DNA of 64,000 nucleotides from a virus (taxonomy: Duplodnaviria > Heunggongvirae > Uroviricota > Caudoviricetes). Below the pieces are notes generated by a model. That model ran no database searches, had not been told where the DNA came from, and saw only the letters and a program-made list of their open reading frames with translations. Position 1 is the first letter of the stretch, and the number at the start of each line of letters is the position of its first letter. The translations under genes were made by a program, and so were the position numbers. Below are positions 1 to 64,000 of the stretch, piece by piece. Where the stretch lies: the IMG/VR virus record IMGVR_UViG_3300046542_000361; one strand, written 5' to 3'.

Positions 1-428
1 ATCGACTTGGCGATCGCGACATTGTGGGCGTTGGCAAGCTTTGCCTGTCCACCGAGCGCCCGGACGAAGTCGACGACCTTGTCGATGGCGTAGATGTTGA
101 AACGGTCGCTGTCGGCCTCCTTGCCCTGGCGATAGTTGATGAACGCCGGCGTGGTCTTCAGCACCATCAGCACACGCGCCATCGAGGGCAGTGCCAGCTT
201 CGAGCGATAGCTGTTCAGCTTCTTCACCTTGGGCATGTCGGCCGAGCCGTTCGCCTTGCGGCTGATCTCGAACTGGACACGCTCGTCGAAGGCGGCTGCA
301 ACCGTCAGCGCGAACGCCTTGGCGTCATCTTCGTTCACTGCCTTCACCGCGTCCTCGAATATGAAGGCCTGCGGTTCGTTGGACTGCTGGCCGGCCGGTG
401 CCTGGACGGACTTGATTTTCTTGGTCAT
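1..428 (-). CDS. hypothetical protein, partial (start codon at 428, 3' end lies beyond the window start)
   Basis: Minus-strand open frame from ATG at 428 (MTKKIKSVQAPAGQQSNEPQAFIFEDAV...) runs to position 1 without a stop. RBS GGAGAC upstream. Not in the ORF track because it has no stop. The track ORF 24..566(+) is its antisense. Confidence 0.55.
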   Translation of the reverse strand, partial: MTKKIKSVQAPAGQQSNEPQAFIFEDAVKAVNEDDAKAFALTVAAAFDERVQFEISRKANGSADMPKVKKLNSYRSKLALPSMARVLMVLKTTPAFINYRQGKEADSDRFNIYAIDKVVDFVRALGGQAKLANAHNVAIAKS

Positions 429-602
429 TGCGATTGTCTCCGTGTTGTTGACGACTTCGAAAGATTGTTCGCTCTTTCGATGAAAACAACATACGACGTT
501 CAAACGCGGCGTAGTATCTGGCGTGGGTTGGCGCAGCACGGCACGAAGCTTCACTCCGGAGTGTAATCCTTGGACACAATCCTGTCACAAGATTCGCCGT
601 CT

Positions 603-657
603 CCCTTCAATATATTAAATAACTAATAGGTATTAATTACTATGAAGGGAGACGGAC
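603..657. promoter_or_regulatory. perfect 13-bp inverted repeat (CCGTCTCCCTTCA ... TGAAGGGAGACGG) enclosing a ~30 nt AT-rich loop
   Basis: Read directly. An isolated AT-rich island in GC-rich DNA, upstream of the 428 gene start. Confidence 0.5.
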
Positions 658-1439
658 CGGATTGCTGACGCGCCGGAATGAAGGATTGCTCCTTTCTAGC
701 CGGGAGCCGCCCGCCATGGACGTTCCGCGGTGATCCGTGGCGTGCCGAGGCAATCCATGGTCAGCCGGTGGGTCAGCCATGGTCCGGTGTTGAGCGGGTC
801 GACGGTGAGTTTCGGTAGCCCATGGCTCCGGCGCTCGTGGTTCCTGGAAATTCCGAAAAGCCAAAAAGAGAGGCAGGTCCGAAAACCCGCCTCGAGGAAG
901 GCCGCTGTCCGTGATGCGACCACGCTGCATGTAATCAACAGCCAGCTGGACAACTGTCTGCTACGCAATTCATTTGCGCGCTTGTGAAGATAGACGCACG
1001 CGATCGGGATGCAAACGGCGCATCGCGGCTACGGGTGGTCTGGTCAAGCGGTTGATGGAGAGGGGTGAGGCGCGGCGCCGGCCAACCATCCTGTCGCTTA
1101 GAATTCCCTATACGCACATCTATCTCCACACACGCATGCGCTTGCTCTCACCTACACCTATAGAAGCTCAGTGGCTCTCTTACGGTGTGATGCGCACCAT
1201 GGTCGTTCTATAGGTCTGTAGTGGGTGATGCTGCTCTCTAGGCCGGTGGTGTGTTCAGTGGTGCGATCGTCTTTTAAGCGTTGCGTTGCCTGCGTTCTGC
1301 TCTGCTGCGCTGGTGTGTGCTCTGTTGTTGACGACGTTTCGCTGTGATGCGTTTCCAGTGTTTGTCTGCTGTCTCGCTGCTCAGAGATTGATGGTTCGAT
1401 TCTGTGCGCTTCTACGAGCTTTTGCAGATGAGTGGTTAT

Positions 1440-1665
1440 CTGCGTGGGTATGTTGACAGTTTGGGAAAAACGCTGAAATCGGGGTTGGCTGTCAACGTAG
1501 CGTTAACTTACGTCAACATCAAAGCCTTGTGAGGATGGTCATTAGACAAAATGGGGTTAAATCCTGTCAACATAGGCAGGGTTGAAACTAGGTGTTTTGG
1601 GGTAGCCGTGTTGACAGAGAGGCTAGCCTGTCAACATCAGGACCATGGCTGTCAATGTCTGCTGT
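1440..1665. repeat. cluster of about 7 TGTCAAC / GTTGACA half-sites in both orientations (iteron- or operator-like)
   Basis: Copies near 1452, 1488, 1513, 1563, 1609, 1629 and 1647. One pair forms the dyad TGTTGACAG-N11-CTGTCAACA. A GT-rich, A-poor stretch at 1200-1440 lies next to it. Confidence 0.55.
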
Positions 1666-1882
1666 GGCTCAGCTGGTCTATGGTGAGCGTGACCAGGCGG
1701 TTCTCTTCCTCCTGGGCCAGCCGGTTGAAGGCGAGCTCCTGGAGTGCCTGGGCTGTCTCAGTGCGGCTCCAGCCGTATTGCTCAGCGAGGAGCAGCACCT
1801 GGTCGAAGGTGGTCTCGAGGGCGGCCTGGCAGTCGAGGTCGCGATCGGCGTAGGGTGCGAGCTGTCTGGGTGCGGTGATCAT
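1652..1882 (-). CDS. hypothetical small protein (76 aa)
   Basis: ATG with strong RBS GGAAGAGGAA. ORF track. Confidence 0.6.
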   Translation of the reverse strand: MITAPRQLAPYADRDLDCQAALETTFDQVLLLAEQYGWSRTETAQALQELAFNRLAQEEENRLVTLTIDQLSHSRH

Positions 1883-1954
1883 GGCCTGTTCCTCTTCCGT
1901 TCATGAGGACATTAGACCTACCGCATAGGTGGAATCTTGTCGAGGTGGTTGTGT

Positions 1955-2311
1955 TCAGTCCTCGATCAGAGCCTTGAGCCACTCCGGATTGAAGCTCAGC
2001 GTCATAGGCTGGCCGTAGAGCGCGCGTGCGGTCTTGCGGCGTAGTTTCTTCCAGAGCCGCTTGGAACGGTGTCTGCTGGGCTTAGGCTGGTCGAAGATGG
2101 TGCCTATGAGCGGCAAGGCGTTGACGTTGGCGCGGCGTTTGACCTGGGTGCAGGTGAGCACCGGTGCCTGGTGCTCTCTAGCCAGGCTGTGCGCGAGCTC
2201 GGCGCGATCGACCCAGTGAATGAAGCTGTCGCGCCTGGCCGGTAGGAAGCGGATCTCGCCGTATTGCTGCGACAGTTCGCGCAGCTCCTTGTGGACGGTC
2301 TCGAGGGTCAT
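1955..2311 (-). CDS. hypothetical protein (118 aa)
   Basis: ATG with RBS AGGAG. ORF track. Confidence 0.6.
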   Translation of the reverse strand: MTLETVHKELRELSQQYGEIRFLPARRDSFIHWVDRAELAHSLAREHQAPVLTCTQVKRRANVNALPLIGTIFDQPKPSRHRSKRLWKKLRRKTARALYGQPMTLSFNPEWLKALIED

Positions 2312-2320
2312 TGCCAGCTC

Positions 2321-2557
2321 CTAGTGCTTGGGCTCGATGAATGAGGGAATGGCGAGGATTGGCCTGGGCGGGTGCTTGCGCATCAGCTCCACCAGGAAGG
2401 TGCCTAGCTCCGGCGAGGCGTCGACGATCAGCGTGCCGCTGTTGTCGGCGATCTTGTGCTGCACGTAGGCCGTGGTTGCATCCTGCACCTCGGCGATCGG
2501 GCCGTAGAAGGTCATGCCGTTGTCGAACTTGACGAAGGCGTAGGTGAGCTTGGGCAT
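2321..2557 (-). CDS. hypothetical protein (about 78 aa; the track ORF is extended to a GTG at 2566)
   Basis: ATG at 2557 overlaps the stop of the upstream small gene (TGATG). Confidence 0.55.
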   Translation of the reverse strand: MPKLTYAFVKFDNGMTFYGPIAEVQDATTAYVQHKIADNSGTLIVDASPELGTFLVELMRKHPPRPILAIPSFIEPKH

Positions 2558-2691
2558 CAGTTCCACTCCCTCTTAGGGTCGTAGCCTCGCTTCTGCTCCT
2601 TCCGCACCTGGTAGCGCTCGTAGTGAACGCCGGTGATGAAGCAGACCGTGCCGACGGCGAGGAAGGCGTAGAGTTCCAGGGAGCCGATCAT
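2557..2691 (-). CDS. small membrane protein, 44 aa (MIGSLELYAFLAVGTVCFITGVHYERYQ...), one TM helix
   Basis: Not in the ORF track (<60 aa). ATG overlaps the stop of the 2688 gene (ATGA); RBS GAGGA; its own stop overlaps the next gene's ATG. Confidence 0.55.
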   Translation of the reverse strand: MIGSLELYAFLAVGTVCFITGVHYERYQVRKEQKRGYDPKREWN

Positions 2692-2948
2692 GACTGGAAG
2701 TCCTCGCTGATCTGCAGAACCATGCCGCCCCAGCCTCTTTGAAGGTCGTAGCGACCAGGCTTGCCGTTCACGAGCGCCTTGGTAAGCGCGGCTTTCGTTT
2801 CTGGATAACCGTCGCCGGTCTTTTTCAGATACGCCAGATCCGGATGCTCCAGAACCTTGTCGAACATCAAGTCGAGGTTAAACGCCTGGGTGGTCGCCAA
2901 GAGGTTCTCAGCGCCGTTCTCGCCGTAGTGGTAGAGGATATAGATCAT
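2688..2948 (-). CDS. hypothetical protein (about 86 aa from MIYILYHYGENG...)
   Basis: Internal ATG at 2948 with RBS GAGGATA is a better start than the track start at 2981. Confidence 0.5.
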   Translation of the reverse strand: MIYILYHYGENGAENLLATTQAFNLDLMFDKVLEHPDLAYLKKTGDGYPETKAALTKALVNGKPGRYDLQRGWGGMVLQISEDFQS

Positions 2949-3010
2949 GCCGCGCTCTCGCTGTTGTCGATGTTCTGTCATAGCAGCGCGAGCTTAGGAT
3001 GAGAATCTGG

Positions 3011-3298
3011 CTATTGCAGGTCGATGAGAGGCAGGGCACCGGTGACAACGCCATCCGTCGCCATGTCGGCTGGCACGCAGAGGATAGCCTTGGCCTGGGC
3101 TTTGAAGTCCTCGGCATTCTCCTCGAGGGCCTGCTTGCATTCAGCCATGGTGTAGACCTTCGACGTGATGAACACCTCGTTCGCCTTGGTGATGGAGACG
3201 GCTCGGGCCGGCGTGTCGTCTGTGACCTTGATATCCGTGGCCTGTGCGCTCGACGCCGCTGCGAGGATAAGGAGAGTGGCTGCGATGATGTGCTTCAT
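3011..3298 (-). CDS. small secreted protein with N-terminal signal peptide (MKHIIAATLLILAAASSAQA)
   Basis: Signal peptide read in the translation. RBS AGAGG. Confidence 0.6.
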   Translation of the reverse strand: MKHIIAATLLILAAASSAQATDIKVTDDTPARAVSITKANEVFITSKVYTMAECKQALEENAEDFKAQAKAILCVPADMATDGVVTGALPLIDLQ

Positions 3299-3362
3299 GA
3301 TGACCTCTGATTGATTCCGAGATCAAATAGAGCCCGAGCCATGGGCGTGCAAGAAAAAGAAA

Positions 3363-3385
3363 TGGCGCCCGAAGGCGCCACTGTT
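3363..3385 (-). terminator. rho-independent terminator (TGGCGCC cgaa GGCGCCA followed by TTTCTTTTTCTT on the minus strand)
   Basis: Stem-loop plus U-tract immediately after the tail fiber gene stop. Confidence 0.7.
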
Positions 3386-3388
3386 TGA

Positions 3389-6300
3389 TTAGGCGGTGAC
3401 CGTCACCGTCATCACGGTGTCGACGATATCGAAGCCTCGTTTCTGGCGCACCTTGATGCTGAAGGTCTGGTTGACGGTGAGCACACCTGCTCCGCGGATC
3501 AGATCGCCGTTGCTGTTCATCGCCACGCTCGTGCCGGTGTAGGGATCGTAAGCGCGGGAGGTGTTCAGCAGCGACCTGGTCTCGCCAGTGATCTGATCCG
3601 GGAAGTTGACGACGACGCCGGTCTCGGCGACGGCCAGCGACAGGTTCACCGCGGTCGGCAGGGCCGGCAGGGGCGTTGCAAGCGCACCCGTCCGCAGCAC
3701 CTCGCTCGAGGTGGCATAGCTTGCATCGTAAGCCAGCGCCGTCACCGTCTTCGTAACGCCTGCCTCGGTGAAGGTCAGGTGGATACGATCGACACGGCTG
3801 ACCAGGCAGCCCTGATCGGCGTCAGTGATCGTGTAGCTCGACGCGGTCGCACCATCGATCCATTCACAGAGCCAGCCAAGATGCACACCCGTCCAGTTAG
3901 CCCACTGGACCGCAGGCTTGTGCCGGCGCCACTGGTAGGAGCGGGTGATGACCGCGGTCGGGAAGGCCGTAAGCACAGCCGCAGCGTCGAAGCCGCTGTC
4001 GGGGCCGGACAGAACCGCGCCAGACACACGGCTGCCGGTGATCTGCGCGCGTGCAACGACCTTGGGCGGCTCAGCGATGCTGCCGTTATAGGTGAAGTGG
4101 CTGTCCCAGATGAACGCCTGGATCTCACCACCGGCCGGCAGCGTCGTCAGCGTCCGGTCGAGCGGCTTGGTGACGTTGTGGAAGACGAAGCCACGGAAGC
4201 GGCCGGACGTCGGCCGGTCGACACGCACGCCGTTGGCGCACTTGATGACCGTCTCGTCATGCGCCACGATATCGACGCGGCCGGACTTGGTGCCGGTGTA
4301 GCCCGTCACCGAGATACCGGTGAACGACAGCGCCCGGTTCATGTCATACCAGGAATTGTCGTAGAGCTGATGGTTGTGCGATCCCGGCTGGTTGTCGTAG
4401 CCACCGATGCCGTAGCCGAACGAATAGCTGTTCTTGCGCGAGTAGCGGCTGACGTTACGGCAGAAGACCTGGTTGTCACCCTCGTCGGTGCCATGGACGA
4501 AGTTATTCCCATCCAGGATGTTATCGTGGATCAGGATGTAATCGTGCATGTTGGTGACGAGGCAGCCCTTGCCGGACGAGGTCTTGATCGAGTGCATGTC
4601 CAGGAAGGTGCCTCGCATGAGGTAGCCCTTCTGGTGCGGCCCAGGCGAGCCGTCACTGGCATTGCGGTCGGCACGGGTCTGGATCGTGTCGCCTTCAGCC
4701 GTCATAACCGGACGGAAAAGGCAGTCCTCGATCGTGATCTTATCATTGGTGTCGGAATAGAGCCCGTCGGACATGACCTGGAGCAGCGACACGCGCCGCA
4801 GCGTGATGCCGTTGTTCCTGTAGAAATAGATGCCGGACGCGTTTTCCGACGACCCGACGGGATTGAAGCCCGCCTGGTCGATCACAACGTCCTCAATGAC
4901 CCAGTTGGCGCCTTGACGAGCCATGATGGCGCGGTCACCCGAGGTGATGCGCATCTTGGAGATCTTGACGTTGCTGCGGCCGAGCGAGCCATCGTCGGTG
5001 TAATGGTCGATGGCGTAGCTGACGCTGGTCGAACCAATCGCGGTCAGGTCAGCGCCGAGGCCCTCGTAGTTGCGGTTGCTGCCGACCTTCAGCCGGGTGC
5101 CGAACACGCCGCTCAGAACCGCCGTGGCGCCCGACGGAATGGTGTCGGTGCCGACCAGTGTCTGCTTGGCGAACTCAGCGGTCAGGCCGTCATTGCCGTC
5201 GTTGCCGGTGGCGGGGTTCCAGAAGGCTGCCGCAGGCAGCACGACCTTGCCGGCCGTCGTGATCGAGGTCGAGTTGATGGCGTTGGTCGCGGTGACGCGG
5301 CAGGCGATCGTATGGCCTTCCTGAGCCGAGGTCGGCTTGTAGCTCATCAGCGTGGCGCCGGCGATGTCCACGCCGTTGTCGGTCCACTGAACCGTGTAGC
5401 CGGTCGGCTGGTTGGCCCAGGCGCCGAGATCGATCTGCCAGGTGGTGTTGGAGCGATCGGAAGACGCGACGATGGTCGGCGCCGTGGTATTGGCCGGTGT
5501 GACCGACTGGACAGCTGCTGCCGCAAGCGTGATCTCGTTCGAATAGGCGACGACGTCGTTGTTGCGGTTGGAGAAGGTGCGGGCGAGCCGAACCTTCTTC
5601 GTCGCCATGTCGGCGCGGGTCGTGAACACCGACAGCGTCTTCTGGAGATCCTGCACGTTGCCAATCGGCAGGGTGGCATAGGAGAGACCACCGCGAGCAT
5701 CCCACTGGTAGCTGTTTGCACCAGCGGCCGAGATATTGCGTGCCTGCTGCCGGAAGACCAGCCAGTCGCCATCGAGCCACTCGCCGAAGTCATGCGTGAG
5801 CGTCCAGTGCGAGGTGGCGTTGGTCGTAACGCCGAGCTCGCCGAGCTCGGTGCCGGCCGTCACGCCGACCTTCGGCATCTGCACTTCCTCAATCAGAACA
5901 CCACCACGGTATTTGGCCGCATACATCCTGATGCGGATCGAGGAGTTGGTGTTGAGGTGGCGCATGAACAGGTCGTAGACCTGCGCGCCCTCGTTCCCAC
6001 CGGCCGCGCCGATCTGGGTGGCGATATAGTCGTTCTCAGTAGCGCTCGCGGCGACGGAGAAGCTATAGGTGTTGGTGCCACCGTATGCGGCCGTCGAAAG
6101 CCCGACGCCGTGATGATTGTTGCCATCAGGATAGCCCGTCGGCGCAGCGACGGCGGTAGCGGCTGCCAGATAGCGTGTGAGCGGAGCCTTCAGCGCCGGG
6201 ATTTTCGCCTGGTCGATCTGCCACTCGTCGGACTTGATGATGGCATTTTCGCTTGCAGCGCCCGACGAGGTCACGGTCATGCGGCTACCAGGCTCGGTGC

Positions 6301-7006
6301 TGCCGGCAATCACAGGGCTGGAGAGCAGCACGGACGTCTTGTTGGAGACCGGGCCGATGCCGTTAGCGCTATACCACGGGCCGTCGCCGCCTGCGTTGGT
6401 TGGCTGGACCTGAGCCGTGATCACGTCGCCGTCATCGTCGGGCTGCAGCGTGTAGGAGAGCCCCTCGGCGCCGGGAATGACATAGGCCGTGCCGCGCAGA
6501 TAGCGGTAGCGGTAGCCAGTCGGGCTGCCGTCGAAGTTCGGTGGGGTAAGAGTGATGGTGTCGCCGACCTTGGCCGTCGAGGTAGCCGTGACAGCGTCGA
6601 TCGGCACCGACAGGGCGCTGATCGTCTTCTGCATTGTCGCGGTCAGATAGACCGCGATGCGAACCTCGACCGTATAGGTCTGGCCGCGCGCCAGGATACC
6701 GGTAAAATCATACTCGCCGTTGCCAAGCGCATCGGTCGTCGTTGACCTGCTCACGACGGTTCCATTGGCTGCCGTCACCGTCAGCGTCGCCGGAACGCTC
6801 TCAACAGTGCGGCCGGGGCTGATCAGGCGGAAGCGGACGAACGGCGTGCGGTCGTCCTCTTCGAGGAAGAACACATGCACACCGCCGAGGGCGGAGATCG
6901 AGGCTCGATACTCCACGCCGTTCGGGTCCGCGATGATCATGCTACCGATAGCGATTGCCTCGCCAGGTGCGTCAGGAAGTTGGTCGATGGTCAGGCGATC
7001 AGCCAT
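3389..7006 (-). CDS. tail fiber / tailspike protein with pectin-lyase-like right-handed beta-helix region and Ig-like repeats (about 1206 aa; likely start MADRLTIDQL at 7006)
   Basis: Beta-helix-type repeats (…ITSGDRAIMARQGANWVIEDVVIDQAGFN… NGITLRRVSLLQ…ITIEDCLF…). Thr/Ser/Gly-rich low-complexity stretches. ATG at 7006 sits 2 nt after the stop of the upstream gene. The N-terminal 88 aa of the track ORF is Arg/Ser-rich and unlikely to be coding. Confidence 0.65.
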   Translation of the reverse strand: MADRLTIDQLPDAPGEAIAIGSMIIADPNGVEYRASISALGGVHVFFLEEDDRTPFVRFRLISPGRTVESVPATLTVTAANGTVVSRSTTTDALGNGEYDFTGILARGQTYTVEVRIAVYLTATMQKTISALSVPIDAVTATSTAKVGDTITLTPPNFDGSPTGYRYRYLRGTAYVIPGAEGLSYTLQPDDDGDVITAQVQPTNAGGDGPWYSANGIGPVSNKTSVLLSSPVIAGSTEPGSRMTVTSSGAASENAIIKSDEWQIDQAKIPALKAPLTRYLAAATAVAAPTGYPDGNNHHGVGLSTAAYGGTNTYSFSVAASATENDYIATQIGAAGGNEGAQVYDLFMRHLNTNSSIRIRMYAAKYRGGVLIEEVQMPKVGVTAGTELGELGVTTNATSHWTLTHDFGEWLDGDWLVFRQQARNISAAGANSYQWDARGGLSYATLPIGNVQDLQKTLSVFTTRADMATKKVRLARTFSNRNNDVVAYSNEITLAAAAVQSVTPANTTAPTIVASSDRSNTTWQIDLGAWANQPTGYTVQWTDNGVDIAGATLMSYKPTSAQEGHTIACRVTATNAINSTSITTAGKVVLPAAAFWNPATGNDGNDGLTAEFAKQTLVGTDTIPSGATAVLSGVFGTRLKVGSNRNYEGLGADLTAIGSTSVSYAIDHYTDDGSLGRSNVKISKMRITSGDRAIMARQGANWVIEDVVIDQAGFNPVGSSENASGIYFYRNNGITLRRVSLLQVMSDGLYSDTNDKITIEDCLFRPVMTAEGDTIQTRADRNASDGSPGPHQKGYLMRGTFLDMHSIKTSSGKGCLVTNMHDYILIHDNILDGNNFVHGTDEGDNQVFCRNVSRYSRKNSYSFGYGIGGYDNQPGSHNHQLYDNSWYDMNRALSFTGISVTGYTGTKSGRVDIVAHDETVIKCANGVRVDRPTSGRFRGFVFHNVTKPLDRTLTTLPAGGEIQAFIWDSHFTYNGSIAEPPKVVARAQITGSRVSGAVLSGPDSGFDAAAVLTAFPTAVITRSYQWRRHKPAVQWANWTGVHLGWLCEWIDGATASSYTITDADQGCLVSRVDRIHLTFTEAGVTKTVTALAYDASYATSSEVLRTGALATPLPALPTAVNLSLAVAETGVVVNFPDQITGETRSLLNTSRAYDPYTGTSVAMNSNGDLIRGAGVLTVNQTFSIKVRQKRGFDIVDTVMTVTVTA

Positions 7007-7007
7007 T

Positions 7008-7337
7008 TTACGTCTCCAAAATGTTGATGAGGTCGCCCAGGGAGATCTTGCGAGCGCCGGCGCTCGTTCGAACGAGGAGCAGGTCGTCGCTCCTTGCTTC
7101 AGTGCGGAGGGGAAGGTTGCCGAGCGTCTGATCGCTGGCGTAGTGGATACCGAGATCCTTACCGGCCGTGTCGCCGGTAAGTGCGTAGATCGAACCGTTG
7201 CCAAGGCGCAGAACAGCGGCAGGGCCGGTCTCAGGGTCAGGCTCGACGACAAGAATTGGAGGCGCAGACGCACGCAGGCGATTGCTCAGCCGCGGGCGCT
7301 CACGCAGAGGCAGATTGAGGGGAAGGGCGAGCCTCAT
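7008..7337 (-). CDS. hypothetical protein (tail-associated by position)
   Basis: ORF track. ATGA coupling with 7334..7603. Confidence 0.5.
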   Translation of the reverse strand: MRLALPLNLPLRERPRLSNRLRASAPPILVVEPDPETGPAAVLRLGNGSIYALTGDTAGKDLGIHYASDQTLGNLPLRTEARSDDLLLVRTSAGARKISLGDLINILET

Positions 7338-7603
7338 TGGTCGTCACTGACGACAATGGTCTTCCCCTCCGTGTTGCGAAGGGAGACGGCCTGCAGGTAG
7401 GGAAATTTCGGCAGGCGCACGAAGTTTTCGCGGTTGTTGACCAGCAGACCAACCCGGTGCCAAGCCGTGGTGTTACTGACGCGCGCAAGTATTTCAACCT
7501 GGGCGTTAGAATCCGCGGCGTCGAGCTGTAGAATAGATTCGCCGGTTGGCGACCAAACAGCGCTTGCGCCTTGAGCAGCCGTAGAAGTGAAACGTTGAGC
7601 CAT
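7334..7603 (-). CDS. hypothetical protein, first gene of the tail fiber operon
   Basis: ORF track. The conserved motif lies upstream at 7654-7679. Confidence 0.5.
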   Translation of the reverse strand: MAQRFTSTAAQGASAVWSPTGESILQLDAADSNAQVEILARVSNTTAWHRVGLLVNNRENFVRLPKFPYLQAVSLRNTEGKTIVVSDDQ

Positions 7604-7732
7604 AATACCGATCCCCCAATGAATTAAGGCACCAGTATAAGTCCTGCCGTGAGGTAAGTAAATATTGATTTACCGACGGCTTACCATGGGATCGGCCGGC
7701 CAGAAAGGCGCTGTTACACGCCTATCTTGTGT

Positions 7733-7942
7733 TTATACCGCGATACGTTCGAACTCAGCGTAGACGCCGGTGCCACCGAGCATCGTCGCTTTGCCGTGCT
7801 CCTCGAGGTCGGTGATGAATTGGCCGAGCTCCAAGGGATCGGCGCCGTCCAGGTTGTTGATGAGGACGTCCTTGAGCTCGAAATCACCTTCGAGCTCGCG
7901 CTCGTCGGAGTCGGTGCTGCACCAGAACATTCTGACTATCAT
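7733..7942 (-). CDS. hypothetical small acidic protein
   Basis: ORF track. Confidence 0.45.
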   Translation of the reverse strand: MIVRMFWCSTDSDERELEGDFELKDVLINNLDGADPLELGQFITDLEEHGKATMLGGTGVYAEFERIAV

Positions 7943-7952
7943 GGCGACCTCC

Positions 7953-8378
7953 TTAGTGCTTCGACGCAGCCATCAGCTTGCGAATGACGAATGCCGGCTC
8001 GATCCAGAAATTCTCCGGCAGCTTATCGGTCATCGCCTCTTCGTAGCTCCATGTGTCGAGCTGATCGTCGCCTTCAGCCAGCTTTTCGCAGCTCATCGAG
8101 AAGAGAAACGAGCCGTCGTCCTGCCGCTCAACGTGCAAGCCGACGCCATCGATGCCGAAGTCGCCGATCGCCAGACCGTCTTCGTCCGCATCAAAGCCCC
8201 AGCAGTCGCACATCATGCCTTCGATCATCGTCGCGTGATAGTCGTTGCGCTCGATCTCAACCGCCGCTACGCCGAGCAGAGCGCCAATCTCGCCTGGAAC
8301 AACCAGCTCGATACGAAAACGAGCGCTGCCGCCAAATTCGCAGTTCTTGAAGATTTTGATTTCGTTTGCCGTTATCAT
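7953..8378 (-). CDS. hypothetical protein (about 141 aa from MITANEIKIFKN)
   Basis: Internal ATG at 8378. The track N-terminal extension is Arg/Leu-rich and unlikely to be coding. Confidence 0.5.
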   Translation of the reverse strand: MITANEIKIFKNCEFGGSARFRIELVVPGEIGALLGVAAVEIERNDYHATMIEGMMCDCWGFDADEDGLAIGDFGIDGVGLHVERQDDGSFLFSMSCEKLAEGDDQLDTWSYEEAMTDKLPENFWIEPAFVIRKLMAASKH

Positions 8379-8734
8379 CGCGCTATCTCTTGTTCGTTGC
8401 TGACAAAGAGACAGTAGCAAGCGCGATCGCGGATTACGGCAGGCAGCGAGAGGCACTTGAAGCCCATGGCTGGCCGGGCTATATTGCAGGAGTGTTGGCA
8501 GGAAGCGCGAACCTCCTGCCAACTCTTTACGCTACGCTAGGAATTGCACCCGCACGCTTGCTTGCCAGCTCGTGCGGGTTTTCCTTATCGTGAACGTGAC
8601 GCTAAATGGTATCCACCACATAGCAATCCTCCGTTTCGAGAGCGAGGCACTCGCCAATGCCGATGTAGCCCATCTTCATCAGCGCGCCGGGCTGGCTCCG
8701 GCACTTACTGCTTCCACTCCCGAATCTCTCGATC

Positions 8735-8953
8735 CTATGCCATGCGGATCTTGGTGAACAGGTCGTAGATGCTGTTCCAGATCTCGGTCTGCTCCTCGGA
8801 GCCATCGGCGACCGGCTCAACATCGTGGTTGAGCTCCTGGGCGCGCTGGCCTGCGGCGACAGGATCATTGCCCATCTGCAGAGCGTCGAATATGGCAACG
8901 AGAACGCGCTGCTCGCCCGGCGTGATTGTGATCGTCTTGGTCTTTACGGGCAT
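8735..8953 (-). CDS. hypothetical small protein
   Basis: ORF track. Confidence 0.5.
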   Translation of the reverse strand: MPVKTKTITITPGEQRVLVAIFDALQMGNDPVAAGQRAQELNHDVEPVADGSEEQTEIWNSIYDLFTKIRMA

Positions 8954-9420
8954 GTGGTGATCTCCGATTGTTCATTGATCTCTCTCCGCACCGTCATCAC
9001 AGCGCTCGTGGCTGCGGGATACGGGTCTAGGAGAGGATCGTGAGCAATCAAGCGATGGCTCTCTGTGACAATGCGCGCGCCGGGGCCGTTGGTTTGCGCA
9101 AGGCATACAGATGGATTGGTTTCACCCCGGATCTCTCAACGAGTGGGCGACTATCGGGATACCGGCTCTTATGTCGGCCGGGCTTTCCGTATATGTTGCC
9201 TGCTGCGCTCGAAGTGTCAGTGCATCGAGGCTCGCACCGTTCACAGGCACGGTGAGCTATTTGCGGTCGAGGTAGCTACCCTCATCGTTCACATGGCGAT
9301 CTCACGTTGTCTGCTCTTTCTGCTTTCTCTCTGTCGATGATCTGTTATCGCACGTCAGCGCTTGGGTTGCGGTAGGCAGTGCTCGGCACTGTGTTAACAA
9401 CCTCTTGAAATTTAGGCTTA

Positions 9421-9461
9421 ATGAAACGTTAACGGAAGCGGCTGGAGTCGTCGCTTCCGTT
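9421..9461 (-). terminator. 10-bp perfect hairpin AACGGAAGCG-N11-CGCTTCCGTT downstream of the 9522 gene
   Basis: Read directly. Confidence 0.5.
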
Positions 9462-9521
9462 AGCCATGGGATCCGCGGGCGGCGCGTCTAACCAACGATA
9501 ACTATAGATTATCGATGGTTA

Positions 9522-9785
9522 TCAATCACCGGCCAGCACGGCTTTAACGAGCGCGTTCAGACGCTTGTCCTCGAGTGGGTAGCCCTGCTCGGCCGCCCAG
9601 ACCATAATTGCCGATCGGAGCAGGCGGACGCCTTGCCCATCCTCCTCCTGCTGCTGGTCGAGGATCCACAACAGCGCCGTGCGCCTGGTGCCCTCGAGCC
9701 CGAGCTCCTTGTCCTTGATCATCGCCCAACCCTCTTCAGAATCAAGCCAGTCGGCATAGTCTCGCAGTTCGCTAGCGACGGTCAT
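9522..9785 (-). CDS. hypothetical protein
   Basis: ATG with strong RBS AAGGAG. ATGA coupling. Confidence 0.6.
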   Translation of the reverse strand: MTVASELRDYADWLDSEEGWAMIKDKELGLEGTRRTALLWILDQQQEEDGQGVRLLRSAIMVWAAEQGYPLEDKRLNALVKAVLAGD

Positions 9786-9991
9786 GCCGGCTCCTTATTG
9801 ATCTTGCCGCAGGCCGGGCAGGGAGCTTCGTAATAGCTGTAGTGGCTGTTTTCCACATAATGCTCGTCGCAGTTAACGACCCACTTGTGACCGCAGCCCG
9901 AGCCCGCAGGCACTTTGCAATCCTCGCAGGTCATTCTGACCGTGGCCTCACGGTCGACCTCAAAGCGGCCCATGTTCGTATAGGTGGTCAC
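9782..9991 (-). CDS. small zinc-ribbon protein (CEDC…CGHK…CDEH…CPAC)
   Basis: Cys4/His pattern. GTG start with RBS AAGGGAGAG. Confidence 0.55.
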   Translation of the reverse strand: MTTYTNMGRFEVDREATVRMTCEDCKVPAGSGCGHKWVVNCDEHYVENSHYSYYEAPCPACGKINKEPA

Positions 9992-10217
9992 TGTCGCTCT
10001 CCCTTAGTCTGTGTTTGCGCTTGCCGGCAACGCGCTTCTCGCGGCGCCTGGTGTTCGGGTGCCGGCCGTCCCGGTTAGCGCCGTCGAAGCCGTGGGCGCT
10101 CTCACGCCGCGGCATTTCGCAGAAATATGGCTCGAGATCACCGAGGCCGCGCCAGGTGCGCTCCATCGGCTGCGGACCTCGGGCGTGCCAATCGACCGTG
10201 CGGCGGGTGCGGCTCAC
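9960..10217 (-). CDS. Arg-rich small protein (GTG start, coupled to the upstream stop)
   Basis: GTGA overlap with the 10214 gene. The composition is unusual for this genome. Confidence 0.3.
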   Translation of the reverse strand: MSRTRRTVDWHARGPQPMERTWRGLGDLEPYFCEMPRRESAHGFDGANRDGRHPNTRRREKRVAGKRKHRLRESDSDHLYEHGPL

Positions 10218-10456
10218 GGTCGTTTCGCCTTCCTGAGCGGCTGGGCGATCAACCTGGTCAATTTGATCAGCGTGGCGACCTGGTGCTCGACCTTCTGCAG
10301 ACGCTCATGCATTTCGAGGAAGAAACGCCGGCGCTCTTCCTCGTCAACCGGAACCTCGGCGTCACAGACGGCGCAGCGCTGGAAGCCCTGAATGTGTTCC
10401 TCGGCGTCCGGAAAGGCCGTGCCCTGACCGCAATTGCAATATCGCCAGACACCCAT
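10214..10456 (-). CDS. small zinc-binding protein (CNCG…CAVC)
   Basis: RBS GAGGAGAAGGG. Confidence 0.55.
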   Translation of the reverse strand: MGVWRYCNCGQGTAFPDAEEHIQGFQRCAVCDAEVPVDEEERRRFFLEMHERLQKVEHQVATLIKLTRLIAQPLRKAKRP

Positions 10457-10689
10457 CAGCCCTTCTCCTCTGCCAGGTGGCCCTTCCAGGAGACGCGGTA
10501 TTCGTCGAAGTCAGCCTTGGTGGCCGGCCGGAGCGTGTCGCTCGGCGAGATCGGCACTGGCCCACTCAGACGATCGTAGGTGCTGCCCTTGAGGATACTG
10601 GCGTGAAGAATGCCAAACCAGCCAGGCGTCTCCTCGATCGTGTAGCCGAGCGTGTGCTCGTTGAGGACGAAATATTTCGGATTGGTCAT
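10456..10689 (-). CDS. hypothetical protein
   Basis: ORF track. RBS GAGGAGA. Confidence 0.55.
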   Translation of the reverse strand: MTNPKYFVLNEHTLGYTIEETPGWFGILHASILKGSTYDRLSGPVPISPSDTLRPATKADFDEYRVSWKGHLAEEKG

Positions 10690-11069
10690 GCCTCTGCGAT
10701 CTCCTCGGGTGTGGCCGCCCGGACTGCCTCGTGGCTGAAGCGCATATCATCGTCAGTGTGCCAGCCGTCGCCGCGCGTGTAAGTGCCAGTCACGCCGACA
10801 ACCACGAACCAGCCTTCGCCAGGCGGGTCGATGAGACCTTGGATCGTGTAGTCGAGAAACCCATAGCTGCGCTCGTATTCAGCAGCACCTGTGACATCGT
10901 CCTTGCCGTTGATAACGGTCGTGGATTCGATGCTGAAGTTCTCCCAGTCGGTCTTGGAGCCGGCCAGATCGTGCATGATCACCTCGATCAGGACGTCCTC
11001 GGGCGAGGAGAGGTCGATCGGACAATCTTCGGCGTCATCAGACTCCACAGGCGTAGGGGTGAGCTGCAT
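10686..11069 (-). CDS. hypothetical acidic protein (start at MQLTPTPV, ATGA-coupled)
   Basis: The ATG at 11069 overlaps the stop of the 11069..11506 gene. Confidence 0.55.
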   Translation of the reverse strand: MQLTPTPVESDDAEDCPIDLSSPEDVLIEVIMHDLAGSKTDWENFSIESTTVINGKDDVTGAAEYERSYGFLDYTIQGLIDPPGEGWFVVVGVTGTYTRGDGWHTDDDMRFSHEAVRAATPEEIAEA

Positions 11070-11506
11070 CAGTCCACACTCCATTCTTCGACCAGCTCCT
11101 CGAGCGTGGCGTAAACCTTCAATGTCTTGCCTGCCGGCTTATCCATCACGATGAGCCGGTTCGCCTCGTTGATGTAGCCGAACTTCATGATGTGGTTGTT
11201 CGCCTCAGTGACCCAAGGCTGCGACTTCAGCGGCAGGATCGGGTAGGACGGCCAGTGCGACGAATCCTTAATCCGACGCGCATCCTCGGCCATGCGCTGC
11301 GTCTTGAACGCCTGTTTGATATCCCGGCGATGGCGACCGCGCTTGTGCAGCTCTTCAGTGAGCCAGCCGGCAGGATCTTCAGCGCATTCGGCGAGTTCGG
11401 CCAGGTGGGTGAGATCCCGCGCTGAGAGCACAATAAAAGGCACCAGGTCAGGATCGAGCTTGAGCTGGCTCCAGATGGATTTCGGATCACTCGTCATCGG
11501 CGTCAT
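11069..11506 (-). CDS. hypothetical protein
   Basis: ORF track. Confidence 0.55.
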   Translation of the reverse strand: MTPMTSDPKSIWSQLKLDPDLVPFIVLSARDLTHLAELAECAEDPAGWLTEELHKRGRHRRDIKQAFKTQRMAEDARRIKDSSHWPSYPILPLKSQPWVTEANNHIMKFGYINEANRLIVMDKPAGKTLKVYATLEELVEEWSVD

Positions 11507-11963
11507 CCTCGATTGGTGTGAGCTGGTTAAACACCCATCGCTGGCCGCTCTCGCACAGATAAATGGTCATGCCATTGATGCTCTGCGTCACCTGGTCGTC
11601 CCAGTAGAGATCGGTGCCCTGGCCGTCGTAGTTCGGCGTGCCGTCTGGGTTTATACCGTTGATGCGGTTACAGGCGGGCACGATCTCGGCGGTGCCGATA
11701 ATCAGCTCGCCATGAGGCGTCTTGTAGCGCTGCGGCTTAACCTCGAGCTCGGCGCGGTAGTTATTGAGCGCATCCTCGACCTCGGTCTTGGTGATCAGCT
11801 CCATCGCCTTGACGGCAGCGGCCCAGGCTTTCTCCGATCGAGGATCGGTCGCCTCCCAGAACTTGTGCCCTTCCGGCGCCTCGTAGCCCGTGCCGATAAT
11901 ATCGGCGAGCAGCAGACGCGCCAGCTCGTTTGTTTCCATGACGATCTGCTCGTCGGTTCTCAT
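11487..11963 (-). CDS. hypothetical protein
   Basis: RBS GAGGAT. ATGA coupling. Confidence 0.55.
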   Translation of the reverse strand: MRTDEQIVMETNELARLLLADIIGTGYEAPEGHKFWEATDPRSEKAWAAAVKAMELITKTEVEDALNNYRAELEVKPQRYKTPHGELIIGTAEIVPACNRINGINPDGTPNYDGQGTDLYWDDQVTQSINGMTIYLCESGQRWVFNQLTPIEDDADDE

Positions 11964-12190
11964 TGAATATCCTCGTCCAGTTTGAGCTCAACACGAATTG
12001 CCTGAATTTCCGTCTCACCCAGATCGCGGTGCGTGCACTGATCGACCTCGGTGAAACCCCACCAGTTGCCGTCTTCTCCGCGACAAATACGAATGTTGTC
12101 TTCCTGCCATTCGGCACCCGACCAGCACTGGGCGGGCAAGTCCCAGCGGTAATATCCGCTCCCGTCGGTGGATGGATGCCACTCGCTCAC
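11960..12190 (-). CDS. hypothetical small protein (Trp/Cys-rich)
   Basis: GTG start. GTGA overlap with the 12187 gene. Confidence 0.5.
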   Translation of the reverse strand: MSEWHPSTDGSGYYRWDLPAQCWSGAEWQEDNIRICRGEDGNWWGFTEVDQCTHRDLGETEIQAIRVELKLDEDIQ

Positions 12191-12480
12191 GCGTCTTCCC
12201 CTTCCTTCATCCAGGCGTCGAGCCTGTCGTTGGTGGAGTGGTCGGCGATCTGCTCTTCCGGATCCTGGTCAACTTCATTGACGATGAAGGCGTAACCCCA
12301 GCGCTTGCCGTCGGCGTCGAGTATGATGAGGCGCATTTCGTCACACGCCCCGAGCGCTTCCTTGGCGCTGCGCTGACCGGTGCCTTTGTAGTCCGGCTCG
12401 CTCGGGTCGTCGTAGTAGCAGACCATCGTCAAGCCGTTGTTGGCGCAGTGCTTGAGAAGCTGGTTGAGCGTTTTCATCAT
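12187..12480 (-). CDS. hypothetical protein, first gene of an operon
   Basis: RBS GAGGAAAC. The conserved motif (CTATGATCAATCATAG palindrome) lies immediately upstream at 12490-12515. Confidence 0.6.
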   Translation of the reverse strand: MMKTLNQLLKHCANNGLTMVCYYDDPSEPDYKGTGQRSAKEALGACDEMRLIILDADGKRWGYAFIVNEVDQDPEEQIADHSTNDRLDAWMKEGEDA

Positions 12481-12489
12481 GTTTCCTCG

Positions 12490-12515
12490 CGTTGACTATG
12501 ATCAATCATAGAACG
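12490..12515 (-). promoter_or_regulatory. motif copy with perfect palindrome CTATGATCAATCATAG, right upstream of the RBS of the 12480 gene
   Basis: Read directly. Confidence 0.5.
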
Positions 12516-12573
12516 ACAAATCTCGGCATAGTATCTGGCAGTAAGCGGTTGATTTCACTGCCCGAATAGATAG

Positions 12574-13140
12574 TCAGAACCGCCCGAAATTGGGGTTGCC
12601 GGCGTAGGTTCGCGTTGCCTCGGCCTCTCTGCCGTCGGCGCAGACGCTACAAGTGCAGCGGTGCTGCGGCGGCCCGCCGACATGCGTCCATTCGATAGGC
12701 TCCGCACCGACCGTTGCTTTGAAGCCCGTCATCGTATGGTGAACCGTTGAATACTCGCCTTGATCGAGAACCTCCCAGCGGAAGCTATGCTGGGTAACTC
12801 GCATGCAGACTCCGAGCGGCCTTTTGGGGTTAGGCCCGCCTTTCCAGAGATAGTAGTCGAAGCCATCGAGAAAGAGCGCGCTCGTCTGGGCCCATTCGCC
12901 AATCGGATAGGCTGCGTCAAATGAGTCGCGGCCGAGACCTTGCGGAAAGGTCTTGCCGGTGACGCGCATGAACTTCCTGCGCATCGCCTCGAGCGTGCCG
13001 GTATCGTTGTTCTCCCAGTCGCCATCGACGCAGCGGATGACACAGGCCTGGCCGGCGTCCTTGTTCATGGTCAGGAGCGCGTAGTCGCCGGTGTAGGAAT
13101 CCAGCGTCCAGATGCTCTTGTTGTAATTAACCTCGATCAA
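12574..13140 (-). CDS. hypothetical Cys-rich protein ending in the …TYAGNPNFGRF tail (start uncertain; the track's 354-aa Arg-rich N-terminus is spurious)
   Basis: The C-terminal half is protein-like. It shares the C-terminal NPxFGRF motif with three other genes. Confidence 0.5.
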   Translation of the reverse strand: MIEVNYNKSIWTLDSYTGDYALLTMNKDAGQACVIRCVDGDWENNDTGTLEAMRRKFMRVTGKTFPQGLGRDSFDAAYPIGEWAQTSALFLDGFDYYLWKGGPNPKRPLGVCMRVTQHSFRWEVLDQGEYSTVHHTMTGFKATVGAEPIEWTHVGGPPQHRCTCSVCADGREAEATRTYAGNPNFGRF

Positions 13141-13526
13141 AGCTTCATCTCCAGTTGACCGGTCACACGACGCCAGCAGTCGATCACCATGCCGAAGTCC
13201 GATTTGTAGGCGAGCTCGCGCCCGAGGTGGCCGGCGAGCCGGTAGTTCACCTGCTCGAGGTAGATCCAATCGATGCGCCGGCCGCCGAGTTCCGGGCGCT
13301 CGTCCAGGTGCCGCAGCAGCTCGGTGAAATAGCCTCGGCCGCGGTGCTTCGCAGCCAAGGTGATGTTGTGGATCGAGAAGACGTTGTCGCGCGCCTTGTC
13401 CTCGATGCGCCTGACGCCGAAGCGCCAGGTGACGGTCCATATGTCGTTGCGAACGTCGCCACGGGATTCGCCGAGCCCGACATCGCTGTGCAGGTGGTTG
13501 AGCATGTCGGCGACGATCTTGGTCAT
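13137..13526 (-). CDS. GNAT-like acetyltransferase (putative)
   Basis: Motif …LAAKHRGRGYFTELLRHL… resembles the GNAT acetyl-CoA-binding motif A. Assignment from short motifs only. Confidence 0.4.
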   Translation of the reverse strand: MTKIVADMLNHLHSDVGLGESRGDVRNDIWTVTWRFGVRRIEDKARDNVFSIHNITLAAKHRGRGYFTELLRHLDERPELGGRRIDWIYLEQVNYRLAGHLGRELAYKSDFGMVIDCWRRVTGQLEMKL

Positions 13527-13924
13527 TTGCGTTTCCCCGGAAAGCGATTGATGCAGCGCTGCGGCCGGCTCTTGCCGGCGAACTTGCTGGTGCCGTTCTT
13601 GTTGCGGATGAAGGTGCCTTCCCAGCGCCAGATGCCACCGTAATGATTGCAGCCGCGGTTGACCTCGCTACCCAGGTGATCGAAAAGATCGGTCGCGAAC
13701 CAGGGTGAGCCTGGCAGCTCGTCGCCGGCAGCGGTCTTGAAACCCCAGTCGATCGGCATAACGTCGCTGTAAATGGTGAACGTCCAAAGGATGAAGCCGG
13801 TGTAGGTCTCCTTCACCTTTGGCGCGAGGTGACCCCAGGTATTTTGATAGACCGCCTCGACCTGGCCGACGAGCGGTGTGCCGAGCTCTGCTGCGCGTAG
13901 GGCCGCTGCCTTCGAGACGTTCAT
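13523..13924 (-). CDS. hypothetical protein (about 133 aa from MNVSKAAALRA)
   Basis: ATG at 13924 overlaps the stop of the upstream gene (ATGA). Confidence 0.5.
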   Translation of the reverse strand: MNVSKAAALRAAELGTPLVGQVEAVYQNTWGHLAPKVKETYTGFILWTFTIYSDVMPIDWGFKTAAGDELPGSPWFATDLFDHLGSEVNRGCNHYGGIWRWEGTFIRNKNGTSKFAGKSRPQRCINRFPGKRK

Positions 13925-14181
13925 GCCGCCTCCTTGCGAGCGTCCATCATCTCCCGCGTCTCGAACATGGGGTGCTTGAGCCGAGGCTGATAGTTCCGCT
14001 GCCAGTCGCGCAGGTTGATGCTGTCGAACTCGATCTGGTTGCGGCAGCTGTCGCAATACCAGGAGTAGGAGCCGTGGTTATACCAGCGTGCCGGGGCGGC
14101 CTGGCAGCGGGTGCGGTTGCAGGAGCCGTTCTCATGGCCCTTGTCGGGCTTATTGGGGCCGTTGTAATCGCCATAGGCCAT
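13921..14181 (-). CDS. Cys-rich small protein (CNRTRC…CDSC)
   Basis: ORF track. Confidence 0.5.
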   Translation of the reverse strand: MAYGDYNGPNKPDKGHENGSCNRTRCQAAPARWYNHGSYSWYCDSCRNQIEFDSINLRDWQRNYQPRLKHPMFETREMMDARKEAA

Positions 14182-14405
14182 CAGAAGCTCTCCGGCGTCG
14201 TGTTCATCGTGGTCAGATCAGCCTTCCACCAGGCCTTGAGCCACTCGAAAGCTTCGGGGTGGCTGGACTCGCAGGCAATTTCCATCGCCTGGTAGAGGGT
14301 GTAGCCGGCGTAGGTCGTCTCACCCTTCTCGTTGGTGCCGTTCAGGTCTATGACGACCGGCTCGAACTTCTTTGCTGCGTTCCTGGACATGTGACTGCTC
14401 CTCAA
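14181..14405 (-). CDS. hypothetical small protein
   Basis: The conserved motif lies upstream at 14403-14428. Confidence 0.5.
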   Translation of the reverse strand: MRSSHMSRNAAKKFEPVVIDLNGTNEKGETTYAGYTLYQAMEIACESSHPEAFEWLKAWWKADLTTMNTTPESF

Positions 14406-14457
14406 TCAATGTTGACTTATCAAATGTCGCACATCGCGACAAGGATTCCGGTAGGTT

Positions 14458-14712
14458 TTATGTGGCTGACGTCAGGGATCGACGCGAGCTGGCTTCGCCT
14501 CGAGCGGCCCGTCGGATCTGCGATACGACATTGAGCTCGGCCCGGTGATCGTTGCCCTGGCCGTCGCCGCGCTGCTTCTTCGGGCAGCAGGCTGCCAGCG
14601 TGTCGTTGACGAATATCCGAATGTGTTTCTTCCCCTCCTCGAGACGCCAGTCGGCGCCGATCTCCTTGAGGGCGGCCTGTGTCTTCTTCGAAAGGCAATT
14701 GAAAAGCTTCAT
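14458..14712 (-). CDS. hypothetical small protein (Cys pair CCPKK)
   Basis: ORF track. Confidence 0.5.
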   Translation of the reverse strand: MKLFNCLSKKTQAALKEIGADWRLEEGKKHIRIFVNDTLAACCPKKQRGDGQGNDHRAELNVVSQIRRAARGEASSRRSLTSAT

Positions 14713-14786
14713 GTGTCCTCTAAGCTGTTGTTTACTCTCTGTTATCGCATGAGAGCGTCAGGGCTGCACTCGGGAGCGTTCGGTAG

Positions 14787-15125
14787 CTAGAACCGCCCGT
14801 AATTGGGATGGCTAGCATATGGGTCGACCGGAATGATCGGGACTTCCGGCACCGGTGGCCGGTAGGGGCTGTTTTCGAACCGCAGCCAGGTCTCATGGAA
14901 ATACTGGGTGATCTGCGCCTCGGTCCCGCCGCTCGGAATCGGACCTTCCGTGGTCGCGCCGGTCAGGCGATCAACGATGCGCCATTTGAAGGCGTGGTGA
15001 ACCTTGACCTCTTCCTCAATCAATTCATCGTTAAGGTCGCCGATTCCTAGCCACTCTTCCTCCTCGATGAGGAGGCCGATGTAGCGATCGCCTTCTCGTA
15101 TCTCGACAACCGTCTCCAGGAGCAT
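14787..15125 (-). CDS. hypothetical acidic protein (about 112 aa from MLLETVV) ending in …DPYASHPNYGRF
   Basis: Its start overlaps the stop of the 15125 gene. Carries the C-terminal GRF-tail motif. Confidence 0.55.
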   Translation of the reverse strand: MLLETVVEIREGDRYIGLLIEEEEWLGIGDLNDELIEEEVKVHHAFKWRIVDRLTGATTEGPIPSGGTEAQITQYFHETWLRFENSPYRPPVPEVPIIPVDPYASHPNYGRF

Positions 15126-15577
15126 CAATAATCCTCGGCGTAGAAGATGGTGAGCACGCGATGCGTCACCTTGGGATCGGCCGGATTCTCCGACAGGTTC
15201 TCCATCGCGAGGTCGTAATAGTCGATCTTCCACATGTAGCTCTGCCCATCGATCTCGAAAGAGCCGAAGTCGTGCTCGCCGTATGGATCGTCCTTCGCAT
15301 CGAACGCGGCGTAGTTCTTTACCTGCTCGACAGCCTTGACGATCTCGTCAGCTTCTGCGTTCGCCAGACCGCCTGCGATAAAGATCTCGCCGCTGGCCTC
15401 AAGCCGGCGCAACTTGTCGTTCAGAGCGCGGACGTCCGACGTCCATTCGTCGAGCTGGGCGACGACCCAGTCGTTGTAGGAGAGATAGCTCGGAAGCAGC
15501 AGCCCGTCGGTCTTGACGAGGGCGCGCCATTTCTCATAGGTGAAGCGGTCGTGCTGGTTAGATGCGGTCCAGGTCAT
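15125..15577 (-). CDS. hypothetical protein
   Basis: RBS GAGGGA. Confidence 0.55.
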   Translation of the reverse strand: MTWTASNQHDRFTYEKWRALVKTDGLLLPSYLSYNDWVVAQLDEWTSDVRALNDKLRRLEASGEIFIAGGLANAEADEIVKAVEQVKNYAAFDAKDDPYGEHDFGSFEIDGQSYMWKIDYYDLAMENLSENPADPKVTHRVLTIFYAEDY

Positions 15578-15578
15578 T

Positions 15579-15875
15579 TCATCCCTCGTCGGTTAGGCAG
15601 CCCTGCTGCCGGCTGTATTCCATGAACTTCTTGACCTTCTCGCGCTTGCGGATGACCATACTGACGTCGCGGTAAAGCTCGATCTCGGCCTCCTCTGCCA
15701 GCAACTCCTGGGTCGCCTGAAGGTCGTTCCATTCGTGGTTCAGCCGTTCGGTGTTGTTGAAGGTCTGACCCGGCTGCACCTCATCGGCGCCGAACGTCAA
15801 AATCTTGGTGGCGCGCTGAGCGACCTCGAGGCATTCCTCGATGAACTTGGTGAGCAGGTATTCGCGTTTGTTCAT
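15579..15875 (-). CDS. hypothetical protein (from MNKREYLL)
   Basis: ATGA overlap at 15872-15875. Confidence 0.5.
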   Translation of the reverse strand: MNKREYLLTKFIEECLEVAQRATKILTFGADEVQPGQTFNNTERLNHEWNDLQATQELLAEEAEIELYRDVSMVIRKREKVKKFMEYSRQQGCLTDEG

Positions 15876-16243
15876 CGGACTTTCCCCTCCTTGACTAGAC
15901 GGATGGCGATCGCCTGCGTGGCGCGCTGGAGCCACTCCTCGCGCTCGTCAGGACTGAAGCAGCCGTCGCCCTCCGGATAACCCTCGAAAATCGTGTCGCC
16001 ACCGCAGTCCGGATAATCGACGCGGAAGAAGCCATGTCGCAGGCGCAGATAGCCAACCGGCTCCTCGCCGAGGAAGGCGTCATACTGCTCGGGGCAGGCG
16101 CCACAGGTCTGCTCAAGGCGGATCTCGACCTCTTTGATCTCGACGCCGGTCGGCATGCCAGCGTCCGTGTGCGTCTCGCAGGCGTGAAACTCACGGCCGG
16201 CGAAGAAGCAGCCGCAGGCGACGCTGATGACCGAGACGCTCAT
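15872..16243 (-). CDS. Cys-rich protein (multiple CxxC-like pairs)
   Basis: RBS TAGGAGCG. Confidence 0.55.
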   Translation of the reverse strand: MSVSVISVACGCFFAGREFHACETHTDAGMPTGVEIKEVEIRLEQTCGACPEQYDAFLGEEPVGYLRLRHGFFRVDYPDCGGDTIFEGYPEGDGCFSPDEREEWLQRATQAIAIRLVKEGKVR

Positions 16244-16455
16244 GCTGCGCTCCTACCTTCGACATGCTGACGCGCCAGCGCGTCGAGACCTTCGCCTTCG
16301 GAGATCGAAACGACGCCGTAATCCTCGCAGCCGCAGGTCAGGCGCCGGTTCGGCTTCACGATGGAGAACGGCACGGTGTTAACCACGGTGACGTGGTTGC
16401 AGCCGGTGCATTTCAGGTAGCTGCGAAAGGTCGGTGCTTCACGCTTCTTGGACAT
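16240..16455 (-). CDS. zinc-ribbon small protein (CTGC…CGCEDYG)
   Basis: RBS AGGAGAT. Confidence 0.55.
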   Translation of the reverse strand: MSKKREAPTFRSYLKCTGCNHVTVVNTVPFSIVKPNRRLTCGCEDYGVVSISEGEGLDALARQHVEGRSAA

Positions 16456-16999
16456 TGGCGATCTCCTGCTTCTGTTGTTCGATCTGATCCATCGTCAGCG
16501 ACCAGAGCACCTTGTCGCCGCCGCGCAGCACGGCCATCGCGTCTTCCTTTTCCTTCAGGAAAAGCGGGGCGAAGCTCGGCGCCAGCACCGCGACGTTCTT
16601 GGTGTTGTCCTTGATATCGGCGATCTTGACCGTCTGAACGGCCCACGGGGCGAGCGCCAGGCGCTCAACGTTGATCTGGTGCCGGTGCTTACGATTGCCG
16701 GCCGCCTGGCCGATGTTGGTAAGGTAGTAGAGCCCCTCGGCGATATCTTCGTCGAACTGAGCACGGATCACCTCAAGCGTGACGCCGGTGTCTTCGACCG
16801 TGTCGTGCAGCCAGGCCATGCAGACCTGCTGCCAGCTGTGATCGGGCAAAGCCTGAACAATCTCAGCAACGGCACGCGGATGAACGATGTAGGGCTCGTT
16901 GGTGAACTTGCGACGCTGGTCTATGGCGTAATGCGCCGCAGTCGCGAAAGCCTCGGCGCGCGCTATCATTTGCTCGCCGTATGCAGAGTAGTAAGCCAT
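16439..16999 (-). CDS. HD-domain hydrolase of the RelA/SpoT hydrolase type (small alarmone hydrolase-like; start MAYYSAYGEQ at 16999)
   Basis: HPRAVAEIV…WLHDTVEDTGVTLEVIRAQF matches the SpoT / Mesh1 (p)ppGpp hydrolase HD signature (HPL.VA…LLHD.VEDT). RBS AGGAG. The motif lies upstream at 17013-17037. Confidence 0.65.
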   Translation of the reverse strand: MAYYSAYGEQMIARAEAFATAAHYAIDQRRKFTNEPYIVHPRAVAEIVQALPDHSWQQVCMAWLHDTVEDTGVTLEVIRAQFDEDIAEGLYYLTNIGQAAGNRKHRHQINVERLALAPWAVQTVKIADIKDNTKNVAVLAPSFAPLFLKEKEDAMAVLRGGDKVLWSLTMDQIEQQKQEIANVQEA

Positions 17000-17072
17000 G
17001 CTGATCTCCTGATAATCAATCAATGTTTATTTATCGCACAGCGCGAGCAGGATTGCGGTAGGATCGCTGCGG

Positions 17073-17321
17073 CTAGAAGCGGCCGAACAGCGGATGCGTC
17101 TCGTATTCGTTGATGGAGATCAACGTCAGCTCGTCCATGATGATTATCTTCGGATTGGTGCCGGCGAGGGTGTCCGCTACCATCTTTGCAGCCTGGGACT
17201 TGCCCCACCGCCTGGCCGACGAAACGATCATCGCGCCACGGCGATTGCCATACCGATCAATCATAGGCTCGATCTCGGCAAGCATCCGCTTTTGGTAGTC
17301 CTTGAGCTCGGGCTGGGCCAT
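17073..17321 (-). CDS. small P-loop-like protein (…SSARRWGKSQ…IIIMDE…) ending in …NEYETHPLFGRF
   Basis: Start at MAQPELKDY with RBS GGAGA. Carries the C-terminal GRF tail. The motif lies upstream at 17368-17394. Confidence 0.5.
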   Translation of the reverse strand: MAQPELKDYQKRMLAEIEPMIDRYGNRRGAMIVSSARRWGKSQAAKMVADTLAGTNPKIIIMDELTLISINEYETHPLFGRF

Positions 17322-17401
17322 GTGAATCTCCGTCGTTGATCTGCTGATAGCGCCTCGAGCGGTGACGGTCAATCAGTTTTTACTGACCGTCACCGCGAAA
17401 T

Positions 17402-17650
17402 CTATGCAGCCTTGGCAGCCTGTTGTTGGTCCATCCAGGCGAGAAAGGCTGCATCGCTTTTGGTATCGGTGCTCTTCAGCGCCTCGCCGACGGCGCGCAT
17501 CAGTGCACTGCGTTGATCCTCGGGATAATCGGTCAGCGGCTTCACCGGACACTCAGAGGCGTCAGGATTGAGCGCGAAGAACTGCCGCGTCATCGCGGTG
17601 AGGAATGCATTGCAGGCGAACTCGAGGCGCTTACGATTGATCTTTTGCAC
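17402..17650 (-). CDS. hypothetical protein (GTG start, no obvious SD)
   Basis: ORF track. The sequence is protein-like. Confidence 0.4.
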   Translation of the reverse strand: MQKINRKRLEFACNAFLTAMTRQFFALNPDASECPVKPLTDYPEDQRSALMRAVGEALKSTDTKSDAAFLAWMDQQQAAKAA

Positions 17651-18044
17651 GAAGGTTGGCTTTCGTCATGATGAAGTTGATCGTCGCCCGGCTCCATTTG
17701 ACCGACCGGACAGGCGTGATGTCACTATTGTCCAGCACCTTCTTGATATCCGCAAGCGAGGCGCCCGGATCATCCTTCAGGATCTCCTCGATGATCGGCA
17801 CGACCAGAGCGTAGCGCTTGCTGGCCTCGAGCTTGGATGCAACCGCGGCTGCCTTTGCGGCGACCTTGGTGCGCTCGGCCGGCGTCATGCGGACACGCAC
17901 CAGCCGTTTACCCGGCAGAATCTCCTCGATCAGGTCCGGAAACTTGGTGAGACAGTTCCGGATAGCGGCGATGATCGTCTCGCCTGTGCGCTGCTCAAGC
18001 GGTATCGTATCGAGGTGATCGCGCAATCTCTTCCTATGCGGCAT
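17631..18044 (-). CDS. hypothetical protein (from MPHRKRLRD)
   Basis: Internal ATG. The track N-terminus is Arg/Pro-rich. Confidence 0.45.
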   Translation of the reverse strand: MPHRKRLRDHLDTIPLEQRTGETIIAAIRNCLTKFPDLIEEILPGKRLVRVRMTPAERTKVAAKAAAVASKLEASKRYALVVPIIEEILKDDPGASLADIKKVLDNSDITPVRSVKWSRATINFIMTKANLRAKDQS

Positions 18045-18360
18045 TGGCGTTCGCGGCAGGGATATCGGCCGCCCCCTGGTTGATGGCAACGGCGAGAATC
18101 GAACTTTGCAATTCCGGCGTCGCGGCGACAATGCTAAGCACCATCAGCGTTTGTCCATTGAGCAAAGCCTGTTTGTCTTCTGTCGTCATCGAGGCATGCA
18201 TTTTCTGCACACCAGCTATGCAAATACCTTGCTGGAACAATTCGGTCTTCCCGTCCTTACGAATGACCAACCCACAGTCGCCGTCATTGAGGTGAAATGC
18301 CCGTGTAGCGGGCTCCTGCCCGATTGCGGCCGTAATGTTCTCAAGGGCGTTCGTGATCAT
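18034..18360 (-). CDS. hypothetical protein, first gene of a minus-strand operon
   Basis: ATG with RBS AAAGGAATA. Divergent from the plus-strand gene at 18626. Confidence 0.55.
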   Translation of the reverse strand: MITNALENITAAIGQEPATRAFHLNDGDCGLVIRKDGKTELFQQGICIAGVQKMHASMTTEDKQALLNGQTLMVLSIVAATPELQSSILAVAINQGAADIPAANANAA

Positions 18361-18380
18361 TTTATTCCTTTCATACTCAT

Positions 18381-18410
18381 AACTTTTAGGGATGCTGTTA
18401 CCTAAAAGTT
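18381..18410. promoter_or_regulatory. perfect 10-bp palindrome AACTTTTAGG-N10-CCTAAAAGTT (operator-like) in a divergent promoter region
   Basis: Read directly. Further partial dyads (TAGTGACTAA…TAGTCAGTTAGAC) follow at 18410-18450. Confidence 0.5.
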
Positions 18411-18625
18411 GTTTAGTGACTAAGTTAAAATAGTCAGTTAGACATCGGGATGCATGACTATTTTAGCGGTTTCTCTTGTGCGCCGATTCGCCGTGGGTTA
18501 TCTGACGGTTGCACAAAGTTCGTGCCTCTCTCCACACAAGAGAAAATGATGGGTTGCGTGATCACCCCACGGTAGCTTAGGAATGAAGTCCTAAGAGCAT
18601 AACATGTTGAAAAGGAAATACCTGA

Positions 18626-18856
18626 ATGCCCCGGCGAGCCTTTGATGTAATCGCGCATGAACTGAAAGCCTCCCTCCTCGAGCACACGGCTCATTTCCTC
18701 AAGGAGCGCGGCCTGCAATTTGATTCACCCGGCTACCATGCCCAAGCGTCCTTCGGTCTCGAGGATGCAGCGCGAGAGCTCATCATCTTCGGCGCAAACC
18801 TCTCCCCCGACTATCAGCAATTGACCCCTGCCCACAACATCACAGTCGCGGCCTAA
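18626..18856 (+). CDS. hypothetical protein (76 aa), a rare plus-strand gene
   Basis: ATG with RBS AAGGAAA. Followed by a hairpin terminator. Confidence 0.55.
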   Translation: MPRRAFDVIAHELKASLLEHTAHFLKERGLQFDSPGYHAQASFGLEDAARELIIFGANLSPDYQQLTPAHNITVAA

Positions 18857-18868
18857 GTCCCTAAATGT

Positions 18869-19162
18869 CTAGGGGCGCGCATCGGCGCCCCTTCCTTTCC
18901 AGTCACGGTTGATTTTCTCCATACCTGCGCGCGCTAGCTCACCTATGAAGTTAGGATGTTTTTCCCAGAACTTCAGCTTGCGCTCACATATCACCAATTC
19001 CTTCTCGGCCTGCCAGCGCTCGATCGGCGATCCGCGCTCAGCAAAGAAGGTCAGCGCCCGCTTATTTCCGTAATGGCGCAGATACGCTTTGGTGCCGTCC
19101 ATCTTGTCGACGGAAATATTGCTGGCGCCGCTGCCGACGCTTTCATCGTATATTAATGCCAT
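18869..19162 (-). CDS. hypothetical protein
   Basis: RBS GGAGAG. Confidence 0.55.
   Translation of the reverse strand: MALIYDESVGSGASNISVDKMDGTKAYLRHYGNKRALTFFAERGSPIERWQAEKELVICERKLKFWEKHPNFIGELARAGMEKINRDWKGRGADARP
18871..18892. terminator. hairpin AGGGGCGC-gcatcg-GCGCCCCT between convergent genes (bidirectional)
   Basis: 8-bp perfect stem. Overlaps the 3' end of the 18869 gene. Confidence 0.5.
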
Positions 19163-19278
19163 GCTCTAGCTCTCCGTTGTATAACAGAAGAACTATCGCG
19201 CATTTATATTAGGCGATCTATTGGCGCTTGTCGGCAGATGATCCGCCATATTCCCTGAATATTATCTGAACACGAAAT

Positions 19279-19304
19279 AAGCGGCGCATGGGATGCGCCG
19301 CCTT
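19279..19304 (-). terminator. hairpin GCGGCGCAT-ggg-ATGCGCCGC after the rtcB operon
   Basis: Read directly. U-rich tail on the minus strand. Confidence 0.5.
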
Positions 19305-19333
19305 GGTCTGTTGCTTAAACGTTATATCTCGCC

Positions 19334-20791
19334 TTACGAGGCAATCGCCTCCGGCTTCTTTTTCTTCGCGCGCTGCCACTTCATTTCGCCGGCCATGATC
19401 GAGCCTCTGGGCTGGATGCGATCGACAACGTCGGCCAGGCCGTGCTTTGTGATCTGCGCCTGCACCTGGTCGGCGCTCTTGTAGGCCGAGGGAAACTCCG
19501 ACGGGTCGGCAAAGCCGGTGTAGAAGCGAACGTCGAGCCCGGCCGTCTCCTTGATCATCTGGGTCGACACGTCGCGCGGGCTCAAGCCGCGGTCGTCTGA
19601 GCCGTATTCAGCGGCCAGGCGCTTCATATGTGCCGTGCGTGACAGATTGCGGCCGGCGCCGTGCGGTGCAAAGCCGAGTGCGTCCTCGTTGTTGGCGTGC
19701 TTGGTGACGAGGATCGGCTGGGCCATGTTGAGCGGGATCAGCGTCAGGCCGCGGTCGTCAGCTGCGAAGCCGTCATAGGACGGTGTTGCGCCCTTGCCGT
19801 GGTAGTAGAGCCCGTCCGCGCGCCGGAAGACGAAGTTATGCTCGTTCCAGACCTGGTCGATGATCGCATTGCCGAGGTAGTGCGCGATCAGCTGGTGAAT
19901 GCCGAAGTGATTGTATTTCGTCCACAGCCGGACGATCTGCATGGCATCCCAGTAAGCCTTGCCGTCTTCGCTGTTAGCGTCGATCCAGGCATTGTGCAGC
20001 GGGATTCGCGGCGCGACGATGCGCGTGTGCTTCTCTGCAACACGCTTGCCGCGCTTGTAGAGCTGCGCGCCGAGGCCGCGCGAGCCGTGATGCGTGACGA
20101 TCGCCATCTGCTTCGTGCTCTCGAGCTCGCCAACGAAGAGGAAGTGATTGCCGTCGCCCTGGGTCATGAAGTGCTCGACGGCGATATCCTCGAGGCCGCG
20201 CAGGAACGGATTGCTGTCGAACTTGGCGACGATCTGACCGAGGATCGGCGTGAACGCCGACGGAATATCCTTGTCGTTCGTCCGAGCGCCTGGTCCGAAG
20301 TGCGTTGCCTTCATCGCGGCCGTCATCACCTTGCCGACGTCATCGTCGCGCTTGAAGACGCTCATGGCGACGGAGCAGCAGATATCGGCCGAGTGGAAGC
20401 CCGGATGGATCGCGTCTTTGGTCGCCACGACGCCACCGACAGGGATGGTGCCCATCTGGCTGCCGGAAGGGCAGGCGTCAGGCATAACCGCGCCCTTGAC
20501 GATCGTCGGCGTGCGCAGCAGCGCATCCATGTGCGCAATAACCGACGCAGTGTTGAGGATCTCGTCCTCGGTCTCCGGCTCGATGAAGCGGGCGAACGGA
20601 ATGGAGTTCGTGCGCAGCGGCACGCCCTCGGTCACGGCCGGCATGACGCGCAGCGTGAAGAGGTGGTCGATGATCTGCCGATCGCTTTTACCTTCGGCGC
20701 GCATCGCGTTGGCGATGGGCAGAGCCTCTTGAAACCAGGCGCCGGGCTCGAGGCCCCACGAAACGAGGGTCTTTCCAGAAATATTGCTCAC
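19334..20791 (-). CDS. rtcB: RtcB-family RNA 3'-phosphate / 5'-OH ligase
   Basis: GDGNHF, HHGSRGLG and C-terminal HGAGR motifs are diagnostic of RtcB. 485 aa. GTG start with RBS AAAGGAAAG. Confidence 0.85.
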   Translation of the reverse strand: MSNISGKTLVSWGLEPGAWFQEALPIANAMRAEGKSDRQIIDHLFTLRVMPAVTEGVPLRTNSIPFARFIEPETEDEILNTASVIAHMDALLRTPTIVKGAVMPDACPSGSQMGTIPVGGVVATKDAIHPGFHSADICCSVAMSVFKRDDDVGKVMTAAMKATHFGPGARTNDKDIPSAFTPILGQIVAKFDSNPFLRGLEDIAVEHFMTQGDGNHFLFVGELESTKQMAIVTHHGSRGLGAQLYKRGKRVAEKHTRIVAPRIPLHNAWIDANSEDGKAYWDAMQIVRLWTKYNHFGIHQLIAHYLGNAIIDQVWNEHNFVFRRADGLYYHGKGATPSYDGFAADDRGLTLIPLNMAQPILVTKHANNEDALGFAPHGAGRNLSRTAHMKRLAAEYGSDDRGLSPRDVSTQMIKETAGLDVRFYTGFADPSEFPSAYKSADQVQAQITKHGLADVVDRIQPRGSIMAGEMKWQRAKKKKPEAIAS

Positions 20792-21082
20792 TTATGCTTT
20801 CCTTTGCTGTCTGCGCCGAGCGGCACTCGTCAATTGGATAAAGTGACGAAATGCACGCCAGGCCTCTTTGGTGTATGGCCCTTGTTCGGGCCGGTATTGG
20901 TTGCCGTCCTCACCGAGGAACACGTCAAACTCGCCGTCATAGGTCGCGATGACGAAGGTCATGCCGAAGCCACCCTGGTTCATCCATGAGATCAACTGGG
21001 TGGCGTCCGCCTTTGTGCGCTCTTGAAGACCGAGGACGATCGAGTGGCCGTCGCCGAGGGCCAAGACGAATTTGTCGGCCAT
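20792..21082 (-). CDS. hypothetical protein immediately upstream of rtcB
   Basis: ORF track. Coupled to rtcB. Confidence 0.5.
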   Translation of the reverse strand: MADKFVLALGDGHSIVLGLQERTKADATQLISWMNQGGFGMTFVIATYDGEFDVFLGEDGNQYRPEQGPYTKEAWRAFRHFIQLTSAARRRQQRKA

Positions 21083-21249
21083 CAGTCGAACAGCCGAAGA
21101 ATGGCGAATGCAGCCTGTTTCTCGCGGTCGCTCAGCTTATCATTGTGCTCAAGCAACCACTCGTCGAGGCTCATCGGCTCGAGGTCGGGCCGGCTGTTCA
21201 TCATCGCGTTGGCGATTTTGTCGAGGGCTGCGAATTGCTCGTTAGTCAT
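21082..21249 (-). CDS. hypothetical small protein (55 aa, MTNEQFAALDK…)
   Basis: Internal ATG. The track's 172-aa frame is Arg/Ser/Thr-rich and overlaps the 21242 gene. Confidence 0.45.
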   Translation of the reverse strand: MTNEQFAALDKIANAMMNSRPDLEPMSLDEWLLEHNDKLSDREKQAAFAILRLFD

Positions 21250-21715
21250 CGGAACGCCCTTCCGCCTCGGCTTTGTCGGCGCAGTCCGGGCAGCGGCCGT
21301 TGTAGCCATCGCCACCGTCCGCATATTCCTCGCCGCAGTCGCGGCAGGTGTTCTCGTCGTCTTCCGTAACGCCGGCCTCGTCATTGCGAACCCAGATCCA
21401 AGCCTGAACAAAGGCCCCAGGATCATCGCCAGGCGAAACGAAGGCGTCATCGTCGACCTCCATTTCATCGTCAGCCTGGGTCTGCAGATAGGCGCGGTAG
21501 GGATCGGCCGGATCGAAGTCAGCGCGGACCTTGCCGAAGCGATCGAGGATCGCCTGCAGCTCGTCCTTGGCCGCGGTGACGGTCTGAATTGAGCTGGCAT
21601 TCAGCGCCTGATTGCCACTCATCAGCGTGTCGAGCGCCTCGCGGTAGCGGCTGATGCTCGAAGCGAGGGCTGCCTCCACACCGGTCATCTGTTTGTCGTC
21701 GAGGTTAATCCACAT
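21242..21715 (-). CDS. acidic protein with C-terminal zinc ribbon (CRDC…CPDC)
   Basis: Strong RBS GAGGAGAAA. Confidence 0.6.
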   Translation of the reverse strand: MWINLDDKQMTGVEAALASSISRYREALDTLMSGNQALNASSIQTVTAAKDELQAILDRFGKVRADFDPADPYRAYLQTQADDEMEVDDDAFVSPGDDPGAFVQAWIWVRNDEAGVTEDDENTCRDCGEEYADGGDGYNGRCPDCADKAEAEGRSDD

Positions 21716-21726
21716 TCGCTTTCTCC

Positions 21727-22011
21727 TCAGATCGGGTTGACGTGAGCGACACAGTTGACGCCATCGGGCACATGCCAGTTGAGGGCACCGGCGACATTCG
21801 CATCGGGCACGAGGAAGAAGCGGAGATCTTCCGGACCAGCCTCATCAGCCGTTTCCGATGACAGAACGCCTTCAAAGACGGCAGACCATCCGATCGTGAT
21901 GTCAGAGGCCTTCCAGATGTCGAACGCCTCCTGTGGCGTGCCGGCGCGCACAAAGAGGTCCATGCTGTCGCCATTGTTGTCGCTGCCGTTGATGAAATAG
22001 AGGTTGGTCAT
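21727..22011 (-). CDS. hypothetical protein (from MTNLYFINGSD)
   Basis: Internal ATG at 22011. Confidence 0.5.
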   Translation of the reverse strand: MTNLYFINGSDNNGDSMDLFVRAGTPQEAFDIWKASDITIGWSAVFEGVLSSETADEAGPEDLRFFLVPDANVAGALNWHVPDGVNCVAHVNPI

Positions 22012-22018
22012 TGGCGTC

Positions 22019-22300
22019 TCACATACCGCCGAGGCCGAAGCCGCCCGGCGTGCCAGCCTGGACGCCGATCGACGGGTCGCTGAAATTGCGGAAGCCAACG
22101 ACGGGAATGTCGCAGCGCCGGTCAAACTTGCCGACTGGTGCGGTGCGCTCGCAGTCGTTGGCCGACTTATAGGGATGGCCGGCGATCCGGTATTCGTTGC
22201 GCTTCAGCGTCGTGTATGCCGACGATGTGGCGTGCTCCGAAACGCTCGAGCAGGATACGGCGAGCAAAGCCATGCCCGTCACGATGACGAGGTTCTTCAT
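22019..22300 (-). CDS. small lipoprotein (signal peptide plus lipobox LLAVSC)
   Basis: MKNLVIVTGMALLAVSCSS. RBS AAGGAAA. The motif lies upstream at 22355-22379. Confidence 0.6.
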   Translation of the reverse strand: MKNLVIVTGMALLAVSCSSVSEHATSSAYTTLKRNEYRIAGHPYKSANDCERTAPVGKFDRRCDIPVVGFRNFSDPSIGVQAGTPGGFGLGGM

Positions 22301-22370
22301 GATGGATTTCCTTCTGCTGAAACTTCGAAGCGCCTTATGGGATGCGCCGCGGAGTAAGTCAATAATGATT

Positions 22371-22401
22371 GACCGACGGAGACACGATATCCCCGTCGGT
22401 C
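22371..22401 (-). terminator. hairpin GACCGACGG-N13-CCGTCGGTC downstream of the 22409 gene
   Basis: Read directly. Confidence 0.45.
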
Positions 22402-22408
22402 ACGCGGC

Positions 22409-23203
22409 TCACGCGCCGGCCGCAGGTGCCGGCTGGGCGAAGATTTCGCGCAGGCGCTTGGCGACGGTCGAGTTCTCGTTGAACACCAGGGTGTTCTTCT
22501 GGCGCGTGGCGATCTTCGTCGCTTCGAAGAGCGTCATCACCTGGCCCGACTGCGATTGCGCCGTGCCCTGCTTGTAGCTCGCCTTGAACATCGTCGTGAT
22601 GTCCGTGCCGGTGATCGTCTTCTTGTCGTCCAGCAGCTTGAAGGCTGCCTTGACGTAGACCGACGGCTGCTTGCCGGCGTGCAGAGCGGCGAAGAGATTT
22701 TCGAACTTCTCGGCGATCTTCTTCTGGCTCGGCAGGGCAGCCATCACAGCCGTCTTGTTCGCGGCGAGGGCGTCATCGTCCATCGTCGACGCATCGCCTT
22801 CGAGCACGAAGACCTTCGCATCGAGCGAGGCCATGTCGCGCGGCGTGCGCGGGGTGGAAGCTGCACGCGGCGCGCGGGGCGTTGCGGCCGACTGACTGCG
22901 GGCGGCAGCAGCTGCTTCGGAAGGCTTTTCGGCGACGTCCGTTTCGCTCGTCTGTTCGGCATAGCCGTCTTCACGGTCGAGGGACATTTCGAGGTCGTCG
23001 ACGTTGACGTTTTCGAGATCCTCTTCCGTCACGGTCGAGCCGTTGTCGTCGGCTGCCGAGGTTTCGACGATCTCTTCGATTTCATCGGAGATCTCATCGC
23101 CGGCAAGGCCGTCGAGCTCCAGATCGTCGAGCAGGTCGTCAAGAGCGGCTGCAGTCGAGCCGGCGAGGGTTACGTTAGAGGTCGATGCGAGCAACTTTGC
23201 CAT
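22409..23203 (-). CDS. hypothetical protein with a highly acidic N-terminal half (about 264 aa from MAKLLASTS)
   Basis: ATG at 23203 with strong RBS AAAGGAGACA. Long D/E-rich segment (…DDLLDDLELDGLAGDEISDEIEEIVETSAADD…). Confidence 0.55.
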   Translation of the reverse strand: MAKLLASTSNVTLAGSTAAALDDLLDDLELDGLAGDEISDEIEEIVETSAADDNGSTVTEEDLENVNVDDLEMSLDREDGYAEQTSETDVAEKPSEAAAAARSQSAATPRAPRAASTPRTPRDMASLDAKVFVLEGDASTMDDDALAANKTAVMAALPSQKKIAEKFENLFAALHAGKQPSVYVKAAFKLLDDKKTITGTDITTMFKASYKQGTAQSQSGQVMTLFEATKIATRQKNTLVFNENSTVAKRLREIFAQPAPAAGA

Positions 23204-23292
23204 TTCTGTCTCCTTTTCGAGTTCGTTCAAGTCGTTGTTTTCGCTTGCATTGTCTTTATAGCGCGTCATTGATTGGAACTCGGTAGGATAAT

Positions 23293-23850
23293 TCAGGCAG
23301 CCGCTGGGATTTGGCTGGCGATTTGCGGCCGCTCGACAAAGCCGAACCGACGCGCGTTGAAGAGGCTCTGCATCATGCAGTTGACGTCGTAGTCCGCGGC
23401 GTGTGCGAGGGCCGGATCGTAGTCGACGTCACAGGCAAGGCAGAGCTCGCGCAGGTTCGGCTTCTTACCGTCCGGCGTCGCCCAGCTGTATTGCATGGTG
23501 TCGATGATCTCGCGCTTCGGCATGACCAGACCCACGCGCTTGAACTCGTAGGTGACGAAGTCAATATCGAACGCGGCGTTGTGCGCGACGATGATATCCG
23601 CCTTGGACAGATACGCGTGGAGCTTGGGCGCGACCAACTCCCAGGTCGGCATGCCAACCAGGTCTGCGGACGAGATATTGTGGACGGCCTGCGCCTCCTT
23701 GGCGATCGAGCGCTGCGGGTCGATCCGCTGGTTGAAGTCGCGCAAGAGGGACTCGCCGCGATACAGGCCGACATAGACTTCGACGAAGCGGTGATCGCCA
23801 AAGTCGAGGCCGGTGGTTTCAGTATCGAAGCCTGCTTCAATCGGATCCAT
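23293..23850 (-). CDS. DEDDh 3'-5' exonuclease (DnaQ / epsilon-like)
   Basis: Exo I FDTETTGL, Exo II HNAAFD, Exo III HAADYD. RBS AAAGGAATGG. Confidence 0.8.
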   Translation of the reverse strand: MDPIEAGFDTETTGLDFGDHRFVEVYVGLYRGESLLRDFNQRIDPQRSIAKEAQAVHNISSADLVGMPTWELVAPKLHAYLSKADIIVAHNAAFDIDFVTYEFKRVGLVMPKREIIDTMQYSWATPDGKKPNLRELCLACDVDYDPALAHAADYDVNCMMQSLFNARRFGFVERPQIASQIPAAA

Positions 23851-24160
23851 TTATCCATTCCTTTATTCGTTGCAGATCGGCAGGGCTGATGCCCTTGTGT
23901 GCAACAATGATATCGAAGATCGACCAGGCGTTCGGGTGGCGACGCTTGGTGCGATCGTAGTCGTTCCAGTGGTCATTCATCGCGTGGGCGCATTGCTCGG
24001 CCATAGCGCGCCCAGGGAAGCGAATCTCGGCCTCGGGTGATAGCTGACGCGTCAAATGGGTGATCGTGCGCCCACGCCGCTCACAGAGTCGCCAGGAACC
24101 ATCTTCCTCTTGGCGCGCTCCCCAGGCCATTAGCCGAGGCTCCGGCAATACTCCACGCAA
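23837..24160 (-). CDS. hypothetical protein (start uncertain)
   Basis: ORF track. Confidence 0.35.
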   Translation of the reverse strand: MRGVLPEPRLMAWGARQEEDGSWRLCERRGRTITHLTRQLSPEAEIRFPGRAMAEQCAHAMNDHWNDYDRTKRRHPNAWSIFDIIVAHKGISPADLQRIKEWINGSD

Positions 24161-24357
24161 GCCTTCCGGGCTTCGGCGAGGGTAGAATAGAGTCCGCTGA
24201 AAACGTAGCGGTCGCGCTGCATGACGCCAGCAAGATACGGGTCAATCGTCCGGTCGACGTGATCGACGCTCATGATGGCGACGCCGTTGTTCAGGGTCAT
24301 GCCTTGGCCCTTCTTGAGGGTAGGCGACTTCCAGTCGACCATTTCAATGACTGTCAT
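24130..24357 (-). CDS. hypothetical small protein (from MTVIEMVDWK)
   Basis: Internal ATG. The N-terminal extension is Arg-rich. Confidence 0.4.
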   Translation of the reverse strand: MTVIEMVDWKSPTLKKGQGMTLNNGVAIMSVDHVDRTIDPYLAGVMQRDRYVFSGLYSTLAEARKACVEYCRSLG

Positions 24358-24463
24358 GGCGCCACCTGCGACAAAACGAGCATGATGACCGAGTAGACGG
24401 TAAAGGCTGCGATGATTGAGCCCCACAGGATCAGCCGGCACTCTTTCGTGTGCCGCGGCGTTC

Positions 24464-25039
24464 TCAGACGTGAATCCATGTCTTTTCCTCCAAGATATTA
24501 ACGATGGTGGATCGCGCAACGCCGTGCTTCTTCGCCAGCACCGACGGGCTATCTTTCGAGGCGCGGATCTCAATGATCTCCGGCACTGTCAGTTTGGCGT
24601 TCGAATTCTGCGAGCCGCGGCCGGTCTTCAGGCCGTTGGCGTGGGCGTGCTTTTCGTTGTCACGGCCGGTCGACCATTCCAGCTGATATTCGCCCCACTT
24701 CTCGATCAGCTCCTGTGTCGGCTGCTTGAGATAATTGTGGCTCTTGTCGCCGTCGATATGGTTGACCTGCGGCAGGTTGAGCGGGTTCGGCAGGAACGCC
24801 AGCGCGATGACGCGATTGACGAGGACCGACTTCGTGACGCCCTTGAAGGTCAGGTTGAAATAGACTCGGCCGGTCGCCTTGTGCGTCCGGAACTTGACCG
24901 AGTGAACCTCGGCGCTCATGCGCTTGTAGTCAGCAGACGCATACTTGCGACGCCAGATGGTGCCGTCTTCGCGAGCAATGATGTAGCGGCAGGCGATCGC
25001 CTCGAGGATCCACGCGTCTTTTGGGAACTTGTCGGTCAC
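24464..25039 (-). CDS. HNH homing endonuclease (free-standing)
   Basis: VNHIDGDKSHNY HNH motif. GTG start overlaps the upstream stop (GTGA); RBS GAAGGGG. Confidence 0.7.
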   Translation of the reverse strand: MTDKFPKDAWILEAIACRYIIAREDGTIWRRKYASADYKRMSAEVHSVKFRTHKATGRVYFNLTFKGVTKSVLVNRVIALAFLPNPLNLPQVNHIDGDKSHNYLKQPTQELIEKWGEYQLEWSTGRDNEKHAHANGLKTGRGSQNSNAKLTVPEIIEIRASKDSPSVLAKKHGVARSTIVNILEEKTWIHV

Positions 25040-25293
25040 TTTTTCTGCCCCTTCAGCGTGGCGCGCAGTGCGCTGTGCAGGGTCTCGAGCACGCGGCTGT
25101 CGCTTTCGAAGACGAGGCCGGCCGTGATATCCCACATGAGGCTGATGAGGAGGTAGAGCTCCTTGTCGCTGATGACGCCTCGGGTGTGGGCGTCGACGCG
25201 GCGCTTGAGCTCGTGATTGAGCTTGCGGCTCAGCTCCTCGACGTGCGTCGGCCATTCAGCGGCGTCTGGATTGATCGTCGAGGAGACTGTCAT
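25036..25293 (-). CDS. hypothetical protein (from MTVSSTINPD)
   Basis: ATG with RBS GAAAGG. The motif lies upstream at 25306-25337. Confidence 0.5.
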   Translation of the reverse strand: MTVSSTINPDAAEWPTHVEELSRKLNHELKRRVDAHTRGVISDKELYLLISLMWDITAGLVFESDSRVLETLHSALRATLKGQKK

Positions 25294-25330
25294 TTTAGGC
25301 CTTTCATCAATCAATGTTGACTGACTATAA

Positions 25331-25981
25331 TCAAGCTGCGGTTGGAAGTGAAGCGTATTTCACGCGGCGCCGGATGGCATCTTCGTAGGCCTGCAGGAAG
25401 AATTCCTTGGCCTGGAATGCGCCCATCATTTCGATCTCGTAGGGAGCCACCGCGGAATCGTCATGCATCTTGCCGGACTGCCATTCCTCGTTCGGGTCTT
25501 TCGGCACGATCTGCTGGCTCTCGGCCGCGCAGACGGCTTCATCGGCCATCTTCACTTCCCTGGGCAGCGGGAAGGCGAGATTGAAGCGCTTGGCGAAGGT
25601 CTGCTCCCAGCTGAGCTCGATCGGCGCGTAAACGCGATGGACGGTCGGCTCGTGCTTCAACGGGCGGATCATGTCGCCGGTGACGTATTCCGGGCCATCG
25701 TGCAGGAGCGCCTCGAGCTCGTATTCCGGCTTGTGGAGCACGTCGCGCACATAGCGGGCGCAATAGACCGAATGCTCGGCGACCGAGAAGGAGATACGGC
25801 TGCGGAACAGCTTGTGCTGCGTTGCGCCGTTCCAGCGATTGTTGGTCGCCAGGTGATGCGCCACGACCTCGATGTCGATTTCTTCAGGCCGCGGATCGAA
25901 GAGATAGATCTTCTTACCGCTTGCGGAGTGCATGTATTGGCCGCGATTGGCTCGCTGGCCTTGGGCGTTAATCTCGATCAT
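25331..25981 (-). CDS. HD-domain phosphohydrolase (possible nucleotidase)
   Basis: H…HD…D signature: VVAHHLATNNRW … LLHDGPEYVTGD. RBS TAGGAGTG. Confidence 0.6.
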   Translation of the reverse strand: MIEINAQGQRANRGQYMHSASGKKIYLFDPRPEEIDIEVVAHHLATNNRWNGATQHKLFRSRISFSVAEHSVYCARYVRDVLHKPEYELEALLHDGPEYVTGDMIRPLKHEPTVHRVYAPIELSWEQTFAKRFNLAFPLPREVKMADEAVCAAESQQIVPKDPNEEWQSGKMHDDSAVAPYEIEMMGAFQAKEFFLQAYEDAIRRRVKYASLPTAA

Positions 25982-25990
25982 TCGACACTC

Positions 25991-26098
25991 CTAAAGTGCG
26001 TGTTGGAGCAGCAGCAGCGTTGCAGCTGCGGCCAGGAAAAGAATACCAACGGTCGTCGAGCGACGGCGACGGCTGGCGAGGCGATAAAGATTGGTCAT
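25991..26098 (-). CDS. small hydrophobic peptide, 35 aa (MTNLYRLASRRRRSTTVGILFLAAAATLLLLQHAL)
   Basis: Not in the ORF track. Strong RBS AGAGGAAAG. One TM helix. Confidence 0.45.
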   Translation of the reverse strand: MTNLYRLASRRRRSTTVGILFLAAAATLLLLQHAL

Positions 26099-26153
26099 GC
26101 TTTCCTCTTGGTTTGAGGACCGGCCCAATTGCCGATCCTCGTGATGCCTGGGA

Positions 26154-27716
26154 TCAGCCGTTGGGCTTCAGGCCATGCTTGTCGAAGAGCTTCTTCAGGG
26201 TCTTGCGGCAGATATGCAGCTCAGCCTCGATCGCGCGGTTCGACTTGCCTTCGCCGTGCAGCTTGAGTGCGAGCGCCTTCTTGTCAGGCTTGTGACCGGT
26301 TGCCTGGTTGAGCATGTCTTCGCCGGCCTTCATGACATCAGCCATCTTCGGCGCAGGCTTCTTAACCTCGGCTCTCTTCGCGGGAACCGCCGAGGCAGCG
26401 TTGATCGCAGCGCTCATGTCGCCGCTCATCGCAGCCTCATTGACGTCGACCTTCTTGCCGTCGACGTGCAGATCGCCAGCAATCATCTGGACGTGGCTCT
26501 TGGTGATCTCGCCTTCGGGCGCAGGTGCATCCGGGGCGGCCGCCTTGACGGCAACGCGCAGCTCTTGGATCGTCACGACCGGCTTCTTCTCCCCGTGATC
26601 GAGTGCCCTGGCCTCGCCGGACGTGCCAGCGACGATATCCGGTGCCTGCTCGATCAACTGCGTGATCGTCACGTCACCGCCCTTTGCAGCGCCGATGCGA
26701 ACCTCTTCGAGCACCGGAACGTGATTGCCGGTGATCGCGTCAGCGAGCAGCTTGGACGCAGCGTTGTCCTTCGTCATCGGCAGGTTCGAACGCAGCATGT
26801 CGTGGACGTTCTTCGGCACTTCGCCGACAATGTGGTAGGTCGCGACACGCATCTTGTCTGGCTCGCCCATTGGCACAGCGATGACGTCCTCGGGTGCGAT
26901 CTTCACCAGCATGATCGTATCGCCGCTAAAGTCCTTGAGGTAGCCGCGGCGCGCGATGTGCAGGCCGGAGGAGCATTGCGTGCGCCGGCTCGGATCGACC
27001 AGTTTCGGATCCATGCAGACGCGCGAGCCGACGCGCTGGACGACTTTTCCCGAGTGCTTGTCGACGACCACCTTCTTGCCGTCGACAATTTTGGTTGTCA
27101 GCACCTTATAGGCAATGATCGAGCCGTCCTTTGCGATCGGCAGGTCGCCTTTGCGCATGAAGTTGAGCAGCTCCTGAACCGAGTGCCCCTTCTTATCGAT
27201 GACAGACGCGCAGCGCCGCATGAAGTTTTCGACGCCTTCGGTATCGCCGGCCTCGAGCGCGTGCTCCATGTGCGTGCTGAGAGCTTCGACGCCGGGCACC
27301 TTCTTATCGCCGATAATCGCGACAACGACTTCCTCCTCGGGACCAGCCGTCGGCACCCCGTATGTGTGGTTGCCGTAGCTGCCGTCATTGACGGTCGCGG
27401 TCTGGGTGAAGGCCTCGACATTCTTGGAAGCTTCGTCTTCGGCAGCCGGCTTGAACCAGCTCCGGACAGAGGCGACTTTCTCACGCACAAAGCGGATCAG
27501 GCCGCCCGAGCGCTCTTCGATATGGGCGTGAACGTCAAAGGTGTCGAGGTCGATCTCAACCTTCTGGCGCTTTGCGATGAACGGCGTCACCTTGTCCATG
27601 ATCGCCTTCGTCTTCCAGCCCTCGAGCGCCAGGTTCGTTTCCTTACCGTCTGCGTGATAGAGGGTGATGCCTTTGGCGCCTGCGATAGCGCCGACGATGA
27701 TTACAGTCCTGCTCAT
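26154..27716 (-). CDS. rIIB-like protein (putative); 520 aa with C-terminal HTH (…GKSNRAIEAELHICRKTLKKLF…)
   Basis: Translationally coupled (ATGA) to the upstream GHKL ATPase, as in rIIA-rIIB pairs. No catalytic motifs recognised. Confidence 0.35.
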   Translation of the reverse strand: MSRTVIIVGAIAGAKGITLYHADGKETNLALEGWKTKAIMDKVTPFIAKRQKVEIDLDTFDVHAHIEERSGGLIRFVREKVASVRSWFKPAAEDEASKNVEAFTQTATVNDGSYGNHTYGVPTAGPEEEVVVAIIGDKKVPGVEALSTHMEHALEAGDTEGVENFMRRCASVIDKKGHSVQELLNFMRKGDLPIAKDGSIIAYKVLTTKIVDGKKVVVDKHSGKVVQRVGSRVCMDPKLVDPSRRTQCSSGLHIARRGYLKDFSGDTIMLVKIAPEDVIAVPMGEPDKMRVATYHIVGEVPKNVHDMLRSNLPMTKDNAASKLLADAITGNHVPVLEEVRIGAAKGGDVTITQLIEQAPDIVAGTSGEARALDHGEKKPVVTIQELRVAVKAAAPDAPAPEGEITKSHVQMIAGDLHVDGKKVDVNEAAMSGDMSAAINAASAVPAKRAEVKKPAPKMADVMKAGEDMLNQATGHKPDKKALALKLHGEGKSNRAIEAELHICRKTLKKLFDKHGLKPNG

Positions 27717-30091
27717 GCTGCCTCCTTGATGGTGTTGGCTGCGTTGTCGTTGCGAGAAGTCAATTTTGATTTACTACCGGAGCGTTGCAAAAAGCGGATG
27801 AATGCCAGCAACTGCTCCTTCTTCGGTTCGGGGAGAGATTTGCCCTCTTCGATCCATGCGGAGTCGACCAAGACGCCAAGATAGCCGAGCCTCTTGGCGC
27901 AATCCTTTTGGCTGACGAGCAGGTGCTTGAACGTTTCGAGCGCGTTCCGACCAATGAGAGAAATCAGACCGACAGGATGCTCGACACCTTGCCATTCAAG
28001 ACCCTGGCTTCCAGTCGGGAATGTTTCGATGATCTTGATCAGCCGCTTGGCGAGCTTCCAGTTTTCGCCGACCTTGACGCGATCAGGGAAGATGGCCTTG
28101 GCCACATCGATGTGCATTTTCGCCAGATCGACCGCAGTTGCGCCGACAGGCTGGTCAAATCTATCCCTTCGTTCGACGAAGAGCTTGCGGTCGACCATGT
28201 AGCCATATTGGACCTCGCGGCTCTTCACCATCTTCGCAAGGCGTGCGCTCAGCTCCTCGATGATGTTGACGGCGCCGGCTTTGCGCAGCTTCTCTTCCTG
28301 GGCCTTTGTCGTAACGATCGCCACGCCCGGATAGAGATCCTTCAGCGTATAGCGGGCGCTGTAATCGTCGATGCCGACGAGCATCTTGTTGTCGTGCGTT
28401 CTGGCGCGCATGAAGAACTTCGGATTTTGGAGCTCTGGCGCCAGAACGTTTCGATCTTCCATGTAGTTGTCGAGATTGTGGTATTTCTCGTCGTCCGTGT
28501 TCTTGACACGCACGACCTTGGGCTTCTCCCATTCGAAGTCGTAGCTCTCGACCTCGAACTTGAAGGTCTCAGCCATCTTCTCGATGCGCTGGAGCAGATC
28601 CCTTGACGGCTTGGCGCCGACGACAAGGCCGACGAAGAATGACTCGTCGCGATCGGTCGGATCATCCTTCATGCCGACGATCATCGAGGTCAACTCGCGC
28701 CGGTTGGGCGCAACGAAGAGGATTGGCTCGACACTGCCGCTGTTGTTCAAGCCCTCGCGAATGGACGTCATACGCTTGGCACCGCCGAACTCCTCGTTGT
28801 TATCGTAGATCATGGCGCCGTCGAGCAGCTTGAGCTTGGCTGCAAGCTTCACGAAACGCCGGAAGTCGTAGCGCTGCTGCGCGAGGTCGAATGTCAGGCC
28901 CTCCCGGAAGGCTCTTCGGAGCGGCGCGCGCATATCAAAGTGCTTCTTGCGCAGACCGGCAAACAGGTATTTTCGGCGCAGGTTAAGCGGCAGGCGATCA
29001 GGCTTGCACTTGACCGCGTAGGCGGCAATCTCTTGCGGATCAATGACGATCAAGCCTTCGAGCCGCGGCGGATAGACGGAAAGAATGTTTTTCTCGTTCG
29101 GACTGGTTAGGTCATGCTTTTCGGCAAGGAGCGTGACGAACTTTTTGCCGGCGCCCGGAATTGCGGCCTCGATAACGTTGGTCGCGCGTTTCAGCAGCTT
29201 GAGAACCGTCGCCATCGTTAACTCGGTGTAGTTGAGGGATTCACGGCTCGGCGTGACGCCGATGCTGTTTGGAGGAGCGATGAGCACCAGCTTGTAGCCT
29301 TCGCCGATCAGGCTTGCTGCCTTCTTTGCGGCCTCATAGACATGCGTGTCGGTCGTCGTCACCGGATAGAGCACTGTGCCATAGAGCAGATAGACGGCTG
29401 ACTCGTGCATTCCCGAGTGAGCAATTGTGCAGAAACCCTGCTTGCGCGCCGGCGTGTAATCGACGCGCCGCAATTCTTCGCCGTTCAGCTTGACGAGCAT
29501 ACCGCCCTGATAGGCGACGCTGCGAATGATCTGGGACAGCTCATATCGATCGCTCTTGTCGCGCAGCGGGATCGTGACGGTGACGCCGGTCTCGTCGGTC
29601 GGAAGATTTTCGACCATCGGTCGGATCTCGGGGCGACCTTCAGTCGACGCGCCGCCTTTGCTGAGTGCATAGACGTTGCGCAGGCCGGCGTTTCGGCTAT
29701 CGACCGTGAAGTGGTCTGTGTAGGCGAAGGGCGACTTGGAACCGAGGCCAAAACCACCTGTCTGATTTGCGTCCTTGACCTTCGTCGATGCGCCATAGAC
29801 GCAGTAGATGTGGTCGATCAAGCGGTCGGGAATACCAGGGCCGAAATCCTTGAAGATGATCTCGTCGTCCGTCAGGCTGATTTCAACGTGCTTATCGGTG
29901 CAGCCGCCCATGATATGCGCGTCCCAGCCGTTGCAGATGACTTCGCGGATCATGGCGCGCTTGCCGTCGCGATAGATCGCCGAGGACAGCATTCCATAGA
30001 ACTCAACCGAATCCGCTATGCCGAACGATCGAGCCACACCACCGCCAATAACGGCGTGCGTGTCGACCTCTTTAACGTGCGATACCTGCAT
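27713..30091 (-). CDS. GHKL / Hsp90-like ATPase, rIIA-like (putative)
   Basis: Bergerat-fold motifs: N-box REVICNGWDAH, G1 KDFGPGIP, G2 TGGFGLGSKSPFAYTDHFTVDS. 792 aa. RBS AAAGGAAG. Confidence 0.55.
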   Translation of the reverse strand: MQVSHVKEVDTHAVIGGGVARSFGIADSVEFYGMLSSAIYRDGKRAMIREVICNGWDAHIMGGCTDKHVEISLTDDEIIFKDFGPGIPDRLIDHIYCVYGASTKVKDANQTGGFGLGSKSPFAYTDHFTVDSRNAGLRNVYALSKGGASTEGRPEIRPMVENLPTDETGVTVTIPLRDKSDRYELSQIIRSVAYQGGMLVKLNGEELRRVDYTPARKQGFCTIAHSGMHESAVYLLYGTVLYPVTTTDTHVYEAAKKAASLIGEGYKLVLIAPPNSIGVTPSRESLNYTELTMATVLKLLKRATNVIEAAIPGAGKKFVTLLAEKHDLTSPNEKNILSVYPPRLEGLIVIDPQEIAAYAVKCKPDRLPLNLRRKYLFAGLRKKHFDMRAPLRRAFREGLTFDLAQQRYDFRRFVKLAAKLKLLDGAMIYDNNEEFGGAKRMTSIREGLNNSGSVEPILFVAPNRRELTSMIVGMKDDPTDRDESFFVGLVVGAKPSRDLLQRIEKMAETFKFEVESYDFEWEKPKVVRVKNTDDEKYHNLDNYMEDRNVLAPELQNPKFFMRARTHDNKMLVGIDDYSARYTLKDLYPGVAIVTTKAQEEKLRKAGAVNIIEELSARLAKMVKSREVQYGYMVDRKLFVERRDRFDQPVGATAVDLAKMHIDVAKAIFPDRVKVGENWKLAKRLIKIIETFPTGSQGLEWQGVEHPVGLISLIGRNALETFKHLLVSQKDCAKRLGYLGVLVDSAWIEEGKSLPEPKKEQLLAFIRFLQRSGSKSKLTSRNDNAANTIKEAA

Positions 30092-30124
30092 TTCTGTCTT
30101 CCTTTCGTGTCGACCGTTGTTCGA

Positions 30125-30146
30125 TCAATCAATATTTACTGAATAG
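30125..30146 (-). promoter_or_regulatory. conserved operon-upstream motif copy (CAATCAATATTTACTGAATAGC) about 35 nt upstream of the rIIA-like gene start
   Basis: One of about 20 related copies; see findings. Confidence 0.5.
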
Positions 30147-30185
30147 CACGCGCGCAGACGGGATGCGCGCGGCTTTATCAGGCAG

Positions 30186-30806
30186 TCAGTGCATGCCGAC
30201 GCTCTGTTTCAGATCGTCAATGTCGTCCATCCGCTCAACGATTTGCTGGGCGATGAAGTCGACCCGCTGCTGCAACGGCATGACCGGCACCAGTGCGTAG
30301 TTGAGCTCCTGATGGATCTGCGACACGGCGCCATGAATAAGGGCGTGAATGTGCAGCTGGAAGGCGGGATTGGCCGTCGGCGTCGCCTTGGTCGTGTCGA
30401 CTTCATAGACCTTGAGCGGATCCATGACGAAAACCATGTCGTAGTAGGTCTTCGTGACGTCGAGGCACTTCTCAGCGAACGCATGGGCGGCGAGCAGCGT
30501 TGTGTCGCTCGTATCCTTATGCGAGGTCATGCCGAACTGCGCCAGCGTGTAGGCGAAGTAGTCGAGCGGTGTGCGGTCGGTAATGAGCGGCCGCGGAGCT
30601 GCGTTCAGCTTCTCGACGTGATCCTCGAGAACGAGGATCTGCATCGCCAGCCGGTCGGTGAGGCTCATTTCACCAACGGGATTGAAGCCGAACTTCTTGG
30701 CGACGTCGAACGAGGAGTCGAGAAACTCGATGCCGAGCTGTTCAGCAAGGAGTTTCGCGGCCGTCGTCTTGCCGGAGCGGTGAGTGCCACAAACGCCATA
30801 CAGCAT
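30186..30806 (-). CDS. P-loop nucleotide kinase (possible dNMP kinase)
   Basis: Walker A GTHRSGKTT near the N-terminus. 206 aa. Confidence 0.5.
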   Translation of the reverse strand: MLYGVCGTHRSGKTTAAKLLAEQLGIEFLDSSFDVAKKFGFNPVGEMSLTDRLAMQILVLEDHVEKLNAAPRPLITDRTPLDYFAYTLAQFGMTSHKDTSDTTLLAAHAFAEKCLDVTKTYYDMVFVMDPLKVYEVDTTKATPTANPAFQLHIHALIHGAVSQIHQELNYALVPVMPLQQRVDFIAQQIVERMDDIDDLKQSVGMH

Positions 30807-31270
30807 CAGGCGGCCATTCCGGTCGAGCCGAAACCCTTCTCGCCGCGGCCTGTATTGCTCAGCTCCTTCTTCTCGATGAAATTCACCGGAATGTAGGTCG
30901 CGAAGATGAGCTGAGCGATGCGCTCGCCGTGCTTGACGACAAACGGCTTGTCCGACGTGTTGTGCAGGATCACGCCGACGTCACCGCGATAGTCGCTGTC
31001 GATTACACCGCCGAGGATAGCGATGCCGTTCTTATAGGCGAGCCCGGAGCGGCCGCGGACCTCTGCCCACATGCCGGTGATCATTTCGACGGCAATGCCG
31101 GTCTTGAACAGCTTGCTCTCGCCGGGATCGAGCACATACTCGACGTGCTCGATGTGGCTTTCGCCGAAGGTCGCCTTGAGGTTTGCGACGAGGTCGGCGC
31201 CGGCTGCGTGGGGCGTGCCGTAGGTCGGCACAACGGCGTCGGGGTGGAGTTTCTTGAAGTTGATTCTCAT
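30806..31270 (-). CDS. dut: dUTP diphosphatase
   Basis: dUTPase motifs AGADL, GRSGLA, GVIDSDYRG and RGEKGFGSTG. Confidence 0.9.
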   Translation of the reverse strand: MRINFKKLHPDAVVPTYGTPHAAGADLVANLKATFGESHIEHVEYVLDPGESKLFKTGIAVEMITGMWAEVRGRSGLAYKNGIAILGGVIDSDYRGDVGVILHNTSDKPFVVKHGERIAQLIFATYIPVNFIEKKELSNTGRGEKGFGSTGMAA

Positions 31271-31479
31271 GCTTGTTCTCCAAAGAGGGCGTGGATTGCA
31301 GCCTCGGCAACGGACTGCGTGATCACCTCGATCGCTGCTTCCTTCGCCGCGTCAGGCGTTTCGAAGGGGCCGTAGAGCGCGCTCGACGGCTGGATGGCGT
31401 AATAGTAGCCAACGCCTGCTTCCTGCGCGACGTAGTGATCGATGTGGATCTTGAGTATGGGGTTCTCGATGCTGTCCAT
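31267..31479 (-). CDS. hypothetical small protein
   Basis: RBS AAGGAG. ATGA coupling to dut. Confidence 0.55.
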   Translation of the reverse strand: MDSIENPILKIHIDHYVAQEAGVGYYYAIQPSSALYGPFETPDAAKEAAIEVITQSVAEAAIHALFGEQA

Positions 31480-31500
31480 GACAGGCTCCTTAAACGAAAA

Positions 31501-31530
31501 AGACTAGTCAATCAATGTTTATTGACTAGT
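31501..31530 (-). promoter_or_regulatory. motif copy with perfect 10-bp dyad GACTAGTCAA-tcaatgttta-TTGACTAGTC
   Basis: Between the SPFH gene end and the start of the 31479 gene. Confidence 0.5.
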
Positions 31531-31561
31531 CTTAGAGCAAAAATATGTGGGTTGCTAGCGC

Positions 31562-32416
31562 TTATTTGATGTTGAGAAAGGGAGTAGCGCTGCCCGGAAT
31601 GAAGCTCGTCGGCAACTTGCCATCCCAGCGTTCAGCCTTCGTCAGTTCGACCAGGTTCGGCGACTGTGCCAGGGCGTCAGATTTCGCCTTGATCGCAGAT
31701 GCTTCGGCGTCGCCTTGAAGTCTCACGGCCTCGGCATTGGCCTTCGCTGTGGCAAGCTGACTGTCAGCTGCAGCCTGGGCCTGGGTGACGGCGACCTGGG
31801 CAAGCACCTTCTCGCGTTCCAGCTTCTGCTTTTCCGTCTGGACCAGCATTTCAGCCTGGGCACGTTGTTCGGCCGCAGCCTCGACGGCGTCGGAGAAGTT
31901 GATGTTCTCGATGTTGACGCCTTCGATCTTGACCAGGCCGACGCCGAGATCAGCGATCGCCTTTGCCACTTCCGTGTTCAAGCGCCCACGCTCCCGGATC
32001 GCCGTGTCAGCGGTGAATGTGCCGAAGACGTTCTTGATCTGCTCGCGGATCTGTCGCTTGAGCGCTCGGGTCTCGATGCCTTCGAGCGTCTGGAAGTCGC
32101 GATAGAGCGCCTCGATTTCCTTGTCAGCCGGCACGGCCGCGTAGTTGACGGAGAAGGTCACATTGGCAGTCTGCCGATCGGCCGTGTAGACGGGCTCTTC
32201 GGGAAACTCGAGCGCCTGGGTGCGGACGCTGATGATGTGCGCGTCATCGAGGAACGGCTTTTTCCAGTGGAAGCCCGGCCCGGCGACGCTGCCAATCTTG
32301 CCTTGGCTGACGATGACGGCGCGCTCGCCTTCGTCGACAGTGTAGAACGAGCCGCCCAACACGAACAGCACGAGAACGGCGATAAACCCGCCGACGATAA
32401 GACCAACCTTACCCAT
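31562..32416 (-). CDS. SPFH / band-7 (prohibitin / HflC-like) membrane protein
   Basis: N-terminal TM helix, SPFH core (…YTVDEGERAVIV…), long C-terminal Ala/Gln-rich coiled coil. Confidence 0.75.
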   Translation of the reverse strand: MGKVGLIVGGFIAVLVLFVLGGSFYTVDEGERAVIVSQGKIGSVAGPGFHWKKPFLDDAHIISVRTQALEFPEEPVYTADRQTANVTFSVNYAAVPADKEIEALYRDFQTLEGIETRALKRQIREQIKNVFGTFTADTAIRERGRLNTEVAKAIADLGVGLVKIEGVNIENINFSDAVEAAAEQRAQAEMLVQTEKQKLEREKVLAQVAVTQAQAAADSQLATAKANAEAVRLQGDAEASAIKAKSDALAQSPNLVELTKAERWDGKLPTSFIPGSATPFLNIK

Positions 32417-32535
32417 TAGTTCTTTTCTCCTTTTGAGTTATCCATACGATTACGGATGAGATCGAGCGCCTTGATGACGCCCAGTGAAACGATGACGGCG
32501 ACGACGAGGGCGCCGAGAGTGGTCAGCAACAACAT
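32416..32535 (-). CDS. small membrane peptide, 39 aa (MLLLTTLGALVVAVIVSLGVIKALD…)
   Basis: Not in the ORF track. RBS GGAGG. Stop overlaps the SPFH ATG (TAATG). Confidence 0.5.
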   Translation of the reverse strand: MLLLTTLGALVVAVIVSLGVIKALDLIRNRMDNSKGEKN

Positions 32536-32546
32536 CAGTGCCTCCT

Positions 32547-32813
32547 TCAGTAGAGGCGAACGGTGTAGGCTTTCAGGAAGCCACCGCAGATAACGCCCTC
32601 GACGCGCCGGCCGCTTGCGGCAGTGGCGACGAACTCGGTGTTATAGGTGTCGCCCTTCGAGCAGCCGAACCACGAGCCGCCCTTGAGCTGGATATCCTTC
32701 ATGCCGTTGTCTGCGAGGATGCGATATGCATCCTGCGGATCGACAGCGCACGAGGACGCAAGAGCGACGGCAGCGATTGCGGCGCCGGCGAGAATGGTCT
32801 TTCTGAGAAACAC
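32547..32813 (-). CDS. small lipoprotein / secreted protein (signal peptide, …ALASSC)
   Basis: GTG start with RBS CAGGAGCA. Signal peptide read in the translation. Confidence 0.5.
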   Translation of the reverse strand: MFLRKTILAGAAIAAVALASSCAVDPQDAYRILADNGMKDIQLKGGSWFGCSKGDTYNTEFVATAASGRRVEGVICGGFLKAYTVRLY

Positions 32814-32911
32814 GGAATGCTCCTGATTGTTAGAGGAAGAGGCAGATCACGCCGGCAATCGCCAGCGTGTATCCGAGAAGCTCGAGGCGGCGATGCAGCC
32901 TCAGATCACGT

Positions 32912-33901
32912 TCACGCTGCGTCACGGACGTATTCACCCGGCAGCGTCTTGCGATATTGGATCCAGCCAGGGCCGAGATTGCCGGCCAGGTGCGGGTTAT
33001 TCCACTGGTAGAACGACCGTCGCTGTGACGGGCCGCGACTTGCGTCCACACAGATCGCACCGGTGTCTGGCGTTGCCTGGTGCTCGGCCGGCGATGCGTG
33101 CAGCGGCGAGGAGCCTACGAGAAGCTCGTAGCGCTCCAGCTCTTTTTCGATCGAGGCATCGCCGTCGAAGGGCTTGTAGGAGATACGGGCACAGCGAGCG
33201 ACGGAGAGCTTCTTGAGGTAGTCAATCGTCGGGTGCGTCGTTTCCGGATAGGGCTCGAGATAATCCTCGACCATCGCGATATCATCCTGCGTGACATAAG
33301 GCAGGTGCCATTCACCGGGCCGCAGGCCGCGGATCGGCGTGTGCTCGATCGCCTCGCGGATCAGCTTGGCGAGATCCTGGAAGTGCGGCTCGGCAGCCTG
33401 GTGATCACGCAGATGCATGAAGTTTGCCCAGTCGGTCGAGGTGATCAGCGTGTCGATCCAGGAGAACGGCTCGATCAGACGATTGGCGATCTGCTTGTGA
33501 TAGCCGGCGTTGGAGAACGCTTCAGCGGCTTCAACCGCATGATCACGCTGGTCGAGCCATGCGCCTTCGCGCGAAAAGGTGAGGTCGGAATTGGGGCAAT
33601 CCTCATCCCCGCGAATAATCACCGGCTCGTCGCATTCCGCGCCGGCCTGCATGCCCTTCTGATTTGCACCCCAATGCCAGGGAACGAAGGGCGTCTCGCG
33701 GATTTCCTTCAGCATCGTCGCAACCGGCACGGCGCGCGAGGAGCGAGCATTCCGGCTGAAGACGCGATGCGTCATGATCTCGGCGTGGATGATGCGCGGG
33801 TAGCGCGCATGAATGGTGAAGATCGGCGGCACGTTATCGCCGGGACCAGGCATCGGCGCGGACGCTGCGATGACCTTCACGAACATTTGGTCTTTCGACA
33901 T
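32912..33901 (-). CDS. thyX: flavin-dependent thymidylate synthase
   Basis: ThyX signature RHR…S.R (IMTHRVFSRNARSSRA). 329 aa. RBS AAGGAAT. Confidence 0.85.
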   Translation of the reverse strand: MSKDQMFVKVIAASAPMPGPGDNVPPIFTIHARYPRIIHAEIMTHRVFSRNARSSRAVPVATMLKEIRETPFVPWHWGANQKGMQAGAECDEPVIIRGDEDCPNSDLTFSREGAWLDQRDHAVEAAEAFSNAGYHKQIANRLIEPFSWIDTLITSTDWANFMHLRDHQAAEPHFQDLAKLIREAIEHTPIRGLRPGEWHLPYVTQDDIAMVEDYLEPYPETTHPTIDYLKKLSVARCARISYKPFDGDASIEKELERYELLVGSSPLHASPAEHQATPDTGAICVDASRGPSQRRSFYQWNNPHLAGNLGPGWIQYRKTLPGEYVRDAA

Positions 33902-33909
33902 GGGATTCC

Positions 33910-34110
33910 TTACTGGCTGAGAAGGCGACGGGAGATTTCGAGAAGCTCATCCTCGGTGCCGCCGCGCTCGATATCGAAGACCTGATGGCACTGGTCTGCC
34001 AGGTTGCGCATTTCGGCGTAGGTGAGCTTCTGGATGAGGCCGGCGATATGCTTCAGCCGGTCGCCGGGGCGGTCGTCCTCAGTCTTCGGCGTTATTCTGC
34101 GTTCGTTCAC
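33910..34110 (-). CDS. hypothetical small protein (GTG start)
   Basis: The track ORF is trimmed to a GTG with RBS GGAG to limit overlap with the 34079 gene. Confidence 0.4.
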   Translation of the reverse strand: MNERRITPKTEDDRPGDRLKHIAGLIQKLTYAEMRNLADQCHQVFDIERGGTEDELLEISRRLLSQ

Positions 34111-34273
34111 GGATGCTCCTTTCAAGTTCGCCCGCGAGCGCGTGCCGATAGCTCGAGCCGCGGACATTACCGTTGATGAATTGTCTGGTTGCGTCCTCGC
34201 GCAGCCAGGTGATCGTTTCCTTCAAGTCGACCGGGAGGAGGGGCCTTAGATTAGGAACGATCACCTGGCTCAT
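34079..34273 (-). CDS. hypothetical small protein
   Basis: ATGA coupling with the 34270 gene. Confidence 0.45.
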   Translation of the reverse strand: MSQVIVPNLRPLLPVDLKETITWLREDATRQFINGNVRGSSYRHALAGELERSIRERTQNNAED

Positions 34274-34548
34274 GCGACCCTCGGGCCAGGGGCGTCGGAG
34301 AGCTCGAGGGAAACGCGGACGTTGTATTCGACGCCGTTGTGCTTGAACGTCGCCTGGATCATCTTCTCGGTGGCGAGAAAGCCACGAATAAGCTTCTGAT
34401 CGGTGTTCACCACGTCGAGGACGCGATCGACGATAGCCTTGGTGCTATCGAGCAGACGACACTCGGCCTCGGTGATGTCGATCTTGGTCGGTGTCGGCGC
34501 CAGTGCGGCCTTGCGGCGCTCCGGGAACTGAAGAATTGCGGCTGACAT
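34270..34548 (-). CDS. hypothetical protein
   Basis: RBS GAGGAGA. The motif overlaps the RBS at 34558-34586. Confidence 0.55.
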   Translation of the reverse strand: MSAAILQFPERRKAALAPTPTKIDITEAECRLLDSTKAIVDRVLDVVNTDQKLIRGFLATEKMIQATFKHNGVEYNVRVSLELSDAPGPRVA

Positions 34549-34641
34549 GCTGTCTCCTCAATCAATGTTGACTTATGGTTGAAAAGGGATGATCGGTGTG
34601 AGCCGACTTTCAGCAGCGATTACGCTCTAACTGTCATCCAT

Positions 34642-34742
34642 CCCTTATGTGAAGCGTCCGATCCAATGAGCTATTGGCTCACCCATCTTCGCCGTCGCCA
34701 ACTACAACCGACCTCTCGGCCGTCAGACGCTTCACATAAGGG
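34642..34742 (-). ncRNA. candidate structured small RNA: 17-bp perfect inverted repeat (CCCTTATGTGAAGCGTC … GACGCTTCACATAAGGG) around a ~66 nt loop
   Basis: Lies in a 370-nt ORF-free gap. A conserved motif copy sits on each side (34858-34897 and 34558-34586); the former is placed to read into the hairpin on the minus strand. Confidence 0.4.
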
Positions 34743-34924
34743 CCGGGCTTATTTTCTGACGATCCCGGCTCGTCTTGGTTAATCAATTTGGACTGTTTCC
34801 GACGATCACTTAGATGAGCTTCATTGGCACCTCGTCGTTCGTTTTGCTGCGCTTGCGTTCAATCAACATTTACTTACTAGCAAGCGCAGCGATGGGACTC
34901 AAGTGAGAAAATAGAGAATCTGCA

Positions 34925-35146
34925 TTACGCCAGATATTTTCTCAGCGCGTCGAAACCACCGACATGCGTGTCGCCATCCCAAACCTGCGGGAAGGTGTCG
35001 GCGCCGGTGCGGTCTTTGAAGGCGAGCTGCTCCTCACGGGTGGCAAGGTGCTCTTCTTCGAACTCGACGCCACGGACGGCCAGGTGCGCTTTCGCACGCC
35101 TGCACCACTTGCAATCGGGGCGGCTGACGATTTTCCAGCCCATCAT
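34925..35146 (-). CDS. nrdH: glutaredoxin-like NrdH
   Basis: CKWC redox motif. 73 aa. ATGA-coupled to nrdJ. Confidence 0.8.
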   Translation of the reverse strand: MMGWKIVSRPDCKWCRRAKAHLAVRGVEFEEEHLATREEQLAFKDRTGADTFPQVWDGDTHVGGFDALRKYLA

Positions 35147-37563
35147 GCCGCCTCCTTCTCGTCTTCGGCGAAGTCGATCGGGCAGGCGCCGGCGCCGCAG
35201 TCCACATGCTCGAAGCCGATGTCTTCCTTGACGCTGTCGTTCTCGATCGCCGAGGCAATCATTTCGAATTGCGCCTTCGTCACCGGCTGCTCCGGCTGAT
35301 ACTCATAGGCCGACGTGTCGGTCTGCGGCATCACAGAGCAGCAGCGGATCGAAAACTGGCCGTCGATCAGCGTATGCAGGAAGTGTTCGAAATCGACCAC
35401 CTTCGGATCATACTTGAGGGTGTAGCTGACCTGGTTGCCGGTTTCATTGAGGAGGGACTGACCGGCCTCGTCGACGCCGTGGATCCAATACTTCTCCAGC
35501 AGGCGCAGGAATTCGTATTGATCTTCAGGCGTGGCTTCAGCAGCCGTGACCACCCAGGCGCCACCGTCCAGCTCGCAGATCCGCGGCTTGGTCGGGAAAC
35601 CAACGACGGTCGTGCCTTCGTAGGTCTTCAGCCGCTTCACCGGATAGCCCATTTCCTCATACTGCGCGACCAGCGGGTCGTCGTTGCGGAACTGCACCCA
35701 ACGGATGAACTCGCGCATCGAGGGCAGGTGAGCGCCTTCGGTGAGGCCGAACAGCTTCGAGGTCGTCCCGGCCGGCTTGAACGTCGTGTTGGTGTGCGGC
35801 ACGTTCACGCCGAGGATCGCAGCGAACTCGATCGCCTCCTCGTCGATGGCACGCTTGAAGCGCGACAGCGTCATCCACATCGCCTTCGACTTTTCCTCGT
35901 TGACGATATCGTGCCAGGTGAAGCCGAAGCGGGCATAGGCCCATTCATGGAAGCCGGTGATGCCGACGCCGATGCGGTTGGTGCGGTTGACCTCGCGCCG
36001 ATAAAGGCAGTCCATCGTGTTGACGCGCATCAGCGCACGCACAGCGGCACGGAAGGCGCTTTCAGCGTCGTCGTCGTTCTGGGCATGGAACGGCACCACG
36101 TCAGCGATGACGCAGTAAGCGCCAAGCATCAGCAGCGTGATCTCGCCGCAAGGGTTTGTGATCATGGTGTATTTGACACCCATAACCACGCGAGCGAGGG
36201 CTGCCATCAGCGGCACGGTTTCGGCGTCGACCTGGAAGCGCGAGGAGCCGGCATAGAGCCCGTCGACATAATCCTCGATGCCGTCGTTGTTCTGCGTCAG
36301 CTTGTCCTGATTAATGATGCCGGGCTCGCCGGTGCCATCGAAGTAGGAAGCCTTGGCGAGCTCGATCAGCACCTTCCAGGCGTGCGCCTCGATCTCGGTG
36401 ATGGCGTTGATGGCACGCAGGAACACCAGGCGCTGCACGGAGTTCGTCAGATCGCCGTCGCCGAGCTGGTTGCGAACCTTCTTACAGGCGGCGCGGAACT
36501 CGTCATCGATGGTGACGGAGTTGTTCGAAGACCAGAGGAAGCCACCGCGCTTCAGCTGGATGAAGCCGAAGATCGTCTTGTCCTTCCAGTGCTTCGTCGC
36601 CATACGGGCAGCGCGGCGCGCACCGCCGACGAGAACGCACTCGGCCGCGTAGTGGTCGGCATACATTGCGGCACGCCACGGCTCCATGCCGGCATCGCGC
36701 AGCAGTGCGATATTGGCGATCGCCGACATCAGCGGGCCGGGGCCAGACGCCGGGCGGTTCTGCATGCCCTTGATCGGAGAACCGTTCTCGCGCACGCCGG
36801 TAAAGTCGAGGATCAACACCTCGTCGCGGCGACCTTCGAAGGCCATGCGCTCGATGATTTCGACGGCTTTCGCCCAGCCCTCGCGGCTGTCGGGCACTTC
36901 GAAGATGGTGGTCTTGCGGCCGGCATAGAGGTGCTCGGCGTCGCGGCGCGTCTTGTAGCCCGAGATCAGTCCGCGCTGCACGTCCTTGTGCGACCAGTCG
37001 ATGACAGGCACGACGATCGGCATTTCGTTGTAGTCGGCGCGGATCATCAAGTCGTCATATGCGCGACCGACGCCGGAGCCGTTGAGCAGCAGATAGAAGA
37101 GCAGGAAGGTGGCAGCTGCCGTCGAGCAGTTGGTGAAGACTTCCTGGTTGCGTTCCGGCTGCGTCTCGTCGCCGTGCTGCAGGTGCCGGCCGGACATCAG
37201 GAGCGAGGCCTGGCGCAGATGGTGATTGAGCGTCGAATATTCGAACTGCTGGGCGTTTGCGCCACGCGGATCGAGCAGCGAGTTACCAAGGGCGACACGA
37301 TGGGCAACGTCGGACCAGGTCTCAACGCGCGTTGGCGGCTTTGCCCAGTGAGTGAAGCTGTTGGCATGATCGATGCCGATCGCGATACCCTGCGCGGCGG
37401 CAGCTCCGACGTAGAACTCGCGGTTCGGGTCGTTCTCGCTGATGACCGGAAACGACGGGAATTGCACTGCGGAATAGTCGGGGATCTTACGGTTGATGGT
37501 GCGGTCAGCGACAGCCTGACCCATGCCAGGGAAGTAATCCCTGGCGGGCGTGAACATATTCAT
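35143..37563 (-). CDS. nrdJ: class II (adenosylcobalamin-dependent) ribonucleotide reductase
   Basis: 806 aa. Active-site MITNPCGEITL. RBS CAGGAGTAA. Confidence 0.8.
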   Translation of the reverse strand: MNMFTPARDYFPGMGQAVADRTINRKIPDYSAVQFPSFPVISENDPNREFYVGAAAAQGIAIGIDHANSFTHWAKPPTRVETWSDVAHRVALGNSLLDPRGANAQQFEYSTLNHHLRQASLLMSGRHLQHGDETQPERNQEVFTNCSTAAATFLLFYLLLNGSGVGRAYDDLMIRADYNEMPIVVPVIDWSHKDVQRGLISGYKTRRDAEHLYAGRKTTIFEVPDSREGWAKAVEIIERMAFEGRRDEVLILDFTGVRENGSPIKGMQNRPASGPGPLMSAIANIALLRDAGMEPWRAAMYADHYAAECVLVGGARRAARMATKHWKDKTIFGFIQLKRGGFLWSSNNSVTIDDEFRAACKKVRNQLGDGDLTNSVQRLVFLRAINAITEIEAHAWKVLIELAKASYFDGTGEPGIINQDKLTQNNDGIEDYVDGLYAGSSRFQVDAETVPLMAALARVVMGVKYTMITNPCGEITLLMLGAYCVIADVVPFHAQNDDDAESAFRAAVRALMRVNTMDCLYRREVNRTNRIGVGITGFHEWAYARFGFTWHDIVNEEKSKAMWMTLSRFKRAIDEEAIEFAAILGVNVPHTNTTFKPAGTTSKLFGLTEGAHLPSMREFIRWVQFRNDDPLVAQYEEMGYPVKRLKTYEGTTVVGFPTKPRICELDGGAWVVTAAEATPEDQYEFLRLLEKYWIHGVDEAGQSLLNETGNQVSYTLKYDPKVVDFEHFLHTLIDGQFSIRCCSVMPQTDTSAYEYQPEQPVTKAQFEMIASAIENDSVKEDIGFEHVDCGAGACPIDFAEDEKEAA

Positions 37564-37597
37564 AATTTACTCCTGATTTTCGAAAGGCACCTATGCT

Positions 37598-37623
37598 AAA
37601 TCAATATTGATTGACTGCATAGG
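37598..37623 (-). promoter_or_regulatory. conserved motif copy (AAATCAATATTGATTGACTGCATAGG) upstream of nrdJ
   Basis: Dyad ATCAAT-ATTG-ATTGA. Confidence 0.5.
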
Positions 37624-37640
37624 CTTGTATTTTACGCAGT

Positions 37641-38213
37641 TTATGCAGCTGCCTTTTGGCTCGCGGCGAGGATCTGCACAGCCTGCCGGAAGCTCGGCAG
37701 CTTGATACCGGCATGCACGACACCCACGCCGTCGGCCAGGTGTTCGTTCTTCTGGGTTGGCACCATGACGCCACCGCGCTTTGTCGTCAGCCACGGTGCA
37801 TCAGGGTAGAGGTTGAATGCCCAGTGGATCATTTCCTCTTTCGACGCGGTGCGGGTGCCGACCGCGGCAATCTTCGTCTGCGCCGGCGCCACTTCTTCCG
37901 GCACGACGTCGAGGCCAGCATAGAGGCCGATCACGATCCCGAAGCCGAGCACAGCGTCGTAGCTCTTTCCGCCAAACGGGACTTCAGCGAAGGTGATGAT
38001 GCAATCCTTGGTGAACTCATTGGCCTCGGCCGCAAGCTTCTTGGCGCGCTCGAAGGTGTCAGAAGATGCACGCATCTTCTTGGTCTGCTCCTTCTCCGTC
38101 TCGATCAGCTTCAGATCGAGAACCGACAGCGCGCCGCTGCCGATATCATATTCCATTTTCGCAATACCGAAATTGCGCAGCGAGCCGTCGAGGCCGGCGA
38201 TCTTGATCTTCAT
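37641..38213 (-). CDS. RuvC-like Holliday junction resolvase (putative)
   Basis: N-terminal MKIKIAGLDGS (compare RuvC GIDPGS) and EHLADGVGVVHAG (compare RuvC DAADALAIA). 190 aa. Confidence 0.55.
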   Translation of the reverse strand: MKIKIAGLDGSLRNFGIAKMEYDIGSGALSVLDLKLIETEKEQTKKMRASSDTFERAKKLAAEANEFTKDCIITFAEVPFGGKSYDAVLGFGIVIGLYAGLDVVPEEVAPAQTKIAAVGTRTASKEEMIHWAFNLYPDAPWLTTKRGGVMVPTQKNEHLADGVGVVHAGIKLPSFRQAVQILAASQKAAA

Positions 38214-38216
38214 GTG

Positions 38217-38720
38217 TCAGAACCTTCCGAAGTTGGGATTAGTCTCATAGGCTTTCGAAGCCTCCTTCTTTTCCGCGAGCGCGAGCAGGGCCACCTCGGC
38301 GTCTTCGTTGATCAGATTGATCTTCACGTTTGCGACGATCTCGCGGAAATCCTCGCATTCGGTGATATCGAGCGCCTCTGCCAGGGATGAGCCGACCAGG
38401 GGAAAGACGGCGTCCATCGAGGCTTCGTCGACGTCAGCCCAGTCGTATTCCTTGGTCTCGACCGGCACTGCCTTGAAGATCAGCTGACCCTTGGCGCCGA
38501 GGTAGAAATCGTTCAGAAAGTGCTCCGATGCCGGGAGCAGGGGCCTTTGACGATAGCCAGGGCGCGGGTCGCTCTGCTTCATCACCGGGCGTGTGTGCAT
38601 GCCTTCAACGGCGAAAGGCTCATCGATCGACTTCAGAACTTCCAGCAAACGCTTGCCGGCGCGCTCGGTCAGAGCCTTTTCCTCTTCGCCGATCGGCGTC
38701 TTGGTTGATTTGGGTGGCAT
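38217..38720 (-). CDS. hypothetical protein ending in …KAYETNPNFGRF
   Basis: RBS GAGGAA. The motif lies immediately upstream at 38733-38774. Carries the C-terminal GRF tail. Confidence 0.55.
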   Translation of the reverse strand: MPPKSTKTPIGEEEKALTERAGKRLLEVLKSIDEPFAVEGMHTRPVMKQSDPRPGYRQRPLLPASEHFLNDFYLGAKGQLIFKAVPVETKEYDWADVDEASMDAVFPLVGSSLAEALDITECEDFREIVANVKINLINEDAEVALLALAEKKEASKAYETNPNFGRF

Positions 38721-38732
38721 TCATTCCTCGTG

Positions 38733-38774
38733 AGTCAATTTTTACTGACTGCTGAATAGTCAGTTTGGCCTTGG
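38733..38774 (-). promoter_or_regulatory. conserved motif copy (AGTCAATTTTTACTGACTGCTGAATAGTCAGTTTGG), about 12 nt from the RBS of the 38217 gene
   Basis: Both modules present (TTTACTGAC core and GAATAGTCAGTTT). Confidence 0.5.
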
Positions 38775-38787
38775 TGTTTCGAAAATT

Positions 38788-38955
38788 TTAGTTGGCGATC
38801 GGTTCGCTCGGCTTTTGATGGCCGAGGCCGCGGATCAGGTGGTAGCCGCTGTCCTGCAGTTTGATCACCCGACCAAAGGTGTCGAACGGGCCGGCGATGA
38901 CCATAACCTGTCCTGGGACAGCGGACGTTTGGAGCTGATAGAGATTGCCGCTCAT
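38788..38955 (-). CDS. hypothetical small protein (55 aa, from MSGNLYQLQ)
   Basis: ATGA coupling with the 38952 gene. Confidence 0.45.
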   Translation of the reverse strand: MSGNLYQLQTSAVPGQVMVIAGPFDTFGRVIKLQDSGYHLIRGLGHQKPSEPIAN

Positions 38956-39356
38956 GCCGCTTTCTCCTTCTTCACTGCGAGCTCCTGCGCTCGCTTTCTC
39001 CAAAATCGCCAGAGGACATTGCCTTCGACGGCAGCCTCGACGCGCTGAAACGTGCTGCGCGGGATCGGCACGAATTCCTTCCAGCGCAGCCGCTCCTCGG
39101 TGTTCATGTCGAGCGGGTGCTTACCCATGCCGGCCGCGAAGGCGAACTTGAGCAGGTCCGTCAGGTCGACGGCATCAGCCGTTGCACAGTCGCTGTCGAA
39201 CTCAACCAGCTTGCGGATCTCACAAGCGAAGAACCAGGCGCGCATGCCGCCCTTGTAGCCCTCGGGCATCTTCGGCGCGGTCTTCTCCCATTCGTCGATA
39301 TACCTGGGATGCACCGACCAGAAGAGATAGGCGAGATCATCGATCTTATCGCTCAT
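38952..39356 (-). CDS. hypothetical protein
   Basis: ORF track. ATGA coupling. Confidence 0.55.
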   Translation of the reverse strand: MSDKIDDLAYLFWSVHPRYIDEWEKTAPKMPEGYKGGMRAWFFACEIRKLVEFDSDCATADAVDLTDLLKFAFAAGMGKHPLDMNTEERLRWKEFVPIPRSTFQRVEAAVEGNVLWRFWRKRAQELAVKKEKAA

Positions 39357-39706
39357 GCTTTCACCAGTGCCGCTTCGAGAACGATCCGGGCCTCATGCAG
39401 GCACTTCTCTTTCTCGGTGCCCTTAAACCAGCCCCAGACGTGGATCTGCTTGAAGAACCGGCTGTCCCTGTTCCACCAGGTCTCGAAATCCTCGTCAGAC
39501 CACCCGTAGGTGTCCTGCTTGATGCGCTTTTCGAGCGCCTTTGCCGCGCGATCGACCATTTCGTCGGTAACGAACACCTTCTCCAGCGCGCAGATCGCCG
39601 GGGCGATCAAGCCATCAGCGAACTCCGCTTGCTCAACAACCTCGCCGGCCTTGAGCTTTGCATAGGCGTGCCGAAGCTGCGCCAAATGGTAGACAATGTT
39701 CGTCAT
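39353..39706 (-). CDS. hypothetical protein (from MTNIVYHLAQL)
   Basis: The ATG at 39706 overlaps the sbcC stop. Confidence 0.5.
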   Translation of the reverse strand: MTNIVYHLAQLRHAYAKLKAGEVVEQAEFADGLIAPAICALEKVFVTDEMVDRAAKALEKRIKQDTYGWSDEDFETWWNRDSRFFKQIHVWGWFKGTEKEKCLHEARIVLEAALVKA

Positions 39707-41649
39707 GCCGCTACCTCTCTGACCGTCGTCTCGCCGGCCTTCTTCTCGATTTCGATGACCTGCGGGATCCAATCACGCAACGAATTGTGGCTGATCACGA
39801 AGACCGAGCCGCGCTCCTTGGCCTTCTCCTCGAGCACCTGCATCAGTCGCTCGAGCCCAGCCTCATCGAGCGCATCGTCAATCTCGTCGCCGAGGAAGAG
39901 CTCGATCGGCTTCGTCGCGCGGGTCGCGACCAGATCCTGCAGCGCCAGCGCACATGCAATCCGGACCTTGCGCTTCTCGCCGCCCGACTGCAGGCCGAAC
40001 CGCTTGCCGCCCATCGTGTTCTCAACCTCGATCGAGAACTTCTCCTTCAGCTCGCCTTTGGCGTTCGGCACAAGCGTCGTCCAGGTCGCGGTGATGTTGC
40101 CATCCGACAGCGTGCCGAGATAATGCGCCGTGCGCTGATTGAGGAACGGCGTCACATCGTCCATGATGTGGGCGCGGACCCCTGCCGGCGAGAAGACCTT
40201 CACCACCGCGTCGGCGTGTGCAACGTCGGTATCGGCCTTCACCTTCTCGTCGGCGAGCTCCACGAGTTGCTGACCTTGCTCTTCGATCTGCGCCTTGAAG
40301 CGCTCGATGGTGCGATCGTGCGGGTTTTTCTCGACCTTGATGGCTTTCGCGCGTTCGGCGTGCTGCCGCGCTCGGACCACCAGGCTTTCCTTCTCGCGGA
40401 GCAGACTTTCCACTCCGTTCAATTTCTCTTGCAGATCGCGTCTGAGCGTCGTGGCTTCACTGAGATCAGTCATTGACGCTTTGAACGCGTCCCGCTCTTC
40501 AGTGAGCTTCTGTGCGTTGTTCTGAGCATCTGCCAGCGCAAGCTTAGCTGCTTTGTGCTCGTCAGCGACTGCGTTGGCAGCTTTGACCGCTGCAATGCGG
40601 GCCGTAGCCACTTCGGCCTGGGTGATCTCGCGACCGCAGCCGTCGCACGGGCAGCCGACCTTGTGATCGATATTGGTGAGATCGGCGCGCATTTGCTGAT
40701 GCTTGCCGGCGAGGCGCTGCATTTCGCGCTGAAAGCCGAGCGTATAAGCATTGGCCGTCGCCAGAGCCTTTTCATGATCGGCGAGCTCCTGCTGCTCATG
40801 TCCGACGGCCGCGATCTTATCGTCGAGATCCTTGATCCGGGTCTCGAGCTCGGTCTTCACCGGCTCTGCTTGGATCAGCGCCTCGGCATCGCGGACCTTC
40901 TGCACGAAGTCGCGTGCAAAGCCGGTCTCCTGCGCAACACGCGCAAGGCGCTCCGTCTCCCAGGTCTCATGTTGAGCCTCGGCGTTCTTCAGATTGTCCT
41001 CGTCGCGATCGCGGGCTAGGATGATATTGTCGAACTTGGTGACGACGCCGGCAGCCGCAGTCTTTGCATCACCGGCGCGCTGTCGGGCGACGGAATAGGC
41101 TTCTTCCAGCACAGTCACGCCGGACGCCTCTTCGATCAGGATCTTGAGCTGCTTGTCGGTCATGCCGGGCAGATCAGGCATGCGCTCCTGGCCTGCATAG
41201 ATCGAACCGACGAACACGTCGAGCGAGCAGCCGAGGATCTTGTCGACCACTTCCTGCGTCAGCTTGTCGGTGCCCTTGGTGAGGTCACCCCAGGCGGCGC
41301 CGAGCGTCGGGGCCAGGTGGCTGACGATCAAGGCGTTCTTGTGCGTCTTGTGCTTGCGATGGCGCGCGATCACGTAGATATGACCGTTGTCGTTGACCTC
41401 GACGACGACACGCGTGCCCTTGCCGGCCTTGTCGTTGATGATGGCGTCGCCGGACTCGTCGCGAGCGGTTACGCCGTAGAGCGCCCAGCAGAGCGCGTCG
41501 AAGATCGAGGACTTGCCGGCGCCGTTCGACATCGCCGAGGTGTCGTCGAGATTGGCACCCTGGATCAGCACCAGGCCGCGGTCGTTCAGAACGAACTCGG
41601 CGCTGGTGATCGCCATGAAGTTCTCGATGGTGAGTTTGGTGAATTTCAA
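39703..41649 (-). CDS. sbcC: SbcC / Rad50-like ATPase (gp46-like)
   Basis: Walker A GANGAGKSS, central zinc hook CPCDGCG, C-terminal Walker B / D-loop LFLGDEIDDALD. TTG start coupled to the upstream stop. Confidence 0.85.
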   Translation of the reverse strand: MKFTKLTIENFMAITSAEFVLNDRGLVLIQGANLDDTSAMSNGAGKSSIFDALCWALYGVTARDESGDAIINDKAGKGTRVVVEVNDNGHIYVIARHRKHKTHKNALIVSHLAPTLGAAWGDLTKGTDKLTQEVVDKILGCSLDVFVGSIYAGQERMPDLPGMTDKQLKILIEEASGVTVLEEAYSVARQRAGDAKTAAAGVVTKFDNIILARDRDEDNLKNAEAQHETWETERLARVAQETGFARDFVQKVRDAEALIQAEPVKTELETRIKDLDDKIAAVGHEQQELADHEKALATANAYTLGFQREMQRLAGKHQQMRADLTNIDHKVGCPCDGCGREITQAEVATARIAAVKAANAVADEHKAAKLALADAQNNAQKLTEERDAFKASMTDLSEATTLRRDLQEKLNGVESLLREKESLVVRARQHAERAKAIKVEKNPHDRTIERFKAQIEEQGQQLVELADEKVKADTDVAHADAVVKVFSPAGVRAHIMDDVTPFLNQRTAHYLGTLSDGNITATWTTLVPNAKGELKEKFSIEVENTMGGKRFGLQSGGEKRKVRIACALALQDLVATRATKPIELFLGDEIDDALDEAGLERLMQVLEEKAKERGSVFVISHNSLRDWIPQVIEIEKKAGETTVREVAA

Positions 41650-41864
41650 GCGCGTGGCTCCCGATAGTTGCGAAAGATGATCGCCGCCGAACTCATGAGC
41701 TGGCGCGTCTCGGCCTCACTCTCCGGCTCGAGGACCAACCATCCGTCTTCAGTTTTGAGGGCGAAGTTCTGACTGCCGTGTTGACCGCAAAAGTTCGGTG
41801 CGATCTCGACGGTTTGGATTTTGGATCGGCGCGGCGATCCCGTTTTGCGGGTCCACATCTTCAT
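41646..41864 (-). CDS. hypothetical small protein (from MKMWTRK)
   Basis: ATGA coupling. Confidence 0.45.
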   Translation of the reverse strand: MKMWTRKTGSPRRSKIQTVEIAPNFCGQHGSQNFALKTEDGWLVLEPESEAETRQLMSSAAIIFRNYREPRA

Positions 41865-42070
41865 CAGCTCCAATCCTCCAAAGCCATGTGAAATTCGTCC
41901 CGAAGCTCTTCGTCGCCGGCGAGTTGAGCCAGCACAGCGAAGAGAAGTTCGGTGATGCCGCTTCCATCAGACGTCCACTGATTGATTGCGGCAGCGACAA
42001 TCTCTGGAATGTCGCCTTTAGGCGCCAACAGAACATTGGCGAGAATCTGATGCTTGCTCATCGACATCAT
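41864..42070 (-). CDS. hypothetical small acidic protein
   Basis: ATGA coupling. Confidence 0.5.
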   Translation of the reverse strand: MMSMSKHQILANVLLAPKGDIPEIVAAAINQWTSDGSGITELLFAVLAQLAGDEELRDEFHMALEDWS

Positions 42071-42609
42071 TTCGCTCCGAAGGTTTCGGCGATCGTCTTG
42101 GCAACGTCTTCGCGGATCGCCTTCAACGCCTCGACCTTCCAGTCGTGCTCAAGCGTGCCGCCCATTCGAGGAATGCGCTCTTCAAGCCGCTTGGCGAGAA
42201 TATCTGTCGCGTCCTTCACGCGGCGCTCGACCGTTCCGACCTGCTCAGTGACCGCGGCGTCGACTTTCTCATTCACCGCCCTAGAAAGAAGCTGCCGGAA
42301 CTCGTCGGGCAGTTTCTTCTGCGCAACGGAGCCCCAGCCACCGGCACGGACGGACTCAACGAGGCTTGAGAGCTTCTTGTCGAGCTCGGCGCGCAGGGCT
42401 ATATCGTTTCTGACCGCCTCGACCAAGTCGTTTTTGTGCTCCTTGAAGCACTCCTCGATCAGCTTCCGGACGTCGGTCGAAACGTCGTTCTGATAGAGGT
42501 TGCGCGTAACCTCGACAATCACGGCGCGCTGCAATTCCAGCTTGAAGTCCGGATCCATTTCGACGAGCTTGGCGAGAGCCGAGCCATCGAGGCGAATAAC
42601 TGTGGTCAT
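42067..42609 (-). CDS. hypothetical protein (180 aa)
   Basis: RBS AGGGGTAAG. Confidence 0.55.
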   Translation of the reverse strand: MTTVIRLDGSALAKLVEMDPDFKLELQRAVIVEVTRNLYQNDVSTDVRKLIEECFKEHKNDLVEAVRNDIALRAELDKKLSSLVESVRAGGWGSVAQKKLPDEFRQLLSRAVNEKVDAAVTEQVGTVERRVKDATDILAKRLEERIPRMGGTLEHDWKVEALKAIREDVAKTIAETFGAK

Positions 42610-42959
42610 CACTTACCCCTGTTGTTGATCGCAGCCGTGAGGTCGCCGGTCGCGGCAGCCTGGTTGATCTGCTGTTGTTTCGAAGGCTGGGCGGGACGAG
42701 CCGCTGCACTCGGCGTCGGCGCGCTGTAATCGCGGCGCTCGCGCTTGTGACTGCGCGGCTGCTCACTCGAGACTGCCGTCTGCGCGGTCATGACGAAATT
42801 CAGACCGGTCATCTTGCCGCGATACATCTGCGCCGTCTGAAGCGGCAGATCGTGCATCGAGACACGAACGCGCTCCTCGCGGTCGCCGGTCTTGTTGCCT
42901 TTGGCGTCGAAGGTTGAGATCCGTGTGACCTGATCATAGGTGATGCTGTAAAGCTGCAT
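42609..42959 (-). CDS. hypothetical protein; paralog of the partial gene at 63906..64000
   Basis: C-terminus …AARPAQPSKQQQINQAAATGDLTAAINNRGK versus …AARPAKPAQDNTINHAAMTGDMTAAINAAA at the window end, with about 70% DNA identity over the 3' ends. Confidence 0.55.
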   Translation of the reverse strand: MQLYSITYDQVTRISTFDAKGNKTGDREERVRVSMHDLPLQTAQMYRGKMTGLNFVMTAQTAVSSEQPRSHKRERRDYSAPTPSAAARPAQPSKQQQINQAAATGDLTAAINNRGK

Positions 42960-43024
42960 GATGTTCTTTCCTGCGTGATTTCAATGACTTGATAGACGAT
43001 AGCGCGTCAAAACATGGGTTGCTA

Positions 43025-44116
43025 TCAGGCGTCTTCAGTCACCGCTCTGGCAGCATCGAGCACTTCGGCGCATTCGCGCTTCAGCCGCTCGCGATCGACC
43101 AGCGCCGAGATATCCTTCGCGTCATCGATGAAGTGGGCGACGGACTCGTCGACAGTGACGGTGCCGGCCTTCGGCGTGCCGGTGCGCGCTGTTGCCGCGA
43201 TCTTCTTCGGCGCCATGATGACGACGCCCATTGCGCCGGAGTCCTCGAGGAACTTGCGCAGCTCGGCGATCTCGGCCGAGGTCATTTCCGGGCCGGAGAA
43301 GCGGACATAGTTGCCGTCGGCTGCAAGCGCCATGTCGGTTTCGTCGAGTCCGCTGACATCGACGAAGCGCGGCGCATGGGTCGCATGGAACTCGATCTTG
43401 CCGTCGTCCTGGACGACCATGAAGCCAGCCTTGGTGCCGACGTCGTTCCAGCGCTGATGTGTGGTCGCGCCGATCGACCAGACACCAGGCACAACCTGCT
43501 TGTGATTGTGATAGTCGCCGGCAAAGACGTTGCGGAAGCCGAAGTCTGCCAACATTTCGCCGGTGAGACCGTGTGGCGGGGTGCCGATCAGGACGCCATC
43601 GATACCTGCATGAATGAAGACGTCGATACGCTCAAAAGCGGCGTGCCCTGTCAGCTTCTCGAGATCAGCCATCAGAAGCTCGGTCGTCATGCGATAGGGC
43701 ACAAAGCCGAGCAGGTGGTTGCCGCGGTAGACATGCCGCGCTTCGTTGATGACGTGGAAAGTGCCGTGATCGCTCTTGGTCTGGCTGAGCGTCTCGATGG
43801 CATTACCAAGCTGCGTCGTATCCTTACCGGCCAGGTCGTGATTACCTGGGATCGCGTAGATATCGAGCCCGCTGTCGAGGATCTCTTTGATGACGGCCTG
43901 CAGCGGGTTGAGCACTTCGGGATCAATCGAGCCGCGAACGTGCAGAATGTCGCCGGCGCAGACGATGAATTCAGCGCCAATGCTCTTGGCGTGACGAGCC
44001 GCGCGCAGCAGCTCGTCGAGGGTGATCCGCAGGCGGCCGTTGACGCCATCGACCGTGAACGTCGAGAACGTCGACCATTTATGGCAGTGAAGGTCTGAAA
44101 TGATGACGTAGCTCAT
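43025..44116 (-). CDS. sbcD: SbcD / Mre11-like nuclease (gp47-like)
   Basis: Calcineurin-like phosphoesterase motifs DLH, GDILH, GNHD. 363 aa from MSYVIISDLH. Confidence 0.85.
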   Translation of the reverse strand: MSYVIISDLHCHKWSTFSTFTVDGVNGRLRITLDELLRAARHAKSIGAEFIVCAGDILHVRGSIDPEVLNPLQAVIKEILDSGLDIYAIPGNHDLAGKDTTQLGNAIETLSQTKSDHGTFHVINEARHVYRGNHLLGFVPYRMTTELLMADLEKLTGHAAFERIDVFIHAGIDGVLIGTPPHGLTGEMLADFGFRNVFAGDYHNHKQVVPGVWSIGATTHQRWNDVGTKAGFMVVQDDGKIEFHATHAPRFVDVSGLDETDMALAADGNYVRFSGPEMTSAEIAELRKFLEDSGAMGVVIMAPKKIAATARTGTPKAGTVTVDESVAHFIDDAKDISALVDRERLKRECAEVLDAARAVTEDA

Positions 44117-44289
44117 GCGCTCTTTTCCCCCGTGATTGCTTCGACTACCCAACGCAGGACGGTGAGGCTTGCGGCAAAGATGACCACGCCGGCATCCCCT
44201 CGGTTTGCGGCCCAGGCGACAGGCGCCACATTTACGATCGCACTGGCGACACCGAGCGCGCCGGCCGCTGAAATAATGCGGTTAAACAT
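44113..44289 (-). CDS. small two-TM membrane protein, 58 aa
   Basis: Not in the ORF track. RBS AGGAGAA. Stop overlaps the sbcD ATG (ATGA). Two motif copies lie upstream at 44304-44379. Confidence 0.5.
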   Translation of the reverse strand: MFNRIISAAGALGVASAIVNVAPVAWAANRGDAGVVIFAASLTVLRWVVEAITGEKSA

Positions 44290-44303
44290 AAAGTTCTCCT
44301 GTA

Positions 44304-44379
44304 AGTCATTATTGACTGACTAGCGTTTGAATAGCGCGTCGCACAACGGGAAGCAATCAATATTTACTGACTATTTGAC
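44304..44379 (-). promoter_or_regulatory. two tandem motif copies upstream of the small membrane gene / sbcD operon
   Basis: AGTCATTATTGACTGACTAGCGTTTGAATAGC and CAATCAATATTTACTGACTATTTGAC. Confidence 0.5.
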
Positions 44380-44414
44380 GGAAAGATGAAGCCGCCCGAA
44401 GGCGGCTCACAGTC

Positions 44415-44825
44415 TCAGAAAACTTCGTGCAGGGCGTCGATGATAACCCACGGCGACAATGCCTCATGCATGTCGTCCAGGCGAATCCAGCGAATTTTGT
44501 TATTCTCGCTAGCGTAGATGTAGCCGGTTAGTTCCTCGTCTCCTGCAACGAAGACAGCGCCCTCGATAACAATGCTGCCGGACACATTCTGTGCGCGTTT
44601 GAGAGTGTCGACCAAATCCTTCCCGTTATCACCGTCCTGTTTTGGCTCGAAATCGCTGATAGCGTGCTTGCCGATATGCGTGGCGTAGCAGGCCTGCGCG
44701 AGTGTCACCGCGGTCTTCCAATCTTCAGCCACGATATGCAAATCTTGATCGTGACCGGTCTTTTCCTGTGCAAACGGATCTCGCACCGGGGTGCCAGCGG
44801 GAATGCTAATTGTGAATGCCTTCAA
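44415..44825 (-). CDS. hypothetical protein (TTG start)
   Basis: RBS GAAGGAAGAAAG in front of the TTG. Confidence 0.5.
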   Translation of the reverse strand: MKAFTISIPAGTPVRDPFAQEKTGHDQDLHIVAEDWKTAVTLAQACYATHIGKHAISDFEPKQDGDNGKDLVDTLKRAQNVSGSIVIEGAVFVAGDEELTGYIYASENNKIRWIRLDDMHEALSPWVIIDALHEVF

Positions 44826-44860
44826 AGCTTTCTTCCTTCTGAAATAGCGATTTCTACCTA

Positions 44861-45258
44861 TTAGCGAATTTTCGTGGCGCCGGGAATGTGGGTAAAATAT
44901 TTAATCGGCAGATAGCGCTGCGCGGCGCCGCCTCGGCGCTCAAAATTCAGGAACTTGGTCTTCTTGCTGTCAAAGAAGTTTTCGAGGCGGGTGATGTAGA
45001 TGTCGTTGTTCTGCTTTACGCGAACGCCGACCCAGACGATTTTCATCAGCCGCAGCTCGGTGATGGTTTCCTCGTCCAGCGCCCAGGATGCGAGATCCTT
45101 GCGCAGTGCATCCGAATTGCACTTCTCGCCGAACCGGAAGATCTGATCGAGCTTCCGGGCGGCGAGGTAAACGTTCCTATTCGCAAAGTGATAGATGTGG
45201 CCGTAGATCCGACGCCCTCTGCGGACGACCGTTGTTGGCACCTTGGGCTTGCGCGCCA
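44861..45258 (-). CDS. hypothetical basic protein
   Basis: ATG with RBS GGAAAGG. Overlaps the 3' end of the ASCH gene in another frame. Confidence 0.4.
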
Positions 45259-45689
45259 TTTTCAAAGCCTTTCCATTCGTAAAGACCTTGAGCGCCTTTG
45301 ATCGGGATCGGGTGCTCGAGGAGCTGCGGCTCTTTCAGGCGCCAGGCGAAGCCGTCGGGCTTATACCAGCCGTAAGCTTTTTCCTCACGCGTGATATCAT
45401 CGAGGAACTCCTCGTTGATCTGCTCGTAGCTGTCGAGAATCACCGTGCCGAGCAGGTAGCCCTTCTTCAGCTCATCGAACGTCCAGCCCTCGTCGAGCAT
45501 GTTCCAGAAGAACTGAAATTCCTCTTCGTTGAAGGCTGCGAGCTGCTTGGGCAGAACGCTCTTCGTCGCGGCAATGCCGATGCGCTGACCGATCACTGAT
45601 TTGGGCGGCGCCCAGGTTCTTGTCTCAAACCTTTTGTGGCCGTGGACGATCAGTGTCGCCCACGGCTGCCAAATCGAAATCACTTTCAT
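45177..45689 (-). CDS. ASCH-domain (PUA-like) protein
   Basis: MKVISIWQPWATLIVHGHKRFETR and PIPIKGAQGLYEW are ASCH hallmarks. RBS GGAGAG. Confidence 0.65.
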   Translation of the reverse strand: MKVISIWQPWATLIVHGHKRFETRTWAPPKSVIGQRIGIAATKSVLPKQLAAFNEEEFQFFWNMLDEGWTFDELKKGYLLGTVILDSYEQINEEFLDDITREEKAYGWYKPDGFAWRLKEPQLLEHPIPIKGAQGLYEWKGFENGAQAQGANNGRPQRASDLRPHLSLCE

Positions 45690-45777
45690 CAATTCTCTCC
45701 GATGATCACAAATCAGTAATAGACTGCATATCACTGGAGCTTCATTGAGCGGAGTGATTTTTCGCTAAATAGCGAAA

Positions 45778-46881
45778 TTATGCCGCGATAGGATCAGCGT
45801 CTTCGTCGAAGTCGGCGTCGATCTCAGCAACGACAGGCGGCTCGAAGTTCGCCGGCAGCAGCGCCATCAGCTTCTTGAAGCCAGCCTCACCTTCGCCTTC
45901 GATCTGGCGAGCGAGCGTTTCCTTCGCGATCGTCTTGCCATCGAACGTCACGAAGCCAGGCTTGGCCTTCGGCAGGAAGCCATTGGTCTCGAGGAACTCC
46001 ACCAGCGAGCGCTGCCGGTCGAACTTGCCAGTTCCGTCTTCCTGGAACATGAAGCGCCAGGCGGCCGTCTGGAAGGGGCGGGCGATCTTGTTCTTCTTGT
46101 AGGAGCCGGTCACTTCCATACCGATGATCTCCGTGCCCTTCTTGATCTGGGCGGCCGACAGCCACAGGCGCTGCGAGAAGTAAAATGCCGGAGCATTGCC
46201 GCCCGTCGTCTTGCGCGGATCGCCGAATTTGACGCCGATATCGGTGCGCAGCTGATTGAGGAAGATGGCGCAGATGCCGAGCTCCTCGACGAACTGCGAG
46301 AACGCCGGGAACGCATTCGACGTTGCACGGGCGAGCGCCGTGTTGTCGTTCATGTTGCGATCTTCCAGCGACTTCACGCCGACGGCCTTGCCGTTCTTCA
46401 TTTCGTAATAGGCCGACTGCGGCACCATTGCTGCAAGACTGTCGAAAACCCAGCAGATCGGCGCGTCCTTCTTGATCAGCTTGTTCTTGCGCACATGCGT
46501 GGCAGCGACAACGCAAATCTGCAGGCTTTCCTCGAAGGTCTTTGGCGTCTTGAAGACGAAGCGGCCAGGCGTGGTATCGAGCCCGAGCTTCGGCGCCAGC
46601 TTGACGGAGAACGAGCGTTCGTGATCCATGAAGCCTGCGATCCCGCCCATTGCCTGGGCGCCGGCCATTCCTGCCGTTGCGAGCGCGGTCTTGCCGGAGG
46701 AGGGCGGGCCGGCGATCTCGATCATGCGGCCGACGGGAAAAGCGCCCTGATCCCAGCTCGAATTGGATGCATGGTCGAGCGGCGGGAAGCCGGACGGCAG
46801 GAACTGAGAAACAGTCACCTCCTCGTCGTTGGCGCCGATCGCTGCGGCCAGGCTGTTTGCGATATCTGCTGCTGATGCCAT
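45778..46881 (-). CDS. RecA / UvsX-family recombinase
   Basis: Walker A GPPSSGKT in a RecA-like core. 367 aa. Strong RBS AGGAGAAAA. Confidence 0.8.
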   Translation of the reverse strand: MASAADIANSLAAAIGANDEEVTVSQFLPSGFPPLDHASNSSWDQGAFPVGRMIEIAGPPSSGKTALATAGMAGAQAMGGIAGFMDHERSFSVKLAPKLGLDTTPGRFVFKTPKTFEESLQICVVAATHVRKNKLIKKDAPICWVFDSLAAMVPQSAYYEMKNGKAVGVKSLEDRNMNDNTALARATSNAFPAFSQFVEELGICAIFLNQLRTDIGVKFGDPRKTTGGNAPAFYFSQRLWLSAAQIKKGTEIIGMEVTGSYKKNKIARPFQTAAWRFMFQEDGTGKFDRQRSLVEFLETNGFLPKAKPGFVTFDGKTIAKETLARQIEGEGEAGFKKLMALLPANFEPPVVAEIDADFDEDADPIAA

Positions 46882-46890
46882 CGTTTTCTC

Positions 46891-47436
46891 CTATTCGTCG
46901 ATGAAGTCTGCACCGTCATCCTCAGATGACGTATCTGTCGGGCCAAGGTCGTCGTCTAAGTCATTATTGACTGACTGCGTCGGACGCGGAATCGCGGCCT
47001 TGGCCTGCTTGGTAAGGCGCCCGCCAATGGCTTGCGCCAGGGATCGGCCGTCCATATTCGAGGCGTCGATCGGCCCGGCCGGAACGACGGGCGCGGACAG
47101 CGGCTGCGGGATCAAACCCTTCGGAACGAGGTATTCATTAACACCACCTCCGACGTAGACCTTGAGAAGCTCCGTAGCCGGCAGCTCGACGCTGTCGAGC
47201 GAGAACTCGCCGTTCGTCGCCCTGGCAACGTCACGCACCACGTCGATCTTCTCCCAGATCTTGCCGATCGTGCTGTCGAGGAAGAACCGCGCCCGGTGGT
47301 AGTCTTCCTTGCTGATCTCGTGGCCGTGCTTTTCAGCCACGCGCAGCAGATCGCCGTAAGCTTTGCCGATCTTGCCGATCGCCTGCTCGAGCGCCCGCTT
47401 CGGTTCGCTCTTGGCGGGGTTTGCTTCAGTTTGCAT
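46891..47436 (-). CDS. hypothetical protein with an acidic C-terminal tail (…DDDLGPTDTSSEDDGADFIDE); possible recombination mediator or SSB partner
   Basis: Position between the FEN/SSB genes and recA. The acidic tail resembles SSB-type interaction tails. A motif copy is embedded in its 3' coding end at 46958-46979. Confidence 0.5.
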   Translation of the reverse strand: MQTEANPAKSEPKRALEQAIGKIGKAYGDLLRVAEKHGHEISKEDYHRARFFLDSTIGKIWEKIDVVRDVARATNGEFSLDSVELPATELLKVYVGGGVNEYLVPKGLIPQPLSAPVVPAGPIDASNMDGRSLAQAIGGRLTKQAKAAIPRPTQSVNNDLDDDLGPTDTSSEDDGADFIDE

Positions 47437-47629
47437 GCCGGCGATCCTTGAGCATGTCGATCGTTGCGGCGATCAGAATGTAGAGCCAGGTCAGCGGCCA
47501 GAACAGGGAGGCAAGTGCCAGGCGCCAGCGGTAGAGGTGCTTGATGCCGGAAGCGATGAACAAGGTAACGGCCATGCCGACGAGATAGAGCCAGGCGAAA
47601 AGGAAGTAGATGAGAAAGGCTGGAATCAT
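47426..47629 (-). CDS. small two-TM membrane protein
   Basis: Hydrophobic (IPAFLIYFLFAWLYLVGMAVTLFIA…). ATGA-coupled to the FEN gene. Confidence 0.5.
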   Translation of the reverse strand: MIPAFLIYFLFAWLYLVGMAVTLFIASGIKHLYRWRLALASLFWPLTWLYILIAATIDMLKDRRHAN

Positions 47630-48582
47630 GCTGCGAGCTCCTCTTGCAGGTGGTGAAAGGCGGGAAAGACCGAGAGCCACGACTTCAGATCGCTGGCGAT
47701 CGAGCGGAACATCAGTCGATTGCAGAAGGTCCGGAAGCGCTCGAGGTCGGGCTCACCGGCGTCGACGCGCAGATTGATCGGCTCGGGGCGAAGCGGGGTG
47801 CGCAGATCCATCAGCTTGCGATTGCGCTGGAAGATCATCTGCTTTTCTTCGCTCTCGGCGAAGTCGCGGAACTTCTTCAAGACCTTCTTCGGATCGAGCG
47901 TCTTGTCGATCAGCATGTTGGAGAAGTTCGAGGTCGAGCCGTAGAGGTTGAGAAACTGGATCGCACCTTTCTCGCCGATACCACCTACGCCAGGCACGCT
48001 GTCACCGTCGTCGCCGGCCAGGCACTTCATTTCGACAAACTGCTCGAAGCTGTCGAGCTTGACGTCGATTGCCGTTTCCATGTCGGCCGGCTTCATGATC
48101 TTGCGATCACGGATCGGATCGAGCCAGAGAATGCGGTCGTTGACGAGCTGCACCCAGTCCTTGTCACCGGAGACGAGCACGACGCGATCGCCCTTGGCCG
48201 CGTAGCGATCGCCCATGATTGCTGCGAGGTCGTCAGCTTCCATGTTCGACGCGCGCACCTGGGGCATGCCGATCAGCTGCATCGCCTTCTTGATCGCCGG
48301 GATCTGGCTTTCAGCGACCTTCTTCATTTCGGCCGCCTTGATTGCGGTCGCGGTATCTTCTTTCTTGCGGGCGGACTTGTATTCCGGGAAATCCATGTAA
48401 CGCCAGCTGGCGCCATCCCAGAGCACCGCGGGCTTCGCGGTCGGGTAGGCTGCAACGAGCTTGCGGACGATCTTGACGAAGTGAAAGATGGCTTGGACCT
48501 GCGTATCGCCCACCTTCAGCGGTTTGGCGTTGTTGGCCGCATGAGCAATATTCATGCCGTCGATCAGCAAATAGCGGGACAT
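47626..48582 (-). CDS. 5'-3' exonuclease / flap endonuclease (T4 RNase H / Pol I 5'-exo family)
   Basis: LVSGDKDWVQLV and LAGDDGDSVPGV motifs. 318 aa from MSRYLLIDGMN. Confidence 0.8.
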   Translation of the reverse strand: MSRYLLIDGMNIAHAANNAKPLKVGDTQVQAIFHFVKIVRKLVAAYPTAKPAVLWDGASWRYMDFPEYKSARKKEDTATAIKAAEMKKVAESQIPAIKKAMQLIGMPQVRASNMEADDLAAIMGDRYAAKGDRVVLVSGDKDWVQLVNDRILWLDPIRDRKIMKPADMETAIDVKLDSFEQFVEMKCLAGDDGDSVPGVGGIGEKGAIQFLNLYGSTSNFSNMLIDKTLDPKKVLKKFRDFAESEEKQMIFQRNRKLMDLRTPLRPEPINLRVDAGEPDLERFRTFCNRLMFRSIASDLKSWLSVFPAFHHLQEELAA

Positions 48583-48611
48583 TTCTAAGCCTTTATTTTG
48601 GGGAAGGGGCG

Positions 48612-48725
48612 TCAGGAGGTTGCGAGCGAACAACGGGAGACAGGGGTGCAACCTCCTGACGAACAGGCCCGGCAGCGCGACGTGCCGGGCCAGAGATCAC
48701 TGCGCTCAAACGCGCGGCGCAGTGA
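48612..48725 (-). terminator. three consecutive hairpins downstream of the SSB gene (13-bp GTCAGGAGGTTGC-N24-GCAACCTCCTGAC; 8-bp GCCCGGCA…TGCCGGGC; 6-bp CTGCGC…GCGCAG)
   Basis: Read directly. Confidence 0.45.
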
Positions 48726-48729
48726 CGAC

Positions 48730-49671
48730 TTAGATGGTGTCCAGGTCAGCGAGGACGTCGTCGATGTCGTTGTCGTCGAGAACGACGGCATCTTCTTCAA
48801 CAACAGCCGGCTTGGACGGAGCGGTGCGGACAGCGGCCTTCGTGACCGGTGCCGTTTCTTCAACTTCGAAAGGCACGTCATCGTCGAGGTCGGAAGCGTC
48901 AGCCAGTGCGTCGGCGTCGACGTCCGGATCGACCTGGGCGGCCTTCGAGGTCAGTGCTGCGGTCGGCGTCTTGTTGCCGAGGCGCGGGAGGTTGACCTGG
49001 GCGACCTGGGCGATGAAGTTCAGCGCCTTCTGTTCATCACCGCGGAAGAACTCCTTGTTGATGTGGTCGGTCAGGTTGTGGCAGTCCTTGAGGTGAGCCT
49101 TCGTGACCGGCTGGGACTTGCCGGGCGCGACATTGACCGTGTATTCGGTCTGCAGGCCCTTGCCGGTGCGGCTGATCGAGATATCCATGCCGACGTTACC
49201 GTCGAGAATATCTTCGCCTTCTTCGGCATACTGCTGGACGATGTTCAAGATGGCGCCGAAGGTGCCGGTCGTGATCTCGAGGATCTGAACCTTGTCGGGA
49301 TCGGTCGAGCCCTTCGAACGGTCGAGAACGTTGAGCAGGACGGTCTTGCGAGCGCGCCAGCTTTCGTAGAGCTTCTTGGAGTCTTCATCGATCGCGCCGG
49401 ACAGAGCGGCGTTGATCGCGGTGTCGATCTCGCAGGGCTGGCCGAAGCAGACGTCGGAGCAACCAACGACGGCGATGGGCTTACCCTTGCCTTCAACTTC
49501 AGGCTTGATCCAGTGAACACCGAGGTCGGCCCAGAACTGTGCGTTCACGTCGGGCAGGAGGATGCGGTAGCGGTTGATACCTTCCTTCGGCTTGATGCGT
49601 TCGCCAGTGGAACGCTGATACTTGTTGGCGCCATTGGCGACGAGCTTCTGCAGTGCGGGGGAGAGAGCCAT
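48730..49671 (-). CDS. gp32-like single-stranded DNA-binding protein
   Basis: N-terminal …NGANKYQRSTGERIKPKEGINRYRILLP… resembles the gp32 LAST motif region. H/C zinc ligand cluster (HW…CSDVCFGQPC). Acidic C-terminal tail. RBS AAAGGAAAAA. Confidence 0.65.
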   Translation of the reverse strand: MALSPALQKLVANGANKYQRSTGERIKPKEGINRYRILLPDVNAQFWADLGVHWIKPEVEGKGKPIAVVGCSDVCFGQPCEIDTAINAALSGAIDEDSKKLYESWRARKTVLLNVLDRSKGSTDPDKVQILEITTGTFGAILNIVQQYAEEGEDILDGNVGMDISISRTGKGLQTEYTVNVAPGKSQPVTKAHLKDCHNLTDHINKEFFRGDEQKALNFIAQVAQVNLPRLGNKTPTAALTSKAAQVDPDVDADALADASDLDDDVPFEVEETAPVTKAAVRTAPSKPAVVEEDAVVLDDNDIDDVLADLDTI

Positions 49672-49804
49672 TTCGAGTTTTTCCTTTTCGAGGCTGTGAG
49701 CTTGGTGCTTTGTCGGTTCGTGCTTGCTATTAGCTAAATCGCTAAATCGCTAAGTAAGAATAGACAGTTTGCGGTCGGGTTGCGTGAGAAAAATCGAGGA
49801 TTTT

Positions 49805-50056
49805 TCAGGCGAAAGTGTCGAGCATCTTGGCGCGTTGCGCAGCGGCGCGAGCTGCGGCGTCAGCAGCGACGCGAGCCTTGGCTTCGGCGCGCTTTGCAGC
49901 TTCAGCACGGCGCTCTGATGCGCTGGTCTGCTTGCGCTCATGCCGCTCGAGCTTGGTTGCGATCTTGGTGATCGGCTTCATGATCGTATCGACGGACTCT
50001 TCCTTACCGAAGAGCTTGCGGAGAGCGGCGATCAGATCATCGAGGGTGTATTTCAT
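49805..50056 (-). CDS. hypothetical small protein (Ala/Arg-rich coiled coil)
   Basis: The motif lies upstream at 50076-50110. Confidence 0.5.
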   Translation of the reverse strand: MKYTLDDLIAALRKLFGKEESVDTIMKPITKIATKLERHERKQTSASERRAEAAKRAEAKARVAADAAARAAAQRAKMLDTFA

Positions 50057-50075
50057 CTTGTGGGCTCCGTGGGTT

Positions 50076-50110
50076 TGAGTCAGTCAATTTTGACTGACTG
50101 TTGAATAGAC
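50076..50110 (-). promoter_or_regulatory. conserved motif copy: perfect dyad GTCAGTCAA-TT-TTGACTGAC plus TGAATAG module
   Basis: Upstream of the 49805 gene. Confidence 0.5.
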
Positions 50111-50135
50111 GAAAAATCGTCGGTTGACAGAAAAT

Positions 50136-50678
50136 TTAAGCGGCGTTCTGGGAGACGCGTTTCAGATAGCCTTCCTTGAGATTGGACAGGTCTTCCTCGC
50201 GGCCGGAGCGCAGCTTGGTGACGAGCTCACCCTTCATTTCTTCGCGCTCGGTGGCGCCGTGCTGAACGAGCATGTCCTTGCGGTGCCGGAAGGCTTCGAC
50301 CGCAGTCTTGGCGATCGCCTCGATCTGCTTGGCCTCGTTCAGCGCCTTCTTGACGGTCGTCACGCGCTCATGGCGCGTCACCAGCTTGTCGAGCAGGGCT
50401 TCCGTGACCTTCTCACCGGACGCAACCATCTTGTCGCGCAGGACGCGGTAGACGGCCGCCTCGGTGTTCTCAAGCAGCAGCTTGATATTGTCCACCTGGC
50501 GCGCGGCTTTGGCTGCCTGGACGCCGTAATGGGCAAACAGCTGCGCCTGCTCGGCCTGGGCGCCGGAGAGGTCGACCAGCGAGTAGCCGAGATCCTCCTT
50601 CAGCTTGACGGTTTCGACGTAGTTGCGCACGGTGATCTTGTTGTGCGCCTTCTTCTCGGCTTCAGCTTCATCGCTCAT
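50136..50678 (-). CDS. hypothetical protein upstream of dnaE
   Basis: RBS AAAGGAAAC. Confidence 0.55.
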   Translation of the reverse strand: MSDEAEAEKKAHNKITVRNYVETVKLKEDLGYSLVDLSGAQAEQAQLFAHYGVQAAKAARQVDNIKLLLENTEAAVYRVLRDKMVASGEKVTEALLDKLVTRHERVTTVKKALNEAKQIEAIAKTAVEAFRHRKDMLVQHGATEREEMKGELVTKLRSGREEDLSNLKEGYLKRVSQNAA

Positions 50679-50737
50679 GATCGTTTCCTTTGATCTGCTG
50701 CGTTAGAATAGCGCTTGTGAGCGCGGTTTGCGGGTGG

Positions 50738-53700
50738 TCAGTCGAGGAGATCGATGACTGACGCAAAGACGTCCTCCATCAGTTCCTGCTTCTCGGGCGA
50801 GTAGTAGATTTCGCCAGGGTTGAAGCCGATCACCAGGTTAGCATCGAGCTCCTTGTGATAGACGATCTTGCCGGCCGCCTCAGAGGTCTTGCCCTTAAAG
50901 TCAGGCAGGAAGTGCCGGACGACGGTCGTGCCGAGCAGCACGATGATGGGCGGCCGCAGGACATCGATTTCGCGCTCGAGGTAGGGCAGATACAGCCGGA
51001 CCTCGTCCGACGAAATCTGCTTGCCCGCCTTCGGCCGTTTGAGCAGCGCCGTCCAATAGAAGGACTTGCGGTCGAGTTGATGGTTCATCAGCGCATCGAT
51101 GACCGGCGCCGAGGCTTTGCCGATCGACATCATGCCTTCCTGCTCTTCCGGATTGTTGGGCGCGTCCGTGATGATCATGAACTGCGCCTGTTTGCCGAAA
51201 TGCGGCTGCACCATGATGCCATCTTCCGACAGGTCCGCCTTGTAGTCGTCGATCACCTCGGCGATCGCTTCCTTGGTCGCCTTGTCGTTCTCCATCGATC
51301 GAGGCACCGGCACGGTTGCCGTCACCAGGCCGGGCAGGAGCTCGAGCTGATCCTTGATACGGCTCGGGTCGTTCGGGCCGACCTGTCCAGGTTCGATGCG
51401 TGAGAACGCGCCGACGAGATCGAGGTTTTCCTGATGCCGCTTGTTGCACCTGGTCTTGTTGACGCGCGCTAGGAAGTCGGCCTTGTTCTGGAAGGGACCG
51501 ACCGGCTTGCCTGTCTTCTCGTCGACCGCGGTGCGGGCGGCAAGGATCGCGCTCGTCGTCGTGCCCGAGATCCCCTTGATGCGCTGGAACGGCATGACCA
51601 TTCGGACATCGGTGACGATCTCGAAACGCTCGGTCGAAATGTTGATATCGGGCATGTTCACGTCGATGCCGAAGCGACCTGCATCGCGCAGCAGCGCCGG
51701 CAGCTTGTCCTCGTCCATCTGCGTTAGCGCGGCTGCGAAGAACTCGACCGGATAGTGCGTCTTCAGCCACATCGACTGCCAGGAGATCAGCGAATATTCG
51801 ACCGAGTGGCTCTTGTTGAAGCCGTAGCCGGCGAAGCCTTCGATCTTGTCGAAAAGCGTGCCTGCCCATTCCTCGGTGCAGCCGATCGTCTTGACCGCAC
51901 CGTCGCAGAACTTGCCGCGCTCCTTTTTCATTTCCTCGGGCAATTTCTTACCCATGATCTTACGCAGCTTGTCAGCGTCGGCGCCGGAATATCCGCAGAT
52001 CACCTGCGAGATCTTCATAACCTGCTCCTGGTAGACGATGACGCCGTATGTATCGCGCAGCACGTCTTCCATCAGCGGGTGGTCGTAATCGACGCTCTCG
52101 TTACCCTGCTTGCGTCGATAGTAGCTATCCATCATGCCTGATTCCATCGGGCCTGGTCGGTAGAGCGCGGTCGCCGCGGTGATATCGTCGAAGGTGATGG
52201 TGCCGTCGGCGCCGAGCTCGCGCAGCAGCTTGCGCATGCCAGCGCTTTCGAACTGGAAGACGCCTGTGGTCAAACCTGCGGCGAAGTTCTTCAGCACCGC
52301 CTGGTCGTCGAGCGGCACCTTCATCAGATTGATCTTCTTGGCGTGGCGCTCGAAGATATAGCGCAGCACAAGCGCGATCAGGTCGAGCGTGGACAGGCCG
52401 AGGATATCGAGCTTGACCAGGCCTTGATCCTCGACGATGCGCTTGTCCCAGCAGACGACGGCGCTGTCGCCTTTACGGCGCTCGATGACGGCGCGCTCCT
52501 CGAGATCGACACCGCCGACGACGATGCCGGACGCGTGCTGGCTCATATTGCGGATCGTGCCTTCGATGCGCTCCATGATATCCCAGTGGCCGGGATACTT
52601 GCCGGCGAACTCATCGATCTCGCCGACTTCCTCGCGGCACACCGGCAGTTTCACGTTGGCGCCGTGTTTCTTCGGCACCAGTTTGGAGATCGAATATTCC
52701 TTCTCCGGGATATCGAAGGCGCGGCCGACATCGCGGATCGAGGACGCAGCAGCAAGCGTGCCGAAGTTCGACACACCGGCGACGCGCTTCTCGCCGAATT
52801 TCTGGATGAGATAATCGACGACCTCGTGCCGGCGCGTCGACATGAAGTCAAGGTCGGCGTCGGGAAGGTCAAGACGCTCTGGATTGATGAAGCGCTCAAA
52901 GAGCAGGCCGAAGCGGATCGGGTCGCAGTCTGTGATGCCCATCAGATAAGCGACAAGCGAGCCACCAACCGAACCTCGACCAGGGCCGACGAGAATGCCG
53001 TTTGACTTGGCGAAGCGGACGACGTCCTGGGCCAGCAGGAAGTAACCCGCGAAGGACAGCTTCTTCAGCACCTCGAGCTCGTAGACCAGGCGCGGCTTAT
53101 AGAGGTCGACCAAGTCTTGCGGCTCCGGCTTGTGCCCGAAGCTCTCCTGGCTGAAACGGTTCTTCCAGCCGAGCTTGCATTCCTCGACCAGCTTGGCAAA
53201 CTCGTCCGGCGCCATCACCGGCAGCGAGACGGGTGCTTTCGACCAGGTGTATTCGACCGCATCGACCAGCCAGTCGGTGTTTGCCAGACCTTGCTTAAAG
53301 TGAGCGCCGGCGCCAGTGACACCGCGCAGCGCGACGTGCTTTGCAGCCTTGACCACTTCGGCGCCAAGGTCGCTCGCCTTCAGGACATGGAAGTCTCTGT
53401 TCCAGTTCGACTTGTGCCAGCCCTCGGAGATCTTGTTGCCGTTGGCGATCGCCGACATGATCTCGTGGGCGTCAGCCTGGTCGGCCTCGTAATAGGCGGG
53501 GCGCACGACCAGCGGGCGAGCCTTGAAGCGCGCGATCAGATCCAGCGAGCGCTTGTTGAGCGCGCCGAAATACGGCGTATCGACTGGGATCAGCGGTGCG
53601 AACACGTAGTCAGGATGCAGGTAGTCGACGAGCTTGGCGCAGATCGCTTCTGCGTCGGCGCGCATGATGACGCCGTGCGTGTCGCCGAGGTGAACAGCCA

Positions 53701-54151
53701 GGTGACCGGCGCCGAGCTTTTCGAACTCTTCCCAGAGATCGTCATAGCCGAGCTTGGCCGTGTAGTAGAAGCGGCCAGGCACCTTGTTGCCAGATGCGTC
53801 TTCGGTGTCGCCGGCATTGGCCTTGCTCAGCAACCGGTAGACCGTCTTCAGACCGGTCTCCGTCAGCACGTAAGCGGTGAGGAAGTGCTCGGGCGGCATG
53901 TGCTTCTTCTTCTGGCCCTTCGCCGGGCGCCAGGTCGGATCTTCCGACAGACGCAGGCGCACGCCGACGATCGGCTTGACGTCAGCCTTCTTGGCGCGAT
54001 TGGAGAAGTCGATCATGCCGGTGATGCTCATGGTGTCGGTGATCGCGACGGCCTTGGCACCCTGTTCCTTCGCGATATCGACCAGCTTCTCGGCGTTGAG
54101 AATGCTTTCGCCGAGGGAGAAGTCAGTTCGGGCTGCGAGAATGGCGTGCAT
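50738..54151 (-). CDS. dnaE: DnaE-type DNA polymerase III alpha subunit (PHP domain plus Pol III alpha core)
   Basis: 1137 aa. N-terminal PHP domain (MHAILAARTDFSLGESIL…). Pol III alpha is the usual replicase with this domain layout. Confidence 0.85.
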   Translation of the reverse strand: MHAILAARTDFSLGESILNAEKLVDIAKEQGAKAVAITDTMSITGMIDFSNRAKKADVKPIVGVRLRLSEDPTWRPAKGQKKKHMPPEHFLTAYVLTETGLKTVYRLLSKANAGDTEDASGNKVPGRFYYTAKLGYDDLWEEFEKLGAGHLAVHLGDTHGVIMRADAEAICAKLVDYLHPDYVFAPLIPVDTPYFGALNKRSLDLIARFKARPLVVRPAYYEADQADAHEIMSAIANGNKISEGWHKSNWNRDFHVLKASDLGAEVVKAAKHVALRGVTGAGAHFKQGLANTDWLVDAVEYTWSKAPVSLPVMAPDEFAKLVEECKLGWKNRFSQESFGHKPEPQDLVDLYKPRLVYELEVLKKLSFAGYFLLAQDVVRFAKSNGILVGPGRGSVGGSLVAYLMGITDCDPIRFGLLFERFINPERLDLPDADLDFMSTRRHEVVDYLIQKFGEKRVAGVSNFGTLAAASSIRDVGRAFDIPEKEYSISKLVPKKHGANVKLPVCREEVGEIDEFAGKYPGHWDIMERIEGTIRNMSQHASGIVVGGVDLEERAVIERRKGDSAVVCWDKRIVEDQGLVKLDILGLSTLDLIALVLRYIFERHAKKINLMKVPLDDQAVLKNFAAGLTTGVFQFESAGMRKLLRELGADGTITFDDITAATALYRPGPMESGMMDSYYRRKQGNESVDYDHPLMEDVLRDTYGVIVYQEQVMKISQVICGYSGADADKLRKIMGKKLPEEMKKERGKFCDGAVKTIGCTEEWAGTLFDKIEGFAGYGFNKSHSVEYSLISWQSMWLKTHYPVEFFAAALTQMDEDKLPALLRDAGRFGIDVNMPDINISTERFEIVTDVRMVMPFQRIKGISGTTTSAILAARTAVDEKTGKPVGPFQNKADFLARVNKTRCNKRHQENLDLVGAFSRIEPGQVGPNDPSRIKDQLELLPGLVTATVPVPRSMENDKATKEAIAEVIDDYKADLSEDGIMVQPHFGKQAQFMIITDAPNNPEEQEGMMSIGKASAPVIDALMNHQLDRKSFYWTALLKRPKAGKQISSDEVRLYLPYLEREIDVLRPPIIVLLGTTVVRHFLPDFKGKTSEAAGKIVYHKELDANLVIGFNPGEIYYSPEKQELMEDVFASVIDLLD

Positions 54152-54389
54152 TAAGGGGCAACTCCTGGGTATGGGTCAGATAGATGTCGTTACGGGTGAT
54201 CTCGGGCAGCATGTGCCAGCGGTGGAGCAGCACCTGTCGGCCGAAGAGGGTTTCGATGCTCTCCTCGAGGTATTTGAGCAGCTCGACCGGTGGTGGATGA
54301 TCGTGCTGCACGACCATGTCGAGCCTTCCGGCTGCGATGGCGTTCTGATCGAGGAAGTCGCAGGTGAAAAGCACGCGAATGCCGGGCAT
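54123..54389 (-). CDS. hypothetical small protein
   Basis: ATG at 54389 is coupled (ATGA) to the 54389..54919 stop. Confidence 0.4.
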   Translation of the reverse strand: MPGIRVLFTCDFLDQNAIAAGRLDMVVQHDHPPPVELLKYLEESIETLFGRQVLLHRWHMLPEITRNDIYLTHTQELPLNARHSRSPN

Positions 54390-54919
54390 CAACCTCTCCT
54401 CAGTGTGACCAGGCCGTCGATATTGTCGACAGCGCCAATGTGTGTGAGCGCCTGGATCGTCATGCGCGCGTGACTGTCTGCCGTGCCTTCGGTCCAGCCG
54501 AGCTTCGTCGTGAAAGCATAGGCGAGCGTGTGCCGATCGAGCGGCTGGCGCATCTTGAGCAGCAGGTGCCCGGCGATCTTCAGGAAGCTCGACGAACCGG
54601 CGAACGGGTTGACGCCTTTGGCGAAGTTTTCGGTGACGCGCAGATTGGAGCTGTCGAGCTTCTCGACCAGCGCCATGACCTTCTTCGGCACCGTCAGTTC
54701 GGCGGGATGCGCCGCTGGCTTTTCAGCGAGCGGGTTCTTGGCTTTCTTCGAGCCCTTGCCTGTCACGCCGACGCGCTCTCGAAGGATCTCGAGATTGGCG
54801 AAATGCAGCGGCCGGCAGGTCTCGGCGAACTTGCAGACCGCGCACACCGGCGCCGTCTCTTCAAATGCAAGTGCAGAGCCAAAGCAGCCAGGCGCAAATG
54901 ACGGGATAATGACGTTCAT
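54389..54919 (-). CDS. hypothetical protein with Cys-rich N-terminus
   Basis: RBS AAAGGA. ATGA-coupled to the sigma factor gene. Confidence 0.5.
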   Translation of the reverse strand: MNVIIPSFAPGCFGSALAFEETAPVCAVCKFAETCRPLHFANLEILRERVGVTGKGSKKAKNPLAEKPAAHPAELTVPKKVMALVEKLDSSNLRVTENFAKGVNPFAGSSSFLKIAGHLLLKMRQPLDRHTLAYAFTTKLGWTEGTADSHARMTIQALTHIGAVDNIDGLVTLRRG

Positions 54920-55548
54920 GCGGCAGTCCTTTGAACCTTCTCGGAGAGCGTGCGCAGCTCGGCGAGGATCTTCGTGCGTTCCGGGCGGTCGGCGTCCATC
55001 AGGCGAAACACGAAGGACGTCGTTATGTGGCTGATCAGAATGTTCTGCGCGCCGATCGACTTGGCGTATTCGGCGCGCGCCTTCAGCAAGCGCATCTGCT
55101 CCAAGAGTTCGGGCGGCTGCTCATAGAGGAGCTTCAAAAACAGCGCGCTGCGTTCGCTCAGCCGCCGCAGCGCCCATGCGATGTGTGTCGCTTCATCCAC
55201 CTGCGCATCCGGCGAGGGCTCGCTCGAAGGCATCAGGTCGACCAGCTTGTCGTTTTCGTCGCTATTGCCGACGGGCGCGTCGAGCCGCTGGGCGCGCTCC
55301 TCGCCGATCCGCTTGAACATCTTGCGATTGATCTCGAGCTTGGAGCGGCGAATACCCTCGATCAGATACGCGTTGAAGGGCACGCCGAGCATCGGATCGA
55401 ACGTGTCGCGTGCGCGGCACCAGACGAGCCAAAGCTCTTGCTCGACGTCATCATGGCTAAGCGATGTTGCGCCGTTGCCATGAAGCTTCCTTGCGATCGA
55501 CCAGGACAGACGCCGGATCAGCTCGACGCTCTCCTTATGGTCAATCAT
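54916..55548 (-). CDS. sigma-70 family (ECF-like) RNA polymerase sigma factor
   Basis: Region-2-like DVEQELWLVWCRARDTFDP…FNAYLIEGIRRS and a C-terminal region-4-like helix. 210 aa. Confidence 0.6.
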   Translation of the reverse strand: MIDHKESVELIRRLSWSIARKLHGNGATSLSHDDVEQELWLVWCRARDTFDPMLGVPFNAYLIEGIRRSKLEINRKMFKRIGEERAQRLDAPVGNSDENDKLVDLMPSSEPSPDAQVDEATHIAWALRRLSERSALFLKLLYEQPPELLEQMRLLKARAEYAKSIGAQNILISHITTSFVFRLMDADRPERTKILAELRTLSEKVQRTAA

Positions 55549-56807
55549 GCGAAATACCTTTGCAGAACCTGCTCGACAGTCACCTGGTCGACGCGGGAGC
55601 AGCGGTTGGCGAATGCGAGCTTGAAGCCGAGGATGGGGTTGTTACCGAAGACGATCGTCAGCGAGGACGCGGTGATCAGCTCACGCGGCGAGATCGTCAT
55701 CGACATTTCGCCCTTGGTGAAGCTTTCGCGGATCGAGTTCGCGACCTTGACGAACTTGTCGGCGTCAGGCTTGCCGAGACCGGCCTTCGAGCGCAGCACC
55801 AGGCTTTCCTGCTTGGCGTCCATGTATTTCACCTCTTCGGTGATATGGAAGCGCGAGTAGGACGCTGCGTTCTGGATCATCGTGCCTTGGTAGAGGCCTG
55901 TCTCATCGCCGACGCCGTTGGTGTTGCCGGTCGCAACGAAGCGGAAATCGGGATGCGGATGAATGACGCGCTGGTCGATCGGCGCATCCTTGATGACGAG
56001 CGGCTTGCCCTCGAGCACCGGCTGATAGAGCGCGATCACCGACGGCATGGCGAAGTCGTATTCGTCAGCGCAGTAGACCATGCCGTATTTCATCGCCATT
56101 GCCAGCGGGCCATACTGAAACTCGGTGATGGTCTGCGGCTTCTTGACGACGTGGATCTTGCCGTCGGGGCCGAGCTCCTGGGCGTCGACGAGCACGGTCT
56201 TGACGACATACTGGCCGAGGATATGCGCCTCTTCGGTGTTGCCGGTGTGCTGGACGCGCAAGAAAGGCCGCCCGGTGCGTGCGGCACACTGCTCGAGCAC
56301 CGTCGTCTTGCCGGTGCCGTGCATGCCCCAGAGGTAGACGTTCATGGCAAGTTCGAAGCCGAGGCAGACTTTCTTGACCAGGTCGATGTTGAAGACATAG
56401 TCGCCGTCGATCGACTGCACATAGGCGTCAGCCTCGGGATGATGCTCGGTCAGGCAGCGCAGCATGATCGGATTGTTGGTCGACGACAGCGCCGTCGAGG
56501 CATCGAGCCCGAAGATGTCGGAGAGCGAGCGCTCGGCGAAAGCGAACGCCTGGCCCGGCTGAAACGACGCAGCGGCAGCCTTGCGGTCGGCAGCCTCCTT
56601 GGCCTTCATCGCCGCGCGCCGGCCTCGGTCGGACATCAGCGGGTGGCCCGGATACTCTTCCTTGTAGCGCTCGATCGTCCAGTCCGGATAGTTCTGCTTC
56701 AGGTAGACGCGAATGGAGTCGCAAAGCCCGCCGTCGATCGCGCAAACGATCTTGGCGTTCGCGTCGTCAGGTGCGGGCGCAAGGGTGGTAGCAGCTGCTG
56801 CGGTCAT
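55545..56807 (-). CDS. MoxR / CobS-like AAA+ ATPase
   Basis: Walker A GMHGTGKTT, Walker B YCADEYD, AAA_5-type layout. Start MTAAAATT with RBS GGAGA. Two motif copies lie upstream at 56846-56914. Confidence 0.75.
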   Translation of the reverse strand: MTAAAATTLAPAPDDANAKIVCAIDGGLCDSIRVYLKQNYPDWTIERYKEEYPGHPLMSDRGRRAAMKAKEAADRKAAAASFQPGQAFAFAERSLSDIFGLDASTALSSTNNPIMLRCLTEHHPEADAYVQSIDGDYVFNIDLVKKVCLGFELAMNVYLWGMHGTGKTTVLEQCAARTGRPFLRVQHTGNTEEAHILGQYVVKTVLVDAQELGPDGKIHVVKKPQTITEFQYGPLAMAMKYGMVYCADEYDFAMPSVIALYQPVLEGKPLVIKDAPIDQRVIHPHPDFRFVATGNTNGVGDETGLYQGTMIQNAASYSRFHITEEVKYMDAKQESLVLRSKAGLGKPDADKFVKVANSIRESFTKGEMSMTISPRELITASSLTIVFGNNPILGFKLAFANRCSRVDQVTVEQVLQRYFA

Positions 56808-56845
56808 TAAAATCTCCGTTCGATGTTGCGATCTGTCGTCGCGTT

Positions 56846-56914
56846 CAATCAATATTTACTTACTAACAAGCGTAGCGATGGGATGCAATCAGTTTTTACT
56901 GACCGACTGCATTA
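56846..56914 (-). promoter_or_regulatory. two tandem motif copies upstream of the CobS-like gene; the first is a ~40-nt element near-identical to 34858-34897
   Basis: CAATCAATATTTACTTACTAACAAGCGTAGCGATGGGA then CAATCAGTTTTTACTGACCGACTGCATTA. Confidence 0.5.
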
Positions 56915-56919
56915 CCCGA

Positions 56920-59442
56920 TCATTTCATGAGGATCTTCTTCAGTTCGCCCATCACGGCGCGCGGCAGGTCGTCGACCGACTGCAGGACAATGTGGTTGTC
57001 GTAGAAGCGCGCGACGGCGTCGGACTCGATGCCGATACCGACGAGATCGTAGCCCATGTTGGTCAGACGCTCGACCATGTGCTTCAGGTGCGCGTCGTCA
57101 TTTCTGGCGCCGGCAGGAAAGCCGTCGGACAGGACGATGATGACCTTGCGCTTCTCCTTGCGCCGCGCCAGGCGCATTGCTGCGTATTCGAGGGACTCGC
57201 CGTCGATATTGCCGCCCATATAAGGCTGATGCTTGCGCTGGTAAGCGAAGCGCTTCTTGACGTCGGCGTTAAGCCGCTCGTTGAAATCTTTGAAGATCGG
57301 CATGTAGATCGGCACGACGCGCGAGAAGGCAACGTTGGATTTGTTCGTCTCGGTCTGAAGGTCGTTGTTGAACTGCCTGATCCTATCTTCCGTCATGACG
57401 CTGCCTTGGCCCCACATCTGCGCGGTCGTAAAGCCCATGCATTCGGAGGGGATATTGCAGCGCTCGAGCACCGAGGCGAGCGCGTAAGAGGCCGACAGCG
57501 CCGTTGCCATTGGTCGCCCCTGCATCGAGCCGGAGCAGTCCGACAGCAGCGACACAGCCGTGTCTTTCGCGCGGATCTCTTCACGGCGCGAGAACACGCG
57601 CGAATCGCCGGCCGTCAGCCGATGCAGACCGGCGCTGTTCAAGCGGCCAGAGCGTTGACCGGCGACATTGAAGACGCGCGCCTGGGCGGCCATCATGCGC
57701 TCGATATCCTTCTGCATCACGCCAGTCAGCGCGCGGGTCTGCTCCTCGAGCTCGACGATATAGCGGCTTTTGAAATCTTCCGGCACCTCGAGCGGCTTGA
57801 TCACGTCGTATTCACGGGTGAAGATCGAATAATCCGAGGCCCTGCAGGCCGAGATCGCTTCCTTGACGATGATCTTGACCAGCGCCGACGAGATATCCTT
57901 TTCGTCGAGCGCGTCATCATCCATTGCGGCAAAGGGGTTCTGGTTCGGATCGTAGCCGATGGAAGCGACGTCGATCGCCGGCTCCTCATCTTCACTGGCC
58001 GAGCCGTCGTTTGCGTCTTCATCGTCGCCGGCGTCCTCGACAGCGACATTGCTCAGAGGCTCGCCAGACTCCTCATCGCCGTCTTCACCTTCTTCGGATT
58101 CACCATCGGGATCAGAGCCTCCAGCGTCGCTTTCGCTCTCGTCACCCTCAGCGTCCACATCTTCGTCGGCATCGTCAGCGGGCTCCCCGGAGCTGTTCTG
58201 CTCGGCGTCCTTGCCTTCATCAACCTCAGAAGCATCCGATGCTTCGTCGCCGTCAGCAGCAGAGCCGTCACCCCCTTCCTCGCTTCCGCCATCAGCATCA
58301 TCGGGCGCGCTGCCGGAACCATCTTGATCATCGGCATCGTCAGCGTCGTCCTCTTCGGCCGAGCCGGCGCCTTTGCTTTCCTCGGGCTCATTGCCAGCGT
58401 CGGCATCGTCCTTGTCGCCGGAACCGTCACCTGCGTCTTCGTCGGCCGTTTGATCACCATCCTGATCGTCGTCGCCGTCGTCTGCGCTTCCAGCGCCAGG
58501 TTCCTTGTCGCTTTCCTCATCGTCGGCTTTTTCTTCGCCTTCGCCGGAACCTTCGTTCTCACCGTCGCCGGCATCGTCTTCCTTCTCCTCTTCGTCGCTT
58601 TCGCCTTCGCCGCCCGACGCTTTGTCGTTGTCTTCGGTGTGCTCGCGCTCACCGTCGCCTTCACCGTCGCCGGTCTGCTGTTCGTCGGAATGATCCTTGT
58701 CGTCTTCGCCTTCGGACGGCTCCTGGTCGTCGGAGCCTTCGCCCTGGTCCTGATCGTCTTGCTCTTCAGGCTCGGGCGGCTGCGGCGGGGCGGGCGGCGG
58801 TGGCGGGTAGAGAATGGCTTCGACCTCGACCGCAATGTCGTAGGTCTGCTCGGTCGTCTGGAGCAACGGCATCTTGTCTTGCGACGCCTTTGAGAAGCGC
58901 TGCATGAATGGCTTGACCAGCTCGTGCTCCCAGTAATTGTTGTCGTCCATGAATTCCTGGAATTCGACGTGGCCGGCAAGCGCGCGCATCATGACGACGA
59001 TCAGATAGCCGAACTCTTCTTCCTTCGAGTGCGCCTTTGCGATCGCGGCCGCGGTGACGTTGCGCAGGAAGTATTCACGCAGCTTGGAAATGTTGCGCTT
59101 CGAGCCGGGGAACTCATTGCTCATCAGCCGCTCGATCATCGTATCTTCGATGATATTGTGCAGATTGTGCAGGCGCTTCGACTTGTCGCGCGCCTTGAAC
59201 AGGAAGTCGGTGAAGAGGACATGCGCGACTTCATGGTCGATGAAGCCCTGGATCGCGAAGACAAACTCCGGCTCGGCATTGTCGGGCAGGAGAGGAATGT
59301 TGACGCGCCAGGGCAGACCGGTGACGGGGTGCGGTTGAACATAGGCTTGCGTGCCCATTTGCGTCACGGTCAGGCCTTTGCCAGCAAGCATCGGCACGAT
59401 CTTCTTGATCGCTTCGCGCAGGATCACGATGTCTTTGTTCAT
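56920..59442 (-). CDS. CobT-like vWA-domain protein with a ~250-aa poly-acidic low-complexity linker and an N-terminal HExxH (HEVAH) motif
   Basis: C-terminal vWA MIDAS LLSDCSGSMQG. Extreme D/E/G/S-rich repeat region. 840 aa. Confidence 0.7.
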   Translation of the reverse strand: MNKDIVILREAIKKIVPMLAGKGLTVTQMGTQAYVQPHPVTGLPWRVNIPLLPDNAEPEFVFAIQGFIDHEVAHVLFTDFLFKARDKSKRLHNLHNIIEDTMIERLMSNEFPGSKRNISKLREYFLRNVTAAAIAKAHSKEEEFGYLIVVMMRALAGHVEFQEFMDDNNYWEHELVKPFMQRFSKASQDKMPLLQTTEQTYDIAVEVEAILYPPPPPAPPQPPEPEEQDDQDQGEGSDDQEPSEGEDDKDHSDEQQTGDGEGDGEREHTEDNDKASGGEGESDEEEKEDDAGDGENEGSGEGEEKADDEESDKEPGAGSADDGDDDQDGDQTADEDAGDGSGDKDDADAGNEPEESKGAGSAEEDDADDADDQDGSGSAPDDADGGSEEGGDGSAADGDEASDASEVDEGKDAEQNSSGEPADDADEDVDAEGDESESDAGGSDPDGESEEGEDGDEESGEPLSNVAVEDAGDDEDANDGSASEDEEPAIDVASIGYDPNQNPFAAMDDDALDEKDISSALVKIIVKEAISACRASDYSIFTREYDVIKPLEVPEDFKSRYIVELEEQTRALTGVMQKDIERMMAAQARVFNVAGQRSGRLNSAGLHRLTAGDSRVFSRREEIRAKDTAVSLLSDCSGSMQGRPMATALSASYALASVLERCNIPSECMGFTTAQMWGQGSVMTEDRIRQFNNDLQTETNKSNVAFSRVVPIYMPIFKDFNERLNADVKKRFAYQRKHQPYMGGNIDGESLEYAAMRLARRKEKRKVIIVLSDGFPAGARNDDAHLKHMVERLTNMGYDLVGIGIESDAVARFYDNHIVLQSVDDLPRAVMGELKKILMK

Positions 59443-59484
59443 TTCGCACTCCGTTAAATCAATTTTGATTGATTATTTATCGCA

Positions 59485-59715
59485 TCAAAAATCTTGGATC
59501 ACAAACGGGAAGAGCAGGAGCCCTTGTCCGACTGCAGGGATGATGATGTGGATATTGCCGTGTTCGGGGTGCGTGCCGGTGAAGACGGTCACGCCCTCCT
59601 TGTCCGTTCGCACGCAATTCACCAATGACGCGCCCTCTGCCCAGGCAAGGTCGAAAGGAATCTCCTTGACGGCGCCGAGGTGGGTCTTGGTGGTTGCCTG
59701 CTGTTGCTTCTGCAT
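59485..59715 (-). CDS. hypothetical small protein
   Basis: Motif copies lie at 59455-59483 and 59745-59764. Confidence 0.45.
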   Translation of the reverse strand: MQKQQQATTKTHLGAVKEIPFDLAWAEGASLVNCVRTDKEGVTVFTGTHPEHGNIHIIIPAVGQGLLLFPFVIQDF

Positions 59716-59781
59716 GATGCGTCCTTTGTCATGTCAACACCGATCAGTCAATATTTACTGATGGAGCTAGAGAAAGAAAAA

Positions 59782-59807
59782 GCGATCCGGGGCCTATTCC
59801 GGATCGC
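59782..59807 (-). terminator. rho-independent terminator GCGATCCGG-N8-CCGGATCGC followed by TTTTTCTTTCT on the minus strand
   Basis: Immediately after the regulator gene stop. Confidence 0.65.
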
Positions 59808-59833
59808 GGTGGCTATAAGCCGGGTCGCCCCGG

Positions 59834-60238
59834 TTATTTCGCGAAGGCCTCGGTGACGGCAGCGCGCTGCCGGTCGTTGATCTTCGGATCGCTGTTGCCG
59901 GAAGCCTCGCGGACAATACCGAGGATTTCGACTTCGTTTTCAGTGCAGATGAATTCCAGCATCCTCGCGGTTGTCTCGTCCTCGGGCATGAACTGCTCGA
60001 GCGCCATCCGGAAGAGGAACATCGGATCCACGCCGATCGCACGGGCGAGCGGAACGACGCGGTCAAGCGGCAGCTTGGCGTCGCCCTTCTTGATCATCGT
60101 AACCATGTTCGACTGGGTCCAGCCGGCCGCCTGGGCGATTTCGCGGTGGGATCGGTTGACCACTTGGTCGATATGCTTGTCGAGAAAACGCGCAACCTTC
60201 GTGTTAGCGTAGGGGCGAACGTAAGTTGTAGTGGACAT
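59834..60238 (-). CDS. XRE-family helix-turn-helix transcriptional regulator (repressor-like)
   Basis: HTH …SHREIAQAAGWTQSNMVTMIKKG… Strong RBS AAGGAAGAAGGG. Upstream of it is the AT-rich region. Confidence 0.65.
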   Translation of the reverse strand: MSTTTYVRPYANTKVARFLDKHIDQVVNRSHREIAQAAGWTQSNMVTMIKKGDAKLPLDRVVPLARAIGVDPMFLFRMALEQFMPEDETTARMLEFICTENEVEILGIVREASGNSDPKINDRQRAAVTEAFAK

Positions 60239-60239
60239 T

Positions 60240-60600
60240 TAATAATAACCCTTCTTCCTTGACCTTTGTTTTACTTGTCACTAACAGCGTTTTCTTGTTT
60301 TCTGCTTTAGTGAATAGCGCATCGGTCTTGGGGTGCAACGATTTCTTTTGGCAAAATTTAGGGCAGTAAGTCAATACCGATTTACCCACAAAATGCAGTC
60401 AATTCCATTTTGCCGCACCGAAACGCAAGGAATCGCGGGGGAAACGGTGCGAAAAGAAATTTTTCAAGTGGTGATTTTTAGGGAGTTGACGCGAGTTCCA
60501 TAAGGTCTGTTATGCGACTTTTACGGGCTTGGCTGAAAACTGTAACCAAGGATAGATTTTTCTTGGGGTTTTATCCCACTACCGAATCGTGGCATCGCTG
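60240..60600. promoter_or_regulatory. AT-rich origin-like region with inverted repeats (GGCAAAAT…ATTTTGCC; CGCACCG…CGGTGCG) and a DnaA-box-like TTTACCCACA
   Basis: The lowest-GC stretch of the window, between the divergent regulator gene and the RHH / Rep genes. Confidence 0.45.
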
Positions 60601-60605
60601 GTAAT

Positions 60606-60842
60606 ATGACGCTGGTTCGAAGTGAGTCTCTAGCCATGAACGTTGAAACAAATGCTAACGCGCGTGCCGCAACCAAGTATCGGGAGAAGCGAGAGGCGGC
60701 CGGCGAGCGCCAGGTCACCGTTTGGCTTGCTCCCTGTGCGCAGTTGAAGGTCGACGAAATGATGTCAGCCGGTGGGTTTAAGAACCGGTCGGATTTGATC
60801 GCCCGCGCGATCCAGGAATTTGAATTGAACAAAGGAAACTAA
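60606..60842 (+). CDS. ribbon-helix-helix (CopG-like) DNA-binding protein
   Basis: …KYREKREAAGERQVTVWL… is typical of RHH plasmid/phage regulators. ATG at 60606 or 60636. Confidence 0.5.
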   Translation: MTLVRSESLAMNVETNANARAATKYREKREAAGERQVTVWLAPCAQLKVDEMMSAGGFKNRSDLIARAIQEFELNKGN

Positions 60843-61011
60843 ACTCGGCAAAGCAAAAGGCCCCAGGACGCCAATCCCAGAGCCTTTTTATTCTAAGCGA
60901 CTACGGATCGCCTCGTTTTGACACCTTGGTTATCCCGAATCATCGCTCGATTGTCAACATTTCTTTCGGGAGTGTTCGGCGAAGCTTTGCCCTTGGATAC
61001 AAGGGAAACCA

Positions 61012-62118
61012 ATGGGAGCGCAGTCATCCGGCTGGCGTGGATTAAGTCCGACACTTTCGGTCGGCCAAGATCTCGACAGCGCCGAAAAGCAAGACCTCTT
61101 CGACACGGCCAGAATGGCAGCTCGAGTCCTTGGGTTGCCGCCGACGGCGCGGTTCGTCCTCGACCAGCTCTGCGGCGTTTATAACGGCGAACCGATCGAA
61201 GGTCGAATCCTTGTCTGGCCGTCAAACGAGTTCATCGGCGAGCGCACTGGCATTCCGGAGCGGTCCATCAGGTTCGCGCTCGCCCGTCTGATCGAGGAGG
61301 GCGTGATCATCTCCAAGGATTCGCCGAACGGCAAGCGGTTTGCGCAGCGCTCGCCATCCGGCCAGATCATCCGTGCCTTCGGTTTCGACCTCTCCCCTCT
61401 CCTTGCGCGCCGGCCGGAGTTTGTCGCCAGGCTCGCGGCGCTCAAGGAATTGGAGCGTGAGCGGAGCGTTGCCTTCGACGAGCTGGTCATTCACCGGCGT
61501 TCGGCCCAGGAAGCTCTCAGGACGCTTGCAGAGGTTTACCCGAGCGTCGACATAGCTGATCTGACGGCGCGCGCCCTGGAGCTCATGCGCGTCACACCGC
61601 GCAGGTCCGGTGCGGGATCAGCCGACCCTTTCCGCGGGCAGTGGCAAGCACTCAGAGAAGAGGCAGAATCCAGATATTATACCGCCTCTGCCGGCAATAA
61701 CTGCCGTCACAAAGACAGCAACAAATATGCCCCTGACCAGTCTTGTGACAACGGCTCTGAAGATGTGCAGGAGGCGCCGGCGCAGCGGACGGATCTGCGC
61801 GACCTGAAGATGGCTTGCCTTGATGCGATGGAATTCATGGGTGAGATCCGGCACGACCTCGAGCTTGTCGCGGCTGCCGGGCGAATGCGGGGCTCGTTCG
61901 GCGTGTCAGTGTCGGCCTGGGAGGAGGCCAGGCGCGAAATCGGCCCGGTGCCGGCTGCCGCGACCCTGGTGTGGGTCATCCAGATGCAGGCGCGGCCAGC
62001 TGCCGGCGCCGAGCAGATCAAGAATTTCGGTGGTTACTTCCGGGCGATGTGCCGGTTGGTCCGCGACGGCCGCGTCAACCTCGATGAAGAGATCCAAAAG
62101 CTCAGGCGACGACAATAA
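61012..62118 (+). CDS. replication initiator-like protein with winged HTH (RepC / RP-C-like, putative)
   Basis: wHTH SNEFIGERTGIPERSIRFALARLIEEGVI. 368 aa. RBS AAGGGAAA. One of only three plus-strand genes. Confidence 0.45.
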   Translation: MGAQSSGWRGLSPTLSVGQDLDSAEKQDLFDTARMAARVLGLPPTARFVLDQLCGVYNGEPIEGRILVWPSNEFIGERTGIPERSIRFALARLIEEGVIISKDSPNGKRFAQRSPSGQIIRAFGFDLSPLLARRPEFVARLAALKELERERSVAFDELVIHRRSAQEALRTLAEVYPSVDIADLTARALELMRVTPRRSGAGSADPFRGQWQALREEAESRYYTASAGNNCRHKDSNKYAPDQSCDNGSEDVQEAPAQRTDLRDLKMACLDAMEFMGEIRHDLELVAAAGRMRGSFGVSVSAWEEARREIGPVPAAATLVWVIQMQARPAAGAEQIKNFGGYFRAMCRLVRDGRVNLDEEIQKLRRRQ

Positions 62119-62146
62119 AAAAAAGGGCAGCCCGCGAGAGCTGCCC
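62117..62146 (-). terminator. rho-independent terminator (GGGCAGC tctcgcg GCTGCCC followed by TTTTTTTT on the minus strand)
   Basis: Stops the minus-strand ligase operon before it collides with the plus-strand rep gene. Confidence 0.7.
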
Positions 62147-62213
62147 AGTTGGAAAGGAGACACACAATGACGGAACGGATGGAACGTCGCTGTGATTATA
62201 GAATAGTCAGTTT

Positions 62214-62369
62214 TTACTCGGCTTTTCGAAAAATCTCGAAGTTTTTCGAGACGGGAATTGGTCGAGCCACGCAATACCAGTTCATGTCGTAGCCAAATTT
62301 CTTGGCCGCGTCATAAAGGCTTCTGGAAAGGATGACGCGATCGGTGCCGTCTGGCGCCTTTGTCGTCAT
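62214..62369 (-). CDS. hypothetical small protein, 51 aa
   Basis: Not in the ORF track. ATG overlaps the ligase stop (ATGA). Confidence 0.4.
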   Translation of the reverse strand: MTTKAPDGTDRVILSRSLYDAAKKFGYDMNWYCVARPIPVSKNFEIFRKAE

Positions 62370-63895
62370 GCGGCCTCTCTAAGTGCCTCGCCGGCCTTGT
62401 CGTCACGGAAGCGCACAGCGCGCGGGTGACGCAGCGAGCCGTCGGGCGTCACTTCGTTGAACTCGATCTCGAGCATTCGGCCGAGGAACTTGAAGCCGCG
62501 ATCGTGAACCGTTGCGATGCTGATGAAATAGCCCGGCTTGAAGCCGACCTTCGGATCGATACCGAGAATGGCCGCATCATGCTGCCAGTCCTCCCACAGC
62601 TGATCGCGGTCGTCACTCGACCATCCACCACCGACGCGCACGTTGACGCCTTTATGCCAGACGATCGCCCCGCCCATGCGGTTCTCGTTCTCGGCATTCT
62701 CCTCGCCGTTGAAGAAGCCGTTGATGAAGAGATCGATGGTCTCCTCGGGCTTGATCTTCTGCCAGAGGTGCGACTTCTTCTTTTCATAGGCGCCGTCGTA
62801 GGTCTTGACCATCGCACCTTCGAGGCCCTTCGGCTTGCCGGTCTGCTTATCGACCAGCACCTTGAGGAGTTCGGCTTCGACTTCGGCATCGCCACGGGCG
62901 ATATAGTTGGCGATCGTCTGATTGATCAGGCGCTCGTAGATCTCGGCGATTTCCTCGTGACTGTTTGCCTCGTAGATCGGCGTCATGAAGACCGGCGCCT
63001 GAGTGATCGATCGGACCTCGCTGACAAAGGTCGACAGCAGCTCGCGCCGCTTTTCATAAGGCACCTTGTAGGGTGTGTTGCCGAGGAAGCCGGAGAGCGG
63101 CAACAGGTCGAAGGATTCGAGCTGAGCGTCGTAAGCCTTCTCGCTCTTGCGCCGCATCGCGCCGGACGTCTCGAAGAGACCGTTAATCGCCTCGGTGTCG
63201 AGAACGAAGGTCGGGTGCTCGTTGGCACCATCGAAAAGAATTGTCACGACGTCACGGTAATGATCATCAAAATGATCACTACCCGCCATCTGGCTCATCG
63301 CAATGGCAGCATTGAGCAGCGGTGCGGCGAGATCCTGCAGTGCAGGAATAGCCTTGCCCGACCTGGTGAAGAAAGCTCCCTTCCCTTCTTTCGCGATAAA
63401 GGTCACGCGCATGCCATCGAGCTTCGGCTCGACCGCGACCGGGAATTGCGTCACGCGCTTTTCCTCGTAGGGATGAGCGCGCATCACGCCGAACGACGGC
63501 AGGAAGCCCGGCAGCACGGATTCGATCGTCGTGTTGGAGATCCCAGCCTTCAGATCCTTGTTGAGGATCAGGAAGAGGATCTCGCGGCCGGCGTCTTCGA
63601 GTTCCTCAAACAGGATTTCGATCGCGTCCTTGGCCGCCCTGCCCGAGAGTGTGCGCGTCGAGAGATCAATCAGCACATTCTCCACCATCGCGTCGGTAAA
63701 GAGGATGCGCGCTTCCTGCAGCTCCGGCACCTTCTTGACGGTAACGCCGTAAGTGATGAACGGGTCGTAGGTCCATTTCAGGATGAACTTGCCGAGATCA
63801 TCGGCAAGCAGCTTCTCGAGGCCGGCCTGTTTGTCCAGGCGGCCCGGCGAGTTAGCGATTTCGCGAATAAGCGAAAGGGCTTCGGTTGCGTTCAA
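62366..63895 (-). CDS. ATP-dependent DNA ligase
   Basis: Motif I KLDGMR (adenylylation lysine), motif IV EGAMVK, motif VI RHPRAVRFRDDK. RBS AAGGAGAAG. Confidence 0.85.
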   Translation of the reverse strand: MNATEALSLIREIANSPGRLDKQAGLEKLLADDLGKFILKWTYDPFITYGVTVKKVPELQEARILFTDAMVENVLIDLSTRTLSGRAAKDAIEILFEELEDAGREILFLILNKDLKAGISNTTIESVLPGFLPSFGVMRAHPYEEKRVTQFPVAVEPKLDGMRVTFIAKEGKGAFFTRSGKAIPALQDLAAPLLNAAIAMSQMAGSDHFDDHYRDVVTILFDGANEHPTFVLDTEAINGLFETSGAMRRKSEKAYDAQLESFDLLPLSGFLGNTPYKVPYEKRRELLSTFVSEVRSITQAPVFMTPIYEANSHEEIAEIYERLINQTIANYIARGDAEVEAELLKVLVDKQTGKPKGLEGAMVKTYDGAYEKKKSHLWQKIKPEETIDLFINGFFNGEENAENENRMGGAIVWHKGVNVRVGGGWSSDDRDQLWEDWQHDAAILGIDPKVGFKPGYFISIATVHDRGFKFLGRMLEIEFNEVTPDGSLRHPRAVRFRDDKAGEALREAA

Positions 63896-63905
63896 GGTCT
63901 TCTCC

Positions 63906-64000
63906 TTATGCTGCTGCGTTGATGGCCGCGGTCATGTCGCCGGTCATCGCTGCATGGTTGATGGTATTGTCTTGGGCAGGCTTAGCGGGACGAGCCGCAC
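63906..64000 (-). CDS. hypothetical protein, partial (3' end only); paralog of the 42609..42959 gene
   Basis: C-terminus …AARPAKPAQDNTINHAAMTGDMTAAINAAA* runs off the window end. Confidence 0.5.
   Translation of the reverse strand, partial: AARPAKPAQDNTINHAAMTGDMTAAINAAA

What the first reader, a model, noticed from the sequence alone, without database searches (positions are those of the whole stretch)
60240..62150. Plus-strand replication island: AT-rich origin-like region, RHH protein and RepC-like winged-HTH initiator, insulated by a strong terminator
Against a uniformly minus-strand, GC-rich background, 60240-60600 is AT-rich and carries inverted repeats (GGCAAAAT…ATTTTGCC, CGCACCG…CGGTGCG) and a DnaA-box-like TTTACCCACA. 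It is followed on the plus strand by a CopG-like RHH gene and a 368-aa winged-HTH protein reminiscent of plasmid RepC-type initiators.

The XRE-family regulator is transcribed divergently from the same region. A canonical terminator at 62117-62146 stops the converging ligase operon. Together this looks like the phage origin and initiator module, or a plasmid-like (phage-plasmid) replicon embedded in the phage.
Basis: partly seen in the sequence, partly recalled or inferred. Interest (0 to 1): 0.6.

Follow-up and report, generated by a model that had tools for sequence, protein, structure and literature searches.

The report
Plasmid-type RepC replicon in rhizobial phage

Summary
The described features are present. 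The 368-aa protein is a genuine RepC: Pfam RP-C and RP-C_C, and NCBIfam RepABC_RepC at 203 bits against a cutoff of 150. The window is an 86-88% relative of Rhizobium phage RHEph10. That phage's repC is already annotated, and its group (with pLM21S1) has been published as phage-plasmids. Syntenic copies sit on ~115-119 kb circular plasmids of Rhizobium, Sinorhizobium, Pararhizobium, Shinella and Methylobacterium.

The DnaA-like box occurs at chance frequency and is not conserved, and the inverted repeats are subgroup-specific. The spacer looks like a divergent promoter/operator region.

A ~80-nt block inside repC (61675-61755) is frozen at synonymous sites: 0.92 identity against 0.48 elsewhere, with 0 of 20,000 permutations reaching the observed peak. 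It encodes a predicted disordered linker, at about the place where repABC plasmids carry oriV.

It has a conserved promoter. Its terminator hairpin pairs in 100% of cells on the minus strand, and 8 of 10 pairs show compensatory changes. It is homologous to a canonical repB-repC spacer (E = 4e-7).

Verdict: a new member of a known kind, with a useful cis-element map. Interest is modest.

The parts
59834..60238 (-). XRE-like HTH regulator gene (134 aa), transcribed divergently from the rep operon. It is followed by its own minus-strand terminator at 59807..59782.
   Evidence: ORF. HTH hits are weak: HTH_3/HTH_31 in Pfam, PHROG transcriptional regulator at 6.5e-5. Orthologs are annotated HTH/XRE and are syntenic in all phage and phage-plasmid relatives examined, but absent next to the RHH-RepC pair of non-phage plasmid pRlX1. 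Terminator.
60239..60635 (.). It has short conserved islands: TAAGTCAA (60367-60374), TTCCATAA-N6-TTATG (60496-60514), and two GANTC sites (60584-60588, 60624-60628).
   Evidence: Composition. Alignments. TAAGTCAA stays next to the HTH gene when the spacer is enlarged. The palindromic motif occurs once in each of 13/13 phage or phage-plasmid loci and in 0/5 other loci, and is unique in the window. A GANTC pair lies within about 70 nt upstream of the RHH ATG (near -50 and -15 in most) in every relative, including non-phage pRlX1.
60636..60842 (+). Ribbon-helix-helix gene (68 aa; alternative start 60606 gives 78 aa), first gene of the RHH-repC unit and probably its transcriptional autorepressor.
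   Evidence: Pfam RHH_8 is weak (E 0.076). A profile of 10 orthologs hits the NikR RHH domain (E 0.007 and 0.018) and ParD antitoxins in the PDB, aligned over the beta-strand, helix A and NRSEA motif. Orthologs are annotated RHH/CopG. Start codon.
60848..60922 (-). Predicted antisense ctRNA gene (~75 nt, two stem-loops). SL1 is 60895-60913. The terminator hairpin SL2 is 60855-60888, with a U-tract running to 60848. It is complementary to the repC mRNA leader.
   Evidence: - The architecture is conserved in 16 related elements.
- The RNA folds as two hairpins, z -2.5.
- The basal 10 pairs of SL2 are 100% paired on the minus strand and 85% on the plus strand. 8 of 10 pairs show compensatory changes, and 0 of 500 shuffles reach the observed score.
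- The only Rfam family found in a narrowed search is ctRNA_p42d, on this strand and at this site, but at 15.5 bits against a cutoff of 50.
- A covariance model built from this clade finds the canonical repB-repC spacer of a Microvirga repABC plasmid at 40.1 bits, E 4e-7, and nothing else in the window.
- The 5' end is inferred from the promoter, not mapped.
60929..60957 (-). Promoter of the antisense RNA: -35 TTGACA (60957..60952), a 17-nt spacer containing a GANTC site (60937-60941), and -10 GATAAC (60934..60929).
   Evidence: The -35 hexamer TTGACA is identical in 10 of the 11 elements first aligned (TTGACT in Shinella), and a GATAAC-like -10 follows 17 nt later in each. The blocks stay recognisable down to 44% RepC identity and in the canonical repABC spacer, TTGACA-17-GATAAG. 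The GANTC next to the -10 is conserved in all but pRlX1.
60978..61011 (+). repC leader end: a near-invariant palindrome GGCGAAGCTTTGCC (60978-60991), then the hairpin CCCTTG-GATA-CAAGGG (60990-61005), which includes the Shine-Dalgarno AAGGGA.
   Evidence: Alignments; fold. The Shine-Dalgarno hairpin is clear only in the close group, so the mode of ctRNA action (blocking translation or attenuating transcription) is not resolved.
61012..62118 (+). repC, replication initiator (368 aa): a winged-helix N-terminal domain (about aa 26-225), a disordered linker (about aa 226-261) and a helical C-terminal domain (aa 262-367).
   Evidence: Pfam RP-C 2.7e-38 and RP-C_C 3.6e-14. NCBIfam RepABC_RepC equivalog 202.9 bits, cutoff 150. 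PHROG 22671 'replication protein' 9e-135. The start codon is conserved. AlphaFold model with pLDDT 83.6. Structural neighbours are winged-helix proteins (DnaD N-terminal domain, MarR, TFE), with weak scores.
61675..61755 (.). Candidate oriV core embedded in repC. The constrained zone extends to about 61651-61780. It is the AT-richest part of the gene and contains the palindrome TGCCGGCA.
   Evidence: - Synonymous-codon identity is 0.84-0.97 here against a gene mean of 0.58. Between lineages it is 0.92 against 0.48. 0 of 20,000 column permutations reach the observed peak.
- GC is 0.47-0.53, against 0.6-0.78 on either side.
- The block encodes the only internal low-confidence, structure-free stretch of RepC.
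- The nucleotide block is found only in the 12 plasmids of this RepC subclade and decays with RepC distance.
- It is positionally comparable to the p42d oriV region (PMC3155836).
- Origin function is inferred, not shown.
62117..62146 (-). Intrinsic terminator for the converging minus-strand ligase operon (stem 62125-62146, T8 tract 62117-62124). It overlaps the repC stop codon and keeps antisense read-through out of repC.
   Evidence: 9-bp stem, 7 G-C pairs, T8. A terminator is conserved at this position on the same strand in RHEph10, Pararhizobium p5 and Shinella, with different sequences in the last two. There is no T-run on the plus strand.

Best explanation
The region is a 'repC-family' plasmid replicon carried by a ~115-kb Rhizobium phage-plasmid of the RHEph10/pLM21S1 group. 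Proposed working:

1. RepC, a winged-helix initiator of the repABC/repC family, is made from an RHH-repC transcription unit.
2. The RHH protein probably autorepresses that unit.
3. A ~75-nt antisense ctRNA, transcribed from the minus strand of the RHH-repC spacer, pairs with the repC leader and lowers RepC synthesis. This sets copy number and incompatibility, as RepE/ctRNA does in repABC plasmids.
4. RepC then acts, probably in cis, on an origin that lies inside its own coding sequence (core about 61675-61755).
5. The AT-rich spacer 60239-60635 is the divergent promoter/operator region for the XRE-like regulator and the RHH-repC unit. It includes CcrM (GANTC) sites and a palindrome that may be the XRE operator. 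It is not the origin.
6. A minus-strand terminator after repC shields the module from the converging ligase operon.

The module most likely maintains the phage as a low-copy plasmid prophage, together with a ParA-like system encoded elsewhere. The phage's own DnaB/primase/Pol III replisome handles bulk lytic replication.

Shown here: RepC family membership; conservation and strand-specific covariation of the antisense hairpin and its promoter; synonymous-site freezing of the internal block; synteny on circular plasmids.

Inferred: origin function of the block; the RHH and XRE roles; ctRNA mode of action; the division of labour between plasmid and lytic replication.
For: - RepC membership.
- Identity of the element: 86-88% nucleotide identity to RHEph10-group phages with annotated repC.
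- Phage-plasmid status: the syntenic module lies on 115-119 kb circular non-mobilizable plasmids of five genera. Four of them (Pararhizobium, Shinella and the two Methylobacterium plasmids) were confirmed to carry the phage capsid gene at 63-92% identity. 31 RepC-subclade clusters have longest contigs of 100-121 kb. The relative has a ParA-like gene and no annotated integrase. Published as phage-plasmids in PMC4447125 and PMC7969092.
- ctRNA. Literature on repABC and repC-family antisense RNAs: PMC10194956, PMC11514494.
- Internal origin. PMC3155836 shows oriV within repC, with no iterons or DnaA boxes, and RepC acting in cis.
- GANTC pattern: the densest cluster in the window is the rep module, and the sites in both promoters are conserved. 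This matches the repABC pattern described in PMC11514494.
- Terminator.
Against: - No experiment was done here.
- The internal block is only modestly AT-rich (~50% AT), while the upstream spacer is much more AT-rich.
- Frames +1 and -2 are open across the block in all nine relatives tested, so an overlapping ORF is not strictly excluded.
- Rfam's ctRNA_p42d model scores only 15.5 bits against a cutoff of 50. It also misses the canonical Microvirga spacer, so the model seems narrow.
- The RHH assignment rests on weak profile scores.
- pRlX6 shows repC split into two CDS yet exists as a plasmid.
- RHEph10-type phages were isolated as plaque formers. Lysogeny of this particular phage has not been shown.
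Confidence: 0.75

Rival explanations
1. One reading: the AT-rich spacer 60240-60600, with its inverted repeats and DnaA-like box, is the replication origin, and RepC acts on it from the adjacent gene.
For: It is the most AT-rich and least stable DNA in the neighbourhood, with GC 0.35-0.47. It lies next to the initiator gene, as in many iteron plasmids and lambdoid phages. It has several conserved islands. The composite palindrome folds slightly better than chance.
Against: The DnaA-like box occurs at chance frequency and is not conserved. There are no iterons. The palindrome is missing or refolded in relatives. The spacer tolerates insertions of 0.4-0.8 kb in X66, pRlX6 and M. oryzae. Its conserved islands travel separately with the HTH gene or the RHH gene, like promoters and operators. 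In tested repABC replicons the repC ORF alone is sufficient for replication (PMC3155836).
Confidence: 0.1
2. The frozen block inside repC is not an origin but some other overlapping element: a small ORF in frame +1 or -2, an mRNA structure, or an internal antisense promoter. The origin is then elsewhere or undefined.
For: Alternative frames are open across the block in all nine relatives tested. A minus-strand promoter-like site, TTGTCA-16-CATATT, lies inside it at 61751..61724.
Against: Constraint covers all three codon positions over only ~80-130 nt, shorter than the open alternative frames. The -35-like hexamer is weaker (TTGTTA) in most relatives. The position roughly matches the experimentally defined p42d oriV region (PMC3155836). 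The block co-varies with the RepC clade, as a cognate binding site would.
Confidence: 0.08
3. The module is the phage's lytic origin and initiator: RepC fires at infection and hands over to the phage-encoded DnaB-like helicase, primase and Pol III. It would not be mainly a plasmid-maintenance replicon.
For: It sits inside the early/replication gene block, beside the ligase, primase, helicase and Pol III genes. RHEph10-group phages were isolated as plaque-forming phages (records). No other initiator is annotated in the relative.
Against: Copy-number-limiting antisense RNA control and a cis-acting RepC are hallmarks of low-copy plasmid maintenance (PMC3155836, PMC10194956). Close relatives persist as circular plasmids in cultured isolates. 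A ParA-like partition gene is present. T4-like recombination functions (a RecA-like recombinase, UvsW) could drive lytic replication. The two roles are not mutually exclusive.
Confidence: 0.2

Closest known systems
RHEph10 / pLM21S1 group of rhizobial phage-plasmids (Dziewit et al. 2015, PMC4447125; noted in Pfeifer et al. 2021, PMC7969092)
   Same: 86-88% nucleotide identity to RHEph10-group phages over the region, and the same gene order: CobT-like, small ORF, HTH, then RHH and RepC on the other strand, then the converging ligase. The RepC-like replication system and the plasmid-like prophage nature are already described for this group.
   Different: This window is a distinct member: there is no identical record, and the closest RepC cluster is 98% identical. 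I found no description, in the papers I could search, of the antisense RNA, the intragenic frozen block, the GANTC sites or the candidate XRE operator. RHEph10's deposited repC start is annotated too far downstream.
repC-family replicons of rhizobial plasmids: solo repC plus an upstream antisense RNA, e.g. pRmeGR4a and pSmeLPU88b repC2 (PMC10194956)
   Same: repC is not in an operon with repA/repB. An antisense RNA is encoded just upstream of repC. RepC is of the PRK13824/RP-C type.
   Different: Here a small RHH gene precedes repC in the same unit (also in pRlX1). The replicon is the only plasmid-type replicon of a phage genome, whereas PMC10194956 reports that repC-family modules are always found on plasmids that also carry a repABC cluster and are unstable alone. 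RepC is shorter here (368 aa against about 400).
repABC replicons (p42d, pTi, A. tumefaciens Ch2)
   Same: RepC passes the NCBIfam RepABC_RepC equivalog cutoff. The antisense RNA has the same architecture and shares motifs with a canonical repB-repC spacer. The putative origin is inside repC (PMC3155836). GANTC sites lie in the operon promoter and the antisense promoter (PMC11514494).
   Different: There is no repA or repB upstream. A ParA-like gene with a small partner lies ~47 kb away in the relative. The RepC nucleotide block is clade-specific. The Rfam ctRNA_p42d threshold is not met.
pMV158 CopG + RNAII control of repB, and R1 CopB + CopA (from my own knowledge, not tested here)
   Same: The same logic of dual control: a small RHH-type transcriptional repressor co-transcribed with the initiator, plus an antisense RNA acting on the initiator's leader.
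   Different: These are unrelated initiators and replication modes (rolling-circle for pMV158). This is an analogy only; the repressor role of the RHH protein here is inferred.
N15 RepA and P1 RepA/oriR replicons of classical phage-plasmids
   Same: A plasmid-type replicon maintains a prophage extrachromosomally. PMC3155836 cites N15 RepA as the only other initiator known to function only in cis.
   Different: The initiator families are unrelated. The backbone here is related to the Cupriavidus and Acinetobacter phage-plasmids and to Yersinia pFra, which carry other genes in the equivalent slot.

Membership tests
RepC initiator family (Pfam RP-C / RP-C_C; NCBIfam NF040974 RepABC_RepC) | Both RP-C N-terminal and C-terminal domains above the curated cutoffs | tested here: met
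   PF03428 131.9 bits (cutoff 24.4) and PF11800 53.3 bits (cutoff 32.6). NF040974 202.9 bits (cutoff 150).
RepC initiator family | Winged-helix DNA-binding N-terminal domain | tested here: met
   AlphaFold model, pLDDT 83.6, with helix-turn-helix at 72-95 plus a beta-hairpin wing at 100-113. Structural neighbours are DnaD-N, MarR and TFE winged helices, with weak E-values. Pfam HTH_36 1.1e-4.
repABC operon replicon | repA and repB (ParA/ParB-type) immediately upstream of repC, in one operon | tested here: not met
   The upstream gene is a 68-aa RHH protein. In the relative, the ParA-like gene is ~47 kb away.
repABC / repC-family replicon | Antisense ctRNA gene upstream of repC with its own promoter and an intrinsic terminator | tested here: met
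   A conserved TTGAC(A/T)-17-GATAAC-like promoter, two hairpins and a U-tract in 16 elements. Minus-strand-specific covariation. The clade model detects a canonical repB-repC spacer at E 4e-7. Transcription itself was not tested.
Rfam RF00489 ctRNA_p42d | Score at or above the gathering threshold (50 bits) | tested here: not met
   15.5 bits, E 1.1, a full-length match on the correct strand and site. The model also fails on the canonical repABC locus L016, so it appears narrow.
repABC / repC-family replicon | oriV located inside the repC coding sequence, at or near an A+T-richer region | tested here: inconclusive
   Indirect support only: a block frozen at synonymous sites at 61675-61755, coinciding with the GC minimum of the gene and with a disordered linker. 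Origin activity was not tested.
repABC / repC-family replicon | RepC acts only in cis | not testable with these tools
   Known for p42d and pTi (PMC3155836 and Pinto et al. 2011 as cited there). It requires complementation experiments.
Phage-plasmid | A complete phage genome that also carries plasmid replication and partition genes and is found as an autonomous circular replicon in bacterial isolates | tested here: met
   Met for close relatives:
- Syntenic 115-119 kb circular plasmids.
- Capsid homologs (63-92% identity) on four of them: Pararhizobium, Shinella and the two Methylobacterium plasmids.
- In the relative RHph_Y2_11: structural genes, a ParA-like gene and no annotated integrase.

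Not shown for the phage of this window itself.
Ribbon-helix-helix (CopG/Arc/MetJ) regulators | N-terminal beta-strand followed by two helices, with the G-x-x-N-R-S-E type turn | tested here: inconclusive
   The top PDB profile hits are the NikR RHH domain (E 0.007 and 0.018) and ParD. Pfam RHH_8 is below its cutoff (13.6 against 25.4 bits). Orthologs are annotated RHH by PGAP.
DnaA-dependent origin | Conserved DnaA boxes in excess of chance | tested here: not met
   8 matches in the window against 5.0 +/- 2.1 expected. The site at 60382-60390 is not conserved.

The most novel reading that the evidence does not exclude
A plasmid initiator has been wired into a viral circuit. The phage's XRE-like regulator would gate the RHH-ctRNA-repC cassette through the phage-plasmid-specific palindrome TTCCATAA-N6-TTAYG. 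RepC, firing at an origin hidden in the codons of its own disordered linker, would load the phage-encoded DnaB-like helicase, primase and Pol III rather than the host replisome. One intragenic origin would then serve both plasmid-prophage maintenance and entry into lytic replication. Host CcrM methylation of the conserved GANTC sites would time it to the cell cycle.
Probability: 0.2. Interest if true: 0.55.

Novelty: new member of a known kind. Interest (0 to 1): 0.3.

Why it matters
The result moves the likely origin from the AT-rich spacer to inside repC. It also adds a previously unannotated antisense regulator. Both change how one would clone, delete or engineer this replicon.

It shows that the repC-family replicon can be the sole plasmid replicon of a widespread ~105-121 kb phage-plasmid lineage across Hyphomicrobiales. 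PMC10194956 describes this replicon type as always accompanied by a repABC cluster and as unstable on its own.

The frozen block gives a precise, testable candidate for a RepC recognition sequence. RepC has no solved structure, and I know of no defined consensus binding site for it. The block is useful for designing rhizobial vectors and for predicting incompatibility between phage-plasmids and symbiotic plasmids.

None of this overturns current understanding.

Tried and rejected
- Rfam at 4 kb scale found no ctRNA. Only a narrowed search showed a sub-threshold ctRNA_p42d hit. Rfam at gathering threshold on 13 related loci found only tRNAs.
- The DnaA box as origin evidence was rejected: chance frequency, not conserved.
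- Cumulative GC skew on the full Y2_11 genome is monotonic, dominated by transcription direction, and uninformative about origin position.
- The genome-contig scan with the single RepC found no confirmed relatives, and the viral-contig scan found only RHEph10 itself; the peptide patterns were probably too specific.
- A PDB sequence search with the RepC profile found no meaningful hit.
- MAFFT alignment of the hairpins put one sequence's arms out of register, and Shinella was misaligned in the first anchored alignment. I replaced these with a stem-anchored alignment with the apical part removed. The anchors were chosen from minus-strand folds. This favours the minus strand for 'cells paired', but the G-U versus C-A asymmetry is intrinsic to the sequences.
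- Sequestration of the Shine-Dalgarno sequence in the leader is clear only in the close group, and the whole leader folds no better than shuffles (z -0.4). The ctRNA mechanism is therefore left open.
- An overlapping ORF as the cause of the frozen block is not excluded, because the alternative frames are open.
- The Santamaria et al. 2014 paper on RHEph10 could not be read.
Full report
WHAT IS THERE

The window around 59.8-62.2 kb contains these features:
- A minus-strand HTH gene (59834-60238) with its own terminator.
- A 397-nt AT-rich spacer.
- A small plus-strand ORF (60606/60636-60842).
- A 169-nt spacer.
- A 368-aa plus-strand ORF (61012-62118).
- A strong hairpin with a T8 tract that reads as a terminator on the minus strand (stem 62125-62146).

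GC falls to 0.35-0.47 in 60220-60600, against 0.594 for the whole window.

IDENTITY OF THE PROTEINS

- The 368-aa protein hits Pfam RP-C (2.7e-38) and RP-C_C (3.6e-14). It passes the NCBIfam RepABC_RepC equivalog cutoff (202.9 against 150 bits) and hits PHROG 22671 'replication protein' (9e-135).
- An AlphaFold model built on 55 homologs (pLDDT 83.6) shows an N-terminal winged helix, a helical C-terminal domain and one internal disordered stretch at about aa 226-261.
- Its structural neighbours are winged-helix proteins (DnaD N-terminal domain, MarR, TFE), with weak scores. No solved homolog exists by sequence.
- The small protein is RHH-like. A 10-ortholog profile hits the NikR RHH domain and ParD, and orthologs are annotated RHH or CopG.
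- Its real start is most likely 60636.

WHAT GENOME THIS IS

The region is 86-88% identical to Rhizobium phages RHEph10, RHph_Y2_11 and others of 115-120 kb, in which the gene is already annotated repC.

The literature already describes the group:
- Dziewit et al. 2015 (PMC4447125) describe pLM21S1, a 117.5-kb plasmid-like prophage of Sinorhizobium, as related to RHEph10 and sharing a RepC-like replication system and partition genes.
- Pfeifer et al. 2021 (PMC7969092) call pLM21S1 a known phage-plasmid that is homologous to RHEph10.

I extended this picture:
- RepC tblastn finds the same syntenic module on circular, non-mobilizable plasmids of 115-119 kb in Rhizobium beringeri, Sinorhizobium, Pararhizobium, Shinella and Methylobacterium.
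- The Pararhizobium, Shinella and two Methylobacterium plasmids also carry the phage capsid gene at 63-92% identity.
- 31 RepC-subclade clusters have longest contigs of 100-121 kb.
- The best-annotated relative encodes a full replisome (DnaB-like helicase, primase, Pol III alpha and epsilon, SSB, ligases), a ParA-like gene with a small partner, and no annotated integrase.
- Capsid and CobT homology tie the backbone to a much larger set of plasmids (Cupriavidus, Acinetobacter, Klebsiella, Escherichia, Yersinia). In Acinetobacter pWM99c-2 and Yersinia pFra the equivalent slot holds recombinase, ParA or cargo genes instead of RepC.
- An RHH-RepC pair also occurs in a non-phage context on the 318-kb conjugative Rhizobium plasmid pRlX1; the related repC of the 257-kb plasmid pRL9b2 has no annotated RHH gene upstream.

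The RHH-repC spacer is far more conserved than expected.

On the minus strand every relative has the following:
- TTGAC(A/T), a 17-nt spacer, and a GATAAC-like hexamer.
- Two hairpins.
- A U-tract.

The window's predicted ~75-nt RNA folds into two stem-loops with z = -2.5.

Evidence for the strand of function:
- On a stem-anchored alignment of ten lineages, the basal ten pairs of the terminator hairpin are 100% paired on the minus strand. Eight pairs show compensatory changes, and 0 of 500 shuffles reach the observed score.
- The same columns read on the plus strand are only 85% paired. One pair is broken in 8 of 10 sequences, because G-U becomes C-A.

Evidence for homology with known ctRNAs:
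- A narrowed Rfam search returns a single family, ctRNA_p42d, on this strand and at this site, but at 15.5 bits against a 50-bit cutoff. That model also misses a canonical repABC locus.
- The canonical repB-repC spacer of Microvirga terrae pR24_2 shows the same promoter, a TTGCCG loop and an identical CCTTTTGCTTTGCC tail.
- A covariance model trained only on the phage clade finds that spacer at 40.1 bits, E = 4e-7, on the antisense strand. It finds nothing else in the 64-kb window.

This matches published descriptions. repABC plasmids encode a 55-59 nt ctRNA between repB and repC, and 'repC family' replicons (solo repC) have an analogous antisense regulator and incompatibility determinant (PMC10194956, PMC11514494).

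WHERE THE ORIGIN PROBABLY IS

In p42d, pSymA and the A. tumefaciens linear chromosome, the repC ORF alone replicates. oriV lies in or near an A+T-richer stretch of repC (nt 450-850; silent mutations at 658-822 abolish replication). There are no iterons or DnaA boxes, and RepC works only in cis (PMC3155836).

In this window the evidence points to the same place:
- The GC minimum of repC is at 61630-61780.
- In a codon alignment of ten lineages (44-90% protein identity), synonymous-codon identity is 0.84-0.97 across 61651-61780, against 0.58 for the gene. Between lineages it is 0.92 against 0.48. 0 of 20,000 column permutations reach the observed peak.
- The frozen core (61675-61755; aa 222-248) lies between the two Pfam domains and covers the end of helix 205-225 and the first part of the only internal unstructured stretch of the model (aa 226-261; pLDDT <50 for 235-257). 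That is the kind of segment that normally evolves fastest.
- The nucleotide block is found only in the 12 plasmids of this RepC subclade, and it decays with RepC distance, as a cognate site would.
- By the NCBIfam profile coordinates, its position is roughly equivalent to the p42d oriV region. This mapping is approximate.

Caveats: the block is only ~50% AT, and alternative frames are open across it.

WHAT THE AT-RICH SPACER IS

- The DnaA-like box occurs at chance frequency and is not conserved.
- The inverted repeats are subgroup-specific and only marginally stable.
- The spacer tolerates large insertions.
- TAAGTCAA (a TTGACT hexamer on the minus strand) stays with the HTH gene.
- TTCCATAA-N6-TTAYG sits about 130-150 nt upstream of the RHH ATG in the rhizobial elements and about 340-350 nt upstream in the two Methylobacterium plasmids. 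It occurs once in each of 13/13 phage or phage-plasmid loci and in 0/5 other loci, and it is unique in the window. It is a candidate operator of the adjacent XRE-like regulator.
- A pair of GANTC sites within about 70 nt upstream of the RHH ATG (near -50 and -15 in most) is present in every relative, including the non-phage pRlX1.
- GANTC is 2-5 times depleted across the window, yet its densest cluster is the rep module, with a random-placement p of about 0.05. One site also flanks the -10 of the ctRNA promoter. This mirrors the GANTC pattern reported for repABC loci and their CcrM/GcrA control (PMC11514494).

TERMINATOR

The hairpin after repC has its T-tract on the minus strand only. A terminator is conserved at that position in distant relatives with different sequences.

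VERDICT

The initiator homology holds and the phage-plasmid reading is right, but both are already known for this group. The origin assignment is probably wrong. The best-supported model is a repC-family replicon made of an RHH repressor, an antisense ctRNA, a cis-acting RepC and an intragenic oriV, flanked by a regulatory spacer and an insulating terminator. Function remains inferred. This is a new member of a known kind, with a refined cis-element map, and interest is modest (0.3).

Noticed in passing
whole window (78 sites); cluster at 60430-61670: GANTC (CcrM methylation motif) is 2-5 times under-represented across the 64-kb window: 78 observed against 158-386 expected, depending on the background model. 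Its densest cluster (8 sites in 1.3 kb) is the rep module.
   Followed up: partly
window 56920-59442 (-), especially about 58000-58800: The CobT-like VWA protein (840 aa) carries a ~270-aa insert rich in Asp, Glu, Gly and Ser. The insert produces strong local GC and AT skew.
   Followed up: no
window 60496-60514: The palindromic motif TTCCATAA-N6-TTAYG occurs exactly once in each of 13 phage or phage-plasmid relatives, always upstream of the RHH gene. It is absent from the non-phage RepC plasmids and from the gammaproteobacterial relatives. It may be the operator of the adjacent XRE-like regulator.
   Followed up: partly
L006 (R. beringeri pRlX6) 3998-5144: repC is annotated as two overlapping CDS, with an apparent frameshift just 3' of the frozen block, although the 119-kb element is recorded as a circular plasmid. 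This is either an assembly error or a hint that maintenance does not need intact RepC.
   Followed up: no
L004 (X66) 2282-2635; L006 3066-3416; L015 2376-3551: Some relatives carry an extra ~117-aa ORF, or about 0.8 kb of extra DNA, inserted in the HTH-RHH spacer. The spacer is therefore tolerant of insertions.
   Followed up: no
L020 (Acinetobacter pWM99c-2), L021 (Yersinia pestis pFra): The capsid and the CobT-CobS-Pol III alpha backbone are shared with Acinetobacter plasmid pWM99c-2 and Yersinia pFra, and capsid/CobT homologs occur on many Klebsiella and E. coli plasmids. In pWM99c-2 and pFra the slot next to CobT holds XerD/Soj, or an integrase with the caf1 genes, instead of RepC.
   Followed up: partly
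window 62110-62180 (-): A weak Rfam hit to suhB/mmgR sRNA (21.4 bits, cutoff 41) overlaps the terminator. It is most likely just terminator similarity.
   Followed up: no
window 61724-61751 (-): A sigma-70-like promoter match on the minus strand (TTGTCA-16-CATATT) lies inside the frozen repC block. The -35-like hexamer is weaker in most relatives.
   Followed up: partly
L001 (RHEph10) 4116 vs 4215: The deposited RHEph10 repC CDS starts 99 nt (33 codons) downstream of the start codon that is conserved in all relatives. This is probably a start-site misannotation.
   Followed up: yes
window 60957-60975 (+): A small hairpin (ACATTTC...GGGAGTGT) just upstream of the ctRNA -35 shows three pairs with compensatory changes among relatives. 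Its role is unknown.
   Followed up: no
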